Assembly (NCBI RefSeq): GCF_009914755.1
Contig: NC_060932.1
DNA: 64,000 nucleotides
Source of the DNA: the human T2T-CHM13v2.0 reference genome, Homo sapiens
Strand: one strand, 5' to 3'
Positions 1 to 64,000 of this stretch are shown one piece after another. The notes below the pieces were generated by a model, which was not told the DNA's origin, searched no databases, and saw nothing but the letters and a program-made list of their open reading frames with translations. The translations under genes were made by a program, and so were the position numbers. Numbering within the stretch: the stretch's first letter is position 1; the number at the start of each line of letters is the position of its first letter.

Positions 1-3000
1 CCTCTATCCTGAAGATGATGGCAAGGGACTACAGGGTGAAAACAGGAAAGAAACAAAAAGGATCAAACATGAGGAACACCAAAGTGTGAAGGGCAGACAG
101 AGGTAGAAGACCCCGGAAGAGTCAGAAAAATATCACTCCACTCATTTCACAGCAGGCTCAGGTGGCAAATTGTCAGCAGGAATGGCCACTCCATGCTACA
201 GATGGAGAAACTAAGACAGAGAACAGCTCAATGCTTGACCAGGCCGCACTGTGAGTGGCTGAGCCAGAACCTGAACGCAGCACTCTAACTCCTACTCACA
301 CTTACCTGCTCTGCCTCTAATTTCCTTCCTTTTTGTCAAACTACTGGACCCCTAGGTATAGGGAGATTTCTTCCAGTACTCCCTTTTCCTCCTCGTTTAA
401 GCCTAAAATCATCAAGGTGTATGGTTCAACAGGAGGCTACAATTCCTGGAGCCAGCTTAGATTGAGGTCACTATTCTTAATTCTACTTAATCCTCTCTCC
501 ATACCATAATAAAGCCACCTGAGTATACACTGGAAGATGGGGAAGAGAGACAGGAAGGGGAAAAGGGAGACAAGAGGGAGACAGAAATAGGGAGGGAGGG
601 GGTGAGTGGGGAGGAGAGGAGAGAAAGTTGGGAGGGGGGCAAATGGCGGGGGGAGGTGGGGTGGACAATGGGAGAGAAAAAGAGAGCGAGAGAGAGAGAA
701 GCATTTGGCTTGAGGCCAAGAAGTGAATCTGTGATCTGAGATGTGAATATCAAATGCCTTCTTCCTAGTAGGACAGACCACCGGGTCACTTTTCTGAAAG
801 GCAGATGGGTGTATGGGGAGTGGATGGGTAGATGGTGCAGGAAGGCAGCAGGTACCCACTAAACAAACAGGGGGTGGGCGGGTTGCCTGCACAGAGGAAG
901 CAGAGAACAAAGGCCTCTCACTCTTCATGCAAAGTCCACAGTGTGCAAAGGGCATCAATATTGGACATTTCTCACTGTGACATTTTGAAAGCTCAGCCTA
1001 GCCCAGAACAATGGTTACCCTCTGGGGACCATGGGCCATGTGCCTTATTTAATGATGGCTTGGCACAGCCCATGTACTTGGTGAACTTGACCTTGGGCAT
1101 CAGCCTCCCATGATGGCTCTACGTCACTCTGGTCTCTTCCCCTAATGAGAATTCCAGTCTCACATGAATGGATGGATTCATTCTGGGGGCAGGAAAACCA
1201 CTCAGGGAGTGAATCAGAAGGACCCAGCCCCGGTCTCCTTGCCAGCCATTGAGCTAGGAACTGAGTGTGATTGTGTGCCCAGGCGCCGGTGCTGTTCCCG
1301 TCTTTGAGAGACAGGGTCAGGGTCCACGCAAGAGATGACGTAGAAGCCCTTTAAGGGGGAAGAGAAAGGAATCTCAGCTTTGAGGGACAAAGCCACCCTT
1401 CTGGCTGTGACTCTCAGTCCAAGGAGATACCAAGATGTGCATGTACTGGTAAATTAAAGCTACTAGATGAAAATCTCAGCTCTTGTTAGACAGTTGTCAA
1501 TCTCAATTCTCTCCAACCTGACAGGATAACCTTTAAGGAATGGGCTACTATTTTTTCAGAAGGGAAACTTTCTGTGAGACAGGTGGAAACAACCTGCTTC
1601 GGATCACCCAGAGAATCATTTACCTTTATTAGTTTCTGCTGTGCTCTTCTCCCAACTTGTGAAGGAAAGATTGGTTCAGTAAAGGCCAATCTAGGCAATA
1701 TAAAGCATCTGTACTGCCTCATTTTCACTTTGAAAAATTAGGTAAGAACACTCCAAAGATTCAAGACGCAGCAGCCAAAAGGATATCTATATTGCAAGAC
1801 TGGGGGGCCCAGAATGACACTGAAAGGACGTAATTCCTCTGGGAAAGGGAACTGAAGAATTGCCGCTTTGCCCACCACTAACTAGGTTATAACAAGACAG
1901 GGAAGGTAGCTTTTTAAGGCTCCAGCCCCTTATTGGCCTCCTGGAGCAAATGGTGGAGGGAAAAGCAGAAGCTCCTGCCGGGGCTTATTAGGACATTGCT
2001 TCAGGCTTTCCTCCCGTGCTTGCGGTGATTGTCTGACATTTGTCCATCAATCTTGGTCTAAGAAACAGGTGGGGGAGGGGACAGATGGTTCGCATTTTAC
2101 TTTAGAGAAGTATCCCTGACACTGACTGATATCAGCTGCTTGCGTTCTCCACTGATGGCCAAAATTAAGCTTCAAAAGCCTTCCTGAAGGACATTCTGTT
2201 ATCTTAATTCATTCATAACTGGTTATCATGCGCTTTGCATAAACAAACACACTAGCCTCTGAGGACAGAGTGGCAAATATGTTCCCTATGTCCATGGGCT
2301 GATTAATCTTGTACATCTCTGGGGCTCAATTTATTCACACACTATAGTTGAATCCCCTGAGGTCCAGGGTTGTGGCTATATAGGTCCTTGGGCCTGACGG
2401 TAAGGTAAGGTGCTGCATATGAGTATTCTCTAACCTCTAAGAAAGCCCCAGGAAGGCAGGCAAGTCACAATTCTCTCCTGTGAACATAAATAATCGAGAG
2501 CAACAAATGGGGATTGCCTTTTGGGCAAACTGAGTCTTACAAAATAAATACACCATTATGAAGTGTCTACTATGACCCAAGTATCACATCATACTGCAGC
2601 AACTGGAATTGTGACTCTATTACTCTAAGACTCCCTGGCTTCTTTTCTCATGGCATGATAGTTCCCATAAGTTTAAACTTAACCATGCCTATTTAGAGGG
2701 CAGGCAGTGAGTAATAGCTCTGGAATGATTAAAACCAGTCCAATCCCACAGTGGAAGGGTGTGTGCGGAGTGTAATTCTGGCCCCTTTAAAAAGAGAAGC
2801 AAGTTTTCCTTGTCTTTTGAAGCCTGCTAAGTCGTGCAAAGAGGATAGTTACCCAGAAGGGAGTGGGTTTTGATTAGTGAACTGGGTCCAGGCTGCCACA
2901 GCGAGGGCCACAGCTCTGGAGGGACTGGCGCGGGGCAGAGATGCCCACAGGAGAGAAAGACGACACTGACTCCACCTCAATGGGTGTTTAAAAAAGGAGG

Positions 3001-3019
3001 GAACAAGGAAGTCCCTCAC

Positions 3020-3520
3020 TTCAAGGAGCTAGGAGGACGCGAGTCCGGCAAAACGGGTCAGACGCGGAGTCCCAGGCTAAGAGGATCATCCGCCACTCTC
3101 CCCGGGAGTCCTGCTGAGAGACTGCGACTCCGGAAAGCACCGAGGGAACGACCCTAGGGCAGGGGCTGTCGGGCCTTGCTCTGGGGCGGAGGGGTCGCGC
3201 GGGACCGGAGGGAGCCGGGACGCGGCACTGACACAGGGCCAGGGGCCTCGCGGGTCCGCGGGTCCAGCAGCTCCCGCCGCCTGGGCCTCACTCACCAGCT
3301 CATGGTCCCGAACCTGCGTCTGCCGCCGGGGTCCTCAGCCACAACTCGTTTCTCTAGGGTCACTTCCGGATTCAACCAGTCTCCAGGAAGTGACGTAAGC
3401 CCGCCTCTCTGCCCGGAAGAGGCGGTTGGGAGGCGGAGCCCGGCGCGTTAACCCTTCTGCTGCTGCGTGCTCGCCGCGGAGTTTCCCTTGCCGGCGACTC
3501 TCTGGCTCTGGCCAAGCGCT
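3020..3520 (-). promoter_or_regulatory. BIN3: BIN3 CpG-island promoter with ETS and ETS-CRE motifs
   Basis: CpG-dense; CACTTCCGG at 3361-3369, CAGGAAGTGACGT at 3384-3396, further CCGGAAG near 3413; no obvious TATA box. Confidence 0.8.
3296..3303 (-). CDS. BIN3: BIN3 (bridging integrator 3) first coding exon: ATG AGC TG (Met-Ser-Trp split); rest of gene lies left of the window
   Basis: Minus strand GGGACC-ATGAGCTG|GTGAGT: good Kozak, canonical donor at 3295, inside a CpG island. Matches the recalled BIN3 N-terminus MSWIPF and the gene order next to EGR3. Only 8 coding nt, so identity leans on synteny. Confidence 0.85.
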
Positions 3521-6500
3521 TAGACACACAGGCTGCAACGGGGGATGAGGGGAACCTCTGGGGGCGTTTTCTGCCTTCAACACTGACTCCTAAAGATCTC
3601 TTCACCTGACCATGCAGGGCCCTTAGCCGGGCTGTCCCCTCTGTCAAGTGGTTTCTAATCCAGAGACAGTGGCAGCAATTGTCTGTGGGAGAAGAAGCCA
3701 TTTGGGATGGAGAAAGTGGAAAACTTACATTCTCTGAATGCTCTTTCCTATCTTTTACAGTTTGTACACCACACATGCATTACCTGTTACAAACAAACGG
3801 ACGTTTCCCTTCCAAGATGGCACAGGGCTCTGAATATCAATAGATAGGTGCTTTTCAGGTTGGAATGTTTCCTAGAGTTATTCAACACAATAAGACGCAG
3901 AGTATGAGTTGTTCCCTGCCTTTCAGCCCTTCCCTTTGGTCTCCTCTACAGGACTCAAATGATGTAAATTGCCCCATTCGTTCTATTCCTTCATTTAACT
4001 AATACTAGTTGCACTAATATTAGTGTCAGGTACCGAGCCAACCTTAGGATACAGCTATCTCAGAGAAGTATCTGCCCTGCTCTTGTTCCTTCCCAGAGCT
4101 ACTTTCCTGGAGGGAGAGACAAGCAGGCAATTATAATCATGCTATAGGATAGGATAGAATGAGGTGTGGTGGCAGCCTAGAAGGGGACCCTGAAGTAGCA
4201 CATGGGGTTTTGGGGAAGGCTTCCAGGAGGAGCCAGTGTGTAAGCCAAGCCCTGAAGGCAGAATCGGGGCTAGCCAGGTGAATCTGAGATGAGGGGTGAC
4301 GAGGCTCCAGGCAGAGGGAACTTACCATGGCTAAGACACAGACAGGACCAAGCAAGCAGCTGACTTGCCTCGGGTCTCCCAAAGTCAGAATTCAGGGCCT
4401 TAGTGGCTCACAAGTTGCCTGGGATTCTGGGCCGACTTGGTTTCCTCACCGCTAAGTACCTCCCTGCCTTGGAAGAGAGACAAGAAGGCAGTGAGGCCCG
4501 TGCAGGTGCTGCTGGGCCCCCAGTGACCTTCTCTCTAGGAATTCTCCTTCCTCAGATGGACCGGGATTGTTTCAGGGACTGCTTAGGGGGTTGCTAATCA
4601 ATGACCTAGCGGGAAAAATATGACCAATGACCTAGAGCAGAAGTAGTGTATGATTTGTTTTGACCTCCTAGGGTGGAGTAGAGGGCTTGAGCAGGAGAGG
4701 TAGGAGGGTGGGCCACAGGATGCAGTCTCTCATTTGTGTTTTCTGTTTCCATTCTTGAGAGTCCATAGTTTGACTCAATTGACGTTTCCAATGGAGGTTG
4801 GATCCCCAAGCACATCATGCAGATCAGCTTCATTACCATGTTGTTCCTCAGGAAACAGGCCAAAATGAGCACAAGAGCAGCCTTGAAGAGTAAAGAGGAA
4901 GAGCAGAAGTCACCAAAGGGTAGCCTGGGCAGAGAGTGTGGGTAAAGGGAAAGAGAGAGTCCTTGCTGCTTTGCAGAGAGTGTGACGGATGGAAGGGCTG
5001 TTGTGGGTTTAGGAGCCTCCTGGCAGTTAGCACCTGTGAATAGTTTTCCCACCTGCTTCCTCCCTTCCCCATGTTCTGCCTCCCTCAGTTATGCCCCACA
5101 GGGATAAATATTTCCAAACGTTTTAGCCTAGGTAACTGCTATATCCTAGTAGAAGTCTGTTTCAGGGCTGGAGGGCAGCAGACACATCCTAGAGGACTAG
5201 AATGGATAAGTTCTGGACTACAAGTCTGGAGGAGTCTGCGGCTCTATTTCCAGTTCAACCTTTGACACTATAACTGACCTCAGATAAGTCACATCCCCTT
5301 TGTGGCCTTAGTCCCCTCATCTATAAGATGGAGTGGGTAGATCACATCCCAAAGTATCCAACATTGCAAGGTTCCAAGTCAGCTGTCTTGTTGACTCTAG
5401 AGGCCCTAGGGAAATAGGAGAATGGGAAAGGCAGGTGAACAGAGGGGCAAGCCCAGAGAAGTGGGCAGGTCTGAGGAACTGGTGATATCTTGGATAAAGC
5501 TAAATATGAATTTTTCTGGGGCTGTGCTGTTGACAGGTCACCTCGAAATCTTTAATGCAGCCAGCAGGATCTTTGAGGTTACTAAAAAGAATGGTGTCCT
5601 CCCAGGAGTCTGTCTGGAATGTGCCTGCTTGGTCTCCTTACCTGTGGCTCATTCGCTCAGCTAGAGGGGCACTGGGCTGAGGAGGGACAGTCAGGCATCC
5701 TGCTATCCTGTGTTCCTCCATGAGCCTGCTGTGCCATGAGGCATTGATCCCTGGGGAGCTGAACATGGAGACACACAAACACTTCCCACTGTTGTGAAAA
5801 ACTCAGCCTGCAGGGTCGGGAGCTATGTCTTTCTTATTTATAACCAAAGGGACAGCATGATACAGATTGATCCTGCCCCTGCAGGGAAGGAATGGAAAAG
5901 AGAAAATTGGGTTTCTAAGTAGAAGCTGAGAGTGGAGGCGCTTTGGGTAGAGGTGGATACTCCTGGTTTCAAGCCTTGTAAATACTGATTCTTCCCCAGA
6001 AGTCTGAGCCTGAAGGTAAAAGACTGTTCAGGTGGCAGAGGTCTACTTCTGGGACAAAGCTGTTTACGAGGGGAAAAGCAGCAGCAGAACCTGCTCCACC
6101 ATCAGCCCCCAACTTTTCCTTGGAGGTTTTTGCTCAGAAGTTGGTAAGCAGGTGCTTCCCACTGACTCTCATCTCTGGGATTGTCATGTCCTGTCTCTCC
6201 CAGCCTTTCCCACACAGAAGTCTAGGGCTGGCCCCCGAGTCTTTCACCATGCCAACCTCTTATTAGTGAAGAGTGAGCATTCCCAGAACCTGGACCTGGG
6301 CTGTCAGGGACTTCATTATAGCACTGGGCTAAGGCTGAAAAACTGAATGTGATAGGGCCAAATTGGTGGGCTCAGCTCTCTTGGAGCCCTAAAGGTCTTG
6401 ATTCCTCAGGGAGGCTCCTGCAGATATTCAGACACAGGCCTCAGGTTTCTCTGTGGCCTCACTGCCCCACTTCTCCCTACTCTGTACCTGCTCAGTAGGA

Positions 6501-6989
6501 CGTCTCAGAAAAATAGCTTTCCCAGGGCCTTTGGGGGGCAAGGACATAGGAGGAGGAGCAAGGGTGGGAGAAGAAGGAGGAAATCAGGGTGAGATTTCCA
6601 GTGGTGGGAGGCCCACACGGACTGCTCAAAGGTCAGGGTGAAGTGACACATCAGAAGCCAGGACAGCAAGAAGCGAGCAGAACCAGGAACGCCTGTCTGA
6701 CCCGTGGCTCTGCCTCCAAGTGGCTTGAGGGAGTCTTGTCCCTCCTCTGGGCCTCATTTTCCTTGACTGCAATGGGAAAGGTCCAGGTTAGATCTGGGAG
6801 GGCGAATGGATATCATCCCATGTGCCAACTCTGATTGTCTGCTTGGAATGCAGTGTTGAGGATTCTGGGGAATCTGCCATCAGTGGGGAAGTTCTATGAT
6901 TGATTAGTCATGTCTGCCTTGGACAAGAAAGAGCGATGAGATGGTTTATATTCCACTTTATTGTTATTATTTTTATTATAAGTTAACAA

Positions 6990-7200
6990 TAATTGAGCAC
7001 TCATGACATGACAGGCACTATTCTCTGCAGTTCACATTTAATCCTTGCCTCAACCCTGTGAGGTGGATACTACCATTATTATCATTTCACAGATGATGGC
7101 GCTGAAGTATAGCCATGAAGCAATAGTATAGCTTCATGAAGCAGTGAAGTGGGGTTTCTGACCTGAGCACCCTGGCTTTGATCCTTATGCTTTTGCCACT
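6990..7200. mobile_element. MIR-like SINE fragment
   Basis: 'tttaatccttgcctcaaccctgtgaggtggatactaccattattatcatttcacagatga' resembles the MIR core; boundaries approximate. Confidence 0.55.
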
Positions 7201-7406
7201 ACAGTTTGCCATTTGACCTCCAACAACCTTTGGTTCTGTCAAGGCACAGTGAGGTCAGAAGCCAGCAGACAGATGGAACCAGGAGAAGCACCGCTACTAA
7301 ATGGCCAGGTTGTGGGTGGAGGGAGGGCCACCCTATGACCAGGGTGCCAAGCTCAGCCTCATCCTGGGAGCTTTTATATGCTTCCTCCAGTACGGAGAGT
7401 GCCAGG

Positions 7407-7420
7407 CCAGCAGGTGGCAG
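7407..7420 (+). promoter_or_regulatory. Candidate CTCF site
   Basis: CCAGCAGGTGGCAG matches the core CCASYAGRKGGCRS. Confidence 0.55.
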
Positions 7421-9129
7421 CACCGGGCAGGGTGACAGGAAAGGGCAGCTCCTCACATGGCATGGACGTCCTTCAGGGATCAGAAGGCCCAGATGCTGGG
7501 GAAAGCAAGAACAAATGCGGGTGTGGAGGAAGGATAGCCAAGGACCCAGAGGAGGAGGAGTCCTGGCCTCTGACCTGCAGGAGCTGCCACAGCCAATGCT
7601 TTGGTTCCACCCAGCAGTGCAGGCCTCTCAGCTTGCATCTCGTGGTGCCTGCTGTGGGCTTTTTTTTTTTTTTCCTCCACTCTGGGAGAATGACTAACTT
7701 TAAGGACTAAAAAAAAAGTGTTTTGATTACACTGCCTTTTTACCAACTGGGAGCATTAGTCACCGTGGATTGCTGCAGATAACGGGGAAGGCAAGCAGCA
7801 CCCCCTCCTCCCCCTCCTTCTCTCTGATTAGCTCACAGAAACCAGGAGGAGACATGAGTGAGGGAGAGTGCACCAGTAGGGAAAACAATCCCCCCGGGTT
7901 GATATGTTCCCTGGGCATCAGGCCAAGGGCTGTCCAGGCTGGGCTGCCCCCTGACAGGTAGGCTCTAAGATGGCCCCAGACCCACAATAGGAGGTACCCA
8001 CTGGAGAGAACTGGCAGTAGGACCACTGAGTCCAAGGCTCCTGAGATTCTGAGTTGGGTCTGGATGGTCTGTTCCTCCAGGTAGCTCCAGGGCACACCCA
8101 GAAGGGGAAGTCAGAGGAAGTCACTGAAGACACAGCTCCTGAGCTGGGGCTCAGGATGTCTGTGATGTGGAGCTCATGCCAGGCTGTGGTATGGCTAAGG
8201 CCGCTGCCTTGAGCTGGGGCCCTCATGGCTCTACCTGGGGTTGAGACATTCCTGGCAGGTGAGGTTGGTGCTCATGCCCCACTCCCCACCCTTTGGCCTT
8301 CTCCCTTCTTCTCCATCTCCATGGGGCAGTATCTAGTACTTTTGGCTGATGTTCCTACCCAGTGCGGCCCTCTTTGCTCCCACCTTGGTGCTGGTGGGGC
8401 TGGAGAGCTGAGGTTCCAGTCTAGCCTGTTGGTGCAAGGTGTCAGAAGTGGGAGCTCTGGGCCCTGCTGGGGAAGGCACTGAAGCAGGGAGAAAATGGTG
8501 CTGGGTTGCCTGGTTGCTTTGGGGGCAGGCTGACCTTGTCAGTCCTGGTCTTTTGGCCCACCCCTTCATCCCATTCACCACCCACCCCCAAATGCTTCAC
8601 TCTGGAAAGCAGACATTTATTTATCTGAATGGCCTTTCAAGTGACAGGGCCATGAATATTTGTGTAAAGAACTTCAAGCATTAGGACAAATAACCTTTTT
8701 ACTGTAACAGGAAAGGAAGAGACAGAAACATAATTCGATTTCTGCATCTCTCAAGATCAGAGTATTTCATCTGGATGTTGCTGCTGCTGACTTTCTCTTT
8801 GGAAAATAAAGTAGTCACAGGTATTTGGTGTGCTCTGGCCTCAAAAAGCTTTTATGGTACCACCTTACAGGAAATGAGGTCAAAAGAGTGGGAGTGGGTG
8901 CTCCTAGATGGAGAAGGTCTGTGAGATGCCCCACTCCCAGCCTCCAGAATCTTAGCTGCCATAGAGAGTGTCCAGTCCTGGGGTTGCCTCTGGTTTGTCC
9001 GCTCAGCCCCGCTTTGCGTTCCTGGGCAACCTAGAGCTGGCGTATGGATGCTCCCAACCCCCGTTCTCTGCCCTTTGCAGTTCCCGATAATAATACCCAC
9101 CATTGTAGAGTCTCATTGGCACTGGGTGA

Positions 9130-9295
9130 AGCATTTTACATGTATTAGATCGTGTATTCTGCAGTAACTTGGTGAGGCAGCTCCTCTGATCATCTCCTTT
9201 TTACAGATGAGGAAACCGAGGCTGAACTAATTGCCCAAGTTCACAGAATTGGCTAAGTGAGAAGGACAGGCATTTAAACCCAGGCTGTCTAAACC
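9130..9295. mobile_element. MIR SINE fragment
   Basis: MIR core 'ttttacagatgaggaaaccgaggct...ttgcccaagttcacag'. Confidence 0.65.
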
Positions 9296-10491
9296 CAGGC
9301 TGCCTTGGAGCAGAAAATAATGTAGCAAAAAGGGAGGAAGCTAGCGTTTATAGTAGACTCACTTTCACAGTCATTAGCCCTTGCTGCCTCCTTGAAGGAG
9401 GAGGATGAGGCCTGGTGGACTGAAGGTCAAATCCAAGTCCCTCTTGATTTGGTTGTTGCTCTGTCCAGAGGTCAGCAGCCAGGGGGTATCCCCTGACCTC
9501 GGAAGGTAGTATGGAAGAACAGGGTTTGGGCTGTGTGTGGGTGCATAGAATAGCCTCAGGACTTTTGTCCCCTGGCTGGGATAGCCATCCACCCCCATCT
9601 GAAGCCACAGAGTGTCCCAGGTGAGCATAGCTTCTAGGAACGCATGGCTTTCCTAGGGAATCCTTGCAAGTCCCACGCGTGAGCAGCAGGCCTGGGGAGA
9701 GGGCAGGACTGCCCCAGCCTGACCTTGCTGCAGGCCTGGCTGCCCAGCGTCCACCCCCTGCTGCTGTGGTGGAGACAGCCCCCAGACACCGGCAGGGCAG
9801 GTGGCAATTATCCCCGGGCACTGATTACACCACAAGGCCGGCAGTGCCCTAAATAGCCCAGGAGCTCAGCCTGGGGGAGGAGAAGGGTCCCGCTGGGAAG
9901 GAAGAGGCAGAACCAAGGGATGCATAGTGTGGATGTGTCAGGAAGGACAACGGGGGGCTGGGGGAGGATTTCATGCCAAGGCCAGCACCTTTGGGGCAAG
10001 CCAGGACCCTCAAAGAAAGGGATGAGGTTCCGCTGCAGCAGGCTGGCCTAGAGAAATTAGATGGGGCACATGCCAAATCTGGTCACAGTGAAAAGGTGGT
10101 AACCAGCATGAGGGGCATGTGGAGAAGGCCTCACTGATGGATAGGAGGAGACAGTGGTGCCACTGAGGCCAGGCCGGCTGCAACCCTCCAGCCCTGGCCT
10201 GCTGTACCTCTGGACTGATCAGGAAGGAATCCCCAAAGAAGGCACACAGCAGGACGGAAGAGAGGCCAAACAAGGGCAGGAAGGCTCCCGGGGGCACCAA
10301 TTCCCTCTGCCAGGAAGGTCAGACCAAGCAACTTTGGTCCGTGGTCCCCTTTTCCAGCCTCAGCCATCCTTTGCTTTTCATGGAACTGCAACTGGCCAGG
10401 CCCCAGGGATGGCAGCACCAGCAGAGGGGCCCTCCCCTGGGGTCTTCTTCAACCAGAAACAAGTCAGGCAGCGGTGGGCTTCAGAGGTTGA

Positions 10492-10842
<351 letters not shown>

Positions 10843-13800
10843 TGACTGCCCCCAACCCTGAAGCTGGATCCTTTTGAGGTTGCTTCTCAGCGAGCAGCAT
10901 GAAGGCCCGGAACAGCCGCGTGGGAGGAGGCATTGGATACAAACAAGGGAGAAGAGAGGCACCCCCTCTCACCATGCACCCCATTTTTCTTCTTGTATAA
11001 GCACCAGTTCTTCTGTATTGGCCCCCTTCCCACGTGGAGAGCCTATATCTATTGCATCTTCCCCACCTGTCAGCCAAGGGAGGGGGCTGAGCTGCTGCCC
11101 CCCCATTCCAGAAAAGCTACAGAAAGAAAGCCAGGCCTGAGGTTGTTCCCGATATTTACCAATGTGGGCACAAGGCAGGCTCAAACCTGGTTTCCCAGGG
11201 GTCTCTAATTGAAGAGGTCATGGTGACCCCATGGTGCCCAGTGCCTGCACTCCTTCTTGCCATCCCAGAGGACCCAGCGCCCATCTGGCAGCGCCCGCTC
11301 CAAAGCCACCTATGAGTTCCCTGGACCCAGGTCAGGAAAGGAGGCTGTCAGTGGCTCCAAACCACCTCTTGCAGCAACTCTGCTAATCCAAATAAGATAG
11401 GGAAAAGGCAGTGGGAGGAAATGATAGTTTCATGGTTATTTTCAGAAAGGAAACAAAAAAAAAAATGCAAACAGGAGCACACCCTGCATTTTGGTACAAA
11501 ATCTAGGAGTCTCAAGGAAAAGAACCCACAGTTCTTCCTTCTTCTTGTCCTCTCACCAGATGCTGGGGAGGGGCTGCCCGGGCTGTGGGGGCCTTGGGCT
11601 GCTTTTGCCTGTAGGGAAAGGGAGATGAGGGGCTGCAGGAAGCCAGCAAAGACTCTTCCTGCAAAGGCAGGCCTGGAGAAGCTGAGACATCTTAGTCTTG
11701 TGGGCAGACAGGGCCCACCCTTTGCGGGTGGAGGAGTTGGAGAGATGGAGTGGAGGGAGCAAGTGGGGAACTGGGAGATTCTTGAGCTGATGCTTGTAAA
11801 GCGCAGTGGCATGTGTAGGATTGGTGGGCTGGGAGGGTGTGTTCTGGGAGCACAGCTCAGAGAGAGAAATAGAGAAGGGGGAGGGAGAGCAAGAGAGCGT
11901 GTGCTCGTGGGAGAATTGAGTAGGGCTGCTGCCTGCATGTGTGTGCAGGGCGTGCACAAAGATGGGAGCCGCAGAGCCCGGGCTGTACACAAAGGATCGT
12001 CCAGGGCCCTGCCAGCTCCAGAATGTTGTGCGAACCAAGGACAGAGCCTGGCTTCTTGTCCCCAGAGGGAATCTGGACCTTGCTGTCTAACCTCTGGGTT
12101 TCCCTGGACAGTGTGGGGTGCAGCAGGGAAGGAAGCGGTGGCCTGAACTTCTGGGGGCTTTGTCTGCAGTTCCTGTTTGGTGGCTGTCACAGTTGCCAAG
12201 ACCCCAAGGGTGGGAGGATGTGGATGGGAGAGAGGTAGGAGCCAAGGACAGAGCCGGTGGCACAGAGACTAGAAATCTTAAGTGCCTGCAGATGAGGTGT
12301 TCTAAGAGTAAGGGAGAGAGAGGGAGCTGACATGAACAACCTAGGGGAGCTGGAGGAGGACCATGGGATAGTAGCAGCTCCATGTCCTCCCCTAGGGCGG
12401 GAGAGGTATCATTATCCCCCATTTCGCAGATGTGTCATCTGAGGGCCAGAGAGCTTCATTGCTGTGTCCAAGTTTCCATGACTGGTCACAGAAGGAGCTG
12501 GTGTGGGGAGATGGACAGTGAGCAAACTCAGGTGGGTGATTGGGTGGTCTAGTTGGTGACAAGGGTGTTCCGGGAAAGACAAAGTTAGGCTCAATACCAG
12601 GAAAATCCTGGTCCCAGGAGGCTGCCTCCATGGAAGGGTTGGAGGCTTCCCTCCCAGCCTGCCAAACCAGCCCAATTCCTGAGACCTGGGAGGGTTGGGA
12701 GGAGATGGAGGTAATGACTCAACTCATCCAACACAGGCTTGACCTAGGGGAGGTTGGGTAACCCAGCAGACGCTCCAGTGGGGTGAGGATTGGAATAAAT
12801 GGGTGATGCTGGAGATAAGGGCGAAAGGGTGTGCTGGAAGGGAGGGGCTGCTGGTTCCGGGCAGAGTTTGGGAGGAGGATGGGGTGGGGCACACTTGGGC
12901 TTTGTGGATGAAAAGAGGGATGAGCTTCTAGGAGCACTGGGTCCTTTCCTGAGATGATGGAGGGACCTGTGGTGGTGATCTGGGAGGAAAACCCAGCAGG
13001 TAGGGCAGTGGTTCAGATGGTAGATTTAAGGCTGAAATCCCAAAACGGGGGACTCCCAGCAGTAGGAATTCTCAGGAGGGCCCCAAAGACAGAGATTCTG
13101 AGCCTTCTGGGGCCCCTGCTGCTCCCTCACTAGGGCAGGAGCTACATTCAGGAGCCTGCCACCCCCCAGGGCTTTCCAGTCCATGGAGAAGAAGTGATCC
13201 GAGTACCGCAAACCACTGCGAAGCATTTCTGGCATTGGGTTGAATGGGACCCCAAACCAGAGGATTGGATTGTATATCAGTTTCTATATATTTTTCAGGC
13301 AAATATGGGAGAAAATGGGTTTAAAAACACAATCCGAGATGCAAATGCAGTCACAGAACATGCCCCATTGGCTCAGGCCAGAAGAAACTGGAGTCAGGAA
13401 AAGAGGCCGGCAGACTCAGAGTCCCAGGAAGCCAATGGCGCCTTGGAGGCTCTTGGGAGGATGGAGCGAGAGAGCTGGTGCTTTGAGGCAACGGGAAGCA
13501 GGATCTTTGCATTTGAGTCTCATGCCAGCATTGCTGAGCCCTGGCTCAGTCCCCAGCTGTGAGATGGGGGTGGGTCTTGCACAGAGTGACAGTCTTGGGA
13601 CTTCTGCACTTTAGGGCTGAAGATATCGTATGGATTCTCTAGTGGGACCACTTGATTTTCTAACAGGGACTTCAAGACCCAGAGAAGGGCTGTGACTTTG
13701 CAGATGTTATAGAGCTTTGTCCTCATGTTAAAGCCAGGACTAGAAGCCAGGTCTCCTGACTCCTGATGCAGTGCAGTACAGAGGGTGTACATCTGTTCAA

Positions 13801-14109
13801 TGATCTACATCCTCATTGGATGGAGATTTCCATGTCTTAAGACCCAGAAAATGCAGTTTCTAACAGTGAAGCTGGGATTATTCCTGAGCTTGTCACCTCG
13901 GAGCCATCTGAATCCTGTGTGATCTTCTCACCTGATCTAATAAGAATAGTGACTGAGTTCAGACCGGGCTTCCAGCTCCACCTAGAAACGTCTCCCCATA
14001 ATATATTCACCTGTCGAAGGAGAAGAGTATCGCCCACCTCCTCCTCCAACAGTCTTCTTTTGGCTTTTTGGAAAGGACAGCTCTTTTTCATAATTTACAT
14101 TCGAGTGGA

Positions 14110-14240
14110 TCCTCTCAACAACTCTGTGGAGAAGGGTATTATCCCCACTGTACAGATGGGAAAATAGAGGCTCAGCCAAGTTAAGAAATTCACTTAGGGT
14201 CTAATGCACAGGGAGAGGCAGTGCTGGAACTGGAGCCACA
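14110..14240. mobile_element. MIR fragment
   Basis: 'tattatccccactgtacagatgggaaaatagaggctcag' MIR core. Confidence 0.55.
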
Positions 14241-15929
14241 GCCTTGGTCTTTTGTCTGAGCTCTTCAACCAACAGCAAAGGAGAATCAGGTGGATGGGCT
14301 GAGAGAGGGGAAGGTGGAGGTTGGCCATGCTTGAAACTGTGGAACCTGACTCTAAGCACCTCAGGAAGAAGAGCACGTCTGGTGGGTTTCCTCCCAGCTC
14401 ACCACCTCAGGTCCTGTGCTGAGGAGCTGGCGTCTACAGAGCCATGGTAGGTGGAGGTCACCTGGAGGGATGTTGTTCCTGTACCAAAAGAATCCAAAGA
14501 TGGAGGCTCCCCGTATCCCTCCCCAAACCCCAGAAAACTCTGCTCTGTAGCAAGGAGAAGCAACCAGAATGTAACACAGGGACATGTCATCTGGGTTGGA
14601 CAACTTCCACTAAGCCAGCTGGGCATACTCCAGAGATGCCAAGCTGCTCTGTTGTTTCCTGGGGCCTGTGGGCCACTGGGATTTTCTCTTTCTCCTCCAG
14701 GAAAAGGACAAAGAGTGAACAGCCCCACAGGCTAACTGGTGAGCACCCTGGGTTAGTTCTACTCTACCTAGAGTCCAACGGGATAATACATGTCCAGCCT
14801 TTAGCACAGCACTTGGCGCATAGAAAGTCCTCAGCAGCTTAGTGGTTTTGTTATTGATGTGGGACCTGAAAGAAGACTGAGATCCTCCGGGAAGCTTCCC
14901 TACACCACCCCATCCTTCCCACTTACCCCCAAACTCTGATTTAGGTGCCTTCCTATCAGAGTGAACCATTATCATGACACCAGTCCCAGTGTATTGAAAT
15001 CATCTGTTTATGTGTCTGCTTCCCCGACAGAGCGTAAGATCTTCAAGGACTGTGTGTTGTTCATCTTTGGACTGTGTGACCACCCCACCCCCATGCTGAA
15101 CACTGTACCTGGCTTAGTAGTTTTGCTAAATTCATGGATGAATGAATGAAATGTGAAGAAGCTCCGGATGATGCCAAGTTGCAAGGGAAAGCCAAGAACT
15201 GAGGGGAACTTTTGGGAGGCATGAAATGGAAGACCAAAAAAGGTGGGGAGAGGGAGGAAGAAATGTTTTTTTCTCAGGCATGAAACTGCCTAGGCTAGGC
15301 CATAGAAATGATGTTACTAGACGGAGATTTGCCAGAATCCAGGGAAATAGAGAGGATGTGGCAAGCGGTATTGCGGATCAAGTGATTTTTGGGCTCAGGG
15401 CCCGGGATATGGGTGAGAATGTGACCATATTGGAAGAACCTGACCATCCACCAGCTTTTTGCCAAGGGAGAGAACATGGTCAATCTAGCCACAGACAAAA
15501 GAGGGAGCTGGCTTTGCTGGAGCGATTTCTGAGAGATGAGGCCAAGGGAGATTCCCACTCCTAGGCTGGCCAGCAGGAAGAGTCATTCATCTCATTAGGA
15601 ACTTGGCACGAAGGCAAGTGTCAACAGGAAGAGAGAAGGCTCTTGGTTATGGTTCTTGAAGGAGGCACTTCTGTCTCTCCTTGGCCAGGCTGGAGTTTAG
15701 GAATCATTGGTGGTCTTTGACATCTCAGATGTGAAAGAAAGACTAAGGAGACTGCAGTCAGGGGATGACAGAGCCGAGCAGAGGAATGGGGGCGTTGAGG
15801 GCTGAAAGGACATGGTACCTGCAGCCCAGGGCTGGCCTGGCAGTCCAGTTAGTACAGGTCGGGGCTCTGCTCAGGGGTCGTGGGGCCTTTCCCTCACTAT
15901 TAGCCTTCAGCATTTTTTGCTTCTTTTGG

Positions 15930-16425
15930 ACACATTCATTTCCTTTAAAGCGCTCCCGTGACCTGGTCCCATACTATCTCTCCGACTTCATCTCCTATTG
16001 TCACCTCCCTTCCTTTCCAGCCACTCTGCCTCCATGTTACTCTTCGAACTTCCAAGAATACCATGCTCTCCTGAGGACTTTTGCACCCAGACAGTTCTTC
16101 CTCAGATGGCCACGTGGTCCATCCTGTCACTTCCTGGGCCTGTGCTGAAAGACGCCTCCCTGTGAAGCCGTCCCAGATCACTCGTATGTGATTGTAATCC
16201 CCTTCTCCCAGTGCTAGCCGTTCTCCTTCCTCTGCTGTATTTTTCTCCATAACACACATCACAATCGGACACAACACATATTTGCTTGTTTGTTTTTTAC
16301 CTGTTTCTGCCCTGGAGAAGGTAAGCTGTGACAATGCAGGCCTTTTTGTTCACTGCTATAACCCCGGTGCCTAGAAGAATGTGTTGCACATGGCAGGCCC
16401 TTGACACACATTTAAATAAATAAAC
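15930..16425. mobile_element. L2 LINE 3' fragment
   Basis: Pyrimidine-rich L2-like body ending 'ttgttcactgctataaccccggtgcctagaagaatgtgttgcacatggcaggccc...aaataaata'; approximate. Confidence 0.5.
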
Positions 16426-19400
16426 AAAGCAATTAACCTTTCTGTGGGACCTTCCACTGATTGTCAGGATCTGAATTCTCACCTCTGCCCTTCCTAGATG
16501 TGTGAGTTTGGACAAGTCACGAACCCCTTTAGGCCTCTGTTTCCTTATCTGAAAAAGAGCATGTTGGACTAAATGGCATCTTAAAGTCCCTTATGGCTAA
16601 AATTTAGGGAGAATCCCTGAAGGAAGTGGGACCTTGAGGTAAGGGCCTGATGTCCATGATTCTCTCGCAGAATTAAAGCCCTGCATTCCATTAAAGCCCT
16701 GCATGCCACCTCTGCCCCCAGACCAGGCCTGGGCAGAAGCAGGGCCACCAGCCCTGCAGCTGGAAGCTAAGAGCTAGCCAGAAGGCTGAGGTCAAGGACT
16801 GATGACTAAGATGAAGGGAAAGAGATGGACGGGGCAGAACTGGGGCTGCTGCGTTTTATTTAAATCCATGATAAGGATCAGGAAGCAGGCAACAGCCCGA
16901 TGACACATTAATTAACTTTGCAGATGATACTGGATCAGGAAGGTGTCCCATCCACCCATCTCAGCGAGAGAGATGGGACAAAAGGACCTGAGGAGGGGTC
17001 AGGAATTAGGCCAGGAAATTACAACAATGAACTTTGGCTGTGGCCAAGAGGGGAAAGGACTCATGTTCTCTCGAGTGGATTGGGGGTAGGGTGGAGAGGA
17101 TCTATTTTCAGAACACAGATAAGCAGTGGATGGTAGGGGCTGGGAGTGGTGGCAGGGACCGCGAGGTCCCCTGGTTGTTTGAATTGATGTACTGATCCCC
17201 AGTGGAGACAGAGCCTGTTTTCTTGCCACTGTGTTTGGAGGAAGGGGACGGGGTAAGGGACAGGGAAGATAAATGACATTGATGGAGCACCCACCATGAA
17301 CCAGGCACCATACACAGTATCTCATTTAAACTCCGCAACAGCAATGATAAGACAAGAGGAAATAATGGGTCACATAGCCTAAGAAGTTTCTGAGAGTCAC
17401 ACTGCCAGAAAGTGGCAGAGTTGAGATTCAGATGTAGGAGGGAGGCGATGGTCCCAAAGTGGGTTAAGGGCCCCAGGAGAAAAACCAGAGTAGCTGCCAG
17501 GTTATCAAACTGCCTCTTCATTTTTAGGACTGAAACCTAAGTAAGTAACAAGTACCCAAAAGAAGACTTTCATTAGCACCCTGGGGTTCCACGGGTACTG
17601 GAAGTTTTCTTCTCTCCCTCCTGCTGGGACCAACCTGACCTTCCTAAGCAGTGCAGAGAAAGGAACGGGGAGGAATGGAAGACTGTCAGGCATCTGGACA
17701 ATGTGGAGGGGTGACGCCAAGGAAAAAAAAGTGTGAGAGCTCTTGCAGCCTGTTGTGGAAAAGATACCAAAGGGCTCAAAGGCTCAGTTCTGTTCTGGCC
17801 ACTAACCTCTCTGTCTTTGGTGAGAACAGGGTACTGATGGATTCTAGGTGAGTGAATGGTCACCTCTGGGGTGAGCCATTTCAGAGAATACAGGCCCATA
17901 GACAAGGATAGGTACCCCTGAAGAGGGCTTGGGGTGTGCCCGGACTCAAGGGTGACAGACATCTCTATTCCTCTAGGGAGCTGACAGCTGGAGGCATTCC
18001 TGAAACTCTAGCTAGGAACTCAGTGCGTGACCCAAAAGGGAATCCCAAACAACAAGTCTATGATTGAGCAGTCTGTTTCTGGTTGGGTCATGATGCCACA
18101 ACAAACGGCCCAAGTAGAGAAGGCTGCAGGCCCTGGGCAGGCCTGGTGAGAAGGGCTGACCCAAAGGACAGCCATTGTGCTCCAAGCAGCATGAGCAGGG
18201 CTCAGGGGCACCATCGGAGCAAGGATAGGATCGGAGGGTGTGGAACCCGAGAGTTTCCCAGGAATGGGGTGAAGGAAGGGTTGATAGGAGCAGCACGGGG
18301 TGCCTGGGGGCCCGGGAAGGCATTTCTGAGGCCTAGAGGAAGGACCTTCGTCATCCAGGGACCCTGGGAGCAGAGCAGGGTCTCGGTAAACCAGAGAAGC
18401 CACACATGTCCTGAGAGAATGCACTGGGGGTCTCCCTGGAGGAGGCAAGACCCGGAAGCGGGTAGGCAGTAGGAAAGAAGCTGTATGGAATCACAGTCTG
18501 GCTCCCACCCAGCCTAGAAGTTAGAACATTTTTGTTGACATTCTTCTTGTTTGCAGCTCTGTAGCCATGTTCTGTTTGCATTAGCTCCCTGGTAAAATTG
18601 CTCAGAAAACATCCTTCTAGGCATCTGTGTGTTTGCTAGAGGGGAAGAAATAGTGTTTCCAGCCTGGGGTCAGAGGCTGGTGGTAGCCAGGAGAGGTGGT
18701 GGCAGGAACTGCCCCAATTCCAGGCTAGAGATGAACCAGCTGTGATGGGGATGGGGACTCTTCCGGAGCAGGAACAGTCAGGGCCTGGTCCTATCCTGCC
18801 CGGGCATGGACACGTCAGAGGCTTTATCGTAAATTGGGGAAAGCTTCATGACACTACCTCCCACCCTGGCCTACTCCTGTTCTCACATGGGGCTGTGAAA
18901 ATGACCAATTTTTAAAAATATTAGAGATGGAGTTGATGGAAATATTCAAGCCAAAAGAATGGTGACACCTCAACAGCTGACGTGCTGGGAGAAGGCTCCA
19001 GGGCCAGGGGCTCTCCTGGCCTCTGCGGATGTCTGACTGGTGAGTAAGACTGTGTGGTCCATGGGGCTGACCCACGGACTGCTCTGATCAAGGGCCTTCT
19101 TCCCCTTCCTCTGGAGAACCCTCTCTTCTCCTCACAAAGAATGGTTATTCCGAAAAGAACCCCTTGGGATAGATCTTGGACTATGACCTATTTTTAAAAC
19201 CCCATGGCACCTTTTAGACAGTCAGTTATTTCCCTTTGTCCTTAAGATTTTGCCAGTATGATTTCTAGCTCTTGGGACACACAGAGGCCTCCTGCTTTCC
19301 CCAGGCTTATTGTTCCAGAACACCAGGGAAGCCAATCAGGGCCAGGAGAAGGCAGCTCACAACCCCCTCATTTATGACAAGCAAATTATGGATTAGCAAA

Positions 19401-19652
19401 AGGAGATCAATGACAACTGGCCACGAGCTATTACCTTCATTCACCAGAATCCACCTTGCTATTCTTTTTGACATGCTTGTGAATAAAGACACACTTACAC
19501 ACTCGCCACTACCAGTTCCACCACACACCACACAAAAACGTATGCCATGCCTTGCCCCATGTTCTCTCTAAGTAGCTCATTTATACTCAACTCCAGTTCA
19601 CCAAGTACAATTTTGCAAAGAGTCATCACTTTCAGTACACTACTCCCAAGTG

Positions 19653-19685
<33 letters not shown>

Positions 19686-19697
19686 CGCGCGCGCGCG
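19653..19697. repeat. (GT)12(GC)10 alternating purine-pyrimidine microsatellite
   Basis: Read directly from the sequence. Confidence 0.95.
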
Positions 19698-21999
19698 GGG
19701 AGGGGAGGGGGGCATCCTTTCATTCATCCCCAAACACCCCAGGGGTTCTTGGAAGGAGCTATGCCTCTACCCCTTCCCTACTTTGATGCCTGATTTTGCC
19801 CTAGGGCACAGGGCCTGTTCATTGCAAAGCCTCTACTGATTCCCTCCCATGATAGCCCCATCTAGGCCTTCCCTCCACCTTCTCCCTACTTCATCCCTGA
19901 GTTTCAGGGTTGAGTCTCCTCTCCCCATATTTACAAAACCCAGGTGGGTTGGGTAGCTGGTGTGATGCTATCTGGGACAGTCTTATCTAGCTACAAAGTG
20001 TGAATCAGTGATTACATCACACAGGGTTGGTGCCAGCCTGGCGGACTGCCATATTGCCAAGTAACCCAGTGGTTGAACCAGGTTGGGTTGAGTAATATCC
20101 ACCAATGGATAGTGAGTTTGTTAATCATGCAGCATAGTACACTGTTGATGAAAGTGTAACACCGAAGGCCTGGTTTGATTGGAGAAGGTGCAGGTGGGGC
20201 TGGATGCTGACTATGAAGACAGTCAGGGACAGTATCTTCCTCCCATACTACTCACTTGAGAAATACATAGAAATCTGGAAGGAAACATCTAGTTTAGCAA
20301 AGAGATGGATTATATGCTCAATGTTAGGACCTTTCCGCCATCTTGGATTCCCTTTGTTAAAAAGGAAGGACACTTCTATGAGGCTATTGAAGCCACAGTC
20401 TGAAATTTTAGAAGTTTCATGAGGTAAGAGAAGGGAATTCAAGATGGCAGCCGGTGACCTAAAATTGTGTGGGTGGGAAAATTTAAGATTCCATACTGCA
20501 TTCTCCTTCTTCATCTCTCACTTCAAAAACATTCTTTTCTAGGGCCACAGCCTACCTCCTACGCCCAGGTCTGGCCTCAACTTCTTGGTAACTATAGCCA
20601 ACCAGAAATACCACCCATATTTTTCTCTGTGATGGGGCTGCCTTGGGGATGCCGAAGAGCAGTTTCTGAGCAGGGACACGACATTTCTGTTGCTTTGTGG
20701 CTGACCTGGTCGGCACCTCAGGGTCTGAGATACAGATTCCAGTCACAAGCTGGTGGGCCATTTATACAATCTGGTGGGGTATAGCGCAGCATTATACACC
20801 AAGCCCCTAAACCTGGGTGAAGCAGATCATATGTGAAATGCACTGCAGAGGAACCCAGGTGAGTTTTTTTTAGAGGGCAGGCGGGAAGAAGGGGAGAGAG
20901 CAAAGACTGACTTGTGCAAAGACAGCTCTACAACAAGCCTCAAGGGATAAAGCCTTCCAAGGACTATGGGGAACAAGGTGAGGGGTGCAAAATGCAGATG
21001 CAGACACAGGAAAGAAGTGGAGGTTACATTTTCCTCAAGAGAAATGGAGACAGCTCTAGGGCTGGCAAATTAAGTTAAGGAGGAGGAATGTTCTAGGGAA
21101 GACAGCTTGGAGGATAGGAGAAGCATTGCTTTTATGGGAGGTAGAAATCATAAGGTATGGCAGTTTGAGGCTATGCAAATATTCCCTGTGTGTTCTCCAA
21201 ATCCCAAATGTCCTTTCTTCCTTTCAAGGCATTGGATCCCTGGGTCATTCATAGGAGCTGGTTTTCAGCGAGGTTCACCTTTACCAGGCAGCTCCAAATA
21301 GTGAGGCCTAGAGGAATCCCATCCAAGCGGGATTAAAATTATAGAAGTTTAAAACCTGATTTTTTTCCAGTTATCTGACCACAGAAGAGCTGCCAATCTC
21401 TCTGGTCATCTTGCCAACCCTGAAGAACCTCGGTCAAGTCTCCACCTGTTTTTCAGGCTTCAAAAGCTTTGGCAAGAGAACTACTCAGTGTGGCTGACAG
21501 GCCCTCCAGGGTCCTGTTCTGGCATTCCCTAAGACTGTCTCTAGAGAAATTGTTCATAAACCGGGAGATCTCCTCCCTTCTACCCCCAAATACCCATTGG
21601 AAGCTGGAAAGAAGGTTCTAGAAGATTCCCAGTCACCAGCCCTGACTCCCATGAATTTACCTAACCTGTTCGCCTAATCCCTCTGGCAGTGTGAGGCTTA
21701 CAGAAGGGTGGAGGGGAATTCTATTCTCCTGGTACCACAGTAAACACTCAAAACTATTTGAAACACCAGAACCTTGCACAAAATTCTGACCTACTTCGAA
21801 TAACACCAAGTTCCACATTTCCACTTTGAGAGTTTTCAGAGGAAGAACAGCAAAATTAGGCATAACAACCTATCAAACAAACCACCAGCCAAAAACAAAC
21901 CAAGACAAAAAACAGGCCAAACTAAAGCTTTATGCTATAAAAACAAGAAATAAAATAAGGAGATTTATAGGCCGGCTGATTGTCAGCAAACACAATATA

Positions 22000-22010
22000 T
22001 TTACTGTATT
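22000..22010 (-). terminator. EGR3: Probable EGR3 poly(A) signal (non-canonical AATACA/AGTAAA)
   Basis: Minus strand ...CTAATACAGTAAATATATTGTGTTTGCTGACA, then CTCCTTATTTTATTTCTTGTTTTT downstream element. Confidence 0.55.
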
Positions 22011-23233
22011 AGCATTTGCTCACAGTGCAAATGGTACAACATTACACCATTTCAATATTTCGGTTTTTAAAAATGCTGTTTTCATTAACTATATTATATT
22101 GGCATTACAATATGACAAAGGAGCAAATGAAATGTTGGTGAAGAATTTCACCTTTTCACAATATCAAGCATATTTTTTTAACCTTAGTATAAGGTACTAT
22201 AAATCCAAGAAATAAAAACATCCACAAAATATATTACATCTGGTTTGTCTTTTTTCTAAGTACTCAACTTTATACAAAAGTCTTTCAAAAAATATCATTC
22301 CCCATAGGTTTTCCTGTTTAAAACCTGATTTTTTTCTCTCAGTTCACATAAGTTAGAGTGCATTTTCTTTTGTTGCTTTTTTTTTTTAAACATGCAGACA
22401 TATAAAAAATCTGGATAGCACAACCTTTTGGCAACAAAGTTATTTTTCTCTTAGTTTAGCTTAATGTCTGAGAACAGTTTTATTAAAACAAAGGAAAACT
22501 CAATTATCATGCAGTGACATGCATATACCAGAAGGAGCGAGGAAAAAATATTAAAGGGTATCTGATTCCTCCTTCTAGCTTGGAAGTGACCAAAATTTTT
22601 GCTTTTTTAATAATCATCACATTATAAAAAGTATTCAGCAAAATACTGTCTCTGCAAAGAAAGATTTTACCCTTCAGCTGAAAAAATATGGGCCCTCCTG
22701 GCAAACTTCATCTTCTTCTCTCTCCTTCTACAAAAAGTCCAAGTACCTGGAAATTCACAACCCCCTGCTCTTCGATATCCCCCCTTTCCACTAGAGTCCT
22801 TTTAGTATTATTTATCCACCACCAAAAATCAAAACAAAACAAAACAAAAATGGTACTTCTTTTTCTTAAAAAAGAAAAAAGTGGAAAACGCATAAAGTGA
22901 CTTTAAAAACAGACATTCTGTAAACTCCAGACCTTTGTTCCTTCTCTCTGGGCAACTTACTGACCACAGGAGAAGTAACGCTAACAGGAACAGTACATTC
23001 AGTCAAGACCATGCTGCAAGCTGTGGCAGAGAGCAACCTTCCCTATTACTCCACTTCAAAGGAGCCACCCTGTACGAGAAGGGCTGGCAGGACAGCTGGG
23101 GAAGAGGGGTGCCTGAGAAGAGGTGAGGTAGGGTGGGGAGAAGGTGAGACTGGGTATGGAAAGGAGACACCTCATTCATCCACATGGATTCATGAAAAAA
23201 TCCCCATATCTTTGAGGAAATTTTGGACAGAGA

Positions 23234-23360
23234 TGTGTATATGTGTATACACACATATCCATACATAGATGTGTATATGTGTATATATGTACACTCACAC
23301 GTATATGTACAGATATGTGTGCATCTATATCCACACACATAACACACGTATGTAGATATA
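23234..23360. repeat. Degenerate (TA/CA/TG)n low-complexity tract in EGR3 3'UTR
   Basis: Read directly; a similar tract lies at ~23490-23580. Confidence 0.8.
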
Positions 23361-24149
23361 ATCTCATCAGTTAACATTTTCATAAAAAATAAATCATTTA
23401 AAGCTGTATACGCCTACAAATTCTCTTTATTCCGGTGCACTGCACTGGATAACCAAGTACCTTAGAGATTTTATTTTGCTAGGAATACATATTGTGTGTA
23501 TGTTATGTATATGTACGCATGTGCATCTTTATACACATGCATGCATATACATACACATACATACACACGCACACCATATACTTATATTTAAATTCTATCT
23601 GTTGTGTTGGTGATGACAAAGGGCAAAAGCAGAGCCAGCTTCCCCATGATGGTGGGAAGGAGAAATTGCTATGTAATTGAGAGAAGACACAAAGCTGGAG
23701 TGGCTGGTTGAAGCCTGCCTTTCTGGGAAAAGATTTTGAAAGAGATGGGAGAAGGTTTAGAGGGGAGAAGGGGAAGGAGTGGGAGGGCAGAGGGCAAACT
23801 CAGGAACATAGATTTCTTAGAGTGGGGCTAAGGAAATACACATATATTTTAAAAGGCAGGCTCAGCGATGGCTGCTCTTTCTCCCCACAGATCAAACTGC
23901 CCTGAGGCCTAAGAGGGAAGCGCTCAGAAAAGGAGGGGTTCTGAGGGGCCAAACCCGAAGCGGCGGCAGCAGCACCGCGTCGGCGGCATCCGAGGCATTT
24001 CTCTAAGAAACATGATTTCAGAGCGGATGGAAGACCACCTCCTCCAGCCACGTGCGGACCCCCAGCATGGGACATCTCCCAGCGGCTTGGGGACCCGAGG
24101 TGGGGAAGAGTTTGGGGTAAACACAGCCCAGTTCAGCTCAAGAGTCTTA

Positions 24150-24260
24150 AACACACACGCTTGCGCGCGCGCACACACACACACTCACACACACACATAC
24201 ACACACACGCGAGCACGCACACACTCGCGCGCATCCCCGCACGCAGGCGCGCGTGCGTGC
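24150..24260. repeat. (CA)n/(CG)n alternating tract in EGR3 3'UTR
   Basis: acacacacgcttgcgcgcgcgcacacacac...gcgcgcgtgcgtgc. Confidence 0.85.
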
Positions 24261-24724
24261 GGCGGGCAGCAAGCTCTGCGCTTTGGTGCGCTCCTTACCC
24301 CCTCCCCCTCTCGAGTCTTCGAGGGGGTATAGAGGGAGACGTGGGGGAAACAATGAGGTGTTTGGGTCGGGCGAGGGTTGGATGGGCTCCGCCTTCAGTC
24401 CCTTGCAGGTCCTTGGCGCGGCCCGGCGGCCCCTGGATCAAGGCGATCCGAACTGAACAAAGCGGGCTAGACGCCACCTTTCCGCCCCCACGCCTTGGCT
24501 AAGTGGGGGACCGCGAGGGGAAGGCGCCTCCAGCCCTGGCCCCTGACCGCTGGCCGGCGTGAAAGGTTGGGAACCGGGGGCATCGAAGGGGAAGCAAGGG
24601 GCCGCACGTCCATGGAGAGGCCAGGGCGCGGCCCCTACGCCTCCGTGGCTGGCTTTCCCGCTGCTTTCAGGCTAGCAGCCGGGAGGCACTGGAGGGGAAA
24701 AGTGGGGATCTGGGGGCCCGATCC

Positions 24725-26065
<1,341 letters not shown>

Positions 26066-26553
26066 CTACAGGTAGTTTCAGACCCGGAGCGCGCTGGGCT
26101 CTCGCTCTCCACCGCACACAACTCGGCCTCTTCCCTTGGCCCTGTCCGCTCCAGGACGCCGCGCCTTTCCCTCCCCGGCGATGCCCCCCACGCGCGCTGC
26201 TCCCGGGTCGCCGACCCAGAGCGCTCCGACGCTTTGTCCTCGGAGCGTAGAAGGGTGTCGCCCTCAAAGGGAGCTCTCCCTTCACCTACCCCGGCCCCAG
26301 CCTCCTCGGGCATGAAGGAGCTTTAGGCTCTTGCTGGAGGGGAAAATCCTAGCCCCAGCTAGGGAGGGTGGAGAGCGGCGGAAAACCGGCCGGTGTCTCC
26401 ATGGCGGGAGAGGCCGCCCTTCCCCAGCTCCCCGGCCCCGGGATCGTTCCCCGTGGCAGGCCCTCGCCCCGCGGGTGAACCCCCTCCTTCTCCCCGCCGT
26501 CCCCACACCCCCACGGCTTTGCTGAACGCCCCGGAAAGGCAGCGTCGCAGTAC

Positions 26554-26593
26554 CTCTCCCACCGCGGGGACTCCACGCCGCACATGGCTCCAT
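26554..26593 (-). CDS. EGR3: EGR3 alternative first coding exon (MEPCAAWSPRGGR)
   Basis: ATG at 26593; 40 nt ending AGAG|GTACTG, phase 1, in frame with exon 2, giving 349 aa. Agrees with my recollection of an annotated EGR3 isoform. Confidence 0.75.
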
Positions 26594-26899
26594 CCCGGGT
26601 GGGAGGCTGAGGGAGTAAGGGGGGAGAGCGCGGGTGAAAAAGACGCCGGGCTCCTCCCGGGAAGAGGGCGACAGCACCACGCCTTGCGCGTAGCCCGGCG
26701 ATCGGGCCCCCTGCGTGGTGAGGGAGAACCCCAGAGCCGCTCGCACCTACCTCCCTCCGGTCGGCGGCTGCCCCCACCCGGGAGAACCGAAGCCTCTACC
26801 GTGGCGTCGCCAACCTAGCCTTCTCGATCGAGGAGGGCGGGAGGAGTGGGTGGGAAAAGCAACTCGCCCCCCGCAAAATTCCCAGCGCGCCCCCATCTC

Positions 26900-26970
26900 T
26901 CCATCCATTTATCTATCCACCCATCCACCCATCCATCCATCCATCCATCCATCCATCCATCCATCCATCA
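26900..26970. repeat. (CCAT)n tetranucleotide microsatellite in EGR3 intron 1
   Basis: Read directly. Confidence 0.95.
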
Positions 26971-27042
26971 CCAGGTCGTCCCCTCCTCCTCTTCCTCTCC
27001 CCTTCCTTCCTCGCTGCCTCGCCGCCTCCCCGCCGCCCTTAC

Positions 27043-27196
27043 CTGTAGCCATCTGATTGTAATGGACTACCGAGTCGCTGCTGCCGGAGAAGAGGTTGAG
27101 CGCGCTGGGGATCTCCTCGGGGTACAGATTGTCAGGCAGTTGGTTTAGCAAACTGCTCATGGTCACCGGCAGCTTCTCGGCGAGTTTGCCGGTCAT
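27043..27196 (-). CDS. EGR3: EGR3 exon 1 CDS ([51 protein letters not shown])
   Basis: ATG at 27196, donor ACAG|GTAAG at 27042; 154 nt, phase 1, joins exon 2. Confidence 0.98.
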
Positions 27197-27210
27197 AGCA
27201 CTCCCGAGCT

Positions 27211-27243
27211 GCCGCCGCCGCCGCCACCGCCGCCACCGCCGCC
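27211..27243 (-). repeat. Proximal GGC/GGT trinucleotide tract (11 units) in EGR3 5'UTR
   Basis: ggc ggc ggt ggc ggc ggt ggc ggc ggc ggc ggc, ending 14 nt before the ATG. Confidence 0.95.
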
Positions 27244-27597
27244 GCTCGCTCCTAACGCAGCTTCCAGGCAAGCGGCATCCGAGAGGCGATCCGTGGTGCA
27301 GGGGAAAAGCATGCGAGAGGGAAAGTTCGGGGGGAGGGGGGAGGGAAGAAGGGAAGGGATGGGCCAGGAGAGGGGATCTTCTCTTTTTTGGGGGGCGGGA
27401 GAGGGCCCCAGGGGGTAATCCTCTTGGGTGCCTCAGCTGGTGCGGTATGAGGCTGGGTCGTGGGGGGGGTGGGGCGTGTGCGGGGGGTGGGGTGGGGGCT
27501 GGGCTGGGGGGGGATCTCGGCTCAAGGGGGTCGGACGCGGCCTCAGTATTGATCTCACAAACAGACACGCGCCCGCCGCCCCCCCGCCCCCCGATCT

Positions 27598-27612
27598 GCC
27601 ACCGCCACCGCC

Positions 27613-27651
<39 letters not shown>
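27598..27651 (-). repeat. Distal (GGC)10(GGTGGC)4 tract in EGR3 5' leader
   Basis: 18 Gly-codon units; degenerate extension to ~27697. Confidence 0.95.
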
Positions 27652-27753
27652 TCTGCCGCCGCTGCCGCCGCTGCTACCACCACCACCAGCCCCGCCGCTT
27701 CCTAGCAAGCTCACTGCTGCCCAAAAGCTCCCAGCCAGGGAACTCCACCAGCC

Positions 27754-27837
27754 TATTTATCTGAGCCCCGGGAAAGCTCCGTGACGTAGCTGCCCATATA
27801 TGGACAGACAAAGCCCAGCCGAAGGGGCGCGACGTCA
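27754..27837 (-). promoter_or_regulatory. EGR3: EGR3 core promoter: TATA-like box, CRE half-site, CArG/SRE, near-consensus CRE
   Basis: ATAAATA 27760-27754; TGACGT 27782-27787; perfect CArG CCATATATGG 27794-27803; CGACGTCA 27830-27837. Typical immediate-early architecture; TSS inferred near 27730. Confidence 0.85.
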
Positions 27838-29027
27838 CAATGGAAGCTCCTCACAATGGAACATTAGAAAGCAGGAAGCGGGCCGCAGCCAACGTGCGGC
27901 GCCCGCACCGCTCGCGGCTCTTGAAAAAAAGAGAAGGGGAGAAGAAACAAGAAGAATGCGAGAAGAGAGAGGAAAGAAGGATACAGCTGCATGCAAAGCG
28001 CAAAGCGCGTAGCGTGGAGTCGAAACACCAGTAACTCATTGTGTGTGTTTATTTGAGGTTTGCGTTAGGAGAGCGCATTGGGGAGAGGTGGGCGGTGGGG
28101 TGGGGTTGTTTGCAAGTGGTCTCCAACACCCCAGCAGTTAGAAAGAGAGTTGAAAACATCTGGCGAAATCCCTTTGCAGCCCGGGAACTGCTGGGGAACC
28201 CGGAAGGCGTGCGTTGCGCCCCTGCTACCTCAGCGGCTCCAGCGTTCGGGATCCTATCCGAGATTAAGAGAAAGGGAGTGCTTCCCTTTGTGGGGGGAAG
28301 GAGGGGTGCGCGCAGGGTTGGGGGGGTGTTTCAACTTGTCAGAATTCCTTGGTCCAATATCCCAAGAACTTTTGTGCCAACTTCACTCTGATTCGCCGCC
28401 CCTGCCCCTCCCTGGGCCCCTGACCCGGCGCTGACTCTAGGCTGAGCGCAGTGGCGAGGAGATTCGGAGCACCCCAGCAGTTGCGCCAAAGACAAGAGCC
28501 CCATCCATATGGGGTCGAGGATGTGCGGTTTTCGTGGTGAAGAGGAAAGAATGAAGTTGAAGGGATAGATAAACACGTGCACTGAATCCCCAGTAAATTC
28601 CCTAACGGTTCCAAGCAGCCTCTGTGGCCACAGGATGGCAGGAGGGCCCAGCAGGCCCGGGCGCAGTCGCTGTCTACTGCTGCCTGCGAAGGGCCCGCCA
28701 GAGTTCCAGAAGGAGGACGCCGAACCCACAGTCTCTGAGCCACTGGGGGCCTCCCCTAGTCTCTGCCCTCCCCCTCGCCTTCCACAGGGCTGTCCCCATT
28801 GCTGCCTGCCGGCGCTCCGCAGTCAAGGGCGGCCTGTGTGCCGACCCGGAGCGCTTTCACCTCCCGGAGCGGCAGCAGATCCCGGGGGCGGCTGCTGTGC
28901 TCCCTGGGGCCTGCTCCCGAGGCGCGCGCAGCCGGCCCGCGGGCGAGGGGGAGGAGAGGGCGGGAGCATGGGGGTGCGACCCCAAATCACATCGGCTTGG
29001 CGGGGGAGGATTCCCTCCTCGGTGGCC

Positions 29028-29771
29028 GCGTGGGCGCGGTGAATCCCTCGTCCCCTCCTGGGGAGTCGGGGTTGGGGGAACGTGCATTTCTCGGGGGGAG
29101 TGGGAGTGTTGACAAGGAAGAAGAGAGGATCCCCGGGCCTCACGCCGTGGGAGGGCCACGCGGGCCGGGGACGTGTGGGAGGAACTCCCGAGCTGCACGT
29201 TGTGGTGGAGGTGGATGACAACCTCGCTCCCCTCCCCTCCCCTCCACTCAGTGGAGGGCTGGGGACCGGAGGGCCCGGCCTCCCCCCATCTTCTCCAGTT
29301 CTTAGGAAAGGAGGGATTCCCGCCTCCCGCGAGCCCCCTCTCTCCACCCCCGCCGCCTCTCCCGCCAGGCTCCCCACTCCTATACTAGGGAGCCACAGCG
29401 CCCCCCGGGCTGTCCTCCGCCAGCGCGCCTCAGGGAGGGAGAGCGCTGCAGCGGTCCCGCGCTCCGGTCAGAATCAGGGCAGGCTGCGCCTCCCGCCCCC
29501 GGCTCCCTCCCTTAGGGGGGGCGCGCGGCCGGTCGGGGGGCGTGGGCGGCGGTGTGAGCCGGGCTAGGTGCGGGAGGGGCCCGGGCGGCTGCGGGGAGGG
29601 TCGCAGGGCGGCGGGCCAAGCCGGGAAGAGCCATACAAGGAGCGGATCCGGTGACGCGCCGGCCGCGCCCCTTCTCCTTCTCGATTTGGCTGCAGATTCC
29701 GGTCCCAAGATTTGCATATTTTGGCATCCAGTGGAAAAGGAAAGAAGAACGGAACCCGCAGCCTTTAAAGG
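29028..29771. promoter_or_regulatory. Distal EGR3 regulatory cluster (EGR sites, CArG boxes, octamer)
   Basis: GCGTGGGCG at 29028-29036 and 29540-29548; CCATACAAGG 29631-29640; ATTTGCAT 29710-29717; CCTTTAAAGG 29762-29771. Confidence 0.6.
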
Positions 29772-30564
29772 AACCGCACAGGCTGTAGCGTCACCCAGGG
29801 AGGCGGTGGGGGTGGGGGTGGGGGCCTGAAAAATTAGCCAGCGGCTCTGGCCTCTGGCCGTAGAGCCCGGCAGCAGGGAGGGCCAGGGAGGGGCGGCAAC
29901 CAGCGAGCTTCGGGCGCGCCAGTCCCAGACCTGGCCCCTCCAGAGTGCTTCCTGCTGCGCGTGCACCCGGAGGCTGCGGAGGGTCTCCACGGGTTCCTGC
30001 CTGGGGCCGGGAGACGCTGTGGGGTCCGCGGTCCTGGGCGAGCTGCAGGCCCGAAGGCTGCAGTGCCCATGTCTCCCCGCGCGAGGCAGAGCTCAGCCTG
30101 CGGGGGTGGTGGGAAGGAAGTGAGAGGCCTCCGGGCCGCCCAGCTCAACTCCGGAGGACCCCACCGTGATGCACCCACTTTCCACCTGTCAGGATCTCTC
30201 CCCAGGAGGGGCTGCAGAGTGAGGAGCTAGAAGCCCTTATCCTGTTCGACTGGGGCCTGAGTTGGGAAAGGCAGAGGCAGTGGAAGCATTTGGGATCCTT
30301 AAGCTTCCAGGGCCCCAGAGGCTGTGGAGTGCAGCCACTCCCAACTGGAGGAGACGGCCCCTCTCCCAACACTTTTCGGCACGCTGGACTTGTTGCTTCC
30401 AAGTAGAAGAGCATGGGGCAAGGTTTGCTGACCTGCACCAGGGCTTGCTTACCCGTCAGCAAGATTGGATAGGAGTCTGGGGACACGATTCCTTCCCTCT
30501 CCTTTCTACTAGTTCTTTGCATAAAACGGGAGCCTTCAATTCAATTAAAGTCTTCATTAAAGCT

Positions 30565-30730
30565 TCACTGTGACCTTGGGCAAACGTCTGTTTTTTTTTT
30601 CTTAGCCTCAGTTTCCTTGTCTGTAAATTGGGATAATAGTATCTACCCCTTAGGAATAATTAAATTAGATAATCCTCATAGAGTACTTGCCAGTCCCTTA
30701 AGCAAGCACCCGATAAACTGCAATTGTTGT
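30565..30730. mobile_element. MIR fragment
   Basis: 'ctgtgaccttgggcaa...gcctcagtttccttgtctgtaaattggggataatagta'. Confidence 0.65.
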
Positions 30731-32589
30731 TAAACTATTCTTCCCCACCCAGCCTTGTGACAGATATGCCCTTCCCTCTCGTGTGTGGCAGGAGTAAATT
30801 TAGATGATATAGGTAGTAAAAAAGGCCAGGTATGGAACTCCATCACAGACCAGCGTGATCATATGCAAGAAGTATTAATAATGTTGATTATTTAGGGGGG
30901 GAAACGAAATCTGTGTGCCTAGTATCTCCTGGGCACTGTCCCAATCCAGGGATGGTTAAGGAATGGTCCCCGGTCTGAAGGAGCCCAGACATGAACTGAG
31001 CTGAGCCCTCAACAGCTGGTGGTGACACAAGGCAGGGTTCAAAGAAGTCACTCAGTTGCTCTCTAACACTCTGGAGCAGCCTTTCAGACATCTTTTGGGG
31101 GTGGTGTGGCTCCTGGAATGGGAGGGAGCCTTCTTTCCTCTGCTGGAAGGAACCATGCTGGCGAATGCCTGCCCTACAAGGTTAGGCCCTCAGTGCCCAG
31201 TGCCTGTTCAGGTTGCAGCCTGCAAAGATGTCCCCTGTCATCCTCGATGATGGTGGCAGATGGAGTCCAGGGTTCTGTGGCAGGAGGGGACAACCCTGGG
31301 TGTGGAGCAGGAGTGGGGTGTTGGAGTGGCTGCTTTGTAAATGAATTCTCCCTTCCGGTTGCCAAGCCTTAGAATAGAAAAAAGTTTTCCTCCTTCCCTT
31401 CCTCCCTCCTGGTTTCCTCCCTCCTGGTTTCCTCTCTCCCTCCTGAACAGGAGCTGAAGGTGTTTGTCTGTTTTATTGGCGGGCTCAGGTGAGATTGCCA
31501 AGGGCCTAATTACCTGAACTCTAAGCCCTGAACTTGCTGGGGAGCGAGTAGGCACTGATTCAGGGCGTCCTCATCCTGGAGATGGTGAAAGGCAGGCCGG
31601 CTCCTCTGCAGCAGAGCCAGGGCTGCCAGCCCCTGGCCGCTCTCTCCTATGGAGTCCAACTCATCAGCTGCACTTATGGGGACTGCTGCTGCTTGTTATG
31701 GGCATGGGCATGTTTGTCTTGATTAAGGACAAAGGAGGAAGGAGATGTGGCCACTGAAATCCACTGTAGAAAAATGCAAAGTTACAGCTGTCTTGGTCCT
31801 TTTTTCTATAGTCACCTCTGCCCTCTGAACTTTAGCTGCCCCGTTTGCTAAAGATATCTAGTCCTTCTCTGATATCTTATAATAAAGAACTCCCCATACC
31901 CTGAATTAATTCAGTCTGCGGTGTGAGCAATCTAACTAATGCATTGCCCTTCTCAGAGGGTGTTTGCATTTTAAAAGAAAACGCTTAGGGGTGGTAATAT
32001 ATAACCCAGAGGAATCAAGCCCAATACTCAGCGTGGTGCCTGGAAAGTGGTAGGTGCTCATGAATGCTGGTGAGATGACATCTGGTTGTGGCATATCAGA
32101 GTCAAGGAGTGGGAGACTTGGGGTGCAGAGAGTATCTCGGTTCCTCCAATCACACCAAGCACCTGTGTACGGAACCCACCCTGGTGGGACTGCTCCTGAA
32201 TGGCAGTTCTCTTGAGGGTCCTCAGTTGCTTTCCATTTTGGGGTGTGCCACAGGGCTTCATAGGCGATGGACAAGTCACAGTGGAATCCTCCTGGCCAGT
32301 CCTGCCTAGCGTTCTAGAGGTCATTGTCATTTCTTGGATAATGACAGCCAGCTCAGAGGCTAGGCTGGTTTTGCCTAGAAGTTTTAGGAAGGGAATGCTG
32401 TTGGCAGCCCCACAGATTCCCACATGCTTCATGAAGACCTTGAAGCTGGTGCTCCTGGTGGAGTCGGAGCTGAGCCCAGTCCCGGGAGCTGCAGGAGCTT
32501 CCGGGCTCTAGCCATGGAAGATGGGGGCAACTGATATCTGATGCCTGCCTTGGCCAGGCCTTGTGGACACATTTCATTTTCTTCAGTTT

Positions 32590-32909
<320 letters not shown>

Positions 32910-33557
32910 TAATTTTCTTCATTCTTTACAACAATCCTGTGAGAGGAAGGCTTTAGGGCTGCCCTTTCAAGTCTTAAGAGTCCAAGTAGCTTACTGGAGG
33001 CTACCTGGCTGGTCTGACAGTTGAATTCGTCCTGTGTGACTTTAAAACGAATGCTCTTAACTCCATCCTTTGTCCCCATTGTGGCTGTCAAGGGAAAGAA
33101 AAGGGGTGGTGGATGTGGGTAAGAGGAGGAACCAGGATGAAGTCTGTGGAGAAATCAACGTGTGGGAGAAAGGCAAGCTTGAGAGGGGCACCCCAGCACG
33201 CCCTTGGACCCAGCATGGAGGCATGGGAGAAGCCATCGCCCAGAGGAGAATAAGGGTACTCACCATTCCCACGGGAATCAGGGAGGAACTGTTTCTGCCA
33301 GGGCCTCTCAGTAGGTGCAATGGCCACTGTGCCACTCTGCACCTGGCTATCCCTTTCCTAGGCTGTCTCGGAGGCCACCGGATCCTCTCCAAGCCAATTA
33401 CATACGTCTCTTCTAAACACCTGTTTGTGCCTAAATTCAAACTAATGCATTATAATGATGTTGAAATAAGAGTATTTTTGATTACACTTTAAGTAATTTC
33501 AGGTAAAGTCCGGTGACCAAAGAGAAAAAGTCCTATTATATAGTAACATTTACTGGA

Positions 33558-33837
33558 GGGATGAGGTGGCTCATGCCTGTAATCCCAGCACTTTGGGAGG
33601 CCAAGGTGGGAGGATCACTTGAGGTCAGGAGTTTGCGACCAGCCTGGCCAAAGTGGTGAAACCCCATCTCTACTAAAAATACAAAAATTAGCTGGGCATG
33701 GTGGCACACTACTGTAGTTACAGCTACTTGGGAGGCTGAGGCAGGAGAATCACTTAAATCTGGGAGGCAGAGGCTGCAATGAGTCAAGATTGTGCCATTG
33801 TACTACACCCTGGGCAACAAAGCGAGACCTTGTCTAG
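33558..33837 (+). mobile_element. Alu (AluS-like), plus strand
   Basis: gtggctcatgcctgtaatcccagcactttgggagg...ctgggcaacaaagcgagaccttgtct. Confidence 0.92.
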
Positions 33838-33840
33838 GAA

Positions 33841-33912
<72 letters not shown>

Positions 33913-34042
33913 AGGAAGGAAGGAAGGAAGGAAGGAAGGAAGGAAGGAAGGAAGAAAGGAAAGAAAGAGAAAGAAAGAAAGAAAGAAGAAAGGAAGGAAG
34001 GAAGGAAAGAAAGAAAGAAAGAAGGAAAGAAAGAAAGAAAAA
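33838..34042. repeat. (GAAA)n/(GGAA)n polypurine microsatellite derived from the Alu tail
   Basis: About 200 nt of pure A/G. Confidence 0.95.
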
Positions 34043-34048
34043 GTAACA

Positions 34049-34688
34049 TTTTTTTTTCCTGTTTTTTTTTTTTTTTTAGATGAAGTCTCGCTCTTGTCCT
34101 CCAGGCTGGAGTGTGATGGTGCAATCTCAGCTCACTGCAACCTTTCACCTTCTGGGTTCAAGTGATTCTCCTGTCTCAGCCTCCCAAGTACCTGGGATTA
34201 CAGGTGCCCACCACCACACCCAGGGCTTTTTTTTTTTTTTTTTTTGAGACAGAGTCTCGCTCTGTCACCCAGGCTGGAGTGCAGTGGTGTGACCTTGGCT
34301 CACTGCAAACTCCGCCTCCCGGGTTCAAGCAATTCTCTGCCTCCCGGGTTCAAGCAATTCTCCTGCCTCAGCCTCCTGAGTAGCTGGGACTACAGGTGTG
34401 CGCCAACATGCCCGACTAATTTTTGTATTTTTAGTAGAGACAGGGTGTCACCATATTGGCCAGGCTGGTCTCGAGCTCCTCATCTCATGATCCGCCAACC
34501 TTGGCTTCCCAAAGTGCTGGGATTACAGGTGTGAGCCACCGCGCCTTGCCATTTTTTTTTGTACTTTTAGTAGAGATGAGGTTTCACCATGTTGGCCAGG
34601 CTGGTCTCAAACTCCTGACTTCAGGTGATCCGCCTCCCTTGGGTTCCCAAAGTGTTGGGATTACAGGCATGAGCCACCGTGCCTGGCC
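34049..34688 (-). mobile_element. Nested Alus: host Alu (34049-34225 + 34551-34688) split by a full Alu (34227-34550)
   Basis: Right arm, then a complete Alu, then linker and left arm; flanked by agaaaaagta(a/c)cattt TSD-like repeats. Confidence 0.88.
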
Positions 34689-37639
34689 AGAAAAAGTACC
34701 ATTTACTTTTCTGAAAAATCCACATTTACAAAGTGGATTGTCCTGGAGACTTCTTCTAAGATACAAGTCCAAGACAGCGAGTCACTGCCATGGGTAGTCC
34801 TGAGGATGAGAGTTTGGGGCTGGCTGGGCTGGGGCAGGGAGAGAAGGAAGATCTTAGAAGGTGAGACTTGTGCAAAGTGTGGTGTGTGGGTAAATGTTAG
34901 GTGTTAGCCCTGGCCTGGGAATCAGGAGTTCTGGGTTCTGCTATGAATTATCTATGATTTTAGGCCAAGGCCTTCTTATTCCTGGCCTTTAGGAAGGGGT
35001 TGGACTGGGATAAACTACCTCTAAGTTCCTCCCAGCTCTGTTCATGAGTTTCTGGTTCTATTGCAGAAGGGTTGAGAGGAGACGTCTGTTAGAGTTCCTA
35101 ATGAAATTTAGGGGCTCTGTAGGGCTTGGGCTGGGGTCTTCAGGGAGAAGGAGGAGGGATGAGAGCTTGTAGTGGGAACTTCGCTGTCTTAGCTCAGGGG
35201 TTCAGGGAGGGTAAGTGGGGTCATGTGCTCCGAAGGTCCTGTCATTCCCCCTGGGGGCCCCGAGGAGAGCCCCTTCTCAGTCAGCAGGGACGGGCGTCTT
35301 TGCAGAAAGGACTCTCTGGGGATGGGGCTTTTTGGAAAGAGGAACTTCGTGATTTGAAATGAACCAGAAAAGGTGTGAGTGTGGGGGGACGGTGCAGGAC
35401 GCAGTCAGGGGAAGCAAAGAGGGAGTGAGAGAGAAGAACGAGTATTAGAGACGAAAGAGATGAGAGCACGTTCTTACCTCCATTGCTTGCCACACAGCTG
35501 GCTTCTTGCTGGATAAAGGCTTTGCCCATGGGACAGACGCTGATCCAAAGGCTGGCAGATTCCTCTTCTCCCTGCCCTGTGAGAAACAGCTTCGGGAAAC
35601 CAGAGAGAGTTGCAAACCCTAGATCAATGTCTCTTATCAGCTCTCAGCTTCAGGAGCCTACTCAGCCTAAAACAATCAGGTGCTGGCCTCATCCACCCAG
35701 GTGAGGAACTGGATGGAGCCCGACTTCTGGTTTCTTCTTTGCTGTTCTGTGCAGTCAAAACTCTGGGATCCAGGGAACAGCAGTTAATGACTCTTTGGGG
35801 CCCAGAATTGGAGCTCCTTGGTGGCATTTGCATCCTCTTTCACCAGATGACTTAGGCAGCGCTTCCTGACCTTTGTCATGCTGTAGTTCTCATAGAAAAT
35901 GAAACTTTTTACAGCCACTGCAGTAAAGAACCAAGGCTGCCTCTGGCCCCTGAGGCCAATATTGGCCCAACTGGAATCCACTAGAGGGCTGCACGTTGGC
36001 TAGGAAGCTCTGACTGATGGCATGGGCTTCCCTGCCAGGGCTCATGGTGCATAGGCGAAGGAAGAGGGGCGTGATCTCTCTCAGACGCTGAGAATTATTT
36101 GGGTTGCTCATAATTACTTGGCCTAGGGTCACCCAGAAAGTTACTGAAGACAAGAGATGGTATCCAAGATCCCTAGCGGCAGGGACTGAATCTCACTCAT
36201 CTTTGTCTCCGCAGTGCCTAGCACTGTGCCCGGCCCCAAGCAGTACTCAGTAAGAACTTGTGGACCCAATTCAAGTGTCCTAGTTGGTGATTCTGATGGA
36301 TGATTGATTGGAGTAGGAGTCTAATCCACTTTGTCCTTCCCACCTGGTCCTTTTACTTCTATCCCCATGACCCCCGACTCTCCTAACCCTCACAGCACAG
36401 GATGGGGGGCCTCTTGACCACCAGAATTCCATTTTGCGGTGGGCGCAGCGTTCCCGGTCTAGGCCTTAGCTCTCTCATTTCAATGAGGGCAACATCTACG
36501 GAGAACTCCCGTGCATTCTTGGTGGAAGGAAACAAACTTGAGACTTGGATTCTGCTGTCAGGCAGCAGACAGTTTAATGAGAAGTGTGGAATGAGGCTCA
36601 GTGGAAATATCACATATAAGACATGATGCACGTCCAGAGGAGGTACAAGCAGGAAGTTCCAGTTGGTAAGGACCACCGCAGGCTTGGAAGAGAGAGATGT
36701 TCAGGGCGAGGGGAAGGCCCTATAGAAGAGGGGGCGTGTGACCAAGACCTTGAGGAGGGGCTGAGGCCATTAGAAGGGGAGAGGAGAGGAAGGGTGGGGG
36801 GTGTTCCATGTAAGGTGCTGTGATCATTTCCCCTCCTCTTTATGTTAACTTTGTTGTTTTCATCTCTGAAACTAGAACCCGTTAGCACTGTCCACCCGGG
36901 ACTGTGGTGCCTGGCCTAGGCCTAGGCCTGCCCATCGTTTGTTGTCTGAACAAGGAACCCTGGAGGGAGAGGTGGAAGGCAGAAGGAAGCCCTGGACATA
37001 CACTGGATCCCACATAGACATTTGGGCACCTACCAGAAGGTGAGCTCCAGGAAGGCTTGGGTCTGTGACCTTCACTGCCCTGCCTCAGCATCTAGCCCCT
37101 GGCTCTGGGGGAGCTCAACAATACTTGTTGAAGACTGAATGTGGCAGACACTCTTTCAGGACCCGAGAGTACTGGCAGGAACAGGAAAGGGGCTAACTCC
37201 AGGTATGAAATCCAGGAGAAAGGAGGAGCCTGCGGGAGTCCAAGGAAGGGGTGTCAGGGGGCAACATGGCTCCAAGGCAGGGGGCAGGGGGCAGATTAAT
37301 CAGACCTAAACTCCAGTGGTAACAGCTCCGTTAATTGAGTGGTAATGATCCTTGGTACTTCTCATCTTCAAAGCCAGGAACAAACTGTAATGAATACTCT
37401 TGCCACCCGGGGGCAGGGTGCGGAGGGTGGTGGGGAGAATCTTATGCTACTGGTACTCAGTTGGGGAAACTGAGGCACTGGCAGAAAAATGGTCCTTAGG
37501 AGAGCGAATGTGAAGCCCAGCAGAGCTTGGAATCTTCAGGGGTGTCTTGAACACACCAGAGAGTGGCCCCTTCAAAATCCAGGCCCCTGGGGAGCCCAGG
37601 CCATGAGTAGGGAGGAAGGTAGTGCTGGAACCCCTTGCA

Positions 37640-38150
37640 GGCCTGACTAAAAGTTGCAGTGGAGAAGTCGGGTCTGCAGGAGGCTTGGCTGGTGTGCGCC
37701 GGGTTTCCCAGGGTGGGTCGGGGTGCCCGGGGCGTAGACCCTGCGGCCCTGCAGCACGCAGCCACGCTCTCCGCGTTCCAGGGGCGGCGCGGGAGTGGCG
37801 CGCGGCTGGGAGGGCACCCGGGCGTCCTTCGCGCCCAGCGCTGCATACTCACTGTGACTCACCGGCTGCTCCGAGATGCCTCCCGGTTTTCTCATCGCAG
37901 TCTGGCTGCTCTGAGCCCCGAGGGCGTTTTTCATTAGGGTGATTACCCTGCCGTCATTAAAAGCCGGTAAATAGCACCCAGGGACGAGGCCGCGCGGCCG
38001 CGTCTGAACCGCAGCCCGGGTTCACAGGCGCCCCCCGCCGCCCGGGCCGCGGGCGGCGCCGCTCGGCCTCCTCAGAGACTGGTTCGAATCCCTGGTGTCC
38101 GGGTGCCAGGGGGAGGCACCCCCCGCCTCACCTGGCACCACGCGGTGCCA
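37640..38150. promoter_or_regulatory. Orphan CpG island ~10 kb upstream of EGR3
   Basis: CpG-dense with no associated coding exon recognised. Confidence 0.7.
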
Positions 38151-40507
38151 GGTAGGGTTTGGGGCCTTCACAGAGTCAAACCCCAAGCATCCGTCAGTCT
38201 CCGCACACGGAAAAGTCTTCCCGGTGTACCCTCTTCCAGGTGTTACCGTAAATACCTCTCCTAGGTTGCCGGAAATCGTCCCCAGTTACCTTTCGACATT
38301 TAGTTGTGTATCCTTTGATAAATGTCTGTCTCACCCTTCTCCCCCAAAAGTTTTTTCCGCAAGGGCCAGAGCTCTGATTTTGTATTGTGTTCCTATCATA
38401 CCCCCCAACTCTCCCTTCTGGAGGCCCACTGCACCCCGACATGACACCAGAGGCTGGGGTAGAGCCGCCGAAGCAGTTTGAATTTACAAGTGACGTGAGA
38501 CAAGAGAACTATCTGATGACCTCTCTTTCTCCCATTTTCCCCCAACATTTGAGAATTGTTTATTGTGCACCTACTGTGTGGTAAGCCATTGGGGATATGG
38601 CACTTATGAAAGCCAAGTCCAAGTCTTTCCGGGGGGGAAGTCCAGGTCTAATGAGTGTTCAGGGTGGACACAGACAAACACACATATGTGAGGTGCCGGT
38701 AAGTCGTGTGAAGATAAATAAATTGGGATAAGGGCAGAGAAGGTGATGGGGAGTACAAGTTGAGATCCTGTAATTCTTCCGCAATCCTTGCATTTTGGAG
38801 CTAGCATTGGTAGTCATTAAAGGACCGAGTCTGAATAAGTAGGTCTGTGTTTTGGTCCAGCTATGGCCTCACGTACTGGGTGCCCTTTGAAAAATTCTAT
38901 GTAAACAGAATTTTTGTTAAAAAAAAAAAAAAGCGTCAAAGTTCACAAGGGAAAGTCTGGTCTCTGAAGGCAAAGTCACCTGCGACATGTCCCTTTCCCC
39001 CGGCATCAGCCCCTCTTCCCCTGGGTGGGCTTTGCCGCCCTGCCACCAGGTGGCCTGAGATGAAATTCTGACAGTGAGTGAGGACAGGGTTGTTTTCATA
39101 AGCCAGCCGTGGGGAGAGATGGCAGCGGAAGAAGGGTGACTGCCGTCGCGCTGTGGGTCCCCCAGCCCCAAATCTCAGAGCCGCACTCCCCTCTCACACA
39201 AACACTCTCTCCAAGCGGTAGGAAAGGTGCTTCTAGACCCCAAACGAAAGAAAAAGTATGCCGCAATGGAAACTCGAACTAATCTTCCCCTCTTGCCCCA
39301 CTTCCCTCCCGCGGTCACACTTCCGGCGGCCACCACAGGGTATTTTGGGTTTGAAAACAAAGCGTCAGATCTATTTGAGCAACTTTTGTTCCATTGGAGT
39401 AGAAGCCCAGGGGCCTGTGGCCGCTCTGGGCTCGGCCACTTCCCCAGGGAACTGACGCGTTTCCCCTTCTCTGCCAAGGTCCAATTTAGCAACTCAGACT
39501 CGCCACTTTTAGCTTCTCCTTTCCCTGGCCTGGCAGCAGGCAAGGGGCCAGAGGTAGGGCTGCTGGGGGGAAGGGCATGTGTCTGGGTGCCTTCCTGGTG
39601 GACTTCAGGGAAGGCCTAGTTCCCTTCTTCTGCCAGAACCTCCCCTTTACCCCCCAAAACTCCTCCCAGTCCCCCCTCCTCCATGAAACCTCCACTGCCG
39701 CTGTCAAAAATCCACTCGCTGCATCAGAAGATGTAAAGTGAGAGTTGTGGTTAGGCCTTGCCTGGTCCTCAGTCTAATCCACACGGAGGTGTGTCTCTGT
39801 ATCAGTGGTGGGCTGGGGTGTGTACAGGTTGTGAACAAGGCAGGAGTGCATATATGGAGATCCCATGTGCATGCAAATTCCATGTCCGCATTTGTGGATG
39901 CTGAGCAATGCACGTGTACACAGCTTGCATGGATGTCTAGAAAGAGCTTGGCAGAGTCGATATCCTGGAGTGTCTAGCGGGTACATCCACCATGTGATTT
40001 TGTGTGGGCTGTTGTATTTACAGTAAGCATGTGCAAGTTGCATAGACTAGAGGTGTGTGTCAATGTGTGTACACACACTTGTCTACGTGTGGACAGGCGG
40101 GGCTTGCCTCTCAGGGGGTGGCGAAGGAAGACAGCTGGGCTCTGGACAATGGTGACTAGGGCCCATGTGGGCAAATACTGGGCTGTAGGTGCCATCAGCA
40201 GATCAGGGCTTGAGGGCAGGTTAGTGAACTGCAGGTATGAGCCTGGGGCCAGCAACTGTTTTGTCCTTTATTTTAGGCCTCTCTCCTCAAGCTCCCTTCT
40301 CCCTCAATAGGCTGCTACATCCACTCCCGTCCCCTCCCAGCTTGGAATGGTCCCTCCTCCCTTGTTAGCCAGCCTTCCTATCCCTCTCTTCTTACCTCTT
40401 GCACAGGTGTCACCATCAACACAACTCTTGGCCACCTCTGGGTCTGTCCATCTTCTCTCCCACCACACTGGAAGAGCAGAAGAGCTTCCAGAAGGCAGAG
40501 ACCTAGG

Positions 40508-40817
40508 TTTCTTTTTCTTTTCTTTTCTTTTTTTTTTTTTTGAGACGGAGTCTCGCTGTACCACCCAGGCTAGAGTACAGTGGTGTGATCTCTGCAAACT
40601 CCACCTCCCGGGTTCAAGCAATTCTCCTGCCTTAGCCTCCCAAGTAGCTGGGATTACAGGTGCCTGCCACCACGCCAGGCTAATTTTTATATTTTTAGTG
40701 GAGACGGGGTTTCACTATGTTGGCCAGGCCAGTCTCAAACTCCTGACCTCAAGTGATCCACCCACCTTGGCCTCCCAAAGTGCTGGGATTGCAGGTGTGA
40801 GTCACTGCGCTTGGCCA
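40508..40817 (-). mobile_element. Alu (AluS-like)
   Basis: Two arms, poly-T tail, degenerate TSD agaagg..gaga.cta.gttt. Confidence 0.92.
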
Positions 40818-41659
40818 AGAAGGTGGAGATCTAAGTTTTTTTTTTTTTTCTGTGGTGCATTCAATTATTGGCTCATAGCTGAGCCTCCCTAAGTCCTGCA
40901 GAAGCGCTGACTGTGCGCTGGCTTCACAGCCGCAGCATGTGTACAAAGTATTTGTTTCTTTACAGTGATTTGAAGGTGCAGGTCCAGCTCTTCTGGCATG
41001 CTGGTGGGTGTGGGGGGTCGTGGGGGTAGGGGGAGGGTGTTTGAACTTCCAGGGTGCTTCCCAGGCCTGCCCCTATGGCCCAGTCCCTAAGGGAAACACA
41101 CTCAGCTGCTCTCCTGCTTCCATCATGGGACTGGAAAGCAAGGTTAGGACTCAGTGGCCTTGCTGCTCCTTCACGACACGGTCAGCCTCTTCTCTTTTAC
41201 CCACCCCTCTCTGCCCAGCTGACTTACGCCAATGGTGTGGAGCCCAGCTCATGAGGAATACAGGGTGTGCTCCTGCATCCTGCTCTCCATCTCTGCGTGC
41301 AGACCCATGCCTATGCGCTCCTCCATCCTCCCTCCATGAGGTGCTAAGGGCCCCTGAATGGGTTTTCTCTGGCCTGGGTTTGGGGGAAACTGGCCTGTCT
41401 GCTGCTTCTGGGAACTCCCAGGGTCTTCAGCTCCCACATATGTAAACTCCTTTTAACCTAGGCCTCCCACTAGGGAGGGCTTTCTGGCTCCTGCAGCCAA
41501 ATACACTTGGCTCTCTTTCATTCTGGATTCTGGAAATGCTTATTTTATCCATTCTAGTGGCTTCCACTCACTCTCTGCCCCAGCGAGTGGTCATAGCTTT
41601 CTCTGCCACTCCCCATATAGAATCGCAGAACATTCAGCTAGAGGAGGTGTCAGAGAATA

Positions 41660-41790
41660 CCTGTCCCAAATTATTTTATCAATGAGGAAACTGAGACCCA
41701 GAGAGAGTGGCTGACTAACCTGGGCTCACACAGCAGTGAATGGTGAAGCTGGTACTGGAATCAGATCTTGACTCCTGGTCAGTGGTTCTT
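41660..41790. mobile_element. MIR fragment
   Basis: 'atgaggaaactgagacccagagag...tgactaacctgggctcacacagc'. Confidence 0.6.
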
Positions 41791-42193
41791 TTCAGGCTAG
41801 ACAGCCATGTTTTTCTTTTCTATTTCCTTCTGTTTCCCACTCTTTCTCAACCTTTCCTTTACTATTAAAACATTTCCTTTTTTTTTATTTAAAATGTTCT
41901 GTGTTAAGCAGGACGACCTGTGCTTGGAGGCTCTGAGGTGGCACGTGGCGCTGAGACCGCTGTCCCAGCATGGGTTTCCTTGGTCCTTTTAAAAGCCCTT
42001 TGTTGTCCTTCATCCCCTAAGATACCTTGGGACCCTGTCCTCCCTTCTCCCTGAACCACCATTTTCAACTCTCATTTCTCCTTCCAAATACCAGGGAGGC
42101 AGCAGACAGAACCCCTCAAAAAATGGGCTCCTTTCACTAACCATACTTTTCAGGTCTTTCAAATGGAGAGTCTCAGAAGGAAAATATGGGCAT

Positions 42194-42195
<2 letters not shown>

Positions 42196-42236
<41 letters not shown>

Positions 42237-42240
42237 TGTA
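42196..42240. repeat. (TG)n microsatellite
   Basis: Read directly. Confidence 0.95.
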
Positions 42241-43084
42241 TCTCATGTGTCTCCCAGAAGCTCCTGGGGGTAAGTGGAAAAATTAATTAGAACCAGGATG
42301 AAAGGTGTTCTGGGATAATTGCAGGTAATATCAGGACAGCCAGGAGGGTGAGGCAAGAGGCCTCTAGATGTCCTGGGGACTTGGATAGGCCCCCAGCCCC
42401 ACTCCTGCAAAGCAGATCAGACACCTGGGGAGGCTAGGGGGAGGGAGCATTCTGAGTGAAGGGTCTTTGTCTTTACAGGGAAATTCTTGTTAGTTGCTAA
42501 GGAACTGGGTTGTCTTTCCTGATCCAAGCCTCCCAATGTTTTGCTTAGCTTGGGAGGGGGATGCTGGGCTGAGGCTTGAGGCTCCCTTGGCAGTCGGTCC
42601 TTTCCCTGGGGCTGCCGAGCCTCTGATAGGTCTCTGGGGAAGGACTCTCTTCTGGGAGAGATGCTTCTTTCCCAATACCCTAAGCCTCACTGCTTGCTCC
42701 AGCCAAGCTGAGAACAGGTGAGGTGGAGGCAGGGAAAGAGAGGAACATGCACATTTACCGAACAGCCTGCACGCCAGGCATTGTGCTCAGATGCCTTCCC
42801 TGCTATCTCATTTAACCATTGCAACACATCTTTGGAGGAAGGCACTTATTTCCATTTATTTTTCATTATACTGGTTTTTTTTTTTTTTTTTTTTTTTTTG
42901 CAGTTGAAACACAGGTCTGGAGCAGTTGCCAAGGTCACGGAGGTATCAATGGTAAAAATTCTATGTGAATTCAGATCTGCTCAGTAAGAAAACTTGTGTT
43001 TTTAAATGGCATCACTGAATGCATGTACTAGGCTTTCTTCCTATCCCTTGGCTGCTGAGTGCTGACACCTGGACCCATTGCTGT

Positions 43085-44165
43085 CACCATTATCATCACC
43101 ATCACCATCACCATGATCATCATCACCATCATCATCACCTCATCATCACCATTACCATCACCATGATCATCATCACCATCACCTCATCATCACCATTACC
43201 ATCACCATGATCATCATCACCATCACCATCATCATCACCATCACCATCACCTCATCATCACCATTACCATCACCATGATCATCACCATCACCATCATCAT
43301 CACCATCACCATCACCATCACCTCATCATCACCATTACCATCACAATGATCATGATCACCATCACTTCATCATCACCATTACCATCACAATGATCATGAT
43401 CACCATCACTTCATCATCACCATTACCATCACCATGATCATCACCATCACCATCACCTCATCATCACCATTACCATCACAATGATCATGATCACCATCAC
43501 TTCATCATCACCATTACCATCACCCATCACTATGATGATGATCATCATCGTCACCATCACCATCATCACCATTACCATCACCATCACCATGATCATCATC
43601 ACCATGATCATCATCACCATCACCATTATCATCACCATCACCATCACCATGATCATCATGATCACCATCACTTCATCATCACCATTACCATCACCCATCA
43701 CTATGATCGTCATTGTCACCATCACCATCACTGTGATCATCACTGCCATCACCATAACCTTGTAATCACCATCACAATCACCATGATCATCATCATCACC
43801 ATCACTGTGATCATCACTGCCATCACCATAACCTTATAATCACCATCACAATCACCATGATCATCATCATCACCACCACCATCACCATGATCATCATTAC
43901 CATCACCATCACCATCACCATCACCTTATCATCACCATCACATCACCATGATCATCATCGCCATCACCATCATCATCACCATCACCATCATCATCACCAT
44001 CACCATCACTTCATTATCACCATCACCATCATCATCACCATCACCATCACTTCATTATCACCATCACCATGATTATCATCATCACCATCGTCTCATTATC
44101 ACCATCACCATCATCCGCATCATCACCCATTACCATCATCATCACCATCATCAATATCATCACCC
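43085..44165. repeat. ~1.1 kb (CAT/CAC)n trinucleotide-based minisatellite
   Basis: Continuous catcac/catcat with recurring higher-order blocks. Confidence 0.95.
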
Positions 44166-44574
44166 TGGAGCCTTCCTAGGTGGCTTTCCCTTCTTTTCTA
44201 CCTTTCTTCCTTACCTAAAAGCAGTTATTATACAGGAATGATGGGGAGGGAGAGGGGTCATTCAATGGACTAAGGATGGCAAACTGTTGGGATAGTGGCT
44301 GTGGGCAGGTGGGGAGGGACGGTAATGGCCTTGGGCTGGACCAGGCTATTGACTTGAGTATCCAGGAACTCTGGCCATCCCCACAAATCACACATGGCCC
44401 AGGATGGCTCAACCTGGAGTAAGGAAAGTCACTTGGAGAAGAGTCCCCTTAATTTATTCTGGAAATTCCGGCCGTCTCTCTTTGTCCCACTCTAGATCCT
44501 GATCTGGCTTTTATTTTATATAGCCAAAAGAGTAAAATTAGAGTCCAGTTTTCCTCTAAATACTACACCTGAGG

Positions 44575-44840
44575 AGGCTTGAGTTAACACCAGATTCCAC
44601 CATGACTAGTTATGGAATAGGGAGTAGGTTCCTTAACTTACAGGAATGTCAGTTTCCTCATCTCTAAAATAAGAATAACATCCACTTTATTAGGGTGTTG
44701 TGACAATCAAATGAGAGAACATGTATGAAGGCCCCCAGAAGGCCATGAAGTAGCGTGGGGATGCATTCAGTGAGATACCACACATTAGGCATTTTGTGTA
44801 GAACCTGATATGCAGAAAGTGCTCGATAAATGCATCTGAT
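44575..44840. mobile_element. MIR fragment
   Basis: 'cagtttcctcatctctaaaataagaataa...gtgttgtgacaatcaaatgaga'. Confidence 0.55.
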
Positions 44841-46221
44841 TACAATGATGATAATAATAATGTCAGTTCTCTTTACCTGGTAAAGGGGTCGCTAATGCTC
44901 CCTTATATTTTTCTTAGCTGCTTCATTGGAGATCTCAAAGCAATTTAGCTGTTCATCTTGTTTCTTCCTGGAGGAGGTGGTGCAAAGAAAAGGGATGAGA
45001 GGCCCAAAGGGTTCTGCAGGCGGAAAGCGCCGTCAAGGCTGGGTTTTCCCCAAGGTCCCCATGGCCTCCAGGTTTCCCCTCTCCACAACTGGGACCTCCT
45101 TCCCTGTGGTTTCCAGGGATCGCCTGGCCAGGGCTGGCTTCAGCCTAGAGCCTGGGCCAGCTTTGTTCTTTTTTCACGTTTTGGGACCAGGAGGGTGGGG
45201 GTCTCTCCAGCAGCTAAACTCAAAGCCCAAAATGTCAAGTCAAAAGGAAGGAGGGGGTTGGGGGAAGGAAAGAAAGCAAGCCGATAATTTCCTCGAAGGA
45301 TAAACATCCGATTTTTTTTTTCTTTACCCAAAATAAACATGCTAGCCACAATGAATTAAAAGCAGAAGAGGGGAGGATGTGTCTCAATTTGGGGCTGCTC
45401 TAGGAAGCTGACCTTCTATTTATCCTGGCCCTGGGCACCAACCGGAGCTGCCAATTACATTCTGAGTCTGGTGGGGTGGGGGCTGTGGGGAGAAGGTCCC
45501 AGGGAATAGGGGACCCAGAAAGTCCCTTGCGAGGCTGCCTTCCATGGCACTGCAAATGGACACTTCGTTTTGCTTCTTATTTTAGGTCGGCTTGCAGGCT
45601 TGCAGGCTTGCCTGGTGGGGTAGAAAGAAGTGGGGAGGCTCCACAATTTCTCCTGCCTGGGCTTTCTTTTACCTTGGGCTGGCATAAAATGCCCTTCTGG
45701 AGCATCAGAATTTGGTGCCCATTACCTGGGCAGGGAGCTGAATCTATCAATGAAGTGGGCATCATTCAGTTCTCTCCCATTCACAAACTCAACCTCCAGC
45801 CCCGCTGTTTCTTCAGATCCCCACCACTAAAATTGTTCCACTAGTTAAAAGCGTGCTTAGCTGGGCCGAGGGGTCATCTAGGGCCCTCTGCCTTCCAGCT
45901 AACGAGGGGCAGGACTCTGAGATGATAAGAACCCTGTTCCCAGGTATAGCTTGTTCTTTTCATCTGGGGATCTCAAAGCACTTTGCACACATGAGTCACC
46001 AACATCGCTACATGCTAGCCAAGGAGACGGGGTTATTAACTCATGAAGGGAAACCAAACTGAAGGGGGTGTTAGGGGTGCTGAAAGGACTGGAATGGTGG
46101 TGGGGAGGCATGGGGCCTCTGTAACTTTAGGCTGGGAATGAGACTGTAGCAGGGAGGTGTCTCCCAGGGGTCCTTGGGTGGGGAAGTCAAGAGGCCTGCA
46201 GAGAAAGCCCAGGGAAGTTAG

Positions 46222-47510
<1,289 letters not shown>

Positions 47511-47835
47511 TGTCGAATGTCAGAGCTGGAAAGGCCCGTGGTGATAAACCAACCACCCTCTCCCACTTCTTCCTACCTCCGTGTCACAACCAAGGGAGCA
47601 GAACTTTGGGGAGGGTAAGAGGTTTCCGTGAGGTCTCACAGCGACTCAGTGACAGTTCAGGCATAGGGATCACTATATCCTGCCTGTCCGTCTATTCCCC
47701 CCACTCCCCACCCAACCCCTTGCATTTACAGGAAAGCCTCAGTCCCCAGTGCTGGATATTGGCCAATTTCCTCCTGTTGCTTTTCAAAGGAATACAAGCT
47801 AGGATACAAAGCACCAAGCCCTGGATGATTTTTTT

Positions 47836-47841
47836 TTTATT
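47836..47841 (-). terminator. PEBP4: PEBP4 poly(A) signal AATAAA
   Basis: AATAAA about 97 nt after the PEBP4 stop on the minus strand. Confidence 0.8.
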
Positions 47842-47937
47842 TGGAAAAGAAGGGGTTCTGTATCCAGAGGGGGTTCCATACCCACATCGTCGGTGGTGGG
47901 CAGTGTGGCCACATGCCCGGATGGCAAAGCCGGCTAT

Positions 47938-48531
<594 letters not shown>

Positions 48532-48941
48532 TCACACCTGCTCACCCCTGCTGCTGGGGCTGAGATTGGTGGAAGTATCTGTGCTCTTCTTTCAATCTTC
48601 TCCCCTAAACCCCAAACACCTCCTCGTCTCTGTCCCAGGACAGGGGGTGCACCAGTGTGCCTTCCCCATGGCAGAGGTGGAGGGGCAGCCCCTGGACCCT
48701 GGCGGGGGAGCTGGGCCTGCAGAAACCCAGACGGTGCCCAGGTCGGAGGGGTTCCTCCTCAGGGGGAGAAAACACAAGTGTGTACAGGGAGGCGCATCTT
48801 CTGGGGCAAGTGTGAACAGGCCTTGTGGCAGGGCAAGAAGGGCACAGCCTGGGGCATGGAGTGAGGCTGAGGGAAGTGGTCAGAGGCATATTCCCACGTT
48901 CTTGTTTCCCAAACCCTGGATGTCAGGCACCCTGGGCAGAT

Positions 48942-49139
48942 GCTTGCCAGGAAAAGGCAGGAAGTAGTTTAATTTGAATCTCAGATAAATAGCAAATCGC
49001 TTGTTGGTGTGAGCGTGTCCCACATTCTGCATGGAGCATCCTTACATGAATTTTTTTTTCCGTTGTTTATCTGGAATTCAAATTTTACTGGGCATCCTAC
49101 TTTTTGTTGTTGTTGTTGTTTTGCTAAATGCAGCAACCT
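48942..49139. mobile_element. MER53-like palindromic DNA transposon (MITE)
   Basis: ttgccag...aatttgaatctcagataaa...gtcccac...gttgtttatctggaattcaaattttactgggcatcct...tttgctaaatgcagcaacc matches recalled MER53 consensus; the arms are reverse-complementary. Confidence 0.75.
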
Positions 49140-51643
49140 CCCAGGGTGGAGAGAGAGTGCCTGGGGAAGATCCTGTCCGGAGCAGAGCTAGGCAGTGGTC
49201 GATACACAGTGGATTAATGGAGACCAGTCACCTCTGATACCCAGACAGAAGAGGGCAAGGGGTTGGAAGCTCTCAGAACCCCACTTGAGACTCACGGGCC
49301 ACCCACCCTCCCACCTGCCTGTCTCCTCGGTCAGCACCCACCACCCTTTTCATAGCAATTAAGATAGCAAGCCCATTGAAGCGTTGCTGCCTCCCAGAGG
49401 CTGCTGACATTTCAAAGATGTTCTCAAGGAGAGGATAATTTTTAATCTGAAACCCAAAATAACAATAACAATAATGCAAACAATAATAGCAGTAACACCC
49501 CACCTATGTGTTGGTACTACTGTAAGAGCTTGACACATAATTCGCTTAATCCTCACACCAATCCCAAAAAGGGAGGACTGTTCCCATTCCCAGTTCACAG
49601 AAGGGATGACTGAGGCACAAGCTGGGGTACTGGCAAGGAAGCTTCGTAGTGGCAGGGATGGGGAAAGGCCTTTGCAGATTCCCTCAAATCCTATTCGACT
49701 CAGTGACTGCATGCTCAGATGGGGCCCAGGGGGGCTGGAAAACAAGGGGTTCCAGGAGTTCTTTTGCAGAAAGGGTGGCCAAGGTGCTGAGAAAGCCTCT
49801 CCCGCTGGAGGTGTACTGACTGCAGCCGGGTTCTCCTAGGAGGCTCAGTGTCACCTGAGTGTCCTTTCAGAGGGGCTGTGCCTGAGCCTCTGCACCCTAG
49901 GAGCCCAGCTGGCTGGAAGGAAAGGAATTATGGTATTATGACCCTGGGAACGAGTGTGTGCACACACATGTGTATGTGTGGGTGCACGTGTGTGTGCGCA
50001 CGCGCACATGCCAGGGTAATACGGGCTTATGGGTGAATTGGTGTGTGGCAGGAACAGGGACGAGGGGGCCTTCCCCACCGTAGGGCAGGAAGGAACCTGC
50101 ACGGCAGGAAGGGAATTGAAACCCATCACGAGGCTGGGGCAAGCTGCGGGGAAGAAATCCCCTGAGTCCAGAGCGAGAGCTGGCTCCCCTCAATAGTTCG
50201 GAAGCCTCTGAGCCTTCAGTGCCCTGGGGCACTCGTGGTTCCTTTCCAGTCCCAAGTCGACAGCCCTGTGGTTCTCGGGCTCCCTGGCCAGCTCCTGAAA
50301 CCCAGTCCCCGTGCCGGCTAGCCTCTTGCTGCCTCCTTTCCTGGCTTGGCCGCAACTCCTTACACCCCCTGTTTCCTGCCACAGAGGGCAAGTTCTAGAA
50401 GGCAGAGGGGGTGAGTCAGGCCCTTGGGGTGTGTGGGGAGAGCTGGAGAGCTAGGAGGCTGCGGCTTCTGTGGTCACCGCTCAGAGGAAAGCCCCTTCCT
50501 GTATGGCACTGCTGTCCCCGAGAGGCAGAGAGTCCGCGGCCAGGCAGGAAAAGGGCAGCGCTGCTGTCTGTGCTTGGGCCACTCCACTGTATCCTGGATG
50601 CACCTAGGCCAGGCTCTTCCTGGGACGAGGGTAGGGGCAGTGTGGGCACTTCAGAGGCCTTGGTGGTGGGAGGCCTTGGCTGAAGGGAGAAAGGAGGAGG
50701 AAGCTGTCTGATGCCTGTCTCATGAGCCACCTGCCCTGTGGCTGGGACACAGAGGCCTGGGCATCTCAGGACAGGGCTGCCACATATGATGTACAGGTTG
50801 ATCCCTGCACAACCGTAGGGGGTGCTGTTCTCATCCTGCATAGCCAGATGCAGCAGTCCTGGCACTCTCACTTACTGGTCAGTGCTGATAGGAAAGATGT
50901 TAGTGATGAGAGATGTTAGATTTCAGCGATGTTCCAGATGGGGGCCAAGGGGAGAGCCTGATAACCTTATCTAAAGCCACTGGGGGATTTCTGGGCCACC
51001 ACTCTGTGCCTGGCCTCCTATTAGGCTCTAGGGGGGAAAGATGTCCCCTGTCTTCAGCAGCTGGGGAAGGGGCTCCTCCTCGGAGCTTTAGTCCCAGGGA
51101 CTGTGATGATGGCAGGAATGTTTGGAAAAGGCCCTGGGGCAGGTCTTGACAGTCACTCTCTCCACCCCAAGCTTCCCAAATCTGTGGGGTTGGCTTTCCA
51201 CTGTTTGGGAGTGGTTTGTCACGTGCTGGACAAACTCTGGATGGCTCCATTGGGCCAGTTAGGGCTAAGCAGGCATCTGAGAGACTGAGAGGTGCTCTGC
51301 CACATCCAGCTTACCCTGGCCCCCTTGCAGGACTTGGTAGAATGGGGGATCGGCTCCCCTGCCAGAAGTGCAAGCTCTTAGATGAGGTCAGACCCCAGGG
51401 CCCCTTTAACACTGGCAGCCATCACCCTGGTCCTCTGCCAGGCATGGGGTCAGCGGAGCTGCCTTATTTTACCCCCTGCCCTTGGCGAGTTTCTAATATA
51501 ATACAAGTAATACTAACCTAATCACAGTCTGGTCCTTCAAAGGGTGGCCTTGGCCAGCAGTAGAACTTTGTAGTCTGGGTCCCTAGCAGACAAGGTCCCC
51601 ACCCCTAGTGACACCCCTGGATTCCCTTCGGCAGGACCATTCT

Positions 51644-51905
51644 CCAGGCTGGGGTGCAGTGGCACTATCACCTCTCATTACAGCCTTGACCTCCCAGGCT
51701 CAGGTGATCCTCTTGCCTCAGCCTCCTGAGTAGCTGGAACCACAGTTGTGTGCTACCACACCTGGGTAATTAAAAAAAAATTATCTGTAGAGACAGGGTC
51801 TCCCTATGTTGTCCAGGCTGATCTCAAACTCCTGGCCCAAGTGATCCTCCTGCCTGGGCCTCCCAAAGTGCTGGGATTACGGGTGTGAGTCACTGCACCT
51901 AGACA
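51644..51905 (-). mobile_element. Alu (AluJ-like), tail end missing
   Basis: ccaggctggggtgcagtggcac...cccaaagtgctgggattacgggtgtgagtcactgcacct. Confidence 0.88.
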
Positions 51906-54900
51906 GGCCCACTCTTAAGACTTCCCAACAGCCGAGGACAGCAGTTCCTGGGTGACCCTGCTGTAGCCAAGGGACGTTTCCCACCTGACTGGTCCTTGGT
52001 CCTCAGTATTTCCGTCCTGATGTATTTCCATCCTGATGTACTTCCCTCTTAGCCTGGGAAGTGGGGTAGGAAGCTGAGGGAGGGAGGCTCCCCCCACCCC
52101 AGCTCCATTCTCCCATGGGCCCCCGTTCAGGTGGGCTGGAGAACAAGGAGTGGGTTGCTGAGACCTTGAGGTTGGAGCTGCGGCAGCCTCTTGTCCCAGG
52201 GCGGTCTCTGTAAGGACAGGGGCCACTGGTTCTGGCTCCGGCTCCGAACAGCCCTGTTCCTTCAGGTGGTGATCTGTATCTACCCAAGGTGATCACCCTC
52301 TTCCCTGGCCTCGCTGCCTCTCCTCTTAGGTAAGGGCACCACTGCTTCTTGTTGGGGGATGGTGGCCCTGAAGAGAAAAAACAAAAACTCAACTCCAGCC
52401 TAATAACCGCCCCACAGAGAGCCCGGCTCAGGTCTGTAATTTGTCTGGCTCGTCACGGGACCGGCCACATTGATAGAAGCACTGATACCTTTCTGCCGAG
52501 ATTAATGATGTCCCGGCGGTGGTAGGCGGGAGGCCTGAGACTTTTATTTTTTGTGCCATTAAATGACATCCAGAGACTTCCACTCAGGACCTGAAAAGCC
52601 CTCGTTCCATCACATCCAATTACTCCGGGAGGAGATTTGCTGAGTGGCTGATACTGCGGGCTCCAGAGGCTTTCGGGTAGTGGGGGGCACTTTGACTTTG
52701 GCAGGAGTGAGAGGGAGGGGATGCCAGCAGAGTTTCGGGGTGGTGAGGGGTGACCTGCGTCTCCTCTGGAGAGAGGACCCAGGAGGGCTGAAGAGTGGAA
52801 GCTGGTTCTAATTATCCAGCCAGTGCATCCCCTAGGCCTCCTCCTCCCTTCTGCAGCTGGGGTTGGGGCAGGAAAGGGATCAGGAGGATGGGAGACTTCA
52901 AGCTGCCAGTTTAGCTTCCAGTGATAAATTCCAATATTTGGTAGTGGCAACAATTGGCTGGAGTTTGGGGTAGAATCTGGGGGCTTATCTGTGTGGTTTC
53001 TTCACGATGTGTTCAACATTGCTTGGGATGGCTGATGTTCGGCTGGACTGGGACTTGCTTCTTGAGGAGGTCCGCCTGGGGCTCATGGAGATTTCAGGCA
53101 GTTCCCAGCCTGGGTGCCTGTCTGAGTGTTGCCCGGGATGGCCCCAGCTGGGTGGCTGCCAGGCCCCCAGTTCTACCCGCTCGGCCAGGTGGGTGGGGCC
53201 CTTTGGAGGAAGAGCGCCTCCTGCCACAAGCCCACACAGTGATCAGGGGCTGGGCCCTGGGGGATGCTGGGGCTGGGCCAGGTGAACCACCATGGGAGGT
53301 CACGAGGGTGGGCTGAGTGTGTTTGTGTCTGTCTGTGTGTGCGCTGGTGGGGGGCAGTCTGAGGGCGGGGGCTGGTCTCCAGGCAGGGCCCCCTTTCCTC
53401 TCAGGCCTCTTCCCTCCATGCTTCCTGACACCATGTGCTGCTGTGTTCTGCTACTAGGCTGGTGGATTTCCTCCCAGCCTCATCCCTCTGCAGCAACATC
53501 TCCTACTCTTGAAGCTGCGTGGGGCTCTGCTGCCCTTGGCCCCATGATTCCCCTTCTTTCTCACCCACCGAGGCCTGCATGCCTTCAGATGCCACAAGCA
53601 AGACTTCAACCCCCTATGTGGCAAGTCCCTGCCCGTCTCTCCTCTCTGACCCCTGTGGGTGGGTGGTTCCACCTCTGAGCTGCCGAATTTGGGTGCCTGT
53701 GGTGCTAGGGAGCGGCTTATGGCTGCCTGGCCCAGGACTCCCATTTTGCAGTGAGCAAGTTTCCCCTCTGAGGGCCCTGAGGCTGCCCTGGAGGTGGTGA
53801 CCCAAGCCTCTCTTGCCCGTTAGTTTCCAGCACGTTGACACCATCCTGGGCGCTCGGCCTTGGAGTGGCTTCTGGAGCAAGCTGTGGCATGTCCTCTCGT
53901 GGGGCAGAGAGGGGATTTCCCCTGCTCGCTTGCAAGAGGAGTGTGAGGCTGGCTTGTGACACCTCTGGGTGAGGTGACCGAGGTGTGGTGTGGCACAGAC
54001 CGCAGCTCCCCAGGATTCTGAGGCTCAGCCACAGCCAGGGAGGGGGTGTGTGCGTGGACCATTCTGGGCAGCTGCTGCTGGCCAAGGAGGCCTGGGACAG
54101 CAGGATGCAACTGTGCTCTGTCTGTATCCCCACTGGGGCCCAGAAGTCTGGGTCAGGAGAGCGGGGATGTAGGCAAGGCGGTGGCAGGTGCAAACAGCCC
54201 TTCCCTGGAAGTCAGAAGAAAGTCAAATGGCTGTTAACTGTGGACGCCCTTGGTAAGTCATGCCACTCACTGTTTCAGGCTTTGCTTTCCTCGTTTGCCC
54301 TGGGGTAGGGGTGATGGCCACTGTCCTGCCCCCTTGACATGGGTGGCAAGGGGAAGGCCAGGGAGGGGCAGGGTGGCTGGTGGAGAGGCTGGTGGAGAGG
54401 CAGCCCTGCCTGCCTGGGATTGGGACAGGGAGGACGTCGATCAATGCAGAGACTGTCACTTGTGGGCATGGTACTCACAGAGGTGGCTGCCTTCTCAGGT
54501 GCTGAGGCAAGCTGACGTGTGTTTGCAAATGTGGGGGTGTGAGAACGTGCAGATCCATGTGTGTGAATGGCTTGTGGATGTGCATATGTGGGTGTGTCTC
54601 ACACACAGACACACTCATTAACTGAAAGCCAACAGTGGGCTGGGCACAGGGACAGGTGGGAGAAGGGAAAGAAGGCAGAGGTGAGCGCTTCTCTCAAGGA
54701 ACTGATAGTCTCATGGTGGAAGGGGGGCCGCCACGAGTGGCAAGTGATTTAGAAATACAAAAGAGATCAAAGCAGATGTCTGGGGAGGCACAACAAATGC
54801 TGTGTGAGTGGAGAAGACGATAGAGACTAGAGATGCCAACAGCAGGTTGGGGGAAGCCTGGCTCAGCGGATCAGCCTTGTGGGGTTGTTCTAGAGGATGT

Positions 54901-57254
54901 GATGGAGGGCCAGCAGCCGGGACTGGTGCTTGGAAAGTGGGCAAGGCATTGCGGGTCTGGGAAGGGGAGAATGAGACGCCCAGATGGGCAGTGGTGGGCA
55001 GGCAGATGTGAGCAAAGAAGTAGTTCAGGGACGTCTGGCAGTGTGCCGCACACAAGGGCAATGGTACAAGGTGCAAATGAAATCTGCCTGGAAGGAAAGA
55101 TGTCCCCCTCAGAGGGGTGTTCACTTAGAATCAGAGGGAGACAGCCCAGCATGTCACAGGCCTGAGATAATGGCATCTGCAAATCTGGAAAGGCAAAGTG
55201 TGGCCTTTGGGACAAGCGTCACATAGCTGTCCTGTGACGCTGGCCGGCCAGCCCTTGTCAGAGGCACCAGTTAAGGCTGTTTAGATTTCAGGGGTCTCTC
55301 TGTTCCTCCTATCTTGGGGACCAGTTATGCTTGTGCTGTTTGAATATCTCCCCTGACTCTCTCAGTGAGCACCCCCTATCCATAGAGCTACACCAGGGTG
55401 ACTCCACACATGCATGAGAGCAGGGACACCATCACATGGTGACTTCTTACAGCACCCAAAACAGCGCCAAGTATACACTAGGCATCTGGCATCAGCTGAG
55501 CGAATGCAGAAGGCATTACTGAGTTATGCCAGGCGTGGTTTGAAAGTGGCCAGAGAGGAAGGAGCTGTGCAAAGGTAGGAGGAGTGGGGTGGCACGGCAG
55601 GGTTTCATCAGCTAGAAGTGGGGTAGCTCTAAGCCCCTCCACGACCCTTGCTGTGCTCCTGGCCTCGTGGGGTCTGATGCAAGACCTCTACTAGGAAGTA
55701 TCAGGGCTGGCTGGGAAAGTCGAGCCTCATCAGTTGGTCCCTGCATTTATTTGGCAGAACAGGGAGGCCAGGACATTCCGGGAAGCTGGGAGCAAATCAA
55801 TTTCAGGTCATTCAATTGCAGATCAACTAGTCTAACCCTGTATCTTGATGAGGTCAAAATTGAGACCCAGGGAGGGGAGGTCACCTGGCCAAGGTCAAAC
55901 GATCAGAGTCGGGACATCAAGATCTCATTTGCTGACCACATGTACATTGTCCTGTGGTCACAGTAAAAAGAGGAATCCTGGGGAGGGTTTCACCTCCTTG
56001 GGTCTGAACAATGCCATCCCCACATCCCCCTACATAGTCATGACAGGCTCTACTAGAATCATCTCAAGCCTCCTTCTTCACCCTAAGCCTGTCATTTACC
56101 CATAAGATCCAGGGAGGGAAGAGGCCTGAACAGGATGGGGTTCAGTGGCCCGTCTGCCATAGACGCCCCTCTACCTGGCTCCTGTAGGCTGACCTTTCCC
56201 CTCGAGTCTCTAGAAGCTTTTCCTGCCTGTTCACCCAGGGGACACAAGCAGCTGGTTATACCACACTGCCCCCCTCCCAACCCCTGACACCCTGCTTCCT
56301 CCACGGATTCTCTCCCCTGGAGAGAAATCTAGATCAAGGCAAGTCCTGGGACCTGTGTTCATTGGCAGGACCCCATGCTCTGGCCTCCCAAGCACTGGTC
56401 CAGCCCTGGGCTCCGTAAGTCCCCAGGCACCGTCCAGGTGCTTCAGAGAGCACCAGGCCCTGAGTGTTTCAACATCGTGCAAGGACCTGGGGTTTCTGCT
56501 TTTGCAATCGCCCCTGGGTTCATCCACACCTCACTGCCTCATGTCTCGACCCCTCTGGTGGTGTCCTGTCCTCTCATTCTGGTCAGTTCTGCCTGCCCCT
56601 CCAGGTTCGTCGTCTCCAAAGAGTGACTTTTGAGTGTTGCTTCTCTGGTAAATAATTTCTAACGGCTTCCCAGAGTCAACCTGCAAAAGCCACTCCTCTG
56701 CCGGACTTCTGAGAACCTTGTTTTTCCCCTTCCCCTCCATTTTCTCACTTAAAAAAAAAAAATCTATGGTTTCTCCAACCCAGAGCTCCCTCTTCCTTCA
56801 CTCAAGGATTCAGATCTCCTCCTTCTCTAGGGCCCAGCCCTGCTCCAACCTCCTCCCCATGGCCTCAGGGCCAGAGAAATTTGTAGATCATCTGGAGCCA
56901 ACCCCTTATTTTCTAGATTAGGAAACTGAGGCCCAGCGAGGTTCATTGATTGGCCTCAAAGTGAAACTACTAACTAGAGAGAGGGGAGTCCAGATTGCCT
57001 CACTCTACAATAAAACACCTTTATATCCTCTCTGGCTGGAGAGAGCACAGTGTTCTGGAGGGAAAGGTATGACAGGAAGGGAAGAGATCTATCCCTGAGT
57101 CCACAGACTTCCAATTGTCCTTACAGTTAGAATCACACAATTAAGTGTTTAATTACAACCTGCTTTGCATTGTTGTTTAATTGTTTCCAAAGTAGACTGT
57201 AAGCCACTTGGGGACAGGGAAAATTCCTGGTGCCCTTGATTGTGTCTCCTCTGA

Positions 57255-57648
<394 letters not shown>

Positions 57649-59375
57649 TGGGAGGGCCATTTTAAACCCTGTACAGATGCAAGTCCAGTTTCTAAGTTCC
57701 CCATGGACAAAAGGTGGGTCAAGGGGTGGGGTGGGGAAGTACACAAGACCAAACAACGCGTTTCAGGCCCAGCGCGTTTTGGCTTCCTTGCCTGGTCACC
57801 AACATCTTGGGAGGGGTGGGTCAGGCCTCTGCTGGTCCCTCAGGCCACTGTGGTTTCTGGAGGACAGGCTGTGGTCGAGCCTCAGGAGCCCCAGCACGCA
57901 GAGTAGGGAAGCGTCTTTGGTGTATGCAGCTCCCTTCCTCTCCCTTGTCTGTCCCTCCTCATGGCATCTCCCGATGCTCTATCCTTCCCTCCATCCTGCC
58001 TTCAGAAAGCACTTCACCCCCGAGAGACTCCCGCCCTGGGCATAGGCATGGTGATCCCGGAGTCTCATGGTGGGGCTCAGAGGCACTGCTTCATTTTATG
58101 AGAACCCCATGGGTGGGAGAATGTCATAGGCTGAGGTCCCGACATCTTTGGTGAGATCGGTAGCCAGGGTGCTGGAGACAGTTTTTCTTGGTCTGGGCAA
58201 GATACATAATTTTGTTTCCTTCTCTCTGCATCTAAACTTAAAAGTATGTCTTTGGCAAAGCCGTTTAAACAGATTCACGGATTGGCAAGGTGCTGAGGGC
58301 ACCTGGGGAAGGTTCACTGGTGGTAAGTTTGCACCAGCTCCACTCCCAGGGTGGCCTGGAGCCCTCTGTGATAGGTGGGCCCTGCTCGGCACATCTGAAG
58401 GGCCCTGTCGCTCAACCTGTGCCTTTCTGGGCTCCATGTTCCTCTCCTGTGGGGCCTCCGGCATCGCGGTTGTAGCAATACCTGTGCCAGCTTCCTAGTG
58501 GGTGGATGTTTGGTCGAGGTCACTGGGTGAGAGGAAATGGCTGACGACACCCACCCTCCCACTTGCCTTCCTGCCAGCCTGGGGGATGTGCTTCTTGCAC
58601 TTCCAGATGGCATTGTTCAGTCTCTATTGTCTTCCCTTCCCTAAAATTGGGGAGCTGAGAGTGCAGGGGTGGCTTTATTTCCCATTTTCTGCAAGAGAAA
58701 TCTAAGGCTCAGATGGCGGGTGGGGGAGTCGGGGGCATGGCTCACACTGGGTCAGGTGAGACACTTGTGGCATGCTGCAGTGGCCAAGTGGCCACCGCTC
58801 CTGCTCCCTGGCCCTGGTGGCAGGAGGACCGAGGCCAAGCAGGCGGGGTTCGCCATTAGGAGGCTATAGGGAGTTGGTCTGCTCCAGAAGCCAAGGAGGG
58901 CTGCTCAGAGAAGCTAGTGGAGGGGGGATGGTGGGGGACATCTTCCCCTCATCACTGAGATGGCACAGCCGACCCAGTAATTAGCAACCCATGAGGATAG
59001 ACTGGCAGGGTGGCATTCCAGGGCCCTCTTGCCCAGATCAGACTCAATTACAGAGCACAATGACTTGCCAAAGTTCAGGGGCAGCTGCCTGCACATGCCA
59101 TGCAAAGTTTCGGGGTACTCTTCTCCCTGGCTGCAGTCACCTGCTTTGAGACCCTGCCTTACATACCAACCCACCCAACTGGAGCCTCTACACTGGTCTG
59201 TGGGACTTACTTCTCAAGGGAGACCACACCTGATGCCAACATCTTTAGGGCACTCCTTCCAGTTCACTCCCAAGAAACACCAGCCTTCGACCCCAGTCTC
59301 CAAGGCTCATGAGTGGGGGTCAAGGCCCTAATTTCCCCGTAAATGCCTGAAGCGTTTGTTCCACCCCAGAATTCA

Positions 59376-59567
<192 letters not shown>

Positions 59568-60562
59568 CTACCGAGGGCAGAGCTCTCTGCCTTCCCATGG
59601 TCCTGCTGACCTCCCTGGGGCCCCAGATCAGCACTCGGCCCTGCAAAACATTAGGATTTGTATTTGGCGGGATCTCAGCTTCAGTATTTTCATTTAAGAA
59701 GTACATATTTTGGTGGGGGTGAGAGTGGGGGAGGAGGTGGTCCAAGAGGAAACACCCTGAGCTGGCTTGAAGGCCTTGGGTGCTGGCGTGGCTCCCAGGC
59801 CTTTATGGGCCAGTGGGTGTTGGCATTGTCCTGTTTTTGCTTTAGTCTATCCTGATGGATTTCCTGCCTCAAGAGAAGCCCATCTTCCTCTGTGAGTGTG
59901 TTTGGCAGAGGATTTTTATTTATTTTTTCGGCATTTGCTTATGAACTCAATCCCCAAAGAAGCCAATTTCTTGGCTGCGTCTGGAGGGTCTGGAAGTGGT
60001 TACGAGGGTGGGTGGGACTGGGTTCAAAGGTTTGATCATGGGAGCTGTAGGAGCTGGGTGCTCGGGGCATCAGGGAGAAGTTCCCTCTCCCAGTCCTTCT
60101 CTCTCCCTCCAGGAGGCTGAGCTCTTTTTTTGGGGCGGGGGAAGTGGGGTGGGGACATCCCTCATTCTTTCCCCAAGTCCATGCAGAGTCAAGGTCCTGC
60201 TGGCCTGGCCTAGGTCTTTCAAGGTGGGCCTCTTTCCCAGAGTGCTTCACCCCTTCCCACTCCCCTTCCCGCTCTCCATCTTCCTTTCCAAGGAGGAGAG
60301 CCAGGCTGGAGCCAAGAATCTTTCTGGGTGGGTGGGAAAGAAGCATTTGCAATGAGGATGTTGGTGGGAGGGAGTATTGGTCCTTTATGGCCATCTCCCC
60401 TTCTTTCCTCTCCTGATCATTAAACAAAAGCACGACTTGCTGCTTGGAGCACTGGAAGAGTCCCTCACTGTGCACTTCCGGCCACTGGTGGCTTCCAGCA
60501 TGCCAACAACCGGGGAATTCCTGACGATTCATCTTTCCCTGCATTTTTGGATCGCAGATCAG

Positions 60563-60566
<4 letters not shown>

Positions 60567-60609
<43 letters not shown>
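60567..60609. repeat. (TG)n microsatellite
   Basis: Read directly. Confidence 0.95.
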
Positions 60610-60610
<1 letters not shown>

Positions 60611-61752
60611 ACGCGCATGTGCACTCAGAGTGAGAGCAGAGCTGGGTGTGCTGAGAGCCATGTGTGTGGTTGGAGGTCCCACTCGGGGTGGGTGTGTGTA
60701 CATGAACAGCCAGTGTGCAAACGCCCCGATGCTGTTTTGGAGGGCCTGTGTGTGTGTAAATGCAGGTAAAGGAGCATTTCTTCCTAAACACCGCCAGGGC
60801 TGAGAAAGACTTCTGAGCACAGGTGGGTGCCAGGGAGTCTCCTCGTGTGCTTAGGTATGGAGGGCAGATGGGACAAGTCAGTGCGGGCAAGATGTGTGGG
60901 CATGTGGGCTGTGGAGTACACTCCACCGTGGGCACACTTGACGCTGCCCAAAACTGGTGACCTCAGTTCTGTGCGGACAAGTCTGAAGTGAGAACTCACT
61001 GGATTTGTGCAATGGAGAATTTATCCTCTATCTCCTCAAGGGAGATAGAGACTAATGCCTCTCACTAGGGCTTTCCTCAAGAATCCCCTCTTCAAAACCT
61101 CCAAAGGCAGAGAATTGAGGCGTGAGGAGGAGGGGAAAGGGTTCACACATGCTAGACCACTTCTCCGGGCCAGGCCCTGGGCTGTAGGCCTTCACTTATG
61201 ACATCTCCTCCATCTTCCCATTTCCTGGAGGCTTGAGAGGTAAAGCCAGGCCAACAGTGAGTGGTGGTGCTGGGATTTGAATCCAGGCCTGCTTGGTGCC
61301 CAAGCCCACGCTGCTTCACGGAACTGCAGGGCTAAGTTTGGTGCCCAGTGCTGTGCCAGAGGCCAGCCCAGTACCTGAGCATCCCTTTCAAGGTAGGTTG
61401 GGGGCATCCTCCTGGGGCAGGGATCTGAGAGAGGGGAGCTGGGGGAAGGATGGGGGTGGACAGGGGTTACAAGCAGCCTCCAGTCAGATGGCCCCCTGCA
61501 CTGTGAAGCTGGCTGCATTCTTTACTAGCCATTCACATGGCGCAGGATGGTCTGTGCCTCAGTGTTATCCTCTTAAAATGGGGACACTGATGGCAGTGAC
61601 CATAAAAGGCAGTTGTGGAGATGAAATCAGGGCATCCAAGAAAACTCTCAGGCTGGTGCTAGCACACGACAAAGCAGCACCATGAGGTTTTGATTCCTGT
61701 GATCGTCACTGATGCCCTGGCTGGGGGAAGGGGTCCCTAGGGTCTTACTCAC

Positions 61753-61798
61753 CTGATAACTCCTGGCCCTGAATCTTCCCTTCCTTCAGGTCGGCGCC
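61753..61798 (-). CDS. PEBP4: PEBP4 internal coding exon (GADLKEGKIQGQELS)
   Basis: ctttcag| acceptor and |GTGAGT donor; 46 nt; phase 1 joins the next exon. Confidence 0.95.
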
Positions 61799-63013
61799 CT
61801 GAAAGAAGAGACAAGCAGGGCTGTAGGTTATGTCTTGGGCACACTTCAGGCCACGTGGGCTCTGCGGGATTGCTTCTCTCTCTGCAGGAGGAGGATGGGA
61901 GAGGAAGGAGGATGGGAGAAGAAGTAGGATGGGAGAGGAGGAAAATGGGAGAGCAGGAGGATGTATGGCTGCTTTTGGGAGACAGGGCAGTGAGTGGGGT
62001 TTTGGAATGGGTACCTCAGGGGATCCAGGGAAAGAGGACAGACACACGTATTGCTGAGGGGGGCAAATGGACACCTTCCCTCTAGAGAGGCCCTGTAGGA
62101 CACTTCCCAAAGAGCTGTTCCACGATCCCTATTGGTGCCTGAGACTGGGCGCTACACATCACCTGCAGGGTCTGGTCGGATCTAAGGGAGGCGCTTAGGT
62201 CTGCAGTTCTCTGGATCTTACTAAGGAGCCCATCTTCTCTGGAGGGAGGACTCTGCTCCCTTTGGAGCCTTTAGAATATTAAGCAATGGGCTCAGAGCAA
62301 CCAGCGGGGGAAGGGAAAGCAGGAGGAGGCTACACTGCCTGATTCTGTGGCAGCTTCTCCCCACCCTCAGTTAACTCAGCCCACAACCCTGGGGCAGTTT
62401 CTTTGGCCACTGGGACAGCCTCAGTTTCCCTCCTCTCTTTCCCTCCCTCCTCCCCTCCACTCAGTGTCTATGGGATAATGAGGTGACCCCGGGGGTGGGT
62501 GCTAATTACTGTTTGTGCAGGACTGGGAGATGCTCAGATGAAAGAGACTGGAGCCGGGCCCCTGGGTCTGTGCCATGGCTCAGGGGCCCCAGGCCATGCC
62601 AGGGAGCCCCAAGGCCCCTAGGTGTGGGGTTTTATAGCCTTAATGAAGGTGATTAGCGTGACTCTTAATTGAGTCTGCCGACACCTAACTGTGCCCTGGC
62701 TACCTTTTCACCAAGCCTAGAAGAGGGGCTCATGGGATGCTGGGAGGATGGGGGAGAGGTGGGAGGCCCTGCTTGAGGTGGGGGCAGGGGCAGGAGAGAT
62801 CCAATCCCCTAGCTTGAGGTTTACCTTTTATAGAACTAAAGTCCTACTCGCTCAGTCCAGAACCCACCAGATCTCCTACCTTTTAGACTGCAGCTTGTCT
62901 ATTATTGTCCTCACTTTGGGCCTCTTGGTCAGATATCCCTCTTCCAAGGCTGGTTCCTATAGAGCTAGGTCTCATTTGGTTGGAAGAAGGAGCAGGAGAC
63001 TGTGGAAGGATAG

Positions 63014-63572
<559 letters not shown>

Positions 63573-64000
63573 TGATGCACACTCCAGCTCTGTCTCGCTC
63601 CCCTCTCAGCACAGTCCCCCAACTCCCCGCATTTTGGGCCTGGCTTTATCCAGGGCTGGCATTATCCAGGCCCAGGTGTGGCCAAAGGGCTGTGGCCTGA
63701 CAAGGATAAGGGATTGGAGAATGGAAGCCTGTCTCCTTGCCGCCCATCTCTTCCAGGAGAGGAGGGAAGGCCTTGACAGATGCCTAGCAGCCACTCTCCC
63801 TACAGAGCTCTTCTGCCACCCGAGCAAGATGGAGAGTTCTAGGGCTGAGCGCAGGGAAGGGCTGCCCAGCCTGGTCTGCCCTGAGCTCCTCAGCCTCCCC
63901 TTATTCCTTTCCAAGTCAGCCCAGCCAGCGGTTGTTTAAACAAAACAATAGCAACCTAAGCTGGCTGTTTCTTTTCAATTCCCCCCAGGCTTGGGTCCCA

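What the first reader, a model, noticed from the sequence alone, without database searches (positions are those of the whole stretch)
27193..27312. AUG-initiated poly-glycine uORF in the EGR3 leader whose stop overlaps the EGR3 start codon
Seen: the minus-strand ATG at 27312 opens a 39-codon frame, [24 protein letters not shown]11-SSGVL*. It reads the proximal GGC tract as poly-Gly and stops at TGA 27195-27193, overlapping the main ATG (CT-ATGA-CC). It is too short for the ORF track. Established: the NOTCH2NLC uN2C uORF and FMR1 FMRpolyG read 5'UTR GGC repeats as polyG, which is toxic on expansion; AUGA stop/start overlaps can couple termination to reinitiation. Inference: EGR3 output may be tuned by this uORF. 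In-frame repeat-length changes would keep the overlap, so this is a candidate polyG locus. The uAUG context is weak (C at -3 and +4).
Basis: partly seen in the sequence, partly recalled or inferred. Interest (0 to 1): 0.8.

Follow-up and report, generated by a model that had tools for sequence, protein, structure and literature searches.

The report
Catalogued poly-glycine upstream ORF of EGR3
The short poly-glycine reading frame in front of the human EGR3 gene is really there, but it is already listed in a public catalogue of ribosome-covered small ORFs, looks evolutionarily young and unconstrained, and is an arrangement that chance produces easily.

Summary
The minus-strand ATG at 27312 opens 39 codons ([24 protein letters not shown]11-SSGVL). 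The frame ends at TGA 27195-27193, inside the ATGA of the EGR3 start. The uAUG context is weak.

It is not new. The identical peptide is GENCODE Ribo-seq ORF c8riboseqorf23 in Table S1 of Sandmann et al. 2023. That table gives: EGR3, uoORF, 'primatomorpha - young', PhyloCSF -3.23 in primates and -20.90 in mammals, and 0 mass-spectrometry studies.

The arrangement is not beyond chance. About one third of 5000 dinucleotide shuffles of the leader give an AUG uORF ending on the ATGA, or one reading the tract as poly-Gly. The ATGA reflects a Met-Thr N-terminus that paralogue EGR2 shares (ATGATGACC). The EGR2 leader has no uATG and no GGC tract.

The Gly tract is short and interrupted: GGC2-GGT-GGC2-GGT-GGC5. 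It has the same length in CHM13 and GRCh38. Folding is no stronger than shuffles (z 0.17).

Best reading: a young, weakly initiated uoORF that mildly lowers EGR3 translation and makes no functional peptide. Coupled reinitiation and a poly-G disease role remain untested and unlikely. Interest is low.

The parts
27193..27312 (-). Upstream overlapping ORF (uoORF) of EGR3: 39 codons plus stop. Identical to GENCODE Ribo-seq ORF c8riboseqorf23.
   Evidence: Translation. The identical peptide and a 120-nt span on GRCh38 are in Sandmann 2023 supplementary file 2, row 6639.
27310..27312 (-). uAUG in weak context (tctcgcATGc; C at -3, C at +4)
27211..27243 (-). Proximal GGC/GGT tract read as 11 Gly: GGC2-GGT-GGC2-GGT-GGC5
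27193..27196 (-). ATGA stop/start overlap: main EGR3 ATG 27196-27194 and uoORF TGA 27195-27193. The A is the first base of the Thr2 codon ACC.
   Evidence: EGR2 begins ATGATGACC.
27252..27278 (-). Second, nested uORF in another frame: ATG 27278, 8 codons [11 protein letters not shown] 27254-27252. Context tctcggATGc.
   Evidence: It is not listed in the six supplementary files searched, where EGR3 occurs once.
27197..27732 (-). 5' leader of NM_004430.3: 536 nt, 72% G+C, holding the two uATGs
   Evidence: Supplied annotation; composition
27043..27196 (-). First coding part of EGR3 ([13 protein letters not shown]...). The next in-frame ATG is at 27160 (gtgaccATGa).

Best explanation
The frame 27312->27193 (minus strand) is a genuine AUG-initiated upstream overlapping ORF of the main EGR3 mRNA. 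It is already catalogued as Ribo-seq ORF c8riboseqorf23.

Most likely it is a young, peptide-neutral by-product of a long, GC-rich, stop-poor leader. The likely mechanism has these steps:
- Most scanning 43S complexes pass the weak uAUG (C at -3 and +4) and start at the better main AUG (G at -3, A at +4).
- A minority start at the uAUG, translate 39 codons including 11 Gly, and terminate on a UGA that sits one base into the main start codon.
- Those ribosomes are lost to the main ORF. While terminating they physically cover the main AUG.
- Only a small share would reinitiate, either by a one-base back-step or at the in-frame AUG 36 nt downstream.

The net effect is a mild, constitutive damping of EGR3 synthesis from transcripts that carry exon 1. 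The peptide itself has no function. The short, GGT-interrupted Gly tract is not expected to expand.

Shown: the anatomy, catalogue membership, lack of coding constraint, chance-level architecture, absence from paralogue EGR2, and no special RNA fold. Inferred: the share of ribosomes diverted, the occlusion, the low reinitiation, and the direction and size of the effect on EGR3.
For: - Anatomy and Kozak contexts.
- Catalogue row: identical peptide, EGR3, biotype uoORF, 'primatomorpha - young', mode 'unknown', 0 MS studies, PhyloCSF -3.23 (primates) and -20.90 (mammals). Definitions of these labels were read.
- Chance level: 33.6% and 33.4% of 5000 shuffles reproduce the overlap and the poly-G uORF respectively.
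- ATGACC (Met-Thr) is shared with EGR2 (ATGATGACC). About 336 nt of EGR2 leader has 0 uATG and no GGC tract. EGR1 and EGR2 have no row in the same catalogue table.
- The 181 nt around the ORF fold at -79 kcal/mol, z 0.17 against 200 shuffles, with 107 shuffles folding at least as well.
- No Rfam family matches 26900-27900 at E <= 1.
- The non-repeat part is single copy in the assembly: 1 of 42 matches spans bases 1-120, and the other 41 cover only the GGC tract.
- Established knowledge (recalled, from no call): out-of-frame overlapping uORFs repress the main ORF in proportion to uAUG strength, and reinitiation falls with uORF length.
Against: - I saw no footprint data. Which and how many profiling studies called the ORF is unknown to me, because paper reading closed.
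- The catalogue authors report that ATG codons of young translated sORFs are kept more often than those of untranslated controls (63.3% against 35.8%). The start codon here is scored as kept back to the primatomorpha ancestor. Some selection on the act of translation is therefore possible.
- The uATG count is half the shuffle expectation (2 against 4.05). That is compatible with purging of uATGs and with retention of this one for a reason, though it is not significant (14.5% of shuffles have 2 or fewer).
- No reporter or mutational data exist in the texts I could search.
Confidence: 0.6

Rival explanations
1. The AUGA overlap couples termination of the uORF to reinitiation at the EGR3 start, so the uORF is a selected tuning device for this immediate-early gene. 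Repeat-length change in the Gly tract alters that tuning.
For: - The stop/start overlap is real.
- The ORF is in the ribosome-profiling catalogue, and its ATG and frame are scored as kept across primatomorpha.
- Changes of whole GGC units keep the frame, as the sequence shows directly.
- Reviews on termination-reinitiation exist (PMC10275272 and PMC5972666, seen only as search listings).
Against: - The overlap arises in a third of shuffles. It follows from the Met-Thr start shared with EGR2, whose leader has no uORF.
- The UGGGA motif that I recall as defining viral coupled reinitiation is absent from the uORF. Only CGGGA is present, at 27206.
- 39 codons is long for efficient reinitiation (recalled knowledge).
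- The region has no special fold.
- The peptide and frame show no constraint in mammals.
Confidence: 0.13
2. The ORF is not meaningfully translated. The catalogue call rests on sparse or mis-assigned footprints, such as ribosomes initiating at the main AUG that cover the last bases of the uORF, or reads in a low-complexity GGC tract. The frame would then be a chance arrangement with no effect.
For: - The uAUG context is weak.
- The architecture is at chance level.
- 0 MS studies and negative PhyloCSF.
- GGC-tract look-alikes occur at 41 or more other places in the assembly, so reads there map ambiguously.
Against: - The ORF passed the filters of a consortium catalogue of 7,264 ORFs.
- An AUG in a capped, scanned leader is normally used at some level (established knowledge, recalled).
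- 69 nt of the ORF 5' of the tract are unique sequence.
Confidence: 0.2
3. The proximal tract is a latent poly-G disease locus of the FMR1 / NOTCH2NLC kind. Expanded alleles would be translated from the uAUG into a toxic poly-glycine protein.
For: - The tract is read as Gly from an AUG in a 5' leader of a neuronally induced gene.
- The known class is described in the abstracts listed (PMC8186563, PMC5263258, PMC12987736, PMC9153130).
Against: - Only 11 units, interrupted twice by GGT, with a longest pure run of 5.
- The same 120-nt length and identical peptide in CHM13 and GRCh38.
- No main text in the searched library links EGR3 with polyglycine, CGG repeat, GGC or tandem-repeat expansion on this topic, judged from titles and abstracts only.
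- EGR3 mRNA is transient.
Confidence: 0.03
4. The 39-residue peptide itself is a functional microprotein.
For: The ORF is catalogued and its frame is kept in primatomorpha.
Against: PhyloCSF is -3.23 and -20.90, 0 MS studies, and the sequence is scored 'young'. Eleven of its 39 residues are the Gly run and four more are Ser beside it.
Confidence: 0.03

Closest known systems
GENCODE Ribo-seq ORF c8riboseqorf23 (EGR3 uoORF), as tabulated by Sandmann et al. 2023, Mol Cell (PMC10032668, Table S1)
   Same: It is the same object. The peptide is identical, the strand is the same, the span is 120 nt, and the host gene is EGR3.
   Different: Nothing differs in sequence. The table gives no comment on the Gly tract, the AUGA overlap or any function. 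No main text in the searched library names the ORF id (0 papers).
NOTCH2NLC uN2C uORF and FMR1 FMRpolyG (poly-G repeat-expansion loci)
   Same: A GGC repeat in a 5' leader lies inside a small upstream frame that reads it as glycine. For uN2C the frame is a small uORF (abstract of PMC8186563).
   Different: The EGR3 tract is 11 units with two GGT interruptions, and no expansion or polymorphism is known to me. From recall: FMRpolyG starts at a near-cognate codon, whereas this frame starts at an AUG.
Inhibitory overlapping uORFs of stress-regulated mRNAs (ATF4 uORF2 type; recalled)
   Same: An out-of-frame uORF ends beyond the main start codon, so ribosomes that translate it miss the main AUG.
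   Different: No short permissive uORF lies upstream of it. The only other uORF (27278-27252) starts inside it. The delayed-reinitiation switch layout is therefore absent.
Viral stop/start overlaps with coupled termination-reinitiation (calicivirus, influenza B; recalled, with reviews only listed)
   Same: A four-base AUGA overlap of stop and start.
   Different: The recalled UGGGA motif is not upstream, the region has no distinctive fold, and no Rfam element matches.

Membership tests
Ribosome-profiling-supported upstream overlapping ORF (GENCODE Ribo-seq ORF catalogue, class uoORF) | AUG start inside the annotated 5' leader of a coding transcript | tested here: met
   ATG 27312 lies 420 nt from the annotated 5' end (27732) and 116 nt before the main ATG (supplied annotation).
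Ribosome-profiling-supported upstream overlapping ORF (GENCODE Ribo-seq ORF catalogue, class uoORF) | Stop codon lies past the main start codon, in another frame | tested here: met
   TGA 27195-27193 against ATG 27196-27194, in frame +1.
Ribosome-profiling-supported upstream overlapping ORF (GENCODE Ribo-seq ORF catalogue, class uoORF) | Called translated from ribosome footprints | tested here: met
   Listed as c8riboseqorf23 with the identical peptide. I saw neither the footprints nor the list of source studies, because paper reading closed.
Poly-G repeat-expansion loci (FMR1, NOTCH2NLC and the like) | GGC repeat of a 5' leader read as Gly from an upstream start codon | tested here: met
Poly-G repeat-expansion loci (FMR1, NOTCH2NLC and the like) | Long, largely pure repeat that varies in length in the population | tested here: not met
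   Purity is not met: 11 units with 2 GGT interruptions and a longest pure run of 5. Length is equal in CHM13 and GRCh38, 120 nt each. Population variation could not be tested.
Poly-G repeat-expansion loci (FMR1, NOTCH2NLC and the like) | Expanded alleles in patients, with poly-G inclusions | not testable with these tools
   No on-topic paper by title or abstract (1 paper; 4 papers, 2 listed; 50 papers, 20 listed; 20 papers, 15 listed). Supplements were not searched.
Coupled termination-reinitiation of the viral type | Overlapping or adjacent stop and start codons | tested here: met
   ATGA at 27196-27193.
Coupled termination-reinitiation of the viral type | Upstream UGGGA motif complementary to 18S rRNA (motif recalled from memory) | tested here: not met
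   There is no TGGGA between 27732 and 27193. The only one is at 27733. CGGGA occurs at 27206.
ATF4-type delayed-reinitiation leader | A short permissive uORF placed upstream of, and separate from, the inhibitory overlapping uORF | tested here: not met
   The only other AUG uORF (27278-27252) starts inside the overlapping one.

The most novel reading that the evidence does not exclude
The uoORF is a primate-lineage translational governor of an immediate-early transcription factor. The uAUG has been kept since the primatomorpha ancestor because its use, and a termination event sitting exactly on the EGR3 start codon, sets how much EGR3 is made per mRNA during the short induction pulse. Unit changes in the Gly-coding tract would then act as a heritable rheostat or, rarely, as a poly-G liability. 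My evidence does not exclude this. It shows only that the layout needs no selection to arise and that the peptide is unconstrained.
Probability: 0.07. Interest if true: 0.6.

Novelty: already known. Interest (0 to 1): 0.22.

Why it matters
EGR3 is an activity-induced transcription factor in neurons, T cells and muscle spindles, so any brake on its translation would be of interest. GGC repeats read as glycine from upstream ORFs are an established disease mechanism. This ORF, however, is already in the reference catalogue of ribosome-covered small ORFs and shows no coding constraint. Its layout is expected by chance in a GC-rich leader, and its repeat is short and interrupted. What this check adds is that the catalogued ORF carries an 11-Gly run and ends on the main start codon. 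No main text found by the ten searches comments on either point, judging from titles, abstracts and the two papers whose passages I read. That is worth one line in a list of poly-G-capable uORFs and does not call for a dedicated follow-up.

Tried and rejected
- **Orthologous leaders.** No mammalian genomes are on hand. A scan of genome contigs with the 51-residue exon-1 peptide, made in case host DNA lay in an assembly, matched 600 stretches by pattern but none by tblastn. The assembly has no relatives in the genome search. I therefore cannot say whether the uAUG exists in non-primate mammals. The catalogue label 'young' concerns amino-acid similarity, not the ATG.
- **Special RNA structure.** This was rejected: z 0.17 and no Rfam hit.
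- **Duplicated or repeat-derived origin of the ORF.** This was rejected: the non-repeat part is single copy.
- **A shared EGR-family uORF.** This was rejected for EGR2. EGR1 and EGR4 exon 1 were not found by the peptide search (2 matches in all) and were not examined.
- **Literature.** Ten searches were run. Passages were read only in PMC9074895 and PMC12649029 (both irrelevant to the ORF) and in PMC10032668.
  - The Mudge et al. 2022 paper was not held under its DOI.
  - PMC10928160 has EGR3 in its title and one occurrence of 'upstream open reading'. It could not be opened, so I do not know what it says.

Full report
**1. The observation**

Reading the minus strand and translating 27312-27193 gives [39 protein letters not shown] followed by a stop: 39 sense codons. 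The stop TGA occupies 27195-27193. The annotated EGR3 start ATG occupies 27196-27194, so the two share the ATGA at 27196-27193.

A script over exon 1 gave these figures:
- The leader is 536 nt and 72% G+C.
- The uAUG context is tctcgcATGc, with C at -3 and +4.
- The main start context is agtgctATGa, with G at -3 and A at +4.
- There are exactly two uATGs in the leader.
- The second, at 27278, opens an 8-codon frame (MPLAWKLR, stop TAG 27254-27252) nested inside the first in a different frame.

The 11 glycine codons are GGC GGC GGT GGC GGC GGT GGC GGC GGC GGC GGC, at 27243-27211. Tandem Repeats Finder reports 27211-27245, period 3, 87% matches.

**2. Is it more than chance?**

No. I made 5000 dinucleotide-preserving shuffles of the leader with the ATGACC... 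start kept fixed.
- 33.6% contained at least one AUG ORF ending exactly on the ATGA.
- With the tract and everything 3' of it fixed, and only the upstream part shuffled, 33.4% contained an AUG ORF that reads the tract as poly-Gly and ends on the overlap.

This is close to the one in three expected for an AUG falling in a given frame of a stop-poor, GC-rich leader. The observed two uATGs compare with 4.05 +/- 1.47 expected, and 14.5% of shuffles have two or fewer. That is a mild, non-significant shortage.

The A that makes ATG into ATGA is the first base of the Thr2 codon ACC. The paralogue EGR2 was found in the same assembly with the EGR3 exon-1 peptide (2 matches, EGR3 itself and C10 at E 0.034). 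It begins ATGATGACC, Met-Met-Thr. The frame +1 stop on the start codon is therefore a by-product of a shared N-terminus.

The stretch of EGR2 between its TATA-like element and its ATG (about 336 nt, 46% G+C) has no ATG and no GGC tract. The uORF is thus specific to EGR3.

**3. It is already catalogued**

The supplementary Table S1 of Sandmann et al. 2023 (Mol Cell; PMC10032668) annotates the 7,264 ORFs of the GENCODE Ribo-seq ORF catalogue. It has one EGR3 row. That row reads:
- id c8riboseqorf23, peptide identical;
- GRCh38 chr8:22692941-22693060, minus strand, 120 nt;
- biotype uoORF;
- conservation 'primatomorpha - young', mode of evolution 'unknown';
- number of MS studies 0;
- PhyloCSF -3.23 in primates and -20.90 in mammals.

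EGR3 occurs once in the six supplementary files searched. EGR1 and EGR2 have no row in that table.

From the passages read:
- 'Young' means an amino-acid conservation score below 8 across non-primate mammals.
- 'Primatomorpha' means that the ATG (same position, or within 6 nt in frame) and at least 70% of the frame are intact in the reconstructed ancestor of primates and colugos.
- 4,914 of 6,506 young ORFs fall in that class.
- The authors find that PhyloCSF scores of young ORFs resemble untranslated controls.
- They also find that ATG codons of translated young ORFs are kept more often than controls (63.3% against 35.8%).

The label says nothing direct about the ATG in, for example, rodents. 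I could not see which profiling studies called this ORF, because the paper reader closed.

The CHM13 window and GRCh38 give the same 120-nt length and the same peptide. This is a two-haplotype hint that the tract is not highly variable.

**4. Surroundings and structure**

- The 181 nt from 27330 to 27150 fold at -79 kcal/mol. Shuffles average -79.7 +/- 4.1, z is 0.17, and 107 of 200 shuffles fold at least as well. The region is strongly structured only because it is GC-rich.
- No Rfam family matches 26900-27900 on either strand at E <= 1.
- The 69 nt 5' of the tract are single copy in the 3.1-Gb assembly. Of 42 matches to the 120-nt query, one spans it all and 41 cover only the GGC tract.
- The five-base motif that I recall as the hallmark of viral coupled termination-reinitiation (UGGGA) is absent between the transcript start and the overlap. 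CGGGA occurs at 27206.
- On the plus strand a 201-codon Arg-rich ATG frame (27159-27764) runs antisense through the leader. I take it as a composition artefact of a stop-poor GC-rich stretch. No gene is annotated there.

**5. How it most likely works**

The steps that are shown:
- an AUG in weak context lies 116 nt before a better main AUG;
- the frame is out of frame with the main ORF and overlaps it;
- it is in the ribosome-profiling catalogue;
- the peptide is unconstrained.

The steps that are inferred from general scanning rules (recalled, not from a call):
- most 43S complexes leak past the uAUG;
- those that start there cannot use the main AUG;
- while terminating on UGA they cover the main AUG;
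- after 39 codons few resume and reinitiate.

The result would be a modest constitutive reduction of EGR3 synthesis from transcripts that carry exon 1. RefSeq also lists transcripts with other 5' exons, which would lack the ORF (supplied annotation). I put this reading at about 0.6.

The rivals are:
- a catalogue call without real translation, about 0.2;
- selected coupling through the AUGA, about 0.13;
- a latent poly-G expansion locus, about 0.03;
- a functional peptide, about 0.03.

**6. Comparison with what is known**

The object is identical to c8riboseqorf23.

It works like other out-of-frame overlapping uORFs. It lacks the layout of the ATF4-type switch, because no separate short uORF lies upstream of it.

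It resembles uN2C of NOTCH2NLC in being a small upstream ORF that reads GGC as Gly (abstract of PMC8186563). It fails the repeat-purity feature of expansion loci. No expansion or polymorphism report surfaced by title or abstract:
- EGR3 with polyglycine: 1 paper, a review on steroid receptors in breast cancer.
- EGR3 with 'CGG repeat': 4 papers, 2 listed, on G-quadruplex variants and on RNA-binding proteins.
- EGR3 with GGC: 50 papers, 20 listed, none on a repeat.
- EGR3 with tandem repeat and expansion: 20 papers, 15 listed, none on this locus.

Searches for EGR3 with uORF found 6 papers. Searches with 'upstream open reading' found 8 papers. None treats this ORF by title or abstract. Two were opened and were irrelevant. 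One, PMC10928160, could not be opened. The ORF id occurs in no main text. Supplementary tables of other papers were not searchable by these searches and may list the ORF or the repeat.

**7. Verdict**

Three points count against the interpretation:
- The feature is already known.
- Its striking details (Gly frame, AUGA overlap) are what chance and a conserved Met-Thr start produce.
- Its repeat is a poor expansion candidate.

Interest is low.

Noticed in passing
window 27252-27278 (-): A second AUG uORF of 8 codons (MPLAWKLR, weak context tctcggATGc) is nested in another frame inside the poly-G uORF. It ends 56 nt before the main AUG and before the GGC tract. It is not in the supplementary files searched.
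   Followed up: partly
window 27433-27714 (-), tract 27598-27671: The longer distal GGC/GGT tract has no AUG upstream of it in the transcript. It is in the Gly frame of a 93-codon frame opened by GTG 27714 or TTG 27708, only 18-24 nt from the annotated 5' end, which closes at TGA 27435-27433. It contains the longest pure GGC run of the leader, ten units counted by eye.
   Followed up: partly
window 27572-27592 (-) and about 27330-27520 (-): A G-quadruplex-type run lies in the mRNA sense just 3' of the distal tract. It is followed by about 190 nt of very C-rich leader with long C runs. TRF reports 23-, 8- and 7-base periods there.
   Followed up: no
window 27779-27803 (-), and L010 about -408 to -384 from the EGR2 ATG: A 25-base promoter block is shared almost exactly between EGR3 and its paralogue EGR2: CCATATATGG followed by an ACGTCA core, with 24 of 25 bases equal by eye. 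In both genes a TATA-like ATAAATA follows about 35 nt downstream. From recall these look like a serum-response (CArG) box and a cAMP-response-like element.
   Followed up: partly
window 27158-27160 (-): The next in-frame ATG of EGR3 (codon 13, context gtgaccATGa) is also followed by A, giving a second ATGA 36 nt downstream. From recall, shorter EGR3 isoforms made from internal start codons have been described. I did not check this.
   Followed up: no
G000 contig C13, 5783082-7004339: Matches to the GGC tract of the query recur on C13 at a constant spacing of 46,970 bases, in 27 rows. I take this to be a large tandem array, presumably the ribosomal DNA of an acrocentric short arm. That is inference only.
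   Followed up: no
window 26900-26969: A (TCCA)17.5 tetranucleotide repeat lies in EGR3 intron 1, just beyond exon 1. The unspliced read-through frame of exon 1 runs into it (...[15 protein letters not shown]).
   Followed up: no
window 27159-27764 (+): A 201-codon antisense ATG frame, Arg/Gly-rich, spans the whole leader. It is most likely a composition artefact and nothing is annotated there.
   Followed up: no

What the first reader, a model, noticed from the sequence alone, without database searches (positions are those of the whole stretch)
27433..27714. Second poly-Gly uORF (GUG start, 18 consecutive Gly) near the inferred EGR3 cap site
Seen: GTG at 27714 (G at -3) lies ~15 nt after the TSS inferred from the TATA-like box. 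It opens 93 codons including G18, encoded by (GGC)10(GGTGGC)4, followed by a Pro-rich tail. Established: FMRpolyG initiates at near-cognate codons just upstream of a structured CGG repeat that slows scanning. Inference: both repeat tracts of this leader sit in polyG frames. The pure (GGC)10 run is the more expansion-prone one and could also nucleate methylation silencing.
Basis: partly seen in the sequence, partly recalled or inferred. Interest (0 to 1): 0.7.

Follow-up and report, generated by a model that had tools for sequence, protein, structure and literature searches.

The report
GGC repeat in EGR3 mRNA leader
A short, interrupted GGC repeat near the start of the EGR3 messenger RNA can be read as an 18-glycine stretch from a weak GUG start, but GC-rich sequence gives such a frame by chance, nothing shows that it is translated, and it looks like an ordinary 5'UTR repeat.

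Summary
On the minus strand a GTG at 27714-27712 (G at -3, A at +4) opens 93 sense codons ending at TGA 27435-27433. These include 18 consecutive Gly encoded by (GGC)10(GGTGGC)4 at 27651-27598, followed by a Pro-rich tail. The RefSeq TSS (27732) puts the GUG at mRNA nt 19-21.

It is not more than chance. 3358 of 5000 dinucleotide shuffles of the 81 nt upstream also give a near-cognate start in the Gly frame. 44.5% of 2000 shuffles give a tail at least as long. All six frames are open across the tract.

The tract is the intact core of a 34-unit GGC array decaying by CpG transitions. It lies in a 536-nt, 72% GC, strongly structured leader.

The leader meets the published sequence criteria for a polyG uORF, as in FMR1, GIPC1 and NOTCH2NLC. 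I found no evidence of translation, expansion or disease. No paper in seven full-text searches discusses it, and three supplements searched for uORF or polyG evidence do not list EGR3.

One CGG catalogue lists only the other, AUG-proximal EGR3 repeat.

Verdict: an ordinary 5'UTR CGG-class repeat and an untested candidate polyG uORF.

The parts
27754..27760 (-). TATA-like box (ATAAATA), about 27-29 nt upstream of the annotated TSS
   Evidence: TSS 27732 from the hub's RefSeq table
27732..27732 (-). Annotated 5' end of NM_004430.3 (mRNA nt 1)
   Evidence: hub annotation table; consistent with the TATA spacing
27712..27714 (-). Candidate near-cognate GUG start (mRNA nt 19-21; context gcagcaGUGa), in the apical loop of a weak cap-proximal hairpin (nt 5-36, -11.6 kcal/mol)
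27706..27708 (-). Second in-frame near-cognate UUG (mRNA nt 25-27; A at -3, C at +4)
27433..27714 (-). Gly-frame ORF: 93 sense codons plus TGA (34 Gly, 15 Pro); no Pfam family
27598..27699 (-). Degenerate 34-unit GGC array (19 GGC, 8 GGT, 4 AGC, 1 GGG, 1 GCT, 1 AGA)
27598..27651 (-). Core (GGC)10(GGTGGC)4 = 18 Gly; on its own it folds as a -30.5 kcal/mol hairpin
27555..27689 (-). Ala-frame ORF from CUG 27689 (gcggggCUGg), followed by three GUG codons; 44 codons to TGA 27557
27197..27673 (-). Arg frame of the repeat. It is the EGR3 CDS frame and is stop-free for 159 codons up to the main AUG.
27440..27530 (-). C-rich tract of the leader, predicted to pair with the G-rich repeat block (nt 34-300: -151.5 kcal/mol)
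27193..27312 (-). Proximal AUG-initiated uORF in the same frame: 39 codons with 11 Gly; its TGA overlaps the main AUG (cuAUGAcc)
27194..27196 (-). EGR3 main AUG
   Evidence: hub annotation

Best explanation
The feature is a normal-length, interrupted GGC (CGG-class) microsatellite in the first 135 nt of the EGR3 mRNA leader. It is the surviving core of a 34-unit array that is decaying by CpG transitions. Its Gly frame is open from the cap and carries two weak near-cognate starts (GUG at nt 19, UUG at nt 25), so the leader meets the sequence criteria for a polyG uORF. That is what a 72% GC leader gives by default.

Its most likely effect is at the RNA level. Together with the C-rich tract it pairs with, and with the downstream uAUG ORFs, it makes a long, very stable leader that restrains cap-dependent scanning to the EGR3 AUG.

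Any Gly-frame initiation is probably a few percent of scanning ribosomes. It would give a 93-aa, low-complexity, unstable peptide with no function of its own.

Shown here: the sequence, the frames, the chance levels and the predicted structure. Inferred: the translational throttle and the low use of the GUG.
For: Sequence and frames.
Chance: 3358 of 5000 shuffles give a near-cognate in the Gly frame, and the tail length is reached in 44.5% of 2000 shuffles. All six frames are open.
Decay pattern: 12 of the 15 non-GGC units are GGT or AGC, the two CpG-transition products. 6 of the 15 change the amino acid in the Gly frame, so there is no sign of selection to keep Gly.
Structure: 536-nt leader, 72% GC, MFE -256.5 kcal/mol; G-rich block -60.0 and G+C blocks -151.5 kcal/mol.
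Commonness: 1836 of 6101 catalogued human CGG repeats lie in 5'UTRs and 93.1% are polymorphic (passages of PMC7844047).
Near-cognate efficiency: changing ACG to AUG raises FMRpolyG 10-30 fold (passages of PMC13270972).
Peptide stability: control-size GGC uORF peptides under 100 aa are unstable and hard to detect (passages of PMC12987736).
No Pfam family.
Against: The GUG has a purine at -3 and sits about 14-18 nt upstream of the first stable G-rich helices. At that spacing an inserted hairpin raised near-cognate initiation about 10-fold in FMR1 reporters. GIPC1 and FMR1 show that such uORFs are translated even at normal repeat size, so real translation is not excluded.

The leader's predicted folding energy is not lower than that of its shuffles (z -1.26 for nt 1-200; z +2.7 for the full leader). 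The stability therefore comes from composition and not from an evolved fold.

I could test no Ribo-seq, CAGE or cross-species data.
Confidence: 0.6

Rival explanations
1. This is a genuine FMRpolyG/uGIPpolyG-type uORF. Scanning 43S complexes slowed by the GGC structure initiate at GUG 27714 (or UUG 27708) and translate the 93-codon Gly-frame ORF at a biologically meaningful rate. That lowers EGR3 synthesis, because a long uORF followed by further uAUGs allows little reinitiation. On expansion it would yield a stable, toxic polyG protein.
For: The frame is open and starts are present. G lies at -3. Stable structure begins about 14-18 nt downstream, matching the 14-20 nt optimum. The leader meets two of the three published criteria: it lies in a transcript and is in frame with a near-cognate start with Kozak context. 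GIPC1 uses a CTG and FMR1 an ACG in the same arrangement.
Against: The arrangement is expected by chance. The GUG is 18 nt from the cap and has A at +4. In FMR1 the GUG plays only a minor role. Non-synonymous decay products (4 AGC, 1 GCT, 1 AGA) lie in the Gly frame. EGR3 is absent from the supplements searched and no paper mentions it. No expansion is known.
Confidence: 0.2
2. If the repeat is translated at all, the main non-AUG product is in the Ala frame. It would start at CUG 27689, which is followed by three GUG codons, and give a 44-codon Val/Ala-rich peptide ending at TGA 27557.
For: CUG 27689 has G at -3 and G at +4 and lies 43 nt from the cap, at the entry to the G-rich structure. By established knowledge CUG is the most efficient near-cognate codon; passages seen mention efficiencies up to 50% of AUG in an optimal context.
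Against: The codon lies inside the predicted structure rather than 14-20 nt upstream of it. In FMR1 the Ala frame is a minor product. There are no data for EGR3.
Confidence: 0.1
3. Most EGR3 transcripts start downstream of the tract, so the repeat is promoter DNA rather than leader, and no uORF exists in the dominant mRNA.
For: GC-rich repeats often truncate cDNAs, and alternative TSSs are common in CpG islands. I recall, from no call and unverified, that an earlier RefSeq version of NM_004430 had a 5'UTR of only about 357 nt, which would start near 27553.
Against: The current RefSeq Select transcript starts at 27732 (hub table). A TATA-like box lies 27-29 nt upstream, preceded by CArG and CRE elements typical of a focused immediate-early promoter.
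Confidence: 0.08
4. The Arg frame of the repeat is continuous with the EGR3 coding frame. Near-cognate initiation there (for example GUG 27568 or CUG 27436/27367/27301) would produce N-terminally extended EGR3 isoforms.
For: The frame is stop-free for 159 codons upstream of the AUG. Only 10.1% of 2000 shuffles reach this length.
Against: 10% is not unusual. No extended isoform appeared in any search. The known EGR3 isoforms I recall, from no call, arise from downstream AUGs.
Confidence: 0.03

Closest known systems
FMRpolyG uORF of FMR1 (ACG/GUG-initiated, CGG repeat read as Gly)
   Same: A CGG-class repeat in a 5'UTR, a Gly frame opened by near-cognate codons upstream of the repeat, and a start codon upstream of a stable repeat structure.
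   Different: The FMR1 start is reported as conserved and its translation is shown experimentally. The normal allele has about 30 units and the pathogenic range is 55-200 (passages). The EGR3 tract has 18 units (10 pure), its GUG is 18 nt from the cap, and nothing has been tested. The FMR1 uORF overlaps the main ORF start region, whereas the EGR3 ORF ends 237 nt before the AUG.
uGIPpolyG (GIPC1 5'UTR, CTG-initiated) and uN2CpolyG (NOTCH2NLC, AUG-initiated)
   Same: Small 5'UTR ORFs of under 100 aa at control size with an embedded GGC repeat in the Gly frame. At about 10 GGC they are translated but unstable.
   Different: For those genes, initiation sites were mapped by mass spectrometry and expansions cause OPDM2 or NIID. 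For EGR3 no expansion, disease link or product is known. EGR3 is absent from that paper's 3 held supplementary files.
Generic polymorphic 5'UTR CGG short tandem repeats (catalogue of Annear et al. 2021, PMC7844047)
   Same: Same motif class, location and size range. The catalogue has one EGR3 5'UTR locus (reference 11 units, median 18, range 3-46).
   Different: By my coordinate mapping, which rests partly on recalled hg19/hg38 coordinates, the catalogued locus is the proximal array (27211-27245). The distal tract of this finding is not listed.
GC-rich (CGG)4 / G-quadruplex leaders of eIF4A-dependent mRNAs (recalled from Wolfe et al. 2014; no call)
   Same: Many consecutive CGG units and a G3+ quadruplex motif in the leader (27592-27572). 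The leader is long and stable.
   Different: Helicase dependence of EGR3 translation was not tested. A search for EGR3 with eIF4A and 5 UTR found 0 papers.

Membership tests
polyG-encoding uORF (criteria in the Discussion of PMC12987736) | The repeat lies in a transcript that reaches the cytoplasm | tested here: inconclusive
   The repeat is inside exon 1 of NM_004430.3 (27043-27732, hub table) and the TATA spacing fits. No CAGE or 5'RACE data were available to confirm that the dominant TSS is upstream of 27714.
polyG-encoding uORF (criteria in the Discussion of PMC12987736) | [quoted passage not shown] | tested here: met
   GUG 27714 (G at -3, A at +4) and UUG 27708 (A at -3), with no stop before the repeat. 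This is also met in 3358 of 5000 shuffles.
polyG-encoding uORF (criteria in the Discussion of PMC12987736) | The product is large or stable enough to be detected, that is, the repeat is expanded | tested here: not met
   The reference allele encodes 93 aa with 18 Gly. Control-size peptides under 100 aa are described as unstable. No expanded allele is known.
polyG-encoding uORF | Translation in the Gly frame has been demonstrated (Ribo-seq, mass spectrometry or reporter) | not testable with these tools
   EGR3 is absent from the held supplements of Raj 2016 (1 file) and Ji 2015 (3 files). Three other sources, two Ribo-seq ORF papers and one tandem-repeat expansion study, were not held.
RAN translation in the strict sense (initiation inside an expanded repeat) | An expanded repeat and initiation without an upstream start codon | tested here: not met
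   There are 18 units only and upstream near-cognate codons are present.
5'UTR CGG-class short tandem repeat | At least 4 CGG/GGC units inside an annotated 5'UTR | tested here: met
   and the hub table.
5'UTR CGG-class short tandem repeat | Length polymorphism in the population | tested here: inconclusive
   The only catalogued EGR3 locus maps to the proximal array. The distal tract is not listed.

The most novel reading that the evidence does not exclude
The EGR3 leader carries two polyG uORFs in the same reading frame. The distal one starts at GUG/UUG and the proximal one at an AUG, with its stop overlapping the main AUG. The distal (GGC)10 tract was missed by at least one CGG catalogue, plausibly because TRF scores it as period 6/9. 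It could be translated with help from the structure 14-18 nt downstream of the GUG. In rare families it could expand into a new polyG disorder, or into methylation silencing of EGR3.
Probability: 0.05. Interest if true: 0.7.

Novelty: new member of a known kind. Interest (0 to 1): 0.28.

Why it matters
If the Gly frame were translated and the tract could expand, EGR3 would join FMR1, NOTCH2NLC, GIPC1, LRP12 and others as a candidate polyG or CGG-expansion locus. EGR3 is an activity-induced transcription factor of neurons, muscle spindles and lymphocytes. As things stand it is one of roughly 1,800 human 5'UTR CGG repeats, and nothing singles it out.

The practical point is modest. This distal tract seems absent from one widely used CGG catalogue. 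It may also confound short-read genotyping of the neighbouring catalogued EGR3 repeat. It should be added to repeat catalogues used for long-read screening.

Tried and rejected
Literature. Seven full-text searches found no paper that discusses an EGR3 repeat, uORF or polyG. They were: EGR3 with 'CGG repeat' (4 papers hold the terms, 2 listed), 'uORF' (6 papers), 'GGC' plus 'repeat' (124 papers, 25 listed, none about the locus by title or abstract), 'polyglycine' (1 paper), 'tandem repeat' plus 'expansion' (20 papers), 'upstream open reading' (8 papers) and 'eIF4A' plus '5 UTR' (0 papers). I read passages of the five most promising hits and all were irrelevant. The EGR3-promoter/TSS search returned only generic TATA papers.

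Supplements. EGR3 is absent from PMC12987736 (3 files), Raj 2016 (1 file), Ji 2015 (3 files) and PMC11760257 (2 files). Long files may have been cut when stored. Four papers were not held.

DNA-level reading as an EGR autoregulatory site: rejected. There are 0 exact GCGKGGGCG sites in 26900-28200. No Inr motif lies near the TSS.

Selection for Gly coding from the synonymous GGT interruptions: rejected. GGT and AGC are the two CpG-transition products and both occur (8 and 4).

ViennaRNA folding with the G-quadruplex option gave an implausible energy and a garbled structure string, so I did not use it.

Pfam: 0 families.

Cross-species conservation could not be tested, because none of the sequence collections on hand holds vertebrate genomes.

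Full report
OBSERVATION. On the minus strand, which is EGR3's strand, GTG occupies 27714-27712 with G at -3 (27717) and A at +4 (27711). Translating 27714-27433 gives 93 sense codons and a TGA at 27435-27433. The core is (GGC)10(GGTGGC)4 at 27651-27598, mRNA nt 82-135, which encodes 18 consecutive Gly. The 54-residue tail has 15 Pro. The hub's RefSeq table puts the 5' end of NM_004430.3 at 27732, so the GUG is mRNA nt 19-21, 18 nt from the cap. A TATA-like ATAAATA lies at 27760-27754. It is preceded by a CArG box (27803-27794) and two CRE-like sites (27837-27832 on the minus strand, 27782-27787 on the plus strand). This is a typical focused immediate-early promoter.

CHANCE. I shuffled the 81 nt between the TSS and the repeat while preserving dinucleotides. 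An ATG, CTG, GTG, TTG or ACG fell in the Gly frame with no intervening stop in 3358 of 5000 shuffles. The 54-codon tail was reached or exceeded in 44.5% of 2000 shuffles of the downstream leader. All six reading frames are open, with at least 48 aa stop-to-stop, across the tract. An open Gly frame with a near-cognate start is therefore the default for a GGC repeat in a 72% GC leader. It is not evidence of a gene.

ANATOMY OF THE LEADER. The 5'UTR is 536 nt and 72% GC.
- Frame 0 is the Gly frame of both GGC arrays. It has a single stop (TGA 27435) between them.
- The proximal array (27245-27211, 11 Gly) lies in an AUG-initiated uORF of 39 codons, from AUG 27312 (weak context tcgcAUGc). Its TGA overlaps the main AUG (cuAUGAcc).
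- Frame 1 is the Ala frame. After TAG 27704 it has CUG 27689 in a good context (G at -3, G at +4), followed by three GUG codons, and runs 44 codons to TGA 27557.
- Frame 2 is the Arg frame and also the EGR3 coding frame. It is stop-free for 159 codons up to the main AUG, a length reached by 10.1% of 2000 shuffles.

THE REPEAT IS A DECAYING ARRAY. Read in the Gly frame, 27699-27598 consists of 34 units: 19 GGC, 8 GGT, 4 AGC, 1 GGG, 1 GCT and 1 AGA. GGT and AGC are the two products of CpG transitions in (GGC)n, and they account for 12 of the 15 variant units. Six of the 15 change the amino acid in the Gly frame. The synonymous GGT interruptions are therefore explained by mutation bias and do not indicate selection on a Gly-coding frame.

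STRUCTURE. The first 200 nt fold at -91.7 kcal/mol, with z -1.26 against shuffles. The full leader folds at -256.5 kcal/mol, with z +2.7, meaning it is no more stable than its composition allows. In the predicted folds the GUG sits in the apical loop of a weak cap-proximal hairpin (nt 5-36, -11.6 kcal/mol). Stable G-rich helices begin at about nt 35-37. The G18 tract alone folds at -30.5 kcal/mol, the G-rich block (nt 34-165) at -60.0, and the G block plus the C-rich tract (nt 34-300) at -151.5. One G3+ quadruplex motif lies in the mRNA strand (27592-27572) and four lie on the plus strand (27319-27513).

WHAT IS KNOWN.
- Passages of PMC8918734 and PMC12987736 describe polyG uORFs in FMR1 (ACG start), NOTCH2NLC (AUG) and GIPC1 (CTG).
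- PMC12987736 states three requirements: a cytoplasmic transcript, a frame shared with an upstream AUG or near-cognate start with Kozak context, and sufficient product size. It also notes that control-size (about 10 GGC) peptides under 100 aa are translated but unstable.
- Passages of PMC13270972 show that a stable hairpin 14-20 nt downstream of the near-cognate start raises FMRpolyG about 10-fold, whereas 2-6 nt inhibits. ACG>AUG raises output 10-30 fold. The FMR1 GUG plays only a minor role.

Three points count against it. The GUG is 18 nt from the cap, and I recall, from no call, that Kozak found cap-proximal starts to be bypassed. It lacks G at +4. It competes with a CUG in a better context in the Ala frame.

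POLYMORPHISM. Supplementary file 2 of Annear et al. 2021 (PMC7844047) lists one EGR3 locus. It is at hg19 chr8:22550472, annotated UTR5, with reference 11 units, median 18, range 3-46 and cohort polymorphism 0.989. No other row has a start beginning 225504-225508.

I mapped this locus using recalled coordinates. The recalled GRCh38 span is chr8:22,687,659-22,693,480, which is 5,822 nt, the same length as window 21911-27732. The recalled hg19 start is 22,545,172. With these, window 27211 maps exactly to hg19 22550472. The reference length of 11 also equals the 11 GGY units of the proximal array. The catalogued locus is therefore the proximal array, not the tract of this finding.

The distal tract is probably missing because TRF reports it only with periods 6 and 9, and the catalogue kept CGG-type trinucleotide motifs. 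This is an inference.

The published median of 18 equals the distal tract's 18 units. The two arrays also share a 3' flank (GGCAGATCGGG and GGCAGCTCGGG) and lie 353 nt apart edge to edge (387 nt start to start). I recall, from no call, that ExpansionHunter pulls in reads from about 1 kb around a locus, which would cover that distance. Cross-mapping is therefore plausible but unproven. The length variability of the distal tract is unknown to me.

In the same paper, 1836 of 6101 CGG repeats lie in 5'UTRs and 93.1% are polymorphic. The class is common.

NEGATIVE RESULTS. Seven EGR3-centred full-text searches and five passage checks found nothing on an EGR3 repeat, uORF or polyG. EGR3 is absent from the held supplements of PMC12987736, Raj 2016, Ji 2015 and PMC11760257. 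Four other papers were not held. Pfam finds nothing in the peptide. I could not test conservation, because no vertebrate genomes are on hand.

CONCLUSION. The most likely reading (0.6) is an ordinary, normal-length, decaying CGG-class repeat. It contributes to a long, stable, uORF-bearing leader that limits EGR3 translation, with at most low-level use of the Gly frame. A genuinely used polyG uORF (0.2), a preferred Ala frame (0.1), a TSS downstream of the tract (0.08) and an N-terminal extension (0.03) remain possible. The locus is a new, untested candidate member of a known kind. Its interest is low to moderate.

Noticed in passing
27193-27312 (-): An AUG-initiated uORF of 39 codons (AUG 27312, weak context) reads the proximal GGC array as 11 Gly and ends at a TGA that overlaps the EGR3 start codon (cuAUGAcc). 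This is a classic overlap arrangement for termination-reinitiation or repression, and it is in the same frame as the distal Gly ORF.
   Followed up: partly
27254-27278 (-): A second uAUG (27278, context tctcggAUGc) opens an 8-codon ORF ending at TAG 27254.
   Followed up: no
27197-27673 (-): The EGR3 coding frame is stop-free for 159 codons upstream of the AUG and reads the distal repeat as poly-Arg. 10.1% of 2000 shuffles do as well. It contains in-frame GUG 27568 and CUG 27436, 27367 and 27301.
   Followed up: partly
27555-27689 (-): The Ala-frame ORF starts at a CUG with G at -3 and G at +4, followed by three GUG codons. On paper this is a better non-AUG start than the GUG of the finding.
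   Followed up: partly
27585-27600 and 27200-27215 (-): The two GGC arrays share a nearly identical 3' flank (GGCAGATCGGG and GGCAGCTCGGG). This may be low-complexity chance or an old local duplication. It could also confuse short-read repeat genotyping.
   Followed up: no
27211-27245; Annear 2021 supplementary file 2, row 5421: The published CGG catalogue gives the proximal EGR3 repeat a median of 18 units against a reference of 11, with range 3-46. 18 is the unit count of the uncatalogued distal tract, so the calls may mix the two arrays.
   Followed up: partly
27319-27513 (+): Four G3+ quadruplex motifs lie on the plus (template) strand, opposite the C-rich middle of the leader. The mRNA is G-rich and then C-rich, and the two blocks are predicted to pair.
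   Followed up: no
26900-26969: A (TCCA)17.5 tetranucleotide repeat, (GGAT)n on the EGR3 strand, begins 74 nt inside intron 1, counted from the exon 1 donor at 27043.
   Followed up: no
27782-27837: The promoter has the immediate-early layout: CRE-like TGACGT at 27837-27832 (-) and 27782-27787 (+), and a palindromic CArG box CCATATATGG at 27803-27794, all upstream of the TATA-like box.
   Followed up: no
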